From: Chiloscyllium plagiosum | Taxonomy: Eukaryota | Assembly: GCF_004010195.1 (NCBI RefSeq) | Contig: NC_057718.1 | Coordinates: 64,857,548-64,921,547 of the forward strand | Direction of reading: 5' to 3' | DNA: 64,000 bases | Shown: piece after piece, positions 1-64,000 of the stretch | Layout: each line of letters begins with the position of its first letter | Position numbering within the stretch: position 1 is the stretch's first letter | Notes under the pieces: generated by a model | What the model was told of the DNA's origin: nothing | Database searches by the model: none | What the model saw: the letters and a program-made list of their open reading frames with translations, nothing else | Position numbers and translations under genes: made by a program

Positions 1-2846
1 TCAAAGAAATTAAACTGGATGGATCACCTGCATTGACCTAGGCACCGGAAAACACAAGGGTGGAAACAGCCCTGTCGACTCTGAAAAGTCTTCCTTCGTG
101 ACATTTGGAGGCTAGTGTCAAAATTAGGAGAGCTGACTCACCGACTGGTCAAGCAACAGTCTGACATAGTCATACCCACATAATCATACCTTACAGACAA
201 ATGTCCCAGTTACCACCATCACCATTCCTGGATATGGCCTGTCCCACTGGCGGGACAGACCTGGCAGAGGTGGCGGCACAATGGAATACAGTTGGGAGGG
301 AGTTGTCCTGGGAGTTCTCAACATTGTCTCCAGATTGCCTGAAGTCTCGTGGCTTCAGGTTAAACATGGGCAAGGAAACCTCCTGCTGATTACCACATAC
401 CATTCTCTTTCAGCTAATGAATCAGTACTCCTCCATGGTGAACATTTATTGGAAGCACCAAGGATGGCAAGGGCACAAAATATTCTCTGGTTCAGAGATT
501 TCAATGTCCACCACCAAGAGTAGCTCAGCAGCAGTACTACTGATCAAGCTGGTTGAGTTCAAAAGGACATAGCCTTTAGACTGGACATGTGGTGGGCGAT
601 GAGGGAACCAACAAGAGGCAAAGCATACTTAACATCATCCTTATCAGTCTGCCAGTTGCAGGCACAACTGTCCATGACTGTATTGGTAAGAGTGACCATT
701 GTGTAGTTCTTGTGGACATGAAGTCTCGACTTCACATAGAGAATAACCCCATCACGTTGTGTGGCGCTATCACCGTGCTAAATGGAACAGACTTCGAACA
801 ACTCAAGTCTGGGCATCCATGAGGCACTGCGGGCCATTTACAGCAGCAGAATTGTTCTCCAGCACAATCTGTAACCTCATGGCTTGGCATATCCCCCACT
901 CATCCATTACCATCAAGCCAGGGGATCAACCCTAGTTCAAAGGATAGAGCAGGAGGGCATTCCAGAGCAGCACCTGGCAATCCTGAAAATTAGGCGTCAA
1001 CTTGCATGCCAAAGAGTTTAAACAGCAGATGATAGACAGAGCTAAGCAATTGTACAACTAATGGATCAGATCAAAGCTCTGCAATCCTGCCACATACAGT
1101 TGTGAATGGTGGGGACAATTAAACAATTCCCTGGAGAAGGAGACTCCACAAATATCTCCTTTATCAAAGATTGAAAAGTAAGGCACATCAGTGCAAAAGA
1201 TAAGTCTGAAGCTTTAGCAGCAACCTTTAGCCAGAAGTGCCGAGTGGATAATCCATCTTCCTCCAGTGGTCCCCAGCCTTACAGATACCAGTCCTCAGCC
1301 TCCGTGTGATACCAACAAATGGTAGGAGACACTGGATACTGAAATAGCTACAAGCCCTGACAACTTTCTGGCAATATTACTAAAAAACCTGTGCTCCAGA
1401 ACTTGATGCTTTCCTAGCCAAGCTGTTCTTGTACAGTTATAACACTGGCACCTACCTGACAATGTGGAAAATTGTCCAGGTATATCCTGTGTATAAAAAG
1501 AAGGACAGATCCAACCTGGCCCATCAGTCTACTCTCAATGATCTGTAAAGCGATGGAAGGTGTCATCAATATTGCTATCAAGCAGCACCTGCTCAGCAAT
1601 AACCTGCTCAGTGATGCCCAGTTTGGGTTCTGTCAGGGCCACTCAGCTCCTGACTTTATTACAACCTTGGATCAAACATGGACAAAAGAGCTGGATTCCA
1701 GAGGTGAGGTGAGGATGACAGCCCTTAGCATCGAAACTGCATTCAATCAAGTGTGGCATCAAGGAGTCTTAGCAAAACTGGAATGAATGCATATCAGGGG
1801 CAGGCTCTCCACTGGTTGGAGTCATACCTGACAAATAGGAAGATGGTCTTGGTTGATGGAAGTCAGCCATCTCACCTCCAGGACAAGTCTTCAGGGGTTC
1901 CTCAGGGTAGTGTCCGAGACCCAATCTTCTTCAGCTGTTTCATCAATGTCCTTCCCTCCATCATAAGGTCAGAAGTGGGGATGTTCGCTGATGTTCAGCA
2001 CCATTCACGACTCCTCAGATACTGAAGCAGTCCACATTCAAATGCAACAAGCTCTAGACAATATTCAAGTTTGGACTGACAAGTGGTAAGTAACATTCAT
2101 GCCACACAAATGCCGGGCTATGACCAAAACCAATAAGTGACAATCTAACCACTGTCCCTTGACATTCAATGGTGTTACCATCACTGAATCTCCCCTATCA
2201 AAATCCTGAGGGTTATCATTGACCAGAAACTCAACCGGACTCACCACATAAACATACTAGAGCAGGTTGGAGGCTAGGAATACTGCAGCGAGTAACTCAT
2301 CTTCTGGCTCCCCAAAACCGGTCCACCATCTTCAAGGCATAAGTCAGGACTGTGATGGATTATTCCCCACTTGTCTGGATGAGTCCAGTCCCAACAACAC
2401 TCAAGAAGCTTGACACCATTCAGGAGAAGGCAACCTGCTTGACTGGCCACAAGCATCCACCCCCAGTGCTCAGTAGCAGCAGTGTGTACTATCTATAAGG
2501 TGCATCACTGAAATTCACCAATGATTCTCACACAGAACCTTCCAAACCCATGACAACTTCCATTTAGAAGGACAAGGACAGCAGAAATGTGGGAACCACC
2601 ACATTCAAGTTCCCCTTCAAGCCACTCACCATCCTGACTTGGAAATATATCACCATTCCTTCACTGTCACTGGGTCAAAGTCCTGGAATTCCCTCCCTAA
2701 TGGCATTGTGGGTTAACCCACAGCAGATGGACTGCAGAGGTTCAAGAAGGCGGCTTACCACGACCTTCTCAAGAGCAAGTAGGGATGAATAAATGCCTGC
2801 CAGCCAGCCAATGATATTCACATCCCATAAATGAATAAATAAAAAA
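1..2846 (+). mobile_element. Degenerate CR1-group (CR1/L2-like) LINE, near-complete ORF2 (APE endonuclease + RT) and 3' tail
   Basis: Frameshifted ORF fragments EVSWLQVKHGQGNLLLITTY, DFNVHHQE, GKSDHCVV (APE); QFGFCQGHSAPD, TAFNQVWHQG, SGVPQGSV, GMFAD (RT); ends in cccataaatgaataaataaaaaa at ~2846; many stops. Confidence 0.9.
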
Positions 2847-3856
2847 CATGCTCTGTGGGACTGGAGAAAAAATGCCTACTAGAAAGTTGACTGTTCAGTG
2901 CAGTTGGTGCCACAAGCCATTCAAGTGGGGTGAGAGAAGAGAAATGCTGTTGTAATCGGGGATAGTGTAGTTAGAGGTATCGACACTGTTCTCTGTGATC
3001 AGGATTGAGAGTGCTAAAGGTTGTGTTGCCTGCCTATGGATGTTTGCTATGAGAGATAAATGATAAAGGCAATAGTTTTCGTGATAAGGTGATTTTTTAC
3101 TACCTTTGTGCTTTGCATAGCTAATCAATCTAATGGAGATATTCCACCTCTAATATTTAACTCTCCAGCTCAATGTGATGAGAATTCTAACAAATAAACA
3201 TTTCACGATCAAAGGATTCAAAATTTCCTTATTTTCCAATGTAAAACATTTTGAAAATCAATCATCTTCAGGATAATGTCTTCTTTTATTAACTGATCTT
3301 TTTCAACAGATTACAATTAAATAGTCATTTAAGATAGCACTATCTTGTATGTAAGGTTAAGGTTAATTGCATATTGAACAATTTTAAAAGCAAGTTTGAA
3401 TCATGAAAATGCAAATTTTGAAATTGATAGTTGGTTTATATTCAAAAATGCCTGCTCATAATTGTTCCTTTTGATACTATTTGGATGTACCTTTGATTAT
3501 TATGCCCAAAATTTAATATTATTCTTCATTTACATACATGTTTTGCATCTCATCATGAGATAAACAGTGCTTCTTATTCTCAGCACAGAATAATACCCTA
3601 CTTAATTTTCTAATAGCTAATAGCTATTTAAGAATGCCTGAGATTGTTGCATTCATAATCAAATTAGATGCATCTAGTATATACTGTTCAAGCTTCAGCA
3701 TCGTCAACTCACTACCTCTATTACAGATTTGTTAACATATCTATAGATACTAGCTCGTGCATTTTGCCCACTGAAAATATTGATAGTATGAGGGAATAAC
3801 TTCCTGTTTAGCTAACTCCATTGCTTTTATTGTTAAGATCTTAAGAACTATCTGAC

Positions 3857-3987
3857 CTGCACAATTGAATGGTCAATCAGTTGTCGAGAGTCAGACTGTG
3901 TATGCTCTTGGCCAAGGTTGGTGGCGACAAAACTGAAACCTCGGAAAAGCTGATGTGTGTTGGCACTTGGAGGCACGCCAGGTGAGT
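3857..3987 (-). CDS. RPS6KA2: RSK3 coding exon: linker with turn motif and hydrophobic motif, (D)[43 protein letters not shown]
   Basis: 131 bp; acceptor cttttcgcag, donor gtcaga; phase continues the 1-nt overhang of exon 25966-26068; FRGFSFV is the RSK hydrophobic motif. Confidence 0.95.
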
Positions 3988-5899
3988 CTGCGAAAAGAAA
4001 GTCGATAGATCAATTGGAGCAGTTGATGCAGAATTAAAAAATAAAGTTCTATTGCGCAAGTCTTTCCAACGTGTTGTTCAACAGGACATTATTAAAGATT
4101 AGTATTACAGACATGGACTACATTGCATAAGTGCCAGACTAATTGTAGGAACTTCACATGCAGATTGACAGTAAAGGCTTGAATTGTGAAATATACTTCT
4201 TTCATAATCTCTTGTGACAGGTTTCAGATTTAATATATTTCTGAGTGCTGCAAATTCTTTTCTGCTGGAACCCTTCGTAATTCTTCTGACCCGGGCCACC
4301 TGATTACTGATTACCATAAATTACTGATTACCATCTCATTATGATTATCACCTCATTACTTTTGCACACAGTATACTTTGGACTGAAAAAAATTTAACTA
4401 TGTCTAATATTTTTCAAGGAGAAAAGCTTACAAATCATCATGTGTTCACTCACTGACATGGCAGCCTTAATGATTGTGACACAGTTTACTAATAAATGCC
4501 TAGAATTGGTGAGTCTGAGCATTGTTATTATTTGTATGGCTGGGGAAGCAATTTTAGTTCAATGTCGGGTTAACAATCCAGGAATCCCTGACGAGCTCCT
4601 GACTTCATTGTAATGCATATAGAGTAATGTTGAGATGTATTTTAATGATCAATGGCTTCAGCTATGTGACTGCTTGTGACAAAGCAACTAATCAACTCAT
4701 ATATTCGAGGACCATCCTACAATTTGCTCTTTTGCCCCGTGCTCCAGTTCAGGCCTTTCCCGGTGTCCCAGATCACTAGTATCTTGGCAAGCTTTTACCT
4801 TATGCATGCATTGGGTATAGCACCATGCTGCGTTGTGTAGAAATCTCTTTCTCTTTATTCTTATTATTTCCTTAATTTTTAAGATTTATAATTTAATTAG
4901 TTCCACTGTTAATTTGGTATTCCTTTCCTCCCTGGTGCTGTTTTTCTGTTTCTGGATTGGGAAAACTGGTACATAATAAATATTTAATATTTTGCTATTT
5001 TTGATTTACATTACACTATCACCCATGCCCCTCTTAAAGGGGCCTATATTCTATTAATACATTTGTTAAAAAAAATTGTATTGTTCATAATATTCCTCAA
5101 TTATTTTTTGTTTTATTCCCTTATCACTGCAGTCCATTTCTTTGGTCTGAAATTTTCCAGGTCTAGAGTGACGTAGGCAATGGCATGACAGTTAGGAAAT
5201 TACAGCAAGATCAGAAAAATGTGATATATAATGAGATACAGATTGTCCACATAATGGATGAATGAATTACTGCCACTTGTACTCTACAATGAACAACATA
5301 ATAAAATACAGTGAAAAGCTTCTACTGCTGTTACAATCCGGCACCATTTGAACATTTTAAGAATGAAAAGATAAAGCTGAAAGAAGGTCCATTTTCATTC
5401 TGCTACCTCCACCATGAGTCCTGAACCCTAAGCCGGCTGACCAATGAAACCTCTACTGTCACCTGCACTGGACCCACTAACATTGGAGTTGCCACTTTTC
5501 AGGCTCCATCTCTTCATTGCTTGGACCACTTTGCCAACAGCTGCCGATGCCGGGTCCCATGCTGGACCCACACTCAACCTGCAACCAGGAGACTCTGACT
5601 CTGCTGCCACTGACCCGTCACTGATAACCAGGCGTCCTGCTTTGGGCTTACCACAACCAGGAGCCCCTAGCTCCACTGCCGTCTCACCGATAACCAGGAG
5701 ATCCTGGCTCTAGGCCTATCACAGCATAAGGTTTCAATGGTGAGATGAGAATCTTGTAAGTGAGCAGAGAAGTTCTTATTTGTATGCATTTAGATTTCAC
5801 GGTTATCTAATATGACATCATTTATATAAAGGTTGCTATTTTCCCATGCAGCAGAGAGAAACTAAAGGGTGCCAAGTTGTTGCAACTGCAGGTTGGCAG

Positions 5900-6471
5900 A
5901 GGTTGGCATTGGCCAAGAACCAGCTTTACAGTGACACACACACCTTCCATCTGCAGAGGTTGGCATTAGCCAAGAACCAACCTTACAGTGGCACACACCC
6001 CTTCCGTTACAGAGGTTGGCATTGGCCAAGAACCAATCTTACATTGACACACACCCCTTCCATCTGCAGTGGTTGGCATTGGCCAAGAACCAACCTTACA
6101 TTGACACACACCCCTTCCATCTGCAGAGGTTGGCATTGGCCAAGAATAAGTCCTACAGTAATACACGCACCTTCCATCCACAGGGGTTGGCATTGGCCAA
6201 GAACCAGCCTTACAGTGACACACACCCCTTTCATTTGCAGAGGTGGCATTGGCCAAGAATTAGCCCTACAGTGACACACAGCCCTTCCATCAACAGAGGT
6301 TGGCATTGGCAAGAACCAGCCTTACAGTGGCACACACCCCTTCCATCCACATGGGTTGGCACTGGCCAAGAACCAGCCTTACAGTGGCACACACCCCTTC
6401 CATCCACAGGGGTTGGCATTGGCCAAGAACCAGTCTTACAGTGTCACACAGCCCTTCCATCCACAGGGGTT
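5900..6471. repeat. Minisatellite, ~10 tandem copies of a 56-57 bp unit (AGGTTGGCATTGGCCAAGAACCAGCCTTACAGTGACACACACCCCTTCCATCTGCAG)
   Basis: Unit starts at 5900, 5957, 6013, 6070, 6127, 6184, 6241, 6297, 6353, 6410; no unique spacers. Confidence 0.95.
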
Positions 6472-6624
6472 ATTGCAGAAAATCTGCCTCATTCCAGTCC
6501 GGGGAGTGAGCCACAGTCAGTGCTGCAGGTCCAACGCAACCTGTCTGGGGATTTGCAGGAAGTCAGTCAGTCAGGGAGCTACACAGATATCAGTCAGGGG
6601 TCTGGCCAAGCTCAGCCCCCTTCA

Positions 6625-6745
6625 CAATTCTCCTTCCCCCTCCCCCAGCTTTCCCCGTAACCTTCCTGATAAAAGGCTTATGCCTGAAACTTTGATTCTT
6701 CTGCTGCCTGACCTATGCTTTTCCAGCACCACACTTTTTGAGTCT
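6625..6745 (+). mobile_element. Penelope-like element terminal fragment with decayed hammerhead motif
   Basis: cctgataaaaggcttatgcctgaaactttgattc...gctgcctgacct...cttttccagcaccacact matches the PLE ends at 12080-12170 and 36240-36330. Confidence 0.75.
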
Positions 6746-8559
6746 GGCCAGGTTCAGTGATTGTTATTGTTCTAAACTGACCAGTGGTTGGCTGAACTTT
6801 GGCTTCTCCTGGGGATCTATTCACTGAAAGTCAAGGAGGTTATCAGAAGCCACTGGCATGGTGGGGACGTCACTAATGGAGAACGAAGGTAGCTTGCTTG
6901 ATGCAGAAATGACAGTAATTATAAAGTAGGGTGTAACTCAACATTTGAGGGGGAAGACAATGGACCATTGGAGGGCATAGGACACTGTGGAAGTGGGGCG
7001 GGGTGTCATTCACAGTCACAGTGGCATTGGTGGGAGGGGCAGTTCAGTGCAATGTTTGGTTTTACTAATCTGTAGGCCTGGGGCTCAGTGAGTTAAGTGA
7101 GGATATGAAGAGTTAAATAAAAGGGTTGGATGGGAAAATGGGGAACCTCAAATTTGCTGGGGTTGGCAAGGAAGTCAATACAAAAAGGAACCTGAAGATT
7201 GGGGGTGATCCAGATTAATAGACTGAGCCAACAATGCTTATGAAATCATCTTCTAAACTGCAAATGCACAATGCACCACAGCTGATTGGGCAGAGTAAAT
7301 ATTTATTTCTCTGAGGGAGCAGGCTGTACTTCGGAGTAATGTGAGGCCCTTTGAGGAGTAATTACAATATTTGGGACTTACATATGAGAAGTTAAACATA
7401 CCTTTAATCATAGAATTTGCAAATGATCTTTATGCAGTGACCAACTCTTGTCAAATTAAAATCCTGGCCACAAGCAACCTTGATCATGCCTTTAATCATT
7501 ATAAACTAATCACTGTCATTGCAGTCAAACAGAAGTAATCATGAATGACCTTTAAAGTGACACCTCCATGCTTAATTCTAAACCATATTCCAAAATACCA
7601 TAGGCTGTACAAGGATGCAGAGCTGCACATTCCTGTCACATTGAATGGTAAGTATTTGACAATACACATGCTATATGTAGTGCTCTTTTTCCTAGGCAAT
7701 TTGAGGGTAGAGTTGGGGGTTACAAGATTTCAATAATGCCACTACACCTATAATCTCTCACTATATGTGTGAAACATGGCTAAAACGGCATATATTTGAA
7801 TATGATCTACATACTGTTATTACCTGACTTAATATTGCTACTGGATGCATCAGATCCCAGACTGAAACCTGCTTTGATAGATTTTTTTTTGGTTTGGTTT
7901 TAATTAAGTGGTCTCCCACTGAGTCAGAATTGTTTTAACATTAAAACAGAAGTTTGTTCACTGAAATAAATTAAGATAAAATAGAATCAAACAAACTATT
8001 CACTTATAACACAAATTCAAAGATTTTTAAACACACAGTAAAGACATCATCTCATTAATCACTAAATACTCCTTTACAGGTTCCAAACAAAGAAAAAAGA
8101 TCACTTGTACTGGACTTAAAATCATCCCTTTTATAATGCTGACCATGGAAAAAAATCTTTTCCTTAAACTGAAGTATTAGGAAGTTTGACGTTAACTTCT
8201 GGATTGAAAACACTGATATTTTCTTCCTGGAGTTTATACACAGTTTATACTCTGGCAAGAATCTATGCAGAGGCAATTAATAACTCTCATTGTCAGACCC
8301 CACCATGATCTTTTGTATTGAGGATTATGGAAAACTCATTTGCCAGCGCTGAGTGCCCACATTACTAAAGACTGATTCTGTTTCTGATATTCCCTACATA
8401 GATCCTGAGGAACAGTGACCAATTGATCTTGCTACACAATGAATATGCAGGGAAATTGAAGCAAGAAAAAATGTGCCAGCAAGCCCAATACCTGTGGAAA
8501 CCTCCAGCGGCTGTGCAACAGCCTCTACATGAATATGTCATGTAAGTAGGTCCCCTCAG

Positions 8560-8915
8560 GAGGCAGAGGACAGACAATTTCCTCCAAATGAGTGAAGTGC
8601 AGTGTCTGCCCAGCCTGGGGATTTCCCAGGACTCTGACTGAAATCACAGAAGACTTTTCTTGGAGCAGAATGCATAATCTGAAGGGGTGGGTGGCCATCC
8701 TATCCTGGTGCCATCAAGGTGACAGCTGTCCCACACTTCCCACCTACATCCGCGAATCCATCCCCCAAACTATGCTACTGGCTGCTTCCAAGGATCCACT
8801 GGGGACCTTTGTGGAGTCTCTCAATCCTCAGCCTACAAATGTTTCAAGGCTGTTATAAATGCAGTTTGTGTGGGATCACAACACTTCAATTTGTATCCCT
8901 GTGACAAGGTCAGTT
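8560..8915 (+). mobile_element. Harbinger/PIF transposase (HARBI1-like) N-terminal fossil
   Basis: Frameshifted translation FLQMSEVQC...GVGGHP...IKVTAV...NYATGCFQGSTGDLCGVSQSSAYKCFKAVINAV resembles the helix-turn-helix region of Harbinger transposases. Confidence 0.7.
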
Positions 8916-9061
8916 CTATAGCTGGGCAGTAGGCTGTGGCAATGTAGCTGACTGTACACAGATCACATTGACAGTACCATATCATAATGTAACTGAATTT
9001 ATCAATTGAAGAGGATTCTGTTCCATTATTGCTCAACTTCTCCGTAATCATAACATTCAAA

Positions 9062-9395
9062 AGGAGGCAATGACCTATTGGTATTATCATGGGACTGTTA
9101 ATCCAGAAACCCAAGTAATGCTCTGGTGAAGCGAGTTCAAATCCCATGGCAGATGGTGGAATTCAGAGTCTAACAATGATCATGAATTCATTGCCAATTG
9201 TCAGTAAAAAAACCCATCTGGTTCACTAATGTCCTTCAGGGAAGGAAACTGCCATTCTTACCTGGTCTGGTCTACATCTGACTCCAGACTCACAGCGATG
9301 TGGTTGACTCTTAACTGGCCTCTGGGCAATTAAGGGTGGACAGTAAATATTGACCTGGCTAGTGATGCCTTCGTTCCATGAATGAATAAAAAAAA
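9062..9395 (+). mobile_element. tRNA-derived SINE (family 2) with LINE-derived 3' tail
   Basis: B-box-like gagttcaaatccc; core cccatctggttcactaatgtccttcagggaaggaaa; tail ...ccatgaatgaataaaaaaa resembles the 3' end of LINE 1-2846; related copies at ~25235-25620 and ~32820-33060. Confidence 0.75.
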
Positions 9396-9560
9396 TTCGT
9401 ATTAGTCTACAGCACAGAAAAATGTCCCTTGGCCTATCCAGTCGACATCAATCAAAAATAAGCACCTAACTATACTTGGAGAAAGTGAGGGCTGGAGATC
9501 AGAGTCAAGAATGTAGTGCTGAAAAAGCACAGCAGGTCAGGCAGCATCTGAGGAGCAGGA

Positions 9561-9600
9561 GAATCGACGTTTCAGGGATAAGCCCTTCATCAGGAATGAG
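9561..9600 (-). ncRNA. Minimal type-I hammerhead ribozyme motif (PLE family A)
   Basis: Minus strand cauuc-CUGAUGA-AGGG cuuau CCCU-GAAAC-GUC-gauuc: intact core, 4-bp stem II, loopless palindromic stem III (ACGU), weak stem I. Confidence 0.7.
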
Positions 9601-11616
9601 GCTTATGGGTCAGAGGGACTGAGAGATGAATGGGAGGGGGGTAGGACAGGGGGAGTGTAGCTGGGAGTGTGATATGTAGATGAAGGTGGAGGGGAAAAGT
9701 GATAAGTTGGAGTGAAGGGTGGAGCAGACAGGTGGAAAGGGAGATGGACAGGTCATGAGGGCAGTGCCAAGTTGGAGGCTTGGGACTGGTGTAAGGTGGG
9801 AAAAGGGGAAGTGGGGAAACTGGTGAAATCCACATTGATCCTGTGTGTTTGCAGGGTCCCGAAGCAGAAGATGAGGCATTCTTTTTCTAGGCATCAGGTG
9901 GTTAGGGTTTGGTGATGGAGGAGGCCAAAACCATCATCTTCCAGACCATCTACAACCTCATCATCTCTGGGGATCTCCCACCCACAGCCTCCAACCCCAT
10001 AGTCAGAGAAGCCCGCACCGCACAATACCAGCTCATACCCAAAATTCACAAACCTGACTGCCCTGGTCGACCCATCGTCTCAGCCTGCTATTGTCCCACC
10101 AAACTCATCTCTGCATTCCTTGACACCATCCTGTCCCCCTTAGTCCAGGAACTTCCCACTTACATTCGGGACACCACTCATGCCCTTCACCTCCTCCAAG
10201 ACTTTTGTTTCCCCGGCCTCCAAGGCCTTATCTTCACCAAAGACATCCAGTCCCTCTACACATTTATCTGCCAAGACGAAGGCCTCCAAGTCCTCTGTTT
10301 CTTTCTTTCACGCTGTCCCAACCAGTACCTTCCACTGACACTCTCGTTCGCCTAGCTGAACTGGTCCTCACCCTCAACAACTTCTGCTTCCAATCCTCCC
10401 ACTTCATCCAAACCAAAGGGGTAGCCATGGGCACCCGCATGGGTGTCTCTTCATCAGGCACGTGGAATAGTCCATCTTCCGCAGCTACACTGGCACCATT
10501 CCCCATCTTTTCCCCCACTACATTGATGACTGTAATGGGACTATCTCATGCTCTCATGAAAAGATTGAACAGTTCATCAAATTCACCAACACCTTCCACC
10601 CTGACCTCAAACTCTCACCCGGACCATCTCGGACGCCTCCCTCCCCTTCCTGGACCTCTCCATTTCCATATTTGGCGCCCGACTCAACATGGATATCTAC
10701 TACAAACCCACTGACACCCACAGATACCTGGATTACACCTCCTCTCATCTTGCCTCCTGTAAAGATGCCATGTTTCCCAATTCCTCTGCCTCCACCTCAT
10801 CTGCTCCCAGGAGGACAAATTCCAACATAGAACATCATAGATGGCCTCCTTCTTCAAAGACTGCAATTTCCCTTCCCACATGGTCAACGATATCCTCCAG
10901 CACATCTCCTCCACTTCCTGCACCTCTGCCACACTTACAATTGCAACAAGGACAGAAACCTCCTGATCCTCATCTTCCACCCCACCAACCTCCAGATACA
11001 TCTCATCATCCTCTGCCACTTTCACCACCTACAAACAGACCCCACCACTAGGGATATATTTCCCTGCCCACCCCATCTGTGTTTTGGAGAGATTATTTCC
11101 TTCGTGACTTCCTTGTCAGATCCACGCCCCCACCAGCCCACACCCCACTCACGGCGCTTTCCCCTGCCAAATCAAGAAGTCCAAAACCTGCATCCATACT
11201 CCCCTCTCACCTCCATCCAAGGCCCTAAAGGATCCTTCCACATCTGACAAAAATTTACCTGTACTTCCACACACATCATCTACTGTATCCGTCGTACCCG
11301 ATGCGGTCGCCTCTACATCGGGGAGACAGGAAGCCAACTTGCAGATAATTTCAGAGAACACCTCTAGGACACCCGTACCAACTCCACCAGCCTGTGGCTG
11401 AACATTTTAATTCCTCCTCCCACTCTCAAGGGCATGCAGGTCCTGGGTCTCCTCCACCGCAAACCCTAGCCACCCGATGCCTGGAGGAAGAATGTCTCAT
11501 CTTCCGCCTTGGGACCCTGCAACCACACAGGGTCAATGTGGATTTCACCAGTTTCCCCCACCTTTTCCCACTCCCAAGCCTCCAAATAGGTACTGCCCTC
11601 TTGATCTGTCCATATG

Positions 11617-11943
11617 GGCAGGTGGCTCGTGGTTAGCACTGCTGCCTCACAGCGCCAGGGACCCAGGTTCAATTCCCACCTTGGGCAACTGTCTGTGTGG
11701 AGTTTGTACATTCTCCCCGTGTCTGCATGGGTTTCCTCCGGGTGCTCCGGTTTCTTCCCACAATTCAAAGATGTGCAGGTTAGGTAAATTGGCCATGCTA
11801 AATTGTCCATACTGTTAGGTACATTAGTCAGGGGTAAATGTAGGGGAATAGGTCTGGGTGGGTTGCTCTTCGGAGGGTTGGTGTGGACTTGTTGGGCCAA
11901 AGGACCTGTTTCCATACAATTGGAAATCTAATCTAATCTAAAT
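11617..11943 (+). mobile_element. tRNA-derived V-SINE (HE1-like) nested in the Penelope element
   Basis: A box gtggttagcactg, B box ggttcaattcc, core tgtgtggagtttgtacattctccccgtgtctgc, (TAATC)n tail. Confidence 0.9.
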
Positions 11944-12649
11944 CTTCCTTCCCACCTATCCGCTTCACCCTCCTCTATGACCTTCTCCCCAACCTTCATC
12001 TACCTATCACCAGCTACCTTCTCCACCCACCCAACCCCCCCCCCTTTATATCTCTCAGTCCCCTGGCCCGCCAGCCTCATTCCTGAGGAAGGACTTTTGC
12101 CTGAAACATCAATTCTCCTGCGCCTTGGATGCTGCCTAACCTGCTGTGCTTTTCCAGCACCACACTCTCGATCTAACTACTCTTGTCCAATTTTCTAGCA
12201 CTCTGCCCAGAACCTTATATGCCTTGGCATCACAAGTGCACATCTACATCTTCCTTTATATGATGTAAGGGGTTTTCCCTTTACTTACTGGGCAGTGAGT
12301 TCCAGATTCCTACCAGCATCACGATGGAAACAAATCCTCACATCCCCTCTAAACCTCCTGCCCCTTAGCTTAAATCTACACTTCCTGGTCATTGATTCCC
12401 CACCAAAGGGAGAAGTGCCTTCCAATCTATGCCCCACATAATTTTATACATCTCAATGATGTACCCCTTAGTCTCTTCCGTTCCAAAGAAAACAGCCACA
12501 GTCTATTTTCTTTTCATAACTAAAACTCTCCAGCCCTAGCAACATCATGCTAAATCTCCTCTGCACCCTCTACAGGAGGGATCTGATAGCACTGGAATGT
12601 ACATTCCAGAACTGCATACAATATTCTAGCTGTGATAGACAGCCGAAAT

Positions 12650-14050
12650 GTGCTTTAGGTGTCCATGTCAGCTGCAGTCTTATTCTCATTGTTTGTAATG
12701 TCTGCACAATCAGGGATCACAGGCAGTGTGGAAGCACCATGCACTTTGGAGTGTCCTGACAGAATACTTCCCCTTGTACATAGCATGTCTTCCATTTGGG
12801 TGCTTGCTGACACCATCTTGTCTTCTTGTGAGGAAGTGCTACCTGCAGGAAGGCTAATGTTCCTCAATATTGCCTTGTCATTTCTGTTGATCATCAGTAG
12901 TTAGAATGGCATGTCTGTGTATGTCTCCGGCAGCTAATAAGCATTCTGTTGGACATGGCTACCACCGGTAGCTGCCAACTCTTCCTGGAGGTGACTAACT
13001 TCACACATGTGGGAGCCAGGTCAGTGCTGATCATGTTGACGGATTCCTCCAACCTTTGATCCAGCTTTCTGAGTGTCTCCACAAATGTGCTGCTGTTCCT
13101 TTGTCTCTATGTACAATTTAATAAAGTTGTTAATGGTCAACACCAAGCAGTCCTCTCCTCTCTGGGGCTGTGCAGGTGCCTGATCTCCAGAGGTCTACTC
13201 TCCAGACTCTAATCTGGATAAAATAGCCACTGAGATGTCAGTATTTGAGTAGATGGAGAGTGCAGGAGACAGACTTGCGATCGCATGCTCTGAGAGTTCT
13301 GTGACTTCTGCCTCAGAAGTAGAGGTGGAGGTGATAACTGGAGTGTTCACTTTGTTTGAGGTGCAGGTTGTATGAATGTTGCTCAGGCCTGTGGAAGATG
13401 AGAGCAGGAGTAGGTTGTGAAAAGAACATGTTAGGAATACATTCATGTCATGGAAAAGCAGCACAGCGCTCAGTAATGAGTCCTATTTGGTTGCTGGGAC
13501 ATGGAGGTCTCGACATCCCTACATATGCAATCACACTCCTCTAATGAAGCAAGGATTTTATCTTTGCAGGGAATCAGTAGATTAATGTTGGATGGCCCCA
13601 CTCTATCCTATTATAGACAGCTTTCCCATGGAATAAGAGGAAAGGACGGATTGAGTGTGATGAAAGTGACTGTCACAGTTTTTAGCGTTGGTGCAAATGA
13701 GGGAAAGGTGTAGCAGTTTGATGGGTGAGTGAGTAAGCAGAGCAGGGGGATGCAGGGTCTGTAATTTTGGAGAAGTAGGGATTGAGGAAGATGTTGCATG
13801 CAGTAGTGAGAGTGTTGGACCATCAACTTTGATAGAAGATGTGAGCAGTTTCAACATTAGCCAGTCTTGAGGAAAGAGGACATTTTTCCCATCCACCAGG
13901 ATTCCAGGTCTCTTTCAGTAAAGTGTGGTGCCATTGTGTCTCAGCCATCTGTGGAACAAGTCTTGACAGAAGTGCAGTCCCTGGCTTGCAATCTTTTACC
14001 TGGGTGAAGCTTGGCTTCAAATATGGTATTGGTGTTGGAAATCCTGGATG
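12650..14050 (-). mobile_element. Harbinger Myb/SANT-like second-gene fossil
   Basis: Decayed minus-strand fragments (KPSFTQVKD...; LRKLDQRLEESVNMISTDLAPTCV coiled-coil-like) convergent with the transposase fossil at 8560-8915; heavily mutated. Confidence 0.45.
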
Positions 14051-14967
14051 GTTCTGGCAGTGGCTAACACAGCTGGTCAGTGCACAAAATTGGGAGAGTG
14101 GTGGTATGGATCATCTTAATGAGGTGAGCAGCATAAAATTGCATGAGAAATGTTGCTAGTGCTCACAGAGAGAACCTCCTCATGAAACTCCCAAAATTGA
14201 CACCGCCAAATTTGAGAAGTCCACTTCCTATTTTTGATATCACCTTTAGTCCATGGTATCAACACTTTGTTTTCCATTTGAATAAGCCCTTTTCTTCTAG
14301 TTCTTTCCCATTGCTCATTTCTTCTGTTGACCAAGGTTGTTGAATTACATAACTTTATGCAGGTTTTATTTTTAGTTGTTCTGTATTTTTACGTTATCAG
14401 TTCTGCAAACCTTTCAAAGTCAACATTATCTAAGTTTAATTATCTTGGTTGTGACTCACCTTTTTTTCCTCTCAGTCTGGTATTAAATCCTACCATATTA
14501 CAATCACTGTTGGCTAGATGTTCACTCACTGTTAAACCATTGTTTAAATTAATTTTTCTGATGCTCATTACTCACCACAGGTCTAATATGCCTGGTTTTA
14601 TCGATTCTTAATTGCTTCAGAAAGTGACTTGAATACAGTCAATAAATCTGTTGCCTTTGGAACTTAAGCTATTTCTCACAGTTTCTGGGAAAATTAGAAT
14701 TTGCTATTATGACTGCACTACCTTTGAAACAAATTTCTCTTAGTTAATCATATTCCGCTAGTTTATCTCAACTATCAGGAAGCCTGCAGATAACTCCCAA
14801 AATCTTATATTTTTTTATTCCCCAATTCCAGCAAATTATCTTCAAAAAAATCCTTAACCAGTACCGCATACTAGCAAATATCATAAAGCAAAAGAGTGGT
14901 CATTTGGGACATACACATCAGAAAAATGATGCCATGAGGTCAAATGTCTAGGCTATAGAGAGTAATT

Positions 14968-15259
14968 TTAGATTAGATTACATTACAGTGTGGAAACAGG
15001 CCCTTCGGCCCAACAAGTCCACACCGACCCGCCGAAGCGTAACCCACCCATACCCCTTACCTAACACTACAGGAAATTTAGCACAGCCAATTCACCTGAC
15101 CTGTGCATCTTTGGACTGTGGGAGAAAACCGGAGCAAACCCACGCAGACACGGGGAGAACATGCAAACTCCACACAGTCAGTCGCCTGAGGCGGGAATTG
15201 AACCCGGGTCTCTGGCACTGTGAGGCAGCAGTGCTAACCACTGTGCCACCGTGCCATCC
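14968..15259 (-). mobile_element. V-SINE (HE1-like)
   Basis: Reverse complement of the same SINE; (GATTA)n tail at left, tRNA head at right. Confidence 0.92.
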
Positions 15260-15788
15260 AAATTTTGTTGGAGTCCATTACCTTAGTACCAAATTTGTAG
15301 AAGGTATTTGAAGCCATTTGTTTTAAGTTGCAGGAAACTTGGGTTTTGGACATCATGGTCAGGAAATCTGGGAGTGCCGATATTTGGGTGTAATCTATAC
15401 GATAATTATCTGTGGAAGGATCTAAGAATCAAACTCCTGTGTGTTGCTTTCCCACATTAACACAGCATCAGTGCTGCAGGAAAACGCCATACAGATGACT
15501 GATAGAAGTGATTGGCTACTGGGGAGGTGCTGTGGAAGGAATATGTTAAAGGCCTCGGGAGAGTAAATAGCAATGAGAGGTCAATGGAGTTTGGGTCAGA
15601 TCTAGGAGCAATGGGGTCAGAACTAATGGATGTGAGGCCAGGGACTCTGATTAAAACTGGGTCATCTGTGGTACTGGATCTCTAAGTAGGGAAGGATGCT
15701 TATAGACAAGGACTTTATATTTTGGGAGAAAATATTTATAATTTCCACACATTGAATCAATGTTAAAGTGGAGATATGAAGCAGGTGT

Positions 15789-16178
15789 TTAGATCAGAGT
15801 GGTGCTGGAAAAGCACAGCAGTTCAGGCAGCATCCGAGGAGCAGAAAAATCAACATTTCAGGCAAAAGTCCTTCACCAGGAATAGAGGGAGGAAACCTCC
15901 AGGGTGGAGAGATAAATGGGGGTGGGGAGTGAGGCTCGGGAGAAGGTAGCCGTTTTGCTATCTTCTCCCCCCACTCCTCACCTCCCCCCCCCCACCCCAC
16001 TTCCCTCCACCATTTATCTCTCCATCCTGGAGGCTTCCTGTTTCTATTCCTGATGAAGGGTTTTTGCCCGAAAACTCGATTTTACTACTCCTCGGTCGCT
16101 GCCTGACCTGCTGTGCTTTTCCAGCACCACTTTGATCTAAACTCTGGTTTCCAGTATCGGCAGTCCTCACTTTTGCCT
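15789..16178. mobile_element. Non-coding palindromic Penelope derivative (two inverted terminal arms + 38-nt tail)
   Basis: Arms ~15789-15950 and ~15957-16140 are reverse complements; perfect 15-bp TSD atatgaagcaggtgt at 15774-15788 and 16179-16193; hammerhead-like ctgatgaagggtttttgcccgaaa at ~16050. Confidence 0.88.
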
Positions 16179-16949
16179 ATATGAAGCAGGTGTAAAGTCT
16201 CTTATTCCCAAATGCTTCAGCGATTGGTAAGCTCGTCTCTTATTTATGTGTCCTCCCCAAAATGGAAGGTGGTACACTTACACTTGGAAGTGCTAGCATT
16301 CTTCCTCCCCAGCAATTTGGACATTTGGAGGCTACATGTTTCTTGAAACATGATGGATGGATGATGTAAGTTCCATGCCTTAACCTAATCACAGGAAATG
16401 GAGACTTCCTTTTCTGCTTTTCCCTATAACTATAAATTCTGTTGTAATAGTGAGTGTGTCTGCAGTACAGAAAGGAAACTGAAGGCACACAATTTATTAC
16501 AAATACAAAAACAATAATGTGCTAAAATAGCACACTTAATGCAATACACAAATCCAACAGCATTCTCAAACAAAATTTGATTCTGAATCACACAAGAATT
16601 AAGAGTAATATTGATTGGAATAGATTTTAAGGAGTGCTCAATGGACAGCAAAGATTTGGAGGTGTTGAGCGATTTAGGCTGAGAAATCCAGAACTCTGAG
16701 GCCTCGGTGTTACAACAATTGTTGTTGCTAATTGTTTAATATTTAACATCGTGGATGGACATGACTTCAAAATTGGAGGAATTCAGAGTTTGGAGAGGTT
16801 TGTAACGCTAGTTGGGACAAAGGAAGAAATGAGGAAGGCAATTTAGGTTAGTGAGCATAAAGAGATAATGGGTAAACAGCATTTGGAATAAGATATGGTC
16901 TGACCAGGGAAGTTTGGGTTGAACCCCTGTTTAGTCAGGCTGGAAAATG

Positions 16950-17105
16950 AGACATTTCACTATACCATTCTGATCACTTGCTAACATTTCTGTCTCTGTG
17001 TTCCAACAAAGCTCGACATAAATTGAAGGATGAGCACCTCGTTTTTTGCTTAGGTATTTTACAGCCTTCAAAACACCACATTGAATTCAATAATTTTAGG
17101 CCATG
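16950..17105 (+). mobile_element. Old Penelope GIY-YIG C-terminal remnant
   Basis: Translates to HKLKDEHLVFCLGILQPS..IEFNNFR, similar to the C-terminus of the PLE ORFs elsewhere in the window. Confidence 0.55.
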
Positions 17106-18249
17106 AATTTGTTCCTTCATTTTAATTTGATTTATCCCTCTACCAAAATTTCAAAGGCTTAAGATGTTTGTTGATACTCTTCTTTCTGTCTTGTAGGACA
17201 ATGTGGTGCACATCCAGAAGCAACAATTCATAGTCAGGGGGAGTCAGAGCTGCTTATTCTGACTCCAAGAAGAAGACAGTGCTTGATATCATTGAAGTTG
17301 ACATGACTGAAGCTGAAACCATTTATCTTGAAGGTATCCCATAGTTAACCTCTTCTTCCTCCTCCTCCTCCTCCTCCTCATCCTCATCCTCATTGCACAA
17401 TCCCTTCTGCTGGTGGTGTTTCCACTTGTGGGACAGTCCAGGACTAGAAAGCATTGTTTTAAAATTACGGCTCACCTCTTTCAGGACAGATTTGAGAATA
17501 TGCTTTTTTCACTAATGGTTATGTCACTTTGGAACTGGTGCTTCAGAAGGAAGTAGGGGTGAGGTTATTGAATATTTTTAAGACAGATTTGGATAGCTTC
17601 TTGTTAGGCAGGGGATTCAAGAATTATTGGGGGTAAATGGAAATGTGGAATTTGAAACACCAATAGATGATTTTATTGAATGGGGAATAGGCTCTAGGGG
17701 CCAAATGATCTACATTTGTTACTATTTTAGATGTTTGTATGACTTATTCCCATCTCTCTTACCACAACAATCCCTGCTGCCTTCCTTCTTTCAGTTATCC
17801 AAGAACTGCAACCTGACCAGGCAGCAATAGAAGCAAAAATATTGGAGTGAAGGAAAATAACAATGAAGAGGAAACACCATCGGTGCTTTAACACTCACAG
17901 ACACCTGCTCACATACTGACAATATACTATACAGGATGGCTTAGTGGTGAGGTCTGCACATTGTGAGACATTGTACAAGAGTGGCCTACGGCCAGGATAG
18001 AATAAGGGTAGCACATATTGCAGCTCAAAGGAGTGGAATGCCATACAAACTTCTGCTGTTATAGACCCAAATAAGGACATTGAGGGTTTGGCCTATACAA
18101 GAAGGCTACTGGTTACTGAAATAACTGCACAGTGACTGGTATCCTGTCACCAGGTCACCCTTTCTTTACGTATGCACAGTACACTGGCTGTGGCCAGCCA
18201 TCTCAGGGTCAGTCACCTGAAATGGAGGGATTCTAATCTGCTGATTATA

Positions 18250-20816
18250 TTTTTTGTACTTTTTTATTCAAAGCTTACATAGATTACAGTGTCAGACACA
18301 ACACATAACATCATTCACAACACATCGAGAACAAATCCCTGAAAATGGATACATTGACAAAGAACATTCTACAGAAGAACATCTCTGTTTAAACAGTAAA
18401 TTTATGTCCACATTAGACAACAGTGCCGTGAACACGACACATGGCGCAAAAGCACATTGCATTATAAACAGTAAGTTCCAAGTTCACATAAAGTTACAGT
18501 GTCTCAAACACGATATATGGCAAAGGCACTATACATCAGACAATTTACTGAAAAGCAGAAGCATTAACACAACACATTGTGCAGAAGCATATCTCATATC
18601 AATCAGTAGCACAAAGTTTACAGACAAACACACATTCCCCAGGGCTGTTGGTCGGCCTCCACACAGACCAAACCTATTGGTTGGGCCAGCTCTCCAGGGC
18701 TTACGCAGAGGCACAGTCCAAACACATTCAGAGTCCAACCATAAAGGCAGAGTCTGCACAGACAATACATAATTCGCACATAAGGGCATGGTCCACACCA
18801 GCATGTTAGTCCACCCGCAAGGACATGGTCCACTGAAATGGCATGGTAATCACACAAAGGCATAATGCAAACCCATAAAGGCTCAATCCATATATAAAGA
18901 TTCAGTCCAGTACCCACATACAAAAACAGCAGCTCAGAGGCTGGGTCCCATTATCAAATCATCCTTCAATTCATTAGTTCACACAATACACTGGCTGTGA
19001 CCGGCCAGCTCAGAGCCAGTCACCTGAACTGCAGAGGTTCAAATCTCCTGGTTATATTTATTTTTCTCAGTACACTGGCTGTGGCCAGCCAGATCAGAGT
19101 CGAGATTGTGGGTGCTGGAAAAGCACAGCGGGTCAGGCAGCATCCAAGGAGTAAGAGAATCGATGCTTCAGGCATAAGCTCTTCATAAGGAATGAGGCTT
19201 GTGAGCCAAGGGGGCTGAGAGATAAATGGGAAGGAGAGGGGATGGGGAGAAGGTAGCTGGGAATGCAATAGGCAGATGGAGGTGGGGGTGAAGGTGATAG
19301 GTCAGAGACGAGGGTGGAGCAGATAGGTGGGAAGGAAGATGGACAGATAGGACAGGTCATGAAAGTGATGCCGAGTTGGAAGGTTGGATCTGGGATAAGG
19401 TGGGAAGAGGGGAAATGAGGAAACTGGTGAACTCCACATTGATGCCATGTGGTTGGAAGGATCCCAAAGCAGAAGATGTGTTCTTCCTCCTGGCGTTGGG
19501 TGATTAGGGTGTGGAAATGGAGGAGGCCCAGGACCTGCATGGTCCTTGGCGGAGTGGGAGGGAGAGTTGAAGTGTTTGGCCAAGGGCCGGTGGGGCTGAT
19601 TGGTGCTGGTGTCCTGGAGATGTTCTCTGAAGTGCTCTGCAAATATGCACCCTGTCTCTCCAGTGTAGAGGAGACTGCTTCAAGAGCAACGGCTACAGTA
19701 AATGACTTGTGTGGAAGTGCAGGTAAAACTCTGATGGATGTGGAAGGTCCTTTGGGGCTTCGACGGAGCTGAGGGGGGAGGTCTGGACACAGTTTTTGAA
19801 ATTCCTGCGGTGGCAAGGGAAGGTGCCTGGCACGGGAGTTGCAGAGGGAATGGTCTTTATGGAAAGCGGATAGGGGTGGAGAGGGAAATATAACTCTGGC
19901 GGTGCAGTCTTGAACTGAGGAGATTCTAATCTCCTGGTTATATATTTTTTTGAAGATTCTCCATCTGCTGTTATATTTTTGTTTGCTTCCCCACCCCCTC
20001 CCTCCACACTTCTGCCATACAGCAGTAGTGCTCATATTCTATACAACCCTATTTTTGTGTGTGCAGGTGCAGGATACAGTGAAAAACACCAAGTGAAAAT
20101 AACTTTATGAATATTCCACCACAAGTAAAGGCACATGTGAGGCCAATGAACCAGTGACAAGCAAAGCCCACAGCGAGCAAAGCTTATGTGAGAAAAGCAA
20201 AGGGGAGGGTAGTGATTAAATCAAAATAGAATTGGAGGGGAAAAAAATCACTCCATTCCGGATGATGTCCACCTCTCTCCTGGTTTTATATGTGTCCAGT
20301 GACAAGCTGTGCCTCGTTCCTTTTGGGCAAAGCCTGCATGAACAAAGAAGTGAAGGGGAGGATAGGGGTTAACTCAAAGTAGAGTTGAAGGGGGAAGCAA
20401 AGCAGTCTATGCCCTGTGGTGCCCACCTCTCCTGAAGATCTGTCTTGGTTTTTTTTTGTGTTTTGGTTTGCTTTTCCCTGAAATGAGGAAATTCTAAATT
20501 CCCTGTTTACATATTTTTCTTTTTATTTCTAATCTCCGAGTTATATATTTTTTAATCCTCTGGGTTTTTTTGTGTTTATTTTTTCTTGTGTGTGCAGGTG
20601 TCTGACACAGTGAAAACCAACAAGTGGGTAAATCTTTATTTATGCACCACCACCAAGAAGAAAGGAAACATCCGAGTGGCCAGTGACAGGCAGTGCCCTT
20701 CTCAGAGGGCAATGCTGCGTGATCAAAAAAATGAAGGGGAGGGTAGAGGTTAAATCAAAATAGAGTTGGCAGGGGAAACAAAGCAGTCCATGCCCCTTGG
20801 TGACTACCTCTCCCTG
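18250..20816 (-). mobile_element. Stack of 5'-truncated poly(A)-tailed retrotransposon 3' ends (L1/Tx1-like)
   Basis: Each unit begins with poly-T after ctggttatat-like DNA; 20756-20817 minus encodes FRER*SPRGMDCFVSPANSILI*, and ~20370-20436 encodes ERWAPQGIDC, resembling a Tx1-type ORF2 C-terminus; 20040-20280 and 20580-20810 are homologous 3' UTRs. Confidence 0.65.
19091..19905 (-). mobile_element. 5'-truncated Penelope-like element (GIY-YIG end + terminal repeat)
   Basis: AKHFNSPSHSAKD, MQVLGLLHF...EEEHIFCFGIL; same family as 9479-12172; decayed hammerhead at ~19157-19195. Confidence 0.85.
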
Positions 20817-21301
20817 AAGATCTGTCCTGGTTATATTGGCCCATGTTAATAACCCCAATCAACTACCATATAGTCAACGAGATCAATCTGGCTCAAATCA
20901 CTATAGTTGCGTACACTGAAATAATCGGTACAATGGCAAGTTTGCCAGAAAACAATGTCAAGGAGGTTGGAGGAGTCTGTACCAACTTGGCAAAGGACTT
21001 TTCATTGATCTTCAACCCTACCCTTTCAAATATGGAACTGGTAGTCACTTCCATTGTCATACTTGTGAAGCCCACCATGAAGCAATGTCTTGTGGCCAAT
21101 GTCACAACTTCCATTGTAGTACAAACAGCTTCCAACAGTTTGAATGGAGTCTGAGAGTGCTGTCTTGCAAGCTTAAGAGTTCTGCCTTCATGTGTCTCTA
21201 TGTCATTGGTCAAAGTGATTTGATTCAGATGGATTACCTTGTGGTCTGATTGATAGTGGATCTGTGGATAATGAAGCTACCCCCTCAGACACAGACTCCC
21301 T

Positions 21302-21537
21302 TCCTTTGAATATGTATGTGGGATTCAAACCCTAATCATGAGCCATGTCACAAGGGGATTACCCTTATCTCCTAGTAGCCAGCCTTTGACTTGCGATGGA
21401 GGGCCAAATATAGATGAAATAGCAAACTTTTAAAGAATGAAGGAATCCTTCCTGCTGTCAGGTTAACTGGCATTCACCTGGTGATGCATTGTCTGGCTCA
21501 TGGTTCGGGTTTGAATCCCATATATATATTCAAAGGA
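21302..21537. repeat. ~236-bp segment bounded by 44-bp inverted repeats (MITE-like)
   Basis: tcctttgaatatgtatgtgggattcaaaccctaatcatgagcca (21302-21345) vs tggctcatggttcgggtttgaatcccatatatatattcaaagga (21494-21537), 4 mismatches. Confidence 0.7.
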
Positions 21538-21544
21538 GACCTAA

Positions 21545-21815
21545 AATGAGGGAATGTTATAGGGTACAATCTCCATGTCTTCAAGAAACACTTCCCTGCT
21601 TGGACTGCTCTAGAAAGGTGCACTCAGTGGGACAGATACCAAAATGTTTGGAAATGTGCTTAAGGCTGAACAACCTGACCATCACAAGAGAACAGCCTGA
21701 ACAAGAAGCTGAGGTACAAGAATATGAGGAGGAAATAGAAGAGAAAATAGGATAATAGGAAGTTCCATTTTGCACAAGCTCTGCATGATCAGCTTCTTCA
21801 CGAGTGATTCCAGTA
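21545..21815 (+). mobile_element. Harbinger transposase C-terminal fossil
   Basis: Frameshifted NVIG...VFKKHF/CLDCS...CLRLNNLTITREQP...EEEIEE...ALHDQLLHE, similar to the HARBI1-type R-x-x-I-E...LK-x-RF-x-CLD...C-x-x-LHN segment plus acidic tail. Confidence 0.6.
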
Positions 21816-22271
21816 ACCTCAACCAGATCTCCTACTCATCAACAGACTCATTCTTTTTCCCTTGTCTTTATCACTCACCATCATAATATCCTCCTTCAGG
21901 CAACATTATAATACAAGGCACCAGGAAATACATATTGTACATTCAACTGTAACGAGGGAGTGAAATCCCCTTTGCTTCATATAAATGGCTAAGCTCACAG
22001 CAGGCGCATTTTTAAAAAAATTATTCATGGGATATGAGCATCACTAGATATTTATTGGCCACCCATAATTTCTCTGGAGAAGTCAGTGATGAGCTGCCTT
22101 CTTGAACCACTACAGTAGATACCCCACAATGCTTTTTGGAAGGAGGTTCAAGGATTTTCATCCAACGAAACTGAAAGAACTGCAATATAGTTCTAAGTCA
22201 CGATAGTGGGTAGCTTGCATGTGATCATGTTCCCATGTATCTGCTGCCTTACTCCTTCTAGATGATGGCAA

Positions 22272-23337
22272 TTTAGGGTGTTGGTTTGCTCGCTGAGCTG
22301 TAGGTTTGATATCCAGATGTTTCATTACCTGGCTAGGTAACATCATCAGTGGCCACCTCCAAGTGAAGCGAAGCTGTTGTCTCCTACTTTCTATTTATAT
22401 GTTTGTCCTGGATGGGGTTCTTGGGGTTTGTGGTGATGTCATTTCCTATTCGTTTTCTGAGGGGGTGATAGATGGTATCTAGATCTATGTGTTTGTTTAT
22501 GGTGTTGTGGTGGGAGTGCCAGGCCTCTAGGAATTCTCTGGCATGTCTTTGCTTAGCCTGTCCCAGGATAGATGTGTTGTCCCAGTCGAAATGGTGGTTT
22601 TTTTCCTCCGTGTATAGGAATACAAGGGAGAGAGGGCCGTGTCTTTTTGTGGCTAGCTGGTGTTCGTGTATCCTGGTGGCTAACTTTCTTCCTGTTTGTC
22701 CTACGTAGTGTTTGTGGCAGTCCTTGCATGGAATTTTGTAGATGATGTTGGTTTTGTCCATGGGTTGTACTGGGTATTTTAAGTTTGTTAGTTTTTGTTT
22801 GAGAGTGTTGGTGGGTTTATGTGCTACTAGGATTCCGAGGGGTCTTAGTAGTCACCTATACAATGTATTCAAGAAAAATGGATACTCAAAAAATACAGTG
22901 CGCAGATTCCTCAGGAACAAACCACGACAAGCAGACCAAACACAGCCAGAAACCCTAACCACCTTACCATACATCAAAGAAGTTTCAGAAATGACAGCCA
23001 GACTACTAAGACCCCTCGGAATCCTAGTAGCACACAAACACACCAACACTCTCAAACAAAAACTAAAAAACTTAAAAGACCCAACAAAACCAACGTCATC
23101 TACAAAATTCCATACAAGAAATGAACAGGAAATGACATCACCACAAACCCCAGGAACCCTATCCAGGAGAAAGATATAAATAGAAAGCAGGAGACAACAG
23201 CTTCGCTTCAATTGGAGGTCACCACTGATGATGTTACCTAGCCAGGTAATGAAACGTCTGGATATCAAACCTACAGCTCTGTGAGCAAACCTACACCCTA
23301 AACCTCAACCTGAGCTACAAACCTTCACAAACCTTGC
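22272..23337. mobile_element. Penelope-like element (family B), two divergent 3' portions forming an inverted structure, inserted in an older minus-strand LINE end
   Basis: Minus: IYKIPCKDCHKHYVGQTGRKLATRIHEH...AREFLEAWHS (GIY-YIG). Plus: VFKKNGYSKNTV...TLPYIKEVSEMTARLLRPLGI. Near-TSD atgatggcaatt 22262-22273 / atgatggaaatt 23338-23349. Confidence 0.9.
23222..23261 (+). ncRNA. Minimal type-I hammerhead ribozyme motif (PLE family B)
   Basis: cca-CUGAUGA-u-GUUACC uagcca GGUAAU-GAAAC-GUC-ugg; the inverted twin at 22313-22352 has GUC>AUC. Confidence 0.75.
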
Positions 23338-23817
23338 ATGATGGAAATTGCAAATTTGAAAATGTGCTGGTGAAGGCAATTTGCATGCAGTTAATAGCAC
23401 CCTGTACCATTGGGAAGCTATTTTCCTGTGTGCAGCCTCATGCTCATTCTGTCTACTTGTTTCTAATAAAATGTAATGAGATGAAAGTACTTCCCTGTGT
23501 GAGGAAAATCCTTGTAGAGTTGTATACTGAAATCTGTGTAGTGTTGTACGTATCACCAGTGGCTTGCATACTGATGGTCATATAGAAGTTAAGAACTATG
23601 GTCACATTTAGAGCCATACGAGATATTATATTTGCTCTGCTTTGTAGTCAATGACCTATTTAACTCATAACTTTATTTATGAAGTGAAGGCCTCTTAAAA
23701 AATTTCCGTCTCTGAAGTTGTGACAAGAACATTGTTCTCTGAAGGTCCTCAGCAAATACAGCCTTCAGCAAATATCCAATATGAAGCATTCTGGCTGGTT
23801 GTTTAGCACTTTTGAAT

Positions 23818-24180
23818 TGGGTGGCATGGTGGCTCAGTGGTTAGCACTGCTGCCTCACAGTGCCAGGGACCCAGGCTTGATTCCAGTCTTGGGTGACTGC
23901 ACAAACTGTACACAGACATTCTCCCTGTGTCTGTGTGAGTTTCTTCCAGGTCCTCCAGTTTACTCCCATAGTCTAAAGATAGGCAGATTAGGTGGATTGG
24001 TCATGCTGAATTGCCCATCATGTCCAGGGATGTGTAAGCTAGATGGATTGGCCACGGGAAATGCAGAGATACAGGGATAAGATTTGGGGGTGGGTCTGGG
24101 TGGAGTACGTTTCAGAGAGTTGGTGTGGACCTGATGAGCCAAATGGCCTGCTTCCACACAGTAGGGATTCAATGATTCTC
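23818..24180 (+). mobile_element. V-SINE (HE1-like), older copy
   Basis: gggtggcatggtggctcagtggttagcactgctgcctcacag head; CR1-like tail ...cacagtagggattcaatgattc. Confidence 0.85.
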
Positions 24181-25234
24181 TATGAATCACATAAAATCAA
24201 CACTGAAACAAGTTGCATCCATGCATATGTGATTTGATAAGGCTTTTTTGGAGAATGGAACAAGACTGGGAAAATAAAAAGAGGCCACAGCAGGACAAGC
24301 TGCCAGAAGAAGATATTGCTATTTTAGTTACATGTAGGAAAGCTTTAAAACTACACATCACTGTATCATGGGCCAGAAGAAATACATCAGCAATTTAACT
24401 GCAGTGATTGAGAAAAATAGCTGGTGGAAAGTTCTTCCTCGTATTTATTGCTATGTTTACCAGTGTAGGGGGAAGACAACTGGATGGAGTGTGGAGTTTG
24501 AAAGTAGGAGCACAGGCATCAAATCAGTACAGCACCATCTAGCCACCACTCTGAAAGCTTTGGGTGATTGTTAACTACATACACACAAACTCCTTTACCA
24601 CTATAGTTTCCTGTTCATAACACATTGAGAACAGCTGCACAGGTCTTAGCTTCCATTTTCAGCCTGTATATGGTTATTTATTGTATGAAAAGGTCACTCA
24701 TGCTACATGAACCCAATTAACTCCAGCAGCATAATCAGCAAAATGTTTTCATAGTTTTGTAAATTAAAAACAGCATCTACAAATTGGACACAGTTTATTA
24801 CATTTCAAAATCATGTGAATAAGTTTGGAAACAGGCAGCAGAGAGAGTAAGCTTAATAATCCGAAATTAATCTAAATGGCAACTTGCTAAATTATTTTTG
24901 CTATTTTGTTTCCACCAGATAGCTCAATGACAGAATCCAGTCAGAGATAACTGGAATATATCAATTTTAGCTCTTGTGGAAAATGGTCTGGGGAATATAT
25001 TGCTTTGGGACAAGAGTCAAGCTTGGAGTTTTTCTATAGATGAATGTATATTCCAAAAACTCTTATTGAAGGAGTAATTAATCTTGCATACATGGAATTA
25101 AGGTGACAGCATTATCTGGGCCACAGCTCCTGTGGCGAGAGATGTCTTGTTTAAAATTTTACTGTTAGTTTTTCCATGCAGATCTATCCACTAAACAAAC
25201 AGGAAATCTGGGGTTCCTATTTCACCTACAAAAG

Positions 25235-25620
25235 TGACTTCATGGTAATGTCATTATACCAATAATCGAGAGACTGAGGCCAATACTTTGGGGACATGGG
25301 TTCAAATTCCATTATATCAGCTGATGGAATTCAAATTCACTTAGTAATTTAAGAATTGAAAATTAGTCTCAGTAGTGGTGAGTGTGGAACATTATCAACT
25401 ATCATTAAAATCCATCTGGTTCACGTGACCTTTAGAGAAAGAAATCTGTTGTCCTTACTGAATCTGGCCGACATGTAACTCTAGACTCATAGTAATGTGA
25501 TTGACTCTTAACTGCCATCTGAATTGAACTAGCAAGTCATTCAGTTCAAGAGTAGTTAGGGATGGGCATTGAATGCTGACTTCCTGGTGACACCCACAAC
25601 CCATGAAAGACTTTTTCAAA
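25235..25620 (+). mobile_element. tRNA-derived SINE (family 2), degraded
   Basis: gggttcaaattcc; ccatctggttcac...gaaagaaatctg; gtgattgactcttaactgcc; LINE-like tail. Confidence 0.65.
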
Positions 25621-25965
25621 AATATACATTAGCATAAATAACATATTCTTATTCCAATAATATTTACACAAGAATCAAATGGTTTGGACAGCCACTAAAC
25701 AAAATCATTACCATCTATAAATGTAGTTCTGAATAAACTAAATGCTTCAGAATAGCACAAACTTTAGGATTAACTAAAAACCTGCATTAACCAAAATTGA
25801 TGACACAATCCTGCCCAGAAGATTAAATTAAAGTTCCAGACAGCAAATGAAACATTCTGGTTCACCATTGTCTATTTTACACAAACACATAACTTCAAAA
25901 TTACTCCAAGTTTAATGCATGAACTTAACTGAGCAATTCTAAAAACCACAAAAGGAACTACTCAC

Positions 25966-26068
25966 CAATTGGTGTCCTTGATGTGAATTCAGGGTCAAAG
26001 TGAAATGTATCCTCTGGTCTCCCTACAGCTGGTTTAAACGGTGGCTTAATTTCTTTCCTGTATAGCTT
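25966..26068 (-). CDS. RPS6KA2: RSK3 coding exon: AGC C-terminal tail [34 protein letters not shown](D)
   Basis: 103 bp; acceptor cacaacag, donor gtgagt; in frame with both neighbours; [12 protein letters not shown] is RSK3-like rather than RSK2-like (PATGRPEDTFYF). Confidence 0.96.
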
Positions 26069-26959
26069 CTGTTGTGAAAGTATACATTTCAGTGATGTAG
26101 AATTAAATAACACAAATTTAAATTTTCCTCAATCTTAGCGTACTAGTTAATGATTTAACATTAAATTTTGTCTTAAATATTTTAACATAGCTGCTACCTC
26201 ATTAAATGCATACTAACCACTGCAGTAAAATAACATATAGAGAAACCCAGTACAAAATTATTCTCCTCACTTTATCTTATGTTCAATATGTACTGTTTGT
26301 TGCAGAAAGTTAACTGGTACAGTAGCACAATGGAGTAAGATAACATCTGATACAATGCCATCATCATTATGATTTCTTCCATTTAACTAAATTAGCATAT
26401 CTGCACCATGAAAGGAACAAAACTTAAAAATAAACACAGTGGTATTGAAATATTAGCAGACTCTGTAGAGGATGAAATTATGGAAATTTTGAGGTGCTTT
26501 TACTTTCTATTTGGGGTGTGACTACACTGCAACACTCTCCCTTTTCTTAGAACATAGTTCAATTCTGTAATATGCAGATCTAATCTAAACTTTTTTTTAT
26601 TGTTTCTATCAGTTGCAACAGTTTAGTACTTAATTTGCTTTAATTTTCAAAGGATTTTCTTGTTATAGTATCCTAAATGTAAGACCAAAACTGAGATATT
26701 GATCAAATGACAGAATTTAATAATGTCCTTATTTAGATTGTACTCCTATTAAGATATCTATTTATTGGAGATGTGCCTGACCACAAGAATGGTATAGTAT
26801 TGTGCTATTCTTGCTTTAAATGTGCCTCTGACAAATGTATGGAATTCTAAGTTTTCTTCCAGTTTATTTTGCTTTTAAAGCTTTCTTTTATCAATAGAAA
26901 AAGCTGCTTACATTCATTTTTGTGGAAGTTGCTCTATCAGCCAACAGCTTTGACCATGT

Positions 26960-27830
26960 TCCCCAAGCATTTTTTGCCATGATTTTTTAGACACTGAGCT
27001 CTAGACATCATTACAGCCTTGGTCCAAACATGTACAGAACACTTAAGTTCTGTGAGATAAAAAGAACTGTCTTTGCAATTAAAACATTTGACCAGATTTG
27101 ACATCAAAGAACCCACTGGAAATCGGAGTCAAATCTTCCACTGGTGTCCTACATCGAACAAAGGAAAATATTTCTGCTTTTTATCTCAGCCCTAGGACAT
27201 TGCTGCAGGAGCTCATCAGGGCTGATTTTTCCTCCCAATTACCTTTATTGTGTCAGCAGTAAACTTCTGTCCATCGTAAGGTCAGAAGATGGGATGTTTG
27301 CCAATGACTGCAGTGTTATATTTGCAATTCTTTCAGATCTGATAACCTCCTGTACCCGCACTGAAGAAGGCTTGGATGACACTCAGGTTTGGGTTGTAAA
27401 GTAGTAAGTAAAATTTGGATCATGTAAGTATCACACATAACAATCTCCACCAAGACAGAATCTAATCACTTCTTACTGATATTCAAAGGAATTAGAACTG
27501 CACAATAGATAATCATCAACATCCTGAACGTAATCATTGATGGGAAATTTAACTGAACCAGACACATAAATACATCATTACAGGAAGAGGTCAGAGGTAT
27601 TCTGCAGCCACTGGAATAATTTCTGCGATATAAATTAAGAATGTAGAAGAATACTTTAGAATTTCCCAAACGAATGCTGCTTCACCATTTAAAAAGCTCA
27701 GAACTAGCCTAATTGATTGGCACCCCATCCACCATTCATTCTCTTTGCCACTGGGATACCAATTGGGCTGTTGTATCAATTGTAAGATGCACCGCAGCAC
27801 ATCACCTAGGCTATACCAAGGCTAGCTCTA
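26960..27830 (+). mobile_element. Highly degraded CR1-group LINE RT fragment
   Basis: SIVRSEDGMFANDC and cattacagccttggtccaaacatg resemble 1650-2100 of the LINE at 1-2846. Confidence 0.6.
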
Positions 27831-28859
27831 TAGCTCCTGCCTAAATTAATCAATTTCTTGTATTACTCTCTATTTGACAATTCTTTGCTAATTCTGCTAG
27901 CCTATCTATGCCTTGTTGTAGTCAACTGGTATTATTGTAAGTAATTGTCCCATATGGCATTATCAGCAAATTTTGAAATTTACTTTATTCTATCCAAGTC
28001 ATTCACTGAAATATTTAGGGGTCTGAGCAATGTGGGCTACAGCAAGATTTGTGTCAGAATTGGATGAAAAACCTGGTAAGACCCACCTTGACATTGAAAG
28101 TAACTCATGCCATTTTTATGCTTGTCATAAGCAGCTTGATGAGTTTCTCAATAGGCAGTGGCTGGTGCCAGGTAAAGGAGTTTAGGGATTATTGCTTGTT
28201 AAATGCCTCATTTTCCACACAATTTGCCTCATTGAAATTCAGTTTCCTATCTAACTAAACCTGCAAATGAGCTAAATCTGAGAAAATGCATCATGAAAAA
28301 CAGAATGGGTGTCTGGCAAATTCAGATCACTGCTTGTAAGTAAAATTTATAACATACAAGTATTACACAACAACAATCTTCAACAAGACAGAGTCTAATC
28401 ACCTCCTATTTGGACTTGGGCACCAACATCTCAGAGTGCTCCATGAGCAACCAGGCACTGCTCCCCATGTCCATGCACATTGGCATCCAATATGTGCCAG
28501 ACTCTAAAAAGCTTTATGGCACATCTCAATCCACTTCCCAGAAGCTGTTGAACTTCAATGCTGCATGTCTCTATCTCTGCTGCAGTGGTAATTACAGCAG
28601 GGACACCTTGTGCTCAGGAACAGACACCAGCTGATAGACTGGACCAGGCTGCATCTACATGCTCTTTGTTCACGTCATGCACTCACTCACTCTGAACTTA
28701 CCTGGATACTTACAGTATCTCCGCCGTGTGTGGCGTGCCTTGCATTTGTATGCTTTGCCTCCCTCAGCCAGAGATACTAGCTTGTATTACTTCTGTCTTG
28801 CTTTGCCAATTACCATAAACACAAAGATAGTTTGCTTGACATGATAGTCAGCAGAACTT

Positions 28860-30378
28860 AGAGTCATAGAGTCATAGAGATATACAGCATGGAAACAGAC
28901 CCTTCAGTCTAATCCGTCCACGCCGACCAGATATCCCAACCCAATCTAGTCCCACCTGCCAGCACCCGGCCCATATCCCTCCAAACCCTTCCTATTCATA
29001 TACCAATCCAAATGCCTCTTCAATGTTGCAATTGTATCAGCCTCCACCACATCCTCTGGCAGCTCATTCCATACACGTACCACCCTCTGTGTGAAACAGT
29101 TGCCCCTTAGGTCTCTTTTATATCTTTCCCCTCTCACCCTAAATCTATGCCCTCTAGTTCTGGACTCCCCAACCCCAGCGAAAATACTTTGTCTATTTAT
29201 CCTATTCATGCTCCTCATAATTTTGTAAACCCCTATAAGGTCACCCCTCAGCCTCCGATGCTCCAGGGAAAACAGCCCNNNNNNNNNNNNNNNNNNNNNN
29301 NNNNNNNNNNNNNNNNNNNNNNNNNNNNNNNNNNNNNNNNNNNNNNNNNNNNNNNNNNNNNNNNNNNNNNNNNNNNNNNNNNNNNNNNNNNNNNNNNNNN
29401 NNNNNNNNNNNNNNNNNNNNNNNNNNNNNNNNNNNNNNNNNNNNNNNNNNNNNNNNNNNNNNNNNNNNNNNNNNNNNNNNNNNNNNNNNNNNNNNNNNNN
29501 NNNNNNNNNNNNNNNNNNNNNNNNNNNNNNNNNNNNNNNNNNNNNNNNNNNNNNNNNNNNNNNNNNNNNNNNNNNNNNNNNNNNNNNNNNNNNNNNNNNN
29601 NNNNNNNNNNNNNNNNNNNNNNNNNNNNNNNNNNNNNNNNNNNNNNNNNNNNNNNNNNNNNNNNNNNNNNNNNNNNNNNNNNNNNNNNNNNNNNNNNNNN
29701 NNNNNNNNNNNNNNNNNNNNNNNNNNNNNNNNNNNNNNNNNNNNNNNNNNNNNNNNNNNNNNNNNNNNNNNNNNNNNNNNNNNNNNNNNNNNNNNNNNNN
29801 NNNNNNNNNNNNNNNNNNNNNNNNNNNNNNNNNNNNNNNNNNNNNNNNNNNNNNNNNNNNNNNNNNNNNNNNNNNNNNNNNNNNNNNNNNNNNNNNNNNN
29901 NNNNNNNNNNNNNNNNNNNNNNNNNNNNNNNNNNNNNNNNNNNNNNNNNNNNNNNNNNNNNNNNNNNNNNNNNNNNNNNNNNNNNNNNNNNNNNNNNNNN
30001 NNNNNNNNNNNNNNNNNNNNNNNNNNNNNNNNNNNNNNNNNNNNNNNNNNNNNNNNNNNNNNNNNNNNNNNNNNNNNNTGCCAACCTCCAGTCTTCCAGC
30101 ACCTCCCCTGTGACTATCGATGATACAAATATCTCAGCAAGAGGCCCAGCAATCACTTCTCTAGCTTCCCACAGAGTTCTCGGGTACACCTGATCAGGTC
30201 CTGGGGATTTATCCACCTTTCAAGACATCCACCCTTTCAAGAGAACCAGCACTGCCTCCTCTGTAATCTGGACATGTTGCAAGATGTCACCATCTATTTC
30301 CCTACAGTCTATATCTTCCATGTCCTTTTCCACAGTAAATACTGATGCAAAATATTCATTTAGTATCTCCCCCATTTT
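28860..30378 (-). mobile_element. Young CR1 LINE (HER1-like), spanning an assembly gap
   Basis: DKSPGPDQVYPRTLWEAREVIAGPLAEIF; ESRTRGHRFRVRGERYKRDLRGNCFTQRVVRVWNELPE; (AGAGTCAT)n tail. Confidence 0.92.
29279..30078. other. Assembly gap (800 N)
   Basis: Run of N inside the CR1 copy. Confidence 1.
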
Positions 30379-30499
30379 CTACTTCAGTTAGTCAAGTGAG
30401 AAAGTCTGGAATTGGGGGTCCATGACAGTAAGTCAGGGGCAGACTCCAATATCAGACAAGGGACTTGGACACAATCAATCAGTTACTTGGGACAGCCAC

Positions 30500-31100
30500 A
30501 GTCCACAAAAGAGTGTGGAGTCAAATGTCAACTACCGATCAATAGTCTTTCCAGCTCTGTTTGGAATTTCTTTCCTCCTGGAATGAGAAAGAGACAGGTA
30601 TTAAGGGCGATGAAGTGCATGGCACAGTTGTTATTGTTAGTGCAGGTGGGGAGGAGTCCTCACTGAGTCAGTAGGCAGTGCAGAGAGCATGCAGGATTAG
30701 TGGTGTGCAGAGTTTAGGGTAGGTGATGGTGAGTAAGGGAAGATGTTGCAGGATGTTGTGAGATTAGTATAACATGGGAAATTGGTACACTAGCAGAGAT
30801 AAAGAGTATGTGAGTCATTAGAGAGAAGGTGGTGGCACTTGCACTGGCAGAACTGAGAATGTCCCTGACTGTGTCGGGCATTTTTTTCAGATGGCAAAGA
30901 GTGCTTTAACATGGGTAACCTCAGACCAAGCCAGCATGTTCACGGTCCAAAGTTGTGGCCTCTGTTGCTGCTTCTGGGGGAAGATGAAGTTTTACCTCTG
31001 TGTCAGCCTGTCCAGTAATATCTCCATGACCTTGTCCACAAAGCAAGGTGATGATTACCCTCCATTTGCTATGTCTGGGACAAAAGTCAGAAAACTTGCA
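30500..31100 (-). mobile_element. Harbinger Myb/SANT-like domain fossil
   Basis: Minus strand SPCFVDKVMEILLDRLTQR*NFIFPQ...LAWSEVT..., resembling the F-x-x-x-E-x-E-x-L...AW-x-x-V Myb/SANT-like pattern. Confidence 0.55.
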
Positions 31101-31889
31101 GGACAGCTCCAGACTGGCTGTCTGGGTGCATAATGGGCTTTTAAAGAATGTACAGGTGCAAGGAATATGAGCGAATTCTGGGATATCCACCGAGTGACAA
31201 GTTTTTGTGGGAACAGTGAGTGGTATGATGGCGCTGGGATCAGGTATGGGTGATACCATATAGGCAGGGTAGGTAGTTAACGAGGTGAGTTTGGCAAGAA
31301 TAGACGAGAAGCCTTGCTCGGCCTCACAGTGGATATCCCTCAGAAAAACTCAATGCAACTTGGACATAGTCACAAAACCATAATATCTAGCCCATTTTAT
31401 ATATATATATATTACTAAGCTTTGGAGAACATCACCAGTGTTCTCCAGTCTGAAAAATCTGTCCTTGAGCCAATTTTTATTCTGAGTTGAAACTGACATT
31501 CATATTCTAAAGTTAACTAGACTTTATGTGATACTTTGTCAAACATTTTTCTAGAATCCATATAGATAATAGCATTCTCTTCATCACTCTTCTGTGTTAT
31601 TTTATCACAAAAATCCAATTAGATTTGTTAAACACAATCTAGCTGTTACAAATCCATGCTGGCTCTCGTTAATTAATTCAAATCAAGCTAAGTCTGTGCC
31701 CATGTATTTCCCCTGATTATTGTTTCTAAAAATACTTTCCCCACTATGCTAAACTGAGCAGCCTGTAATTGCTAGCAACGTTCTTATATTCTTTCTTAAA
31801 TAAGGGTGTCACATTTGCCACTTTTAAATCCTCTGGCACCTCCTCATGGGAAGATTACAAAATTATGGCAAACATTAAAATTAATACAG

Positions 31890-32815
31890 AATAGAACCAT
31901 AACCTGTGCAGTATTCAGCAACTTCAGCTAATTCATACATGGAATGAATCAAATTAGCTAAAGACTGGTATCTGTGATCCTGTGGAGCTCAGAGGGAGGC
32001 TGAGGAGGATCACCAACATGCCCCTTCTGGTTATAGTTGGTAATAAATGTTTTAGCCTTGTCTTTTGCACTGATGTGCTGGGCTCCCACATCATTGAGGC
32101 TGTAGGTACTTATGGAGTTCCTTTCTCCATTGAGCTGTTAATTGTTTATTATCATTAGTGACTGGATTGGACAGAATTGAGAAGCTCTGATATTATCTGT
32201 TGGTTTTGAAAGTCACTTAGCCCTACGTTACCTCCACTGCCAGGAATGCAAGTAGTCCTGTGTTGTGCTTTAACATATTGACATTTCACGTTTAGTCCGG
32301 CCTGATGTTGCTCCTGGATTGCTCTTCTACAGCACTCTTCATGGATCCAGGATTGATTCCCTTAGCTGATGGAAATGATAGTGTAGGACATGCTGGGTGA
32401 TTAGGTTTCAGATATTAATTGAATACAATTCTGCTGCTGATTGTGTCCAGTGCCTCATGGATGCCAAATTTTGAGGTGCTCAATTTGTTCAAAATCTACC
32501 CATTTTGCATGTTGACAGTGCTAACCAACAGGATGGAGATGAAGACAGACTTAATCTCTGCAAGGATTGAGTGGTGCTCAGTTCTACCAATAACATTAAG
32601 TACAGATGAATCTGTGACCAGTGAGGATAAGATCGATTTTTTTCCCTCATCTGCTACAGGACCAATCTGCCAGATGTGGCCTTCAGGATTTGGCCAATTC
32701 AGTCAATGGTGGTGCTAACACACCACTCTTAGTCATGGACATCGAAGATGTTCCCCCAGCATATTCAGCGCCCTTTCCACCTTCAATGCTTTTGAGTCTT
32801 GGAGTGTTTATTATT
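31890..32815 (-). mobile_element. Degraded CR1-group LINE (APE region)
   Basis: Reverse-complement similarity to ~450-1400 of the LINE at 1-2846 (e.g. cttgtcttttgcactgatgtgctgggctccc). Confidence 0.55.
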
Positions 32816-33499
32816 TGTTCATGACACATGGACATCATATGCCAGCATTTATTACCGACCCCTAATTGCCTATAGGGCAATAAGACTCAACCTGGCTGTG
32901 GATATGGAGTCATATGTAAGCCAGTCCCTTCCCTAAATGGCATTAGTGAATGAGATGGGTTTTCATGTCAATAGTTACACAATTGCCAGTAGGCTAGCTT
33001 TTAATTTCAAATTTCTTTGAATTAAAATTTCACTATCTACCATCGTGGAATTTGAACTATGAAATGGCTAGTTTATTTAGCCAGTGCAGAAAGGATGGGC
33101 TGAGTAGCCTGTTTCACCTCCTGACTCCCCAAAACCTGTTTACCATCGATAAGGTATAAGTTAGGAGTGTGGTGGAATACTCTCCACTTGTCTGGATAAG
33201 TGCAGTTCCAACCACACTCAGCTCATCCAGCCTATTCCAGTGATGTTACAGCTATGTCACCATGCACTGTTGTTCAATATGAAAGAGTAATGATTCATCA
33301 ACTGGGGGAGGGCGATTGATCAGATTGGTAATCAGGTTTTCTCCTTGCCCATGTTTGACATGATGCTAAGTGACTTCATGATGTTCAAAAGCAATGTTGA
33401 GGACTCCAGGGCAATTTCTTCCTGACTATTAATCACTGTGCCACCACTTCTGGTCGGCTTTGTTGTTGTTGCACTGAAAATACTAAAGGTGAACTGATA

Positions 33500-33828
33500 A
33501 GATTAGATTAGATTAGATTACTTACAGTGTGGAAACAGGCCCTTCGGCCCAACAAGTCCACACCGACCCGCCGAAGCGTAACCCACCCAGACCCATTCCC
33601 CTACATTTACCCCTTCACCTAACACTACGGGCAATTTAGAATGGCCAGTTCACCTAACCTGCACATTTTTGGATTGTGGGAGGAAACCGGAGTACCCGGA
33701 GGAAACCCACACAGACACGGGGAGAACGTGCAAACTCCACACAGTCAGTCGCCTGAGGCGGGAATTGAACCCGGGTCTCTGGCACTGTGAGGCAGCAGTG
33801 CTAACCACTGTGCCACCGTGCCGCCCAC
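33500..33828 (-). mobile_element. Young full-length V-SINE (HE1-like)
   Basis: CpG-rich, intact head (gggcggcacggtggcacagtggttagcac on minus) and (GATTA)n tail. Confidence 0.95.
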
Positions 33829-34589
33829 AAAGCCCCCACTGAAAATATTTCATATGTAAATAATCACTTAGAATACTAATAATGAGTACTAATACTTACA
33901 TAGTACAAAAATTGAGCTTATAAAATATTACTGGAAGCACTGACAGTGTGCATTTAAAATAGTACTAGGATTATCATACAAAATTGAACTTGGCATGTAT
34001 GCAAAATACACATGTTTTTCAAAATTTTGCAACTGAGTGCCAGCTAAGTTGTTACTTTTCTCATAATTATCTTTACACTTGATTTTTGAAGCAGATTTCA
34101 TGGAAGTAATCTTAACTGTTGATGTTAAGTGACTGTTTCAACCCATCAGTTACCAATGGATTCAAATTGGTGGCTTTTCAGTTATTGAAACCATTCTAGG
34201 GAAACCTCAAAAAAACAGCAGGTAGAAAAGCCAATGCAACTTTGTGCTACTGACAAGGGAACTTTACATAAAAAAAAACTAAAAATCTGCAAATGCTGGA
34301 AATCAGAAACAAAAACAGAAATTGCTGGTAAAGCTATGCAGATCTGGCAGCACCTGTGGAGAGAAATCAGAATTAATGCTTTGGGTCCAGTGACCCTTGC
34401 TTAGAACTGATAGTAGCTAGGAAATTGTTGGGTTTTATGCAGAAGATTGGGTTGGGGGAAGGGCTAAAGAGTAAACGATAGGTGAAACTTTATGTCACTG
34501 ATTGCAAAGAGGTTGATTAGCAGCAGAGACTCATGTTCGTTAACAAGAAGTCATACTAACAGTTTAAAAATTCAAACTACTGAATTTCA

Positions 34590-34736
<147 letters not shown>

Positions 34737-35174
34737 TCACTGCTTTATAAAGATCAATGAATCTGATCTATAATTGTGCACAGTGCACCAAATGGAATGT
34801 GTACCCTCGGTTCTATTGATTATGCAATCATGAGATAAGTTGAGAGTGACTGCTTTTGACATCACAGTGACGTTTGACCAAGTGTAGCATCAAGGAGCCT
34901 GAGCTAAAATCTCTGTATTTTCTAAAAAGGAAGATGATTGTGGTTACTGCAGGTCAATCGTTTCCATTGGTAGGTATCACTGCAGAATTCCCTTCAGGTA
35001 ATGGTCTAGGCCTAATCATTTTCAGTTGCTTCATCCACCTTCCCTTCAGCATGAAATCAAAATAAGCAGTTTGTTGATGATTGCACCATTATTTAATTTG
35101 TGACTCCTCAGATTCTGAAATAATCCATAACCAAATGCAACAAATCCTGGACAACTTTAAGGCTTGAGTTGATA

Positions 35175-36372
35175 GTTGGAACAGTTCATCCACTTCACCA
35201 ACACCTTCCACCCCGACCTCAAATTCACCTGGACAGTCTCAGATTCCTCCCTCCCCTTCCTCGACCTTTCTATTTCTATCTCAGGCGACCGAATCAACAC
35301 GGACATCTACTACAAACCGACCGACTCCCACAGCTACCTGGACTACACCTCCTCCCATCTCTTCCACTTCCCGCTCCTCCGCCCTTGAGCCCCGCCCCTC
35401 AAACCGCCACCAGGACAGAACCCCACTGGTCCTCACCTACCACCCCACCAATCTCCATGTATAGATCATCATCCGCCGTCATTTCCGCCACCTCCAAACT
35501 GACCCCACCACCAAGGATATATTTCCCTCCCCTCCCCCATCAGTCCTCCATAAAGACCACTCCCTCCGTGACTCCCTCGTCAGATCCACACCCCCCACCA
35601 ACCCAACCTCCACTCCCGGCACCTTCCCCTGCAACCGCAGGAGGTGCAAGACTTGCGCCCACACCTCCCCCCTCACCTCCCTCCAAGGCCCCAAAGGAAA
35701 CTTCCATACCCGCCACAGATTCACCTGCACCTCCACACACATCATCTACTGCATCCTCTGCACCCGATGTGGCCTCCTCTATATTGGGGAGACAGGCCGG
35801 CTACTTGCGGAGCGCTTCAGAGAACACCTCTGGGACACCCGGACCAACCAACCCAACCACAACCAACTCAACATTTCAATTCCCCCTCCCACTCCACTGA
35901 GGATATGCAGGTCTTTGGACTCCTCCATCGCCAGACCACAACAACACGATGGTTGGAGGAAGAGCGCCTCATCTTCCGCCTAGGAATCCTCCAACCACAA
36001 GGGATGAACTCGGGTTTCACCAGTTTCCTCATTTCCCCTCCCCCCCCCTTGTCTCCGTCAAATCCATCGAATTCAGCACCGCCTTCCTAACCTGCAATCT
36101 TCTTCCCGACCTCTCCGCCCCCGCCCCAGTCTGACCTATCACCCTCACCTTGACCTCTTTCCACCTATCGCATTTCCGACGCCCCTCCCCCAAGTCCCTC
36201 CTCCCTAACTTTTATCTTAGCCTGCTGGACAAACTTTCCTCATTCCTGAAGAAGGGCTTATGCCCGAAACGTCGATTCTCCTGTTCCCTGGATGCTGCCT
36301 GACCTGCTGCACTTTTCCAGCAACACATTTTCAGCTCTGATCTCCAGCGTCTGCAGACCTCACTTTCTCCTC
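35175..36372 (+). mobile_element. Young 5'-truncated Penelope-like element (RT thumb + GIY-YIG + terminal repeat) inserted in an old CR1-group LINE (~34830-36585)
   Basis: EQFIHFTNTFHPDLKFTW...LPFLDLSI...DIYYKPTDSHSYLDYTSSH; CTRCGLLYIGETGR; WLEEERLIFRLGILQPQG; CpG-rich. Confidence 0.92.
36241..36280 (+). ncRNA. Minimal type-I hammerhead ribozyme motif (PLE family A)
   Basis: cauuc-CUGAAGA-a-GGGC uuau GCCC-GAAAC-GUC-gauuc. Confidence 0.7.
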
Positions 36373-36599
36373 AACTAACATTTGTGCCTCACGAAGGCAA
36401 AAAACGACCTTCTCCAACAAAAGAGAATCTAACCATCTTATCTTGATATTTAATGACATTACCATCATTGAATTCCCCACTAATAATATGCTGAATGTTT
36501 CCTTTGATACAAAACTGAACTGTATCAGTCATATAAATACTTTGGCTAGCACAGCAGATCAGAGGCAGGGATTTGCAGAACCACAAAAATTGGCTGGGT

Positions 36600-37550
36600 A
36601 GCTGACGGTGGAGAGAATGGCTGTCGACAGCAGGGCAATATCAATGTTTTGGTTGAGTTTGCAGCAAAGTGGCAAATAGAATTCAATCTAGAGAAGTGTG
36701 AGGTTATACATTTGGGGAGGTCTAGAAAAATAAAGGAATATTCAATAAATGGGAGAGTTTTGAGAATGGTAGAGGAAGCGAGTAACCTTGGAGTACATGG
36801 CTTCAGGTTCCTAAGAACAGGTAGATAAGGTGGTAAAGAAGGTATATGGGATATTTTCTTTCTTTGGTAACATATTGAACATAAGAGTTAGAATGCAATG
36901 GCGAAACTATATAAAATATTGTTTTGGCCACAGCTGCTGGAAACTGAGAATAGAATGAGCGGCTAGTTTATTCAGCAAGTACAGACATGATGGGCTGAAT
37001 GGCCTCTTTCACCTCCTGATTCCTCAAAACCTTTTCACCATCTACGAGGTAAAAATGAGGGGTGTGATGCCATGCTCTCCACTTGCCTTGATAGTGCAGC
37101 TCCAACCATGCTCAGCTCATCTAACCCAATTGATTGGTACTCATTCACCATCTTAAAAATTCATTCTCTTCATAGCTGATACACAGTGGCAGCAGTATGA
37201 ACCATCTCCAAGAGGTACTGCATCAACTCTCAAAGGCTCCTTCATCAGTTTCCTAAACACACAATCTTTAGAAGTGTGAGTGATACAGAAACAATGAGAA
37301 CACTATGACCTGCAAGTTCTCCAAAGGCATTATCCTGACTTGAAAAATATTAACATTCCTTCACTACTGCTTGGTTGAAATCCTGGGCCTCCCTTCCTGA
37401 CAGTACTCTGGCTGCATGTACACTTCATGGGACTGCATTGGTTCAAGAAGGTGACTCACCGTCATCTTCTCCAGTCAATGTAGCATCAACCAACAAATGT
37501 TGACCCAGCCAGTGATGCTCACAACCTGTGAATGAATAAATGAAAAAAAT
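36600..37550 (+). mobile_element. Degraded CR1 fragment followed by the 3' end of the CR1-group LINE
   Basis: KWQIEFNLEKCEVIHLGRS motif; ends ctgtgaatgaataaatgaaaaaaa. Confidence 0.65.
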
Positions 37551-38039
37551 GATTTGACCCAGATCTTCCAGTGGGAAGATGTCATTGTGGACCAAGTATA
37601 GAAAACGCAATGTAGTTGGCTCCTTCAGAATTGCTTGGAAAATTGAAATTCTGATGTAACTCAGCATCTAAAATGGTCTGAAAAAGTTGAGTGTCTGACT
37701 GACTTAGCTTAATTATCATCCAAAAAGTTAGAGAAATCAAACCTGCTTTAAACTGAGTAACAATGGGTCCAATCTTATGATATTTTAGCTCATTCTGAGT
37801 TGTGGTTTGGAGGTATTTCTACCGCAAGGTCTAGTGAATTTTCTGAATGATTTTTACTGAATTCACCTCCCCTCCCACTATGATGTCCATCCAGAAGAAC
37901 TGGCCTCTCAGTAGACTTTATTTGAAAGACTGACATCCTTTGGCATCCATCTTTAAAAGGCCATTGTGCACTGGCGGACAAGCACTGGCATTGCAAAGTT
38001 GCCCAGCTCATTGACAGACAGATTCTGATGATGTCTGAG

Positions 38040-38575
38040 AATAGGAAGATGGCACTGTAATTCTTCAACAAGGGCCTGGAAGTCCTTATGGAAGTTGTGG
38101 CAAAGTAGGTTATACCACCAGACAGTGCCAGCTTGGTTCAAGGTTGGCACCAAGTCAGTACTTGTAGCAGTGATGCAAGAAGGTGAAATATCATTCTTCA
38201 CTGCGCCAGTGTATGTGGCATATTCTTACTTCTGCTACCTTACTCTCACCCCTAAATCTCTGCTACCGCATCCACCTCCTCCCAAGCCTCATTCCATGGT
38301 ACTCTCACTACTGCCTGTAATATTTTCACTCGTTCTCAATACCACAACCTCCCACACCACCACCTTTGCATGCCTTTGCCTGCCTTCTCACTATGTTGGA
38401 ACACCGCACCAACTTTCTTCCAGCTTCATCCGCAGGATGCATCCAATGTTTTCTCACTCAATCCCACCCTTTCTCTCATTGGAGAAGAGAATAGCCCATA
38501 ACAGAGCAGTAGGATGGGGCTGGTGCCGGATATTAGGCTCCTCACAATGCACCATGGATACATGTTTGTGGTGAG
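38040..38575 (+). mobile_element. Harbinger Myb/SANT-like fossil
   Basis: FFNKGLEVLME...HQTVPAWFKVGTK...CKKV; downstream EKRIAHNRAV...VPDIRLLT. Confidence 0.5.
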
Positions 38576-38587
38576 GGCCTCCAGTTT

Positions 38588-38912
38588 CATAGAATCCCTA
38601 CCATGTGGGAACAGGCCCTTCGGTCCAACAAGTCCGCATCAACCCTCTGAAGAGTAACCCACCCAGACCCATTCCCCTAGCCTATTATTCTACATTTAAT
38701 CCTGACTAATGCACCTAAGCTACACATCCCTGAACGCTATGGGTAATTTAGCATGGCCAATTCACCTAACCTGCACATTTTTGGATTGTGGGAGGAAACC
38801 AGAGCACCCAGAGGGAACCCATGCAGACACGGGGAGAATGTGCAAACTCGACCAGACAGTTGCCCGAAGTTGGAATCGAACCCAGGTACCTGGCACTGAG
38901 CCACCATGCCAC
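38588..38912 (-). mobile_element. V-SINE (HE1-like)
   Basis: catagaatccctac tail; core gcagacacggggagaatgtgcaaact. Confidence 0.88.
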
Positions 38913-38984
38913 CCTATTCATCTGGCAGCAAAGGAACAAGGCATGTATAGAGCTATAGAAGCTGCTGACACTTTTAGCACTCAT

Positions 38985-41945
38985 TGAACATAGATTAGAA
39001 CAGCCCAGGAACAGGCTTTCTGGCCCACCATGTCTTTACTGACCATGATATAATTCCAAATTAATCTCATTTTCCTGCACATGGTCCATATCCCTCTATT
39101 TCCTGCCTGTTTATGTGTCTGTATAAATGCCTCTTAAATGTTCCTATCATATCTGCTTCTACCACCTCCCCTGGCAACACTTCCAGGAACCTACGTTCCT
39201 CTGAGTTAAAAAAAACTTTCCTCGCACATCTCCTTTAAACTTTTCCCCTCTACCTTAAATCTAATTCCCCTCTAGTATTTGACATTTCCATCCTTGGAAA
39301 AAGACTCCAACTATCTGCCCTATTCATGTCTCTTATAACTTTATATGTATCAATCAGTTTGTCCCTTGCCATCTGATACTCTAGTGAAAACAACCCAAGT
39401 TTACCAACTTCTCTTTTTTCGCTAATAACTTCAATTCAGGCAATATTCTGGGAAACATCTTTTAATCCCTGTGCCTCCACATCCTTCTTATAGTTTGCTG
39501 ACCAGAACTGCACACAACACTCCAAATGTGGCCTAATAAAAAGCTTTATACTTGGTAATTTTTATACTTAATATCCCAACTGATCTATGCAAGCATGCTG
39601 TATGCTTTCTTTGCAAACTTAACCACTTGTGTTGCCACTCTCAGGGAGCAATGGGCTTGCACCCAAGATCCCTATGTAAATCAATGCTCCTAATGCCCAT
39701 TTGTTTAGTGAAACAAAATAAATGAAAGAACTGCAGATGCTGGAAAGCAGAAACAAAAACAAAAACAGAAATTGCTAGAAAAAACAGGTCTTGCAACATC
39801 TCTTGCTGAGTTTTTCCAGCAGTTTGTAGATAAGACAAAAATTGATGGAGTTGTGGATAGTGAGGAAGTTATCATAGGATATAGCAGGATATAGACTAGT
39901 TGGAAAGTAGGGCAGATAAAAGACAGATGGAGTTTAATTGGGACAAGTGTGAGATGGTGCATCTTGGGAGGTGAAATACAAGAGGAAAGTATGCACTAAA
40001 TTAGATTAGATTAGATTACTTACAGTGTGGAAACAGGCCCTTCGGCCCAACAAGTCCACACCGACCCGCCGAAGCGCAACCCACCCATACCCCTACATTT
40101 ACCCCTTTTAGCCTAACACTACGGGCAATTTAGCATGGCCAATTCACCTAACCCGCACATCTTTGTGACTGTGGGAGGAAACCGGAGCACCCGGAGGAAA
40201 CCCACGCAGACACGGGAAGAATGTGCAAACTCCACACAGTCAGTCGCCTGAGTCGGGAATTGAACCCGGGTCTCTGGCGCTGTGAAGGCAGCAGTGCTAA
40301 CCACTGTGCCACCGTGCCGCCTACAGAATGGCAGAAATGAAAACAAAAACAATAATTGCTGGAAAAACTCAGCAGGAGATGTTGCAAGACCTGTTTTTCT
40401 AGTAACTATTGTTCGAGTGCCTCCTTCTTGATGTTAAAAATTATCATTTAAGTATGGATTAGTAAAAGTGAAAACATGGCCTGATAATTTTAACAAAAAA
40501 GTTGAGGACATTCCAAGTAGTTAAGCCTGTGTGTTGCTAATAAATAGCGCCCAGCCAATGAAGAATGCAAGGCAAAGGAAATTCTGTGCTGTAAGCTGTT
40601 AATATAAAGGTTGGCCTTTGAATGAAGAATTGCAGAAATGAATCATGTAGCTGAATTAAACAATTAGTTGTGTTTATCATATTGGAAAACTTTCCTTTAT
40701 AATTCAAGAACTAGATGAAGTCATTTGCAAAAATGTTTTGAATGATGTGATAGATCATTGACCAAGATATATTTTGCAAAATGATCTTTATGCCAGTTTG
40801 CAACTTGCTTATAAGTATGTCGGCGCAACATCATGGGGCGAATGGCCTGTACTGTGCTGGAATGTTCTATGTTCTATGGTTTTCATTCCTGCCACTTAGT
40901 GCGCATTTTCCTCTTGTATTTGACCTCCCAAGATGCACCATGTCATACTTGTCCCAATTAAACTCCATCTGTCTTTTATCTGCCCAACTTTCCAACTGGT
41001 CTATATCCTGCTATCTTCTATGATAATCTTCGTCACTATCCACAATTCCACCAATTATTGTACAAAGGTACAAATCAGATCACTTGCATTTTCATCCAAA
41101 TCACTTACATAATTATAAACAACAAGGGTCCCAGCTCTGTTCTTTACCAAACGCCACACGTCACAGGCCTCCAGTCAGACAAACACCCCTCCATAGCTAT
41201 CCTCTGTCTTCTATGGCCAAGGTAATTTTGTATCCAATTTTCTAACTCAGTATGGATCTCATGAGGCTTAATCTTCTAGATCAGCCTACCATGAGGAACC
41301 TTGCCAAATACTTTAGTAAAGTACATATAGACATCATCCACTGACCTATCCTCGTCAATCACCTTTGTCATTTCTTCAAAAAACTCAATCAGGTTTGTGA
41401 GACAAGACCTCCTACGCATAAAGCCATGTTGATTATCCATTCTTCTCCAAATGAAAGTAAGTCCTGTCTTGAAAAATAATGTCTAATAATTTTCATACCA
41501 CTGGCGTCAAGGCTGACCAGCCGATAATTTCATGGAATATTCTTACTCCCCTCTTAAACAGAGGAACAACATTGACTACTCGCCAGTCCTCTGGGACTTT
41601 GCCTTTGGCTAAAGAGGATACAAATATCTCTGTCAAGGCCCCAGCAATCTTCTCCCTTACCTCCTTCAGTGTCCTGAGATAGATCCCATCAGGCCCTGGG
41701 GCTTATCTACCTTAATATTTTTAAAGACACCCAATACCTCCTTTTTCTTAATATCGACATACCCTTCCCTAGTCTCACCTTCATTCATGTCCTTTGTCTT
41801 GGTGATTATTGATGCAAAGTTCTTATTAAGGACCTCACCAATTTCTTCTGGCTCCACACATAAATTCCTCTCTTTGTCCTCAAGTGGATCTACTCTTTCC
41901 CTAGCAATGCCCGATCTTAATATATGTATAAAATGCATTGGGATT
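38985..41945 (-). mobile_element. Degraded CR1 LINE, interrupted at ~39692-40885 by a complex insertion
   Basis: PLEDKERNLCVEPEEIGEVLNKNFASI...LGVFKNIKVDKP; CR1 3' tail at left (gaacatagattagaacagc). Confidence 0.8.
40001..40321 (-). mobile_element. Young full-length V-SINE (HE1-like)
   Basis: Closely similar to 33500-33828. Confidence 0.95.
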
Positions 41946-43739
41946 CTCCATGTGGTGAGGGGTTTCAGATCCATGGAGCTTCAGAGTGTGTTAGGTTTGG
42001 GTGTTAAGGTGATGAATTAAAGTGAGGTTTAGTGCTGAAACTGTGGTGCTGTTTATGGGCCAGATAGGGATCTGAATGATGTGGGCTATGGCGGTGAAGA
42101 TAGATTGCAGGCTATATTGGGCACTCAGGGACTGCACTCAGCCCACAGACTGGACTCAGGGATTGTTGTTTTCTCTCTTAGTGCTTGCTCACTTCACAAC
42201 TACCTGCATGCTCAAAGCATTCTTGCTCTGCCAATTAGCAGCCTGCCTTACTGCACCACAGTTCTCAGTCAAGTGGGGGAGATTCAGCTTGTTGTCAAGA
42301 ACCATGTAACATTAACCTCACACCAACTTAGTCCCAAGTACATTGCAAGTACATCAAGCAGACACTCATGTCTCAAAATCTTAGGGACTGGTCCTCACTG
42401 AAATCAAAGGTGGAAGCCATCAGTCCAAGGGTCCAGGTTCAGCAAGTCAAGGGCAGGCAGTGCATGTGAGTCCAAGGGATTAGCCACAGTCAAGTGTCTA
42501 GTCAGGCTGAGCTCAGTGAGGGGATCCATGTCTCTGCAGTCCAGATAGTTGGTCGCAGTCAATTTTGTGGCTACGTTGCAGCAGGTCTGGCAGGTAGCAC
42601 TCATCAACTCACAGAAATGCACACCCTCCAGTCGGGGTCAGGGCTCTTCTTGTCTGGGGCTATTTGGTTGGTTCACTCAAGTGAGACAGGCAACATTAGC
42701 CACTGAAATAGGAAGGAGACTTAGAAATCTATTCTCCAGGACTGGGGACTGTAGGTCTGGGCAAAGGGGTTGACAATTGTGAAGAGGGACAACCAAGTGA
42801 AATACAGTGATGCATGAATAGGAAGAGGGTCATGTAAGAATGGAGTTTGTCCACAGTCAGGTGAACCCTGGCTGTATGGTCATATGCCATGGTCACCTCA
42901 TGAGCCAGGAGACTGAATGGGGAAGGTGGCAAGTGGAAAGTCATGTAGATGGGTTCGGTGGCATCTCAGAAGGTGTGAAGCCTCTGAAGTTAATGAGAAG
43001 GGCTACAAGGCAGGGCATTGGATGTTCAGAAGTTCACCAACATGTAAAGGCAGAGGATCAAAGCCACAGGCTAAGGAGCACTCACTCTCAGCTTCCACCA
43101 TGCTGGAAATTGGAAGTGTGCTATGGGGAAGAAATTGGCTCTGGCCACTTTTGAAGCAGTGGGGTCAGTGATTTGACCTTTGTAAGAGGGGGCTGCAGGA
43201 TTCAATGATGTGGGGTCCTTTACAGGGTAACGTTACACACACACTCATACACTGCACAGGACACAAACCTACAGGGGTCCTAATCCCTTGCCAACCTAAT
43301 GTATTCCTCCCTTCTTCGTGTTTTATCTCCCTGCCTCAGACATCACTGACAAACTCATTCACACCAACACTTTTCAACATACAGAGGCTGGGAAAGAATG
43401 TACACAGCACAGCCTGGTCCGACTGTAGAGCTGGGTGCAGGTCCCTGTTCATAACGATTCTCTGCAGCCTGTAGCCTGCAATGCTATCTACACAGCCATA
43501 GAACACATCACTCAGATCTCTGTAAGACCCATTAAACTGATCTCACCAGTAAACCCTGCTTTAATACATCACGCCAACACCTGCACCTAACCCTTCTAAT
43601 TCTCCATGGATCTGAAACCCCTAACTAATCACCATCCCTAATCCCCAAGACTCCCTCCTTCCAGCTGGATGAACCCCCATTGCCTCCAACTCCCACCAGC
43701 AATTAGCATTTCTAGTGACCTACCCTAATCACTTACCCA

Positions 43740-44020
43740 TGTACCTGGCACCATACCCTTTCACCTGCCAACTGTTTCAATCCCTCACCCACCTTTAATG
43801 TTACCCTATCACTCTCTTGGCAACAATTCCTTTACCCACCTAGCACTGCAACCCCTCTCCCACTCACCATCCTAAGCTGTCACCTGACAGCCTTACCCAC
43901 TTGCTATTCTAGCCCCTCACCCACTTGTCAACCTAGTTCCTCACCCACTTGGTATCCTATCCCACTCACCTACCACCCTACTCCCCACCCACATGTGACC
44001 TCAACTCCTTCACCCACCCG
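43740..44020. repeat. Degenerate ~24-bp C-rich tandem repeat (CCTCACCCACTTG...)
   Basis: cctYacccacttg recurs at 43891, 43915 and 43939, with weaker copies on either side. Confidence 0.6.
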
Positions 44021-44950
44021 CCAGATGTTGCCAGCAGTTTAAACATCAAATAGCTTTACTGGAGAAAGCTTCAGATTCAGAACTTCTCGAAAGGTAACTG
44101 TGCTTTCATTTGAATGGAGTCAGAAATTAGGGATTCCAATCCTGATTGGAAGATCTGAGCCAATATGGCAAAGCTTTCATCATGCACTCAACTATTTTTC
44201 TTTTTGCTGTGAGATGTCAAAACCAGTCTGGTCTTTTGACGTTATTGATGGAGAATTATAAAGCTATGATATACTCACGAACTCCAATAAACTGATAAAT
44301 TCAAATGATACAATCTATAGTAAAGTAGTCACATTAAAGTGAACTAAAAACAACAATCAAAACTGGGAGTTTGGCATTCCAATTGATCATTGACTTCTGA
44401 ACATTGAGAGTTTTTTCTGCATCTTTAAAAGGACAAATCAGTGTTTTTGTTTTAAATTTAAATTTAAAAACTTAAAATTCATTTGGCTATAATATTGCAT
44501 TAATTTTGTCAAAAAGCAGAAGTCTATCATGATGGCTACTTTGCTTTCTTTGCAGAATGTTGAACCAATGTCCCTTGTAATATTACAGAAAACGTGTATG
44601 AAGAGCGAAACAAGCAAACTGGACTTCAAAACATGCTCCTCTTACAATAAAGGAATTAACTTTCAGGAAAGTCAGAAATAGATTGCTTTTTTTTCTTCCA
44701 ATTTCAGCAGGAAAAAAACTTCTGAAATTAGGAAAGTTGGAAATCACAAGTATCTTGAAATACATTCTTCTCAGAGACTGCCTGATGTAACAGTTGATCT
44801 TTGCATTATTACCTGTGAACAAATGAATTGAGTTTCCCAAGAAAAAGCATATAAATTAAAATTGCATAAAAATGATTATTTAATTTAGTGATCACACTTA
44901 TCCAATTTCCAGTTCATCCAACGTTCCTCAAAATTGTAAAACATAACTAC

Positions 44951-45039
44951 CTAATCTGTTGCAAGGATTCCGCTTGAAGAGTGCTCGCAAAAGGCTTTGG
45001 GCTTCTGGGCTTAAGAACTGCGGCATTCCCAGCTTAGCT
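44951..45039 (-). CDS. RPS6KA2: RSK3 coding exon (K)[29 protein letters not shown](G)
   Basis: 89 bp; acceptor gtcttctag, donor gtagtt; [12 protein letters not shown] is RSK3-like. Confidence 0.96.
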
Positions 45040-45460
45040 CTAGAAGACATACAGACAGCAAATATCAGTGAATAAACAGACAAAAGTTATTTAAAAGTAT
45101 TTTGAAACAATTTGTTCTCTTGTCCCACAGATTCTGCTAACCCTGACTTTCACCTCTCCTTAAAAGAGTGTCTTGTGCCCAGCTGAAAGCTGATATCTAT
45201 TAACTAGCTGCAGGATTGAACTTAATGCTACCAGGCACCCAGAGTAGGCAGCCCTGTCCTTTTCTTTGACTTACATCTATACATGGATTTCCCAGCAGGG
45301 ATCATTGGATAGTGATCAGGAATGGAAACTCTGCTTGATATTTCTTTTTTCTCTGGTCTAACAATGTTAAAATGATTCGGAGATGCCGGTGTTGGACTGG
45401 GGTGTACAAAGTTAAAAATCACACAACACCAGGTTATAGTCCAACAGGTTTAATTGGAAG

Positions 45461-45495
45461 CACTAGCTTTCGGAGCGACGCTCCTTCATCAGGTG
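45461..45495 (-). ncRNA. Minimal type-I hammerhead ribozyme motif (family C), sense to RPS6KA2
   Basis: cac-CUGAUGA-a-GGAGC guc GCUCC-GAAAG-CUA-gug; predicted cleavage 3' of the A at 45464. Confidence 0.78.
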
Positions 45496-45500
45496 ATTGT

Positions 45501-45535
45501 CACCTGATGAAGGAGCGTCGCTCCGAAAGCTAGTG
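45501..45535 (+). ncRNA. Minimal type-I hammerhead ribozyme motif (family C), plus strand
   Basis: Identical motif cacctgatgaaggagcgtcgctccgaaagctagtg; predicted cleavage after A45532. Confidence 0.78.
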
Positions 45536-46189
45536 TGCTTCCAATTAAACCTGTTGGACTATAACCTGGCGTTGTGTGATTTTTAACAATGTTAAAATGA
45601 ATTGCCAAAGCCCCACTGCACCCTAATTAAAATCATCTACTTCAAAACAGGCAAAATATGAAATTTAGGACCTTCCTAATTTGCATGGTTTCACACTATA
45701 GCAATGCAGTTCAGGAATAGCAAAGGGTAGAAAATTGATGGGAATAGTTTTACAGCTCATTCACCCCTAACAATAGCTAGTGTTGGAAAGAGAACATATA
45801 AAAACATTGGAGTACCATGCAACAAGACACAATATGGAAAAAGCTTTAATCTTCATGTAGATTGGGTAAACTAAATTGGCAACTGTAGTTAGAGGACATG
45901 TTCATGAGCGAATCAATGAGACAATAGGTTTTTTGAAATTTAGCACTGTGCAATGAGACAGTGTTAATTAACACATTCATAGCAAAGGATCCATTGCGGC
46001 ATAGTGATTGTACTGATTTACATCCAGCTGAATAGTGACAAATGTTTTGACTTGGAGATTTTTTAGTTCTATTGGAGAGAGTTTAAGCATTGAGAACCTG
46101 AATGTAGTTTCTGAAGGGAGAGGAGTAAAACTGGGCCTGGAAGGCAGAAATTTGCAGATCGTTGTGAAAGCAAAGACTTTGCTGAACAA

Positions 46190-46770
46190 AGAGACCTTGG
46201 AGTGCAGGTACATAGCTCCATGAAAGTGAAGTCGCAGGTAGGTAGGATAGTGAAGAAGGCGTTTGGTATGCTTTCCTTTATTGGTCAGAGTATTGAGTAC
46301 AGGAGTTGGGAGGTCATGTTGTGGCTGTACAAGACATTGGTTAGGCCACTGTTGGAATATTGCGTGCAATTCTGGTCTCCTTCCTATCGGAAAGATGTTG
46401 TGAAACTTGAAAGAGTTCAGAAANNNNNNNNNNNNNNNNNNNNNNNNNNNNNNNNNNNNNNNNNNNNNNAGTCCAGAACTAGAGGGCGTAGGTTTAGGGT
46501 GAGAGGTGAAAGATATAAAAGAGACCTAAAGGACAACATTTTCACACAGAGCATGGTGGAATGAGCTGCCAGAGGAAGTGGTGGAGGCTGGTACAATTGC
46601 AACATTTAAGAGGCATTTGGATGGGTATATGAATAGGAAGGGTTTGGTGGGATATGGGCCGGGTGCTGGCAGGTGGGACTAGATTGGATTGGGATATCTG
46701 GTCGGCATGGACAGGTTGGACCGAAGGGTCTGTTTCCATGCTGTACATCTCTATGACTCTATGACTCTAG
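46190..46770 (+). mobile_element. Young 5'-truncated CR1 LINE (contains a 46-N gap at 46424-46469)
   Basis: LYKTLVRPLLEYCVQFWSPSYRKDVVKLERVQ; tail ctctatgactctatgactcta; same family as 28860-30378. Confidence 0.92.
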
Positions 46771-47019
46771 ATGACGGTCAACAAAGGTTGAATGACTAAT
46801 GGTATATACTTGAACATAAAGAGTCTAGTAAGTAAGACAGGTGATTTCAGCACACAGATAGGCAGTTGAAAGTATGATATTGGAGCCATTTCTGAAGTGG
46901 CTTAAAGAGGGTAGGATGGCCCCTCAATGTTTCTGGTTACATTGATTAGAAAGGGTAGAGAAGGAAATAAAATACGAAAGACATCGCAATATTCAATTTC
47001 AGAAATAAATCACAGTCTG

Positions 47020-50000
47020 AGAAGGGTTGATATGCCAGGATGTGTATCCAAAAAAAAGTCATATGGGTTGAACTGAAAAATAAATAAGAAATCATTCTGC
47101 TGGGAGTATACATTAGATCCTCAATAGGGGAGCAAATCTGCAGTCAAATTACTACAGGGTCAAAATCAAAAAGTGCACAACTACACAAATATTAACTGGG
47201 ATAAATTTAGTGTTAAAGGTACAAACAACTCAGAATTCTTAAACTGTATGCAAGAAAATAAATCAAAGAACTGCAGGTGCTGCAGATCTGAAAAATTGAA
47301 ATTGCTGGAGAAAATCAACAATTCTGGCACCATCTGCGGAGCAAAGATAGACTTAATGTTTTGAATCCAGTGACCCTTCCTCACAACCAATGGCAGCAAG
47401 GAAAAGGTGATTTGTGCTGACTCATCTTTGCTGGGCATATTCATCACTGCCGGCTTATACGGCTATTATGCTTGAAATTAGGTTGACCTCTTGGATCAGA
47501 TTAGTGGATCCCCGTATACTAAAGGAACTGAGGGAAGAAATAGCAGAGATTCTGGCCATTATTTTCTAATTCTCTCTCTGGTCATGTAGTACCAGAAGAC
47601 TGGAGGACTGCCAATGTTTTATCATTACATAAAGGATGGAAGAGTTATACTGAGCAATTATAGGCCCATCAGTGAAAACCTGGGGAAAGGCAAATTATTG
47701 AAAAAATCCTGACAAATAATATAAATTGTTACTTAAAAGGGCATAGATTAATTATGGACAGTTAGCATGGATTGATTAAGGGAAAATCATTCCAATTAAC
47801 TTGATGAAATATATTGGGAGGCAACAGACAGGAGAAAGCATAGAGCTGGGTGATACATTTGCTAATGTAAAAATGGATTTTAGAAAGACTTAAGACAAAC
47901 TCCCACAAGATAAACTGGTCAAAAAAATTAAAAGTTCATCGGATCCAGGGGAACATGGTGAATTCAATCGAAAACAGTTCAGTGACTAAAAGTATAGGAT
48001 TGTAGTGGATAGTTTTGTGATTTGGGTAAGTCAGCACAGATATTCCCGAAGGGAAAATTATGTTTGTCAAATAAACTAAGAGCTATTAATGGTAGTAACA
48101 TATTTTGATTTTCAAAAGGCATTGGTTATGTGTACCATGCAAGAAATTACATCAGATTGGCGATAATATTTTAGTTTGGATTAGAATTGTTTGACACGCA
48201 GTAAAGAGAGAATAAAATTAAAGTGGTTGGCAGATTGTGCCTAATAAGGTGTCATCTGGATCAATATTTGAGCATCATTTACTATATATTGCAATGATTT
48301 AAATGAGGCAACTGAATATGATGTTTCTAAATTTATTGATAAAGCAAAGTTTGATGGGAGACTAAACTGTGAGAAGAACACAAGAAGACAGCAAAGGGAC
48401 ACATACATGAGTGGGTGACAAGGCAGCAGACAGAGCAAATACAGGAAAAAGTGAAAGTTGGCAGCAAGGAGAGAAAAACAGAATATCATTTGAAAAGCAG
48501 AAACTAATAAACATTTGTATTCATAGTTTAGGATCCTTGCTCAAGAAAGTTAATATCCAGGTACAACAAGCAATTAGGAAGGCAAATGGCATGTCATCTT
48601 TTATTATGTGGCTGAATTCAACAGTAATGTTGCAAGTATATGCAACACTTGTGAAACTATTCATAGAATATTGAGTACAATTTTGGTCTCTGTACCCAAG
48701 GAACAACATACACAGAGCTCAGATGGCGAATGACAAAAGTTCACTGAATTAATTCTTAGGATGAGAGATGTTTTCGAAGGTCAGTTTAAATAAATTGGGC
48801 CTATATTCTCCAGATTAAAACAAAATGATGGAAATACTCAAAATGCAACACTGTGGAACAGAAACAGAAGTTTCAGGTCGATGATGCTCCACAACTGATG
48901 AAAAGTCATTTATCTAAAACTTTGGATGGAATTTTATATATCCCCTCTAAGGGGAGAGGGGGGAGGTGTGATAAGTTGGCTGCTCAGACCACTACTCTCC
49001 CACTCTGCCCTAGGCTCAACCACTGGAATTGGCAGCCTATCCACCATCTGCAAATAAGTTGTTAACAGTGAATTGAGTTCGTCTAACTCCAGTATTAATC
49101 TGCCCACTCTGTAACCCAGACAATTTTAGTGGGTAAGTGGGCGTGGGCAGGACATTTAAAAAATGTGTTTTAAAGGTCAGGGAGGAAAAATGTTACTATC
49201 TCCAGAGCATGCCATTTTATATGGGTGACCCACGCTCAGAAGATATTATATTGCCTTCCTTGCTGCACACATGGACTTTGAAATTCACCCCTCTATCCCC
49301 CAATCCTAAGGTCATCACATTCATTCTCTTCATTCAAAACTCCAACATTACCTAGGTCGGGGATCCATTGGGACATTCTGATTGAGATTGGCTGCAGTCC
49401 CAGCAGTGTCCACTATGAACCTCTGATACTGCTAACTCTGGTGAAGATACCATCCCATTGAGGGCCGAGTCCCATTCACTACTAATTTATCCCATCCACG
49501 TTACATTATGGTTGCGGGGCAGGCTTCTCTAAGTCTGTTGGCTCACTGCTGATTTTCCTTCTGTCAAAGAGGTGAGATGCCCAGCACCCGCCCTCTCCCC
49601 CACCAAACTTCTGTCTGTTAACTCTAGTTCTCTCCACAGATACTGTCAGATATGCTGAGCATTTCCAGCATTTTCTGTTTTTATAACAGATTATCAGTAT
49701 TTGCAGTGCATTGCTTTAGCTAGACTCTCTGGAGCTTAGAACAGTGAGAGAAGATCTCATTGCAATATGAGGAACAATTTCGAGGGCTTGACAATGTGGA
49801 TTACTGAGAAGCTGTTTGCTCTAGATGGAGAGACTGGAACTGGCATTTATTGTCTCAGGGTAAAGCATCAATCATCTAGGATTGAAATGATGAGAAATTT
49901 CTTCAATCAGATGGTGATGAAACCTTAGCATTCCCAAAGAACTGTGTTTGCTCAGTCATTCACTTCAAGGTAAAGATCGATAATATTTGGACACTAAATG

Positions 50001-50120
50001 AGTCAAGGTATATGTGGATAGGCTGGAAAAGTAAAGTTGAGGAAAAAGAATATTCATGACCCATTCAGTTATGGAGCACGCTGATATGACCACATGGACC
50101 ATTCACGATTTTATTTTTAA
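47020..50120 (+). mobile_element. Fragmented old CR1 LINE(s) with nested PLE-terminus and other insertions
   Basis: EDWRTANV, NYRPIS, HGLIKGKS, DFQKAL, VQQAIRKANGM...LQVYATLVKLFIEY; PLE ends at ~47260-47390, ~48830-48920 and ~49617-49715. Confidence 0.65.
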
Positions 50121-50916
50121 GTTTTTATTGGATTGATCCAATGAAGTATTAAAATGAAATATTCATTTCACACAACATTAAAAGAGCAAACTTTTTTTTC
50201 TGCCTCAGATTAATGTATTTGTACCAAATCAGTCTCAAACATTTGGCACTATGACAATGTGGAACTCTGCAATTGGGATGAATTATTTAAGAAAAATTAA
50301 AAAGGCTCATGTCTTACTTACAGTGTGTGACAATCCATTTCCTGTGTATGAAGGGTTGGAATTGAAGGCTTGATGTATGTTTGGAACAGTGTTGCCAAAT
50401 TTAAAATATTCAGCTCTTATTTATCTGAGGTGTATGGAGGTACTTAGATCTACTCAATGCCTTCTCTTCATAAAGCCTTCAAGATATCTCTTTGATTACC
50501 TCTTTTGAGATAATCCATCAACGTAATGATTTTGGTCCAATTTTACTTTGCCAATATCTCTTTTGAACATTAAGTTTTGGTATTGGTTAGAGGGCAAGAG
50601 AAAAGGCACAATTCAGTATAGGCATGATTGAACTTAATTTTAGAAGTCAGGATTATGGCAATCCTACATACAGCTTTACTTGTAAGAAAACTACTGAACC
50701 TCATCACAAATGTAGCAGAAAGACTGGAACATTGAGGTCAAGCTAAGATGTAAACTTTTAGCTGAAAGATTGACTGTGCAGCCTCGTTTTTCCAAAGCAT
50801 GAGCTGTGCTTCTCTCACAATTTATGCTATTTAAAGTAAGTTATCAGTAATGCACTGAATCTAAGTTCTTTAAACAGTGAATTAATCTGACACTTTTTAA
50901 ACAAAAACTTACTTAC

Positions 50917-50987
50917 TTGAGTATAAGTGCCATGGTTTCTTTCCTGTCCTTGCCTTGGAAAGGCAGCGACCCTGTTAACATCTCAAA
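50917..50987 (-). CDS. RPS6KA2: RSK3 coding exon, N-terminal kinase domain subdomains IX-X: FEMLTGSLPFQGKDRKETMALIL(K)
   Basis: 71 bp; acceptor ttattgcctag, donor gtaagt; GSLPF and ETMALILK distinguish RSK3 from RSK1/2/4. Confidence 0.96.
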
Positions 50988-53274
50988 CTAGGCAATAAAG
51001 TCAAAACAGGTTAGAGATATCATCCAGATCAAATAGACAAATAGACAACATCACCTCCAGACATCATTCATCTATTTAATTTATTCACTTCTTTCAATGT
51101 GAGAAGTGAATATGTTCATGATAGAACATGCTTTTGAAATATTATGAGCATTCAGTATGGATTGTAGTTTAGATTGCCTTTCTTTTGTATATACTTTTAT
51201 AAGTTCATTAGTTAACAGTTGAGTAAAGCCAGAGATACCAAGAACATAAAAGATAACTGATTAACTCATCCACACTGCTTTTTGGATGAACTTGCAAGAA
51301 TTTTCCAGCATTCTTTTGAGAGATTCTCAAACTACCAATGGATTATTTGTCAGTCAAGAATCTGCATGCAAAGTGCACAGAATTAAACGGCACGGGAAAA
51401 GCAACATGTTAAGATTTCTGCTCCTCTGTTTGCAAAGATACAAAATAAATGGCAGGCATCAGTGTTGAATTATCCAGTATAAACAAGAGTTTGGTTTGGT
51501 TTGGGCACAAATGACTGTGAGAATATCACTACACCCTTGTACAGCTACTGAAAAGTTCTGTATCCAAGTTAGTTTGTAGGTTTGTGTCCAATAGAAATAT
51601 ATTCTAATGTGAAATAAATTGCTTAGGAGCAGTGTCTTTGGCAACAGCCTAATCTTTTTCAAGTCTCTCTCTTTACAGATGCTGTCAAACCTGCTGAGGA
51701 TCTCCAGCATTTTCTGTTTTTATTCCAGAGCACCAACATCCATAGTATTTTGCATTATTCTTTAGGACACAGTCTGCTGCATCCCAGACCATAATTGGTA
51801 ATATCAATATAACTATTTGCCACACATGTTTGATTCTTGGTAGAATGAGCTCACAGACCACCAGTACAAAGCCAGCAACTCACTTGCATTTGGCAATGAA
51901 AATTAGCACCATTCAAAAATTGTAGGAGCCGTGCATACAAAGCAAAGAAGTACGGAAGAAAATAAACCAAAAGAAAATTTAGGAGAGCAAAAGAAAATGT
52001 GTATAGATTTATTTTACTGAGGTAAGTTAATTAAATAGATACCCAACTGAATCTGAGCAGCAGTTTGTATCTTCATTAGCAACATTTAATGTGTTTATTG
52101 TGTTGAGATACAAGATATTTTGGAGCATGTGCCAACAACACTCTGTGCTGAAAGCCCCTTTCTAGTTTAATACCTGCACGTAACCTATTTTCGCCATCTT
52201 TTTTTCCTTCTCTGTTGCCCTAGTGTGGCATATCCTTGAATACGCAATACATAAAAAGGAAAAATCTGACAAGATTGCATATTATTGACACTCTAACAGT
52301 AGATGGGGATGGAACTAATGGACAAGTAAATGAGCAAAGCATGAATAGGGAGAGAAAGATGCATGCACTTAATGAATAATCATGAAAGAATACAATGTAT
52401 GATTTAAGACATCGAGAAATTACAATCATTAGAATTGTATTCCTGTTACACTTTGAGATCTATAGTTTCTTTTGCTTGATTGTCTGGTGGGTGAATAATT
52501 TCAGGTACCATTTGGGAGGTCTATCTTTCTAATTATACCCTGAGTCCTATATAAAATACTATTTTTCTGAATTCAACAATTTACATTCAAAAATTAGGTC
52601 CTCAAGCTGCTCCCTCAAACTGATTTCCACCTCAGTGGTTTCCCACATGTTTATTTCTATCCCATTACTTGCCAACACCCCAAGTTAAACATGTACCAGA
52701 ATTATTCTAAAAATATCACCAAATTAATTAACCACCTTATAAACACACCATTGAATGCCAGTAATCATATCTATGTTCCCAAGGATATTTACTGCTTGAG
52801 ACAGCAGTCTTATAACCTGCTGAAAACAAAAAAAAGCATGATAATATTCATATCTCGGCCTATTTAATCATTTGTGCTCAAATTGGATCAAGATAGTAGA
52901 CTGCACTGGGCAAAAGATGACCTTTGACAAGCCATTAATATATGAATGATAACATGTATTTATTTAACAACAGAGATATTACACTACTTGAGAACAATCA
53001 GCAGCATCTGCTATGTCATGACTACGGTGCTTGTGTTCCAAGAGATCAATGGAACACTTGGCATTAAAAAACATATTTCATTTTGCTCAACCTCTGTGAT
53101 AATTACTATTTCTCTTCCCAATGCTAATATTGTTTCATTTTTTTGTCAAAACAACCTTTATTTTATTCATTAATGATCTTTATAAACAATCTGCAAAAAT
53201 TAACTTCTGGAGATGCAAAGACAAAATTTCTCACTCATCACAATTACATATTATGAACAGATTCTTCAAAGATT

Positions 53275-53625
53275 CATAAGTTCATAGGATATAGGGGCAG
53301 AATAAGGCCATTTGGCCTATTGAATCTGCTCTGCCACTGGATCATGGCTGATATGTTCCTCACTCCCATTTTCCTGCCTTTTCCTGATAACCCTTCAACC
53401 CATTAACAAATAAAAATCTGTCTAACTCCTCCTTAAAGTTACTTACTGTCCCGGCATCCACTGCACTTTGGGGTAGCGAATTCCAGAGATTCGGAACCGT
53501 TTGGCAGAAGTAGTTTCTCCTCAATTTTGTTTTAAATTTGCTATCCCTTTTCCTCAGACTATGATCTCTCATCGTAGTCCCACAAGAGGAAGCATCCGCT
53601 GTATGCCTATTTTATCCAAGGAGCT
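53275..53625 (-). mobile_element. CR1 3' end
   Basis: HSLRKRDSKFKTKLRRNYFCQTVPNLWNSLPQSAVDA...KEELDRFL. Confidence 0.8.
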
Positions 53626-54020
53626 ATATGACTGTGTATTTCTGCAGAATCTATCCTATGGATTGCTAATAGGCGTCAAATAAAAAATGAGAGACACTAC
53701 TTAACATAGACTTGACTGCATATAGAAGGGTACTTTACAACGAAGCCACATTAGGGTCACATCCATTGCCCACAGGTAAATGGTGAAAAGCCATTGATCT
53801 GTGGATTGGTGTCTTCAAGGGGCCTATTAAGATCTCACTCCTGTACCATGTGTTTCCAGGCAACAACTTAGGTAGCTGTAGCAGACTGAACCACACTCAA
53901 TCCAGTGTTGTGTTCTCAAAGTGGAAATGTGGGGACAATTGCAGCCATTGTATATATGCATTCCCTCCCCCAGCAACATGTGTCATACCTGCCAGACTAT
54001 AGTTTCAACCATCAGAATCA

Positions 54021-55365
54021 TGGTCAAAAATCATACAACACCAGATTATAGTCCAACAGATTTATTTGAAAACACAGGCTTTTGGAGCCTCACTCCTTCA
54101 GGTGCTAGGCAGAGAGGGAGACCTTTGACACAGAATTTATAAGTAAAAGATGAAAGGGTCATAGAACCAATACAAATGAATTGAACGCACCTAAGATGGC
54201 TGTTAAATCTTTAATCAGTTAGAAAGAGGTGCAGATTTTTATTGATTAATATGCAAATCCCAGAATTTCTTCCAGATCATTGCCCCAAGATAAGTTAAGG
54301 TTTTATCAGTACAAAAACGGTAACGTCTCAGGTCAGACAATTTTAGGAGTGAGGTTTTGGGTAGAGTCTGTCTATGGCTTCACTTGGAGTCAGACTGGTT
54401 TTATTTCCAAAGTAGGAATTTATAAAATGTCACATTGACTAACTGTGTACGAATTGTTTGCTTTTTGAACAAAATCGAATGTTTCGGCAAATACAAATCT
54501 GCAAATGCAAAGTTACCCCATAGATGTGTGTGTGTGTGTGTGTGTACGTACATTGGGGGAGAGTGTGTGTGTGTGTGTGGGGAGAGAGTGTGTGTGCACG
54601 CGTGCGCACGTCTGTGTGTGTGTCTGCGTGTGTGTGCATGTGCTTGACAGTGTGCGAGTGTGAGGGAGTATATGCATGTGAGAGAGTGTGCATGCGAGTG
54701 TGTGTGTGTATGTTTATGTGTGCATGAGTGAGAGAGAGTGTATGTATGAAAGAGGGTCTGCGTGCATGTATTTGTGTGAGAGAGTGTGCATGTATGTGTG
54801 CATATATATAGTGTGGTGGGGTCATCTGTAATGCGACATGAACCCAGGATCCCGATTGAGGCTGTCTTCATGGGTACATTCTAATTTTTTCTAAAAGCAC
54901 ACAATTTGTAGAGAGGCAGTTAATGTGGCATTTTATAAATTCCTACTTTGGAAATAAAAGCAGTCTGACTCCAGGTTAGACTCTAAACAAGAGCTCATGC
55001 CTAAAATGCATTGTCTGACCTGAGTTGTTCCCTCTTTTATACCGATAAAACATTAACTTATCTCGGGCAGTGACTTGAAAGAAAGTCTGGGATTTGCACA
55101 TTAATCAATCGAAACCTGCACTTGCAATCTAACTGATTAAAGATTTAACAGTCATCTTAGGTGCATTCAATTCATTTGCTTCAGTTGTATGACCTTTTGA
55201 TCCTTTACTTATAAATTCTGTGTTTAAGGTCATCCTCTCTCCCTTGCACCTTAAGAAGGAACGGGGTTCTGAAAGCTTTGTGTTTCCAAATAAACCTGTC
55301 GGACTATAATCTGGTGTTGCGTGGTTTTTGACATTGCCCAACTCAGTCTAATACTGGCACCTCCA
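54021..55365. mobile_element. Older Penelope-like family C insertion with ~460-bp inverted arms
   Basis: 54021-54482 is the diverged reverse complement of 54876-55332; minus-strand THEDSLNRDPGFMSHYR* (PLE ORF C-terminus) at ~54823-54876; termini homologous to 45376-45587; near-TSD catcagaatcatg / catcaggatcatg. Confidence 0.82.
54525..54815. repeat. Compound (TG)n/(GA)n microsatellite in the PLE 3' UTR
   Basis: Imperfect TG/GA dinucleotide runs. Confidence 0.9.
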
Positions 55366-55439
55366 CATCAGGATCATGCCCAGTCAGCTTTAGCTATTTT
55401 AAGAATTGGAGGAATGTCTAGCCTTTCCCCATTTTCTCC

Positions 55440-55830
55440 ATAAGAACATAAGACTACAAGAAATAGGAGCAGGAGTAGACCAGTTGGCCCATTGAGACAG
55501 CTTCACAATTCAATAAATCATGACTGATCTTTTTGTGAACTCAGCTCCACTTACCCGTCCTGTTCAGCATAACACTTGGCTCCTTTACTATTCAAAAACC
55601 TATCCATCTTTGCCTTAAAAATATTCAATGAGGCAGCTTCAATTGCTTCACTAATCAGGGAATTCCACAGATTCAGAACTGTTTGAGAGAAAACGTTTCT
55701 CCTCAACTCAGTCCATATCTGCTGCCCCTTTATTTTGAGGCTATGCCACCTAGTTCTAGTTTCAGCTGCCAATGGAAACAACTTCCCTGTTTCTATCTTA
55801 TCTATTCCCTTCATAATTCTATATGTTCCA
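55440..55830 (-). mobile_element. CR1 3' end
   Basis: MKGIDKIETGKLFPLAAETRTRWHSLKIKG...LWNSL...IFKAKMDRFL. Confidence 0.82.
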
Positions 55831-56602
55831 TCTTCCCATCTGCAACTCCCACCTCAGTCTATGGATGCAATCATCAAGTGCCAGAGGCCCTCATGTTGTG
55901 TCTCCAGCATCAAAAGCCTGCCCACTATCTCTGATTGATGGCCCGCCCCCGTAGTCCTTTTGAATTCTGACTTAAGCAGATTTTTATTGCTGGTTCAGGC
56001 AGCAACCACGCCCCACCAAGCAGATGCTTTCCTTCTCTGGTCTAAAAGAGTTCTGTTAATGGGATAAGCTGACATGAGACTCGGCCTGCTTTCCCATGTA
56101 CCCACCCTCAATAGTTTTTAAGTCGCTTGAAATAAGATGGATATGTTATATTGCTGTACCACAAAAGCATCAAAACTGATTCCTGGAAAGAGGACACAAA
56201 TGTGAATAATGACAGGTTAGCTGTTGCATTACCTCTGAACATGATTAAATGCAAGCTCTCGCTGTTTATGTCGGTCATGGAACTAATATGAAAACCCTCT
56301 ATTGCTATGTGGCTGCTATTTACAAAGCTACAGAGGTGAAGAAACCTTGCTACTGGGTGAGAGTTGTGCACTTAGCAAAGCCAAAGGGAAGGCCCGCAGG
56401 GAAGGTCATGTCCTTACAAGCACATCATCAAGTAACTTCTTAATACATATTTCTGTAATGCAAATTTTCTAATGTGACATATCTTCCTTGCTGCGACTTG
56501 GAAGGGGGATAAAAGCTTCCTGCTGTGGTAAACTGAGTCATCTCTATTTCAGATGTTGTCATCCTACAGTAGATCTCTGACAGCTTGTCTTAGGGAGCAG
56601 AC

Positions 56603-58230
56603 ATTTCTTTATTCGCTCAATAGTGTGGGCTTTGCTGGCTGATCCAGCATTTCAGGACCATCCCTAACTGCCATTAAGAAGGTAGTGGTGAGTTTCCTTC
56701 TTGAACCCCTGCAGTCCATTTTTCTTAATTTCAAAAATATACTTTATTCATAAAAGTATTTGGATATCTATGCAATCGGTCATGCTATTCTTGTGCACAC
56801 ATTACATTGCTTTACATACAGACATTGAAATTTATTTTTCCTATATACAAGTCTGTACATTTACTATCTAGCTCTATCTAGCTACTATCTAGAGTCAGCA
56901 GAGCCCAAATGACTGGGTGGGCCCCCTGTTCTTCTTAGGCAGGCAGATGTTACACGGTGGTCTTTCCCCACTGCGCCTGGGCGGCAGCTGCCCCAAGCTT
57001 CAGCATGCCCCTCAACACGTAGTCCTGGACCTTGGAATGTGCCAGTCTGCAACACTCAGTTGGGGTCAACTCCTTAAGCTGGAACATCAACAGGTTTCGG
57101 ACCGTCCAAAGAACGTCTTTCATTGAGTTGATGATCTTCCAGGCACAGTTGATGTTCGTCTCGGTGTGTGTCCCGGGGAACAGACCGTACAGCACGGAGT
57201 ACCACATTACGGCGCTGCTCGGCACGAATCTCGACAAACATCATTGCATTCTTATCCAGACTTCTTCTGCATAGGCACATTCCAGAAGGAGGTGTTGCGA
57301 AGGATGGGCCTGGCCTCGATGACACGGAACGCTCCAAGTAGTTGGACCGTTCCGTGTCACCTGTCCTTTGTGGAGAAGTTTATGAAGGAAAACACCTTTG
57401 ACCACAAGTTCATCAGGAAGTGGACAGCATGTGTTGTCCTTGAGACCCTTCGGGAAAAGGAGAGGGTGGATCCTATTGAGCAGTTCCCTGAGCAGACTGT
57501 CAAAGTCATTTGGCAGAATGCCTCATCGCCAGAACTTTCCAACAAGCATCAAGACATGGCTTGGCTGGTGGTGAGAAGGGCTCTGCCTGGGAGATCCTTT
57601 ATGCACACCCGGACTCTCTGCACCACCGCATGCTGCCCTCGAAGCGGCTGCAGGGGGACGAGGCTGAACCCCTGCAGTCCATTTGATGCACAGTGCTATT
57701 ACGCAGGGAGCTCTAAGATTTGGACCCAGGACACTGAAGGAATGCTGATATATTTCAAGGTCAGGATGGTGACAGGCTTGGAAGGGATCTTGTAATTGGT
57801 GGTATTCCCATATATTTGCTGTCCATGTCATTCTAGATGGACGAATCGTCTAGATCGCAGTTTGGAAGATTCTGAGTAAGGACCCTGGGTGAGTTTCTGT
57901 ACTGCATCATGTAGATGGTGCACACTGTTCCAAGTGAGCATCAATGGCAGGAGGGAATGAATCTTTATGGGTGTGGTGCCAATCAAGTGGGCGCTTTTGT
58001 CTTGGATGGTGTCAAGTATTTTCAGGGTTGTTGGAGCTACACTCATCCAGACACATGTGGAGTATTAAACACATTTCTAATTGTGCCTTGCAGATGGTGT
58101 ACAAACTTTTGGTGAGGAGGTGAGTTACTTGGTGCAGAATTCCTAGTCCCTGACCTATTCTTGTAGCCACACTATTTATGTGGGTAGACCAATTCAGTTT
58201 TTAGTCAATGGTAGTCGCCAGGATTGATCA
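56603..58230 (-). mobile_element. CR1-group LINE 3' portion (host of the L1/Tx1 insertion)
   Basis: APTTLKILDTIQDKSAHLIG, homologous to 2380-2460; continuous across the 20-bp TSD. Confidence 0.8.
56722..57664 (-). mobile_element. L1/Tx1-clade LINE, 5'-truncated with 5' inversion
   Basis: Minus 56722-57295: HLLLECAYAEEVW...LFPGTHTETNINCAWKII...WGKTTV*, 3' UTR with AATAAA. Plus 57291-57664: upstream ORF2 ending CPRSGCRG (CCHC finger). 20-bp TSD 56702-56721 / 57665-57684. Confidence 0.88.
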
Positions 58231-58244
58231 ATTTATTGTTATGA

Positions 58245-58390
58245 TTTGGAAGTTCTGGTGTTGGACTGGGGTGAACAAAGTTAAAAATCACACAACACCA
58301 GGTTATAGTTCAACAGGTTTTTTTGGAAGTACAAGCTACATCAGGTAGCTAGTGGGACAGGATCATAGGGCACAGAATTTATAGTAATTT
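58245..58390 (-). mobile_element. Penelope family C terminal fragment
   Basis: ggtgttggactggggtgaacaaagttaaaaatcacacaacaccaggttatag matches 45388-45440. Confidence 0.8.
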
Positions 58391-59407
58391 AATGATTTAT
58401 TGTTGTCACATGTACCGAGATACAGTGAAAAGTGTTGGTTTGCATGCCATACAGGCAGGTTGTACCATACAGAGTGCATCATGCAAGCAGAACAGAGTGC
58501 AGAATACAGTGTTACAATGACAGAGAAGGTGCAGAGAGAGAGATCAGAATTAATACCTGAGAAATCCATTCAAGTCTGTTAACAGCAGGGAAGAATCTGT
58601 TGTTGAATCTATTTGTACATGCATTCAAACTTTTATATCTTCTATCAACAGAAGATAGTGGAAGAGAGTATAACTGTAGTGGGAGGGGTTTTTAATTAGG
58701 TTTGTTGCTTTCCTGAGACAGCGGGAAGTATAGTTGTAGCAAATGAACGGAACGCTGAAGCATAATGATGAATTGGGTTGTTTCATGACCCTCAGTAGTT
58801 TGTGATCTTGGGAAGAGCAGTTGCCATACCATGCTGTGATGCTTCCAGATAGGATGCTCTCTCTGGTGCATCATTAAAAATTGGTAAGGGTCCTTGTGGA
58901 CATGCCGAATTTCCTTAGTCTCCTGAGGACGTGGAGATGCTGCTGTGTTTTCTTGACCATTGCGTTGCCATGGGTAGACCAGGACAGATTGTTGGTGGTC
59001 CTCACTCCCATGAATTTGACACTTTCAACCATCCCCACCTCAGCACCATTGATGCAGGCAGAATGCTGCCCTCGTCATGGCTTCCTGAAGTCAATGACCA
59101 GCCCCTTCATTTTTCTGACACTGAGGGAGAGATTGTGGTCTTTACCCTCTGCTGCAAAACACTCAATCTCTTTCCTGTATTCTGTCACGTTGTTGTTTGA
59201 GATCTGCACTACAATGGTATTGTCATGAGCAAACTTGTAGATGGAGTTGGAGTGGAATTTGGCTACATAGTTGCGAGTGTGTAAGGAATATAGTAGGGGC
59301 TGAATAGACAGTTTTGCAGGGTACCGGTGCTGAGCATTATCATGAAGGAGGAGTTGTTGTCTATTCTTACTTTCTGTGGTTTATGGACCAGAAATCCTAC
59401 AATAAAA

Positions 59408-59723
59408 TCATAGAATCCCTACCTGTGGAAGAGGCCATTAAGCCCACTGAGTCCACACTGACCCTCTAAAGAATATCCCACCCAGACTCACCTCCCCCCA
59501 CCTCGTAACCCTGCATTTCCCATGGCTCACCCACCTAGCCTGCACATCCCTAGACATTATACAGAATTTAGCACGGGAGGAAACGGGAGCACTCAGAGGA
59601 ATCCATGCAGATATGGGGAGAATGTGCAAACTCCACACAGATAGCCAACTGAGGGTGGAATCAAACCTAGGCTCTTAGCACTGTGAGGCATCAGTGCTAA
59701 TCACTAAGCCACTGTGTTGCCCA
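59408..59723 (-). mobile_element. V-SINE (HE1-like), internally deleted
   Basis: Head cagtgctaatcactaagccactgtgttgccc; core ggggagaatgtgcaaactccacacag. Confidence 0.85.
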
Positions 59724-59882
59724 CGAAAACTGAGGATCCGGTTACAGATTGGGTGGGTGAGGGGTGAAACGGGAAGCTAAGACTTAGGTCTTGGAGCTGA
59801 GATATGAGTTTGTTTGGAATTATGGTTTTGAATGCTGAAATAGTCAACAGGTAGGAGTCTGACATGGGTATCCTGGCTGTCC

Positions 59883-60198
59883 AGATTAGATTAGATTAGA
59901 TTCCCTACAGTGTGGAAACAGGCCCTTTAGCCCAACCAGTCTACACCGACCCTCTGAAGAGTAACCAACCCAGACCCATTTCCCTCTGACTAATGCACCT
60001 AACACTTTGGGCAATTTAGCATGGCCAATTCACCTGACCTGCACATCTTTGGACTGTGGGAGGAAACCGGAGCACCCGGAGGAAACCCGTGCAGACACGG
60101 GGAGAATGTGCAAACGCCACACTGACAGTCACTCGAGGCTGGAATCAAACCTGGGAGCATGGTGCTGTGAGGCTAACTACTGAGCCATCATGCCGCCC
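59883..60198 (-). mobile_element. V-SINE (HE1-like)
   Basis: (GATTA)n tail and conserved core. Confidence 0.9.
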
Positions 60199-62942
60199 AT
60201 TCCAGATGTTCCAGGATGAACATAGGGCCAGGGTTAAGTTGTCTGCTATGGACCAGTTTGGCTGGTAGGTGAACTGCAAAGGATCGAGGCAATTTTGTAG
60301 GCTGGAGTTGACGTGAGCCATGACTAACCTCTTGAAGCTTCATAATTATGGATGCCAGAGCCACTGGGCGGGAGTCATTGAAATATGCTGCATGATTTTT
60401 CTTTGGCATCCGGATAATGGGGGTCTTCTTGAAGCTGTGGTGACTTCAGATCGGAGCTAGTAGAGGTTAAAGATGTCTGCCAATACTCCTGCCAGCTGGT
60501 CCACACAGGAGTGTACATCCAGGACACCATCTGGACCAGTTGCTATAATGATAGAGGGGATTCAGTGATGATAATGCCTTTGAATGTCAAGGGTCAATGG
60601 ATATATTCTCTCTTAATGGAAATAGTCATTGCCTGGCACTTATGTGTCATGAATATCACTTGTCATTTGCCAGTACAAACTTGGATACTGTCCGGTTCTT
60701 GCTGCATTTGGACATGGGTTTCTTCAGTATCCGAGGAATTACAAATGGGGCTGAACATTGTTACTTTGTTTGATGATGCTTGCACAATGTTAAGGAAGCT
60801 TTGATACTTCAGATATATATGCAGTGGCTTACAACAGCAGAACCTTTTGTCATCATATTACAAACAATGGAATCCTATTTCTCGCATCTAAATCATGTAA
60901 CACTATGGTTGTGTCAAACCGCTAGCAGCAGAATGGTAGTAAACTTTAATCTACCACTGCATGTTTGTTCAAAGTCAGTGGAGACCACAAGCACCAAGTA
61001 TTTGTAAAAATGAGGTGTTTCAATCTCTTGGTGCTACAAGATAGGTCAACCTACATGTAAAACAGCAGAACTAGCATGCTTTAGACAGATCAAAGGAATC
61101 TGACAGACCACAAATTATATCAAAACTTGAAATCCCTGGCATATCAGTAATGGACAATGGTAAACAATTAAACATCTAATGGGATGTTCTTTTAACATCC
61201 CCACTCAGGCTAAAGTATTTTGAATCGTCCTCAATCAGAAATACTCTTTCTGAGTTCCCCACTATTATAGATACCATTCTTTATGCAATTTGATTAATGC
61301 CACACAATATCGAAAATAGCTGAGTGCATTAGATAAAGCAAATGCTATGGGGTGCAATAATACTTACTATAGAGCTGAAGATTTTTCCACTAAAAATATC
61401 CAGGCTACAATTTCCAACATGGCTACAACACTGGCAGACACAAAAACACAATGTGGAAAACTGTCAATTTATATACTAATCAGAATTCCATATCTATCCT
61501 TATCAACCTTGAGAAAGTGGTAGTGAGTCATCTTTAATCACTGCAGACCATGTGGCATAGGTACAACAACAGTGTTGTTTTTAAGTGAAGTCCAAGTTTT
61601 GGATCAGTAACAGAGAATAGTGAAACAATTCCAAGTCAGAATGATGTGTGATTTAGGAGAGATCTTGTTGGCGATTTGTTTATTCCCATTCACCTACTAC
61701 CTTTGTTCTTCTAAAGGATAGACGCCATGGGTGCAGAAGAAACAGATGAATCTGTATCTTCAGATTGAGATTCACAGCACAGCATCTTATAGATGGTATA
61801 TTGCTGCCAGTGTGCATTGATGGTTGAGGAATTGCACGTCGATGGTGATGGATACAATGCCAAACAAGCAGGTTGCTTTGTCCCAGATAGTTTTGAGCGA
61901 CTTTGTGTGAGGACTGCCTTCATCATGGCAGATGGAGAATATTCCATCTCATTTCTCACTAATACCTTGTTAGGCTCTCGGCAGGCTTTGGGGAGTCAGC
62001 AAGTGAATATTCTCCTTAGAATTTCCAGACTTTGTCTTACTCTTCTCACCATACAATGTATATAGCTAGACTGGTCAATGGTAAGCTGAGGAAGTTGATG
62101 GTGCAGCGTACGGCAATGGTAATACAATGGAATGTCAAGTGAGGGTTGCTAAATTTCCCCTTTGTGGAAATAGTCATTGTTTCACACCTGTGTGGCGCCA
62201 AAAGTACTTGCACATCAGCTCCAGGCTAAGTGCTGTGCAGATGTTGCTACATATGGACTACTTCAGCAACTGAGGAGTTGTGAATCTTACTGAAAGTTTT
62301 ACAATTGTTTGCACATACTCCCACTACTGACCCAATGATGGGGCAAAGTGTATTGGCAAAGCAGTTGACAATATTTATGTTCAGGAAATCCATGTCTGTA
62401 TTATTCTACAACTGCTGTGAGCCTATTCTCAATCAGCATCAGTTCGAGCAAGTTTCAATTTTACACTAATAACCTGTACACCATTACTCAACTTGGGCCA
62501 TTTTTCAGGATAATACTGTCCAGAGCCCATTCGCTGAGGTCAAACATGGCCAAACATGGTCACACAAGTTGAATATCTGAGGTGAGAATGATCGTTCTTG
62601 GCATCAAAGCAGTCTTTGACCAAGTTGGGACCAAGGAACTGCATTAAAATGAAACTCCAGCTAAACTCAGAGAAAACCTGGGATCAATGGCCTAACTCTG
62701 TTCCTACATCTTATGATTCCTACATTAAATTGTGGCAACACTCCAAAATTGTTACTTTGCTAAAAAGCACTTCGAAACTGTAAAAAAAGTTTAATAAATG
62801 AAAGATTTTATTTCTTCTTAAGATCACCATACCCGTACTGTCTCACAATAAATATCCATAATCAAATCCAGGTTAGCTACATACACATAATATTCTCCCA
62901 ACCCATATAATTCCCTGGCGCAATCACATTTTTAAAGCTCTG

Positions 62943-63060
62943 ATTGGAGGTGCCGAATTTGGACTGGGGTGGACAAGGTCAGAAGTCAGACAACACCAGG
63001 TTATAGTCCAACAGATTTCACTTTACCTGACAAAGGGCAATGCTCCGAAAACTACTTTGA
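62943..63060. mobile_element. Decayed mini Penelope family C terminus
   Basis: ggactggggtggacaaggtcagaagtcagacaacaccaggttatagtccaacag followed by hammerhead remnant cctgacaaagggcaatgctccgaaa. Confidence 0.65.
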
Positions 63061-63639
63061 ACCCTATTCCTGTATTGACAATACAGTGACACGGAGTGTA
63101 TATGCCTCAATGCGTTGCAGCATGGAAATTGCCACAGCTTCCCATTCAGTGTATGAATGATATTATTCTGGGACACACTGCTCCGATGTCAAGAGTTTCA
63201 CAATGTGGAGCAAGCCTTTGGTGTCAGTTCTGCCTCATGCTACAGACTCACAGAAAACTAGAAAAAACGTTACAGTTGTCAGTGAAGCATGCTCACTGAA
63301 GCATGTGCAATATGTCGTTGCCATTTTGCAGTGATAAAATTCGGAGAAAAGGATAATAGTCGAATGACCAGCAGTCAATCTATGTTGATGTCCATGTCAC
63401 AGGTGTCTTCTGAGCACCACCTCTTAAATTGCATTAAGTCCCTTGGATATGTGAAAAAGACGTCTCAATTTATTTAAAGATCGTACTTGAAAAAATTAAC
63501 CAGGACCTGCTCAGATCAGTTTTTCAGATGTTATCCAATTAAGAAATCAATATAACATCAGGAGAAACAGGCTGTTAAGGACTTCAGGAGCTCAGGGTCA
63601 GAGTTACATAGAAAGGTAGGGGGAACGGCGTTAGCGAGT

Positions 63640-64000
63640 CTGGTTGCCCCTGAACAGAGCTGGGACTAATCTCCTTGTGGGAGCTTTTGCCAGTTCGATC
63701 AGTGAGGTTTTAAATTAGTTTGGCAGGGAGATGGGAGCCAAAGTGTAGGCTTAGATGGGTCAGATTCAGATCAGGAAATGGGAGGTAGAACTTTAGGGGA
63801 AGTGCTAAATGAATATTTTTTGTCAGTATTCACACTGGAAAAAGACAATGTTATCAAGGAGAATACTGAGATATACGCTACTAGATGGGATTGATGTTAG
63901 CAAGGAGGAGGTGATAGCAATTCGGGACAGTGTGAAAATAAATAAGTCCCCTGGGCTGGATGGGATTTATCCGAGGATTCTCTGGGAGTCAGGGAGGAGA
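63640..64000 (+). mobile_element. CR1 LINE fragments running off the window
   Basis: GEVLNEYFLSVFTLEKDN...KINKSPGLDGIYPRILWE. Confidence 0.8.

Follow-up and report, generated by a model that had tools for sequence, protein, structure and literature searches.

The locus analyzed here, positions 18117 to 20905 of a 64-kb window (the whole stretch of DNA under analysis), is an old stack in which LINE tails of several families occupy a single site of a probable solo LTR. The anatomy of this array, its distinct cargoes, the dispersed relatives of these cargoes, and the sharing of the array by three species could be read directly from the data. The array has a single orientation, with all features on the minus strand. 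From 20905 downward, 69 LTR-like bases are followed by motif copy T9, tail A, and motif copies T8b, T8, and T7 with A-runs between them. These are followed by an A-rich spacer, T6, tail B, T5, tail C+X, T4, an A-run, T3, and a Penelope piece, and the last part consists of 25 LTR bases, an A-run, T2 with 76 LTR bases, a 730-base tail, and T1 with the remaining LTR down to 18117. A stacked array with about nine copies of one motif had been claimed in an earlier note on this DNA, and both the excess of the motif and matching contigs indicated that it is real. The surrounding 64 kb is repeat-rich vertebrate DNA.

The LTR-like host unit is split into two outer parts, which sum to 203 bases. Its 5′ part (20837–20905, 69 bases) starts with TA instead of TG, and its 3′ part (18117–18250) starts with motif T1 and ends in CA. 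A putative 5-base target duplication, GTTAC (18112–18116) and GTTGC (20906–20910), encloses the unit, so that the previously described unit of about 200 bp with gttac/gttgc flanks is indeed present. The two flanks match at four of five positions, which is weak alone (P = 0.016 for one boundary and about 0.06 with four choices). Because of this weak flank match and the 5′ TA, "LTR" is a plausible but unproven label for the 203-base unit, which may be of Gypsy type. Read depth in 104-base bins showed that both halves are multicopy and their flanks single-copy, which corresponds to a dispersed element with sharp ends. In run X19, the depth over 18117–18250 was about 340–360 per bin compared with 0 in the left flank, a lower bound for the LTR given an old query copy and an 80% filter, and the depth over 20837–20905 was above that of the flank in all four runs. 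No internal retrotransposon region for the unit was detected within the 64-kb window, and the LTR pattern had no matches in viral contigs. These two results, the 5′ TA, and the imperfect (4/5) target duplication would also fit another kind of short dispersed repeat, in which case the targeting interpretation would stand with a different host. We consider such a repeat quite improbable, as the multicopy halves are both bounded by single-copy flanks and the unit has a CA end, a TATA-like motif, and a near-matching 5-base flank.

When up to three mismatches were allowed, the 14-base motif TATAACCAGGAGAT was found at six of the nine listed copies in the array, whereas 300 dinucleotide shuffles gave 0.10 matches on average and never more than 2, and the rest of the window gave 0.29 per equal length; one match in the array arises by construction, since the query was taken from the array itself. 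The copies at 19957–19976, 20438–20450, and 20492–20514 could be aligned only with gaps or decay, and a tenth, degenerate copy (T8b, 20550–20570) is absent from the list in the earlier note. Motif-like matches at 5580–5700 proved to be a separate short repeat that has no A-tails.

The start points of the motif copies agree within about 2 bases, and the duplicated lengths vary from 12 to 76 bases; the earlier note had put the range at about 12 to about 70 bp. T2 (18982–19057) carries a 76-base duplication of the LTR body, 82.9% identical to 18175–18250, and adjoins an A-run spacer that holds no other cargo (19058–19067). T3 (19911–19943), the best-preserved copy, has the same extent of roughly 76 bases as T2, and the downstream end of its partial LTR copy (19068–19092) is 88–96% identical to the other two copies. 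T4 and its A-run (19944–19976) form a 33-base tandem period with T3. T5 (20276–20291, about 14 bases) has no preceding A-run. T6, which has the same junction as T9, occupies 20431–20476 together with the A-rich spacer before it, and T7 (35 bases), T8 (20 bases), and the degenerate T8b, with only A-runs between them, occupy 20477–20570. T9 (20813–20836), of which 12 bases are certain, is joined directly to the 5′ part of the LTR, with no A-run at this outermost junction (20836). A-rich runs (70–80% A) precede eight of the ten motif copies and are absent at T5 (20291) and T9 (20836), in agreement with the earlier description of a poly-T (A-run) beside every copy except 20277–20291 and the last. 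Four spacers of the array consist of A-runs only.

Tail A (20571–20813) comprises an ORF end (...SPANSILI*), a 3′ UTR with AATAAA, and an A-rich tail. Judged by depth it belongs to a very abundant family, with about 2650 in X19 at 20654–20757. In raw reads the A-type tails are about 2.9 times as deep as the LTR end, whose depth is itself a lower bound, and the ratio fits either about three tails per LTR in arrays, as here, or many off-target copies. Tail C+X (19977–20277) consists of an ORF-end-like start, a 3′ UTR, an extra segment (X) of 75 bases with no counterpart in tail A, and an A-run. It is 77% identical to tail A, has its own 5′ junction, and represents a separate dispersed subfamily; C and X are contiguous in paralogous contigs of three runs (20004–20230, 20016–20244, and 20026–20244, 16–21% different). 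The stretch 19977–20050 is at least partly tail C, which corrects the earlier note. The 730-base tail (18251–18981), with AATAAA and an A-run, is unrelated to tails A–C and has no similarity elsewhere in the window, which bears out the description of this segment as unrelated to the other tails. It is low-copy, with an X19 depth of 0–2 over 18262–18885, and has a paralogue represented by contigs over 18446–18642 in X6 and X14 (about 15% different). Dispersed relatives of both C+X and the 730-base tail exist, so neither can be the product of local duplication.

Tail B (20292–20431; ERWAPQG...stop and 140 bases) lacks its 3′ half. Its identity to tail A is 80.1 ± 3.4%, compared with 77.0 ± 2.9% for A and C and 82.9 ± 4.3% for T1 and T2. 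Among 132 aligned columns, 23 sites are shared by A and B and 10 by each of the other pairs, and the 5′ junctions of A and B ("cctgaa") have 25 bases in common at 88%. Two copies had been thought to be truncated at a cctgaa microhomology; the shared junction is confirmed, but given these 25 bases microhomology accounts for it no better than duplication does. To judge from these alignments, tail B may have arisen by duplication of A and lost its 3′ half afterwards.

Tails A, C+X, and the 730-base tail each end in an A-rich run on a motif copy. All three show a poly(A) tail and 5′ truncation, features common to all L1-type elements; motif copies of 12–76 bases flank the cargoes as target-site duplications, and AATAAA is present in tail A and the 730-base tail. 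At least three independent insertions (A, C+X, and the 730-base tail) are indicated. Repeated retroposition in the same orientation at one site agrees with these three tail types on the motif, two of them with dispersed relatives, and the suggestion of more than one family agrees with their distinctness. The nine motif copies do not stand for as many independent arrivals, as B is sister to A with a shared 5′ junction and four spacers are A-runs only.

A Penelope-type fragment of 820 bases (19093–19910), missed by the earlier note, splits one partial LTR copy: it is inserted in the T3 partial copy and not at the motif, and is 72–80% identical to dispersed copies in the window. A Pfam search of this copy gave no match. 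Other LTR copies bridge the Penelope site (joints 19068–19092 to 19905–19914), and a paralogue at 35465–35980 (72–79% identity) came close to the GIY-YIG cut-off (E-value = 1.7e-4; 22.3 bits compared with 22.6). Based on the bridging copies, the dispersed matches, and this paralogue, the Penelope piece is a later, unrelated event.

Four public runs (X1, X6, X14, and X19) of the 21 listed were used for the read overlay. Contigs of X1 matched 17950–18204, 18175–19101, and 20732–21050 with no differences, and an X1 contig over 20215–20676 had three differences and one gap; among the matches listed, no contig spans the entire array. In two related species (organisms B and C), contigs 1.4–5.8% different were found over the left flank, the 730-base tail, and the region from tail B to tail A. 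Orthologous contigs of both species span the T7–T8b region, and one of organism B covers the right junction. In organism C, the 730-base tail is shorter by about 148 bases. The X1 contig matches and the orthologous contigs in two other species rule out an assembly artefact. The array is old and fixed, and is common to three species at the junctions tested, which lie on either side of the T3–T5 region. The T1/T2 duplicates differ by 17%, indicating that the insertion which produced them long predates the split of the species.

Peptides resembling ERWAPQG and SPANSILI* end a frame in tails A and B, as had been noticed previously. The ERWAPQG-type peptide may be the end of a Tx1 ORF2. A contig of X14 bridges a B-type start to a C-type end with 29 letters and the frame stays open, which lends weak support to a real ORF end. 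The ORF end available for searches comprises only 20–26 codons, so negative protein searches carry little weight here. A protein search with the tail peptides (20–26 residues) yielded one candidate and none that scored; a comparison with 1.84 billion proteins yielded two matches for these very short queries, both spurious repeat proteins; and no C-terminal match to the tails was found among 33 proteins, again with a very short query. Another L1/Tx1-type element of the window shows 84% identity to a Hemiscyllium protein and 61–75% to those of other sharks and a ray, which places the host animal among sharks; none of the proteins reached through this element (22 and 9) end like the tails. Pfam gave no matches for nine local frames, and the 730-base tail has no recognizable ORF; Rfam gave no matches in the window, and no snRNA head was found on the tails. 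A search for the tail 3′ pattern in metagenome contigs returned five loci, all of them chance matches confined to the 23-base pattern. The window contains a different L1/Tx1-type family (zf-RVT) whose end, at 56733, abuts unrelated sequence, which provides a control of one.

A reasonable hypothesis, and the one we regard as fairly likely, is repeated target-primed insertion of LINEs at one preferred site of the LTR. What we infer here is the enzyme and the clade it belongs to, how the events were ordered, and how specific the targeting is across the genome. The host would be a short solo LTR and the cargo 5′-truncated, poly(A)-tailed LINEs of L1/Tx1 type, inserted at a single preferred base immediately 5′ to the TATA-like motif. 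On the established LINE model, the endonuclease would nick the strand reading 5′-CCTGGTTATAT-3′, the freed end would prime on the A-tail of the RNA, and a second nick 12–76 bases downstream would duplicate the motif. Each insertion would thus leave a new intact target. Tail B and the A-only spacers may be abortive insertions or later local duplications or slippage, and the Penelope piece would have arrived after the LINE insertions by an unrelated route.

The preferred site is suggested by three cargo types in one orientation, each ending on the motif. On the other side, it has been seen at one locus only, and the distance between A and C is not clearly above that of the T1/T2 duplicates. Duplications of 76 bases are long for L1/Tx1-type elements. 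None of the 15 joints listed linked a tail 3′ end to the motif, nor did any of the 12 listed with letters between; this result is inconclusive and mildly adverse, because varying A-tail length would split such joints. In X14, a joint leads from 20778 to 19038 and might represent a junction between motif and tail at a different locus; it was left uncounted because the ORF end loosely resembles the motif.

The same appearance at every junction except the first could be produced by a hot spot that is not a dedicated target. A loosely specific, abundant LINE would have hit the LTR once and later insertions would have nested in the A-tails, each duplicating an A-run and downstream bases. Nesting of L1-driven inserts in A-tails does occur, and an A-rich run precedes eight of the ten motif copies. 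The absence of a tail-to-motif joint among those listed points in the same direction, as do tails about three times deeper than the LTR ends, although the LTR depth in that ratio is a lower bound. Two features argue against such nesting and make it possible but doubtful: the start points of the copies agree to within about 2 bases, and the first junction (20836) has no A-run and is not a TTTT/AA site. The first junction carries the most weight.

Local tandem duplication, which the earlier note itself had named as a competing explanation, would require only one or two insertions, with duplication or slippage from A-runs producing most of the array. Several observations are in line with this: A and B share a 5′ junction (25 bases, 88%) and are sisters (23 sites compared with 10 and 10), their identity of 80.1% is similar to the T1/T2 age (82.9%), T3 and T4 form a 33-base tandem, four spacers hold A-runs only, and T2 and T3 have the same extent of about 76 bases. 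However, duplication is not the source of the 730-base tail or of the X extension, which have dispersed relatives and no local source, and tail C has its own 5′ junction. As the main cause it is very unlikely; as a partial contributor, responsible for B and the A-only units, it is likely.

The proposal that the insertions disable the LTR promoter found no support: instead of being broken, the TATA-like motif has been duplicated, and it stays attached to the 69 bases upstream of it at 20836 and to the LTR body downstream of it at 18250. With a cut immediately 5′ to the TATA-like motif, and with that motif copied, the upstream 69 bases and a TATA copy come to lie directly before the inserted LINE, in an LTR whose sense direction is presumed from the motif only. 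Given insertion in the presumed sense direction and duplication of the TATA box and of the presumptive start-site bases, a full-length LINE would sit behind an intact promoter and could be transcribed from the LTR. It is conceivable, if unlikely, that unrelated shark LINE lineages converged on the base upstream of the LTR TATA box and that the site was chosen for capture of the promoter and not for its destruction, with duplication lengths specific to the lineage (about 76 compared with 12–35 bases). If true, this would explain the choice of site. Transcription from the flanking target was raised as a possibility for SINEU, and discussed also for R2, by Kojima (2015; PMC4494074, in the part consulted). 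No demonstration of LTR-promoter capture by a LINE was found in the literature searched.

Returning to repeated insertion at a preferred base, targeting of LTRs by LINEs is an already published principle: the crocodilian elements Tx1-8_Crp and Tx1-4_AMi of the Tx1-Mar group prefer LTR retrotransposons, and a Tx1 family was regarded there as target-specific when more than 20% of the family flanks had the same target (Kojima 2015; PMC4494074). The shark array is likewise in a probable LTR. For these elements, the main text of that study, as far as covered, leaves both the LTR family and the insertion site unnamed (PMC4494074). In the shark array, several tail types, putatively of the Tx1 clade, use one base. 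The literature searched, which covered few subscription papers, contained no report of an LTR-targeting LINE in sharks or of a TATA-adjacent site. The array would carry LTR targeting by Tx1-type LINEs beyond crocodilians into cartilaginous fish, with the target base defined, and would enlarge the small set of known natural sequence-specific APE endonucleases. It also illustrates how the landing site is restored by duplication of the target, which allows different families to stack. Being old and decayed, this example contributes anatomy but no enzyme.

The consensus site of human L1 is 5′-TTTT/AA-3′ (PMC1950540, consulted in part). Human L1 shares with the array poly(A) tails, 5′ truncation, variable target-site duplications, and microhomology at 5′ junctions, but the first junction here is not TTTT/AA and two of the duplications are about 76 bases (PMC1950540). 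The type case of a LINE that targets a transposon is Tx1L of Xenopus laevis, which lands in Tx1D by means of a sequence-specific APE endonuclease (PMC1950540, PMC6719617, PMC1919474, in the parts consulted). Its target is a piggyBac-type DNA transposon and its specificity has been established biochemically, whereas the shark fragments contain no endonuclease. In function the array would work like the targeting by Tx1-Mar and SINEU. SINEU-3 and Tx1-Mar in Mariner-N4_AMi are likewise poly(A)-tailed elements in tandem with a sandwiched target-site duplication, and several families use a fixed position and orientation in another transposon, but their target is a Mariner DNA transposon and the duplication has 16 bases (PMC4494074, in the part consulted).

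Two separate duplications of the LTR within the array of stacked LINE tails, one at window 18982-19057 and the other at 19068-19092 + 19911-19943 (split by a Penelope-type piece), were found to have a nearly identical LTR endpoint, approximately 76 bases from the 14-base target motif that is repeated across the array. This shared endpoint may reflect either a preferred second nick or the derivation of one copy from the other. Within the low-copy, A-tailed segment of 730 bases, approximately 148 bases (18339-18486) are apparently missing from the orthologous locus in organism C, a related species, based on contig comparison.

A motif-like repeat was also observed outside the array, at 5560-5720, where a unit of roughly 45-55 bases, which includes (A/C)ACCAGGAG, is present in three or four loose copies. 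One of these copies matches the 14-base motif with at most one mismatch on the plus strand, and neither A-tails nor LINE ends adjoin the unit copies. At 5897-6471, a 57-base unit is repeated in tandem (about 10 copies, 86% match), and open frames run across this tandem array.

Penelope-like ORF pieces are arranged in inverted orientation at 22272-23302 (184 bases at 92%). Assembly gaps, comprising 846 N in total, are located within CR1-like repeats at approximately 29280-30090 and at 46420-46470. Another L1/Tx1-type element is present at 56733-57630; its 5' part runs in the opposite orientation to the 3' part, and the sequence where the element ends is unrelated. This element belongs to the zf-RVT family and shows 84% match to a Hemiscyllium protein.
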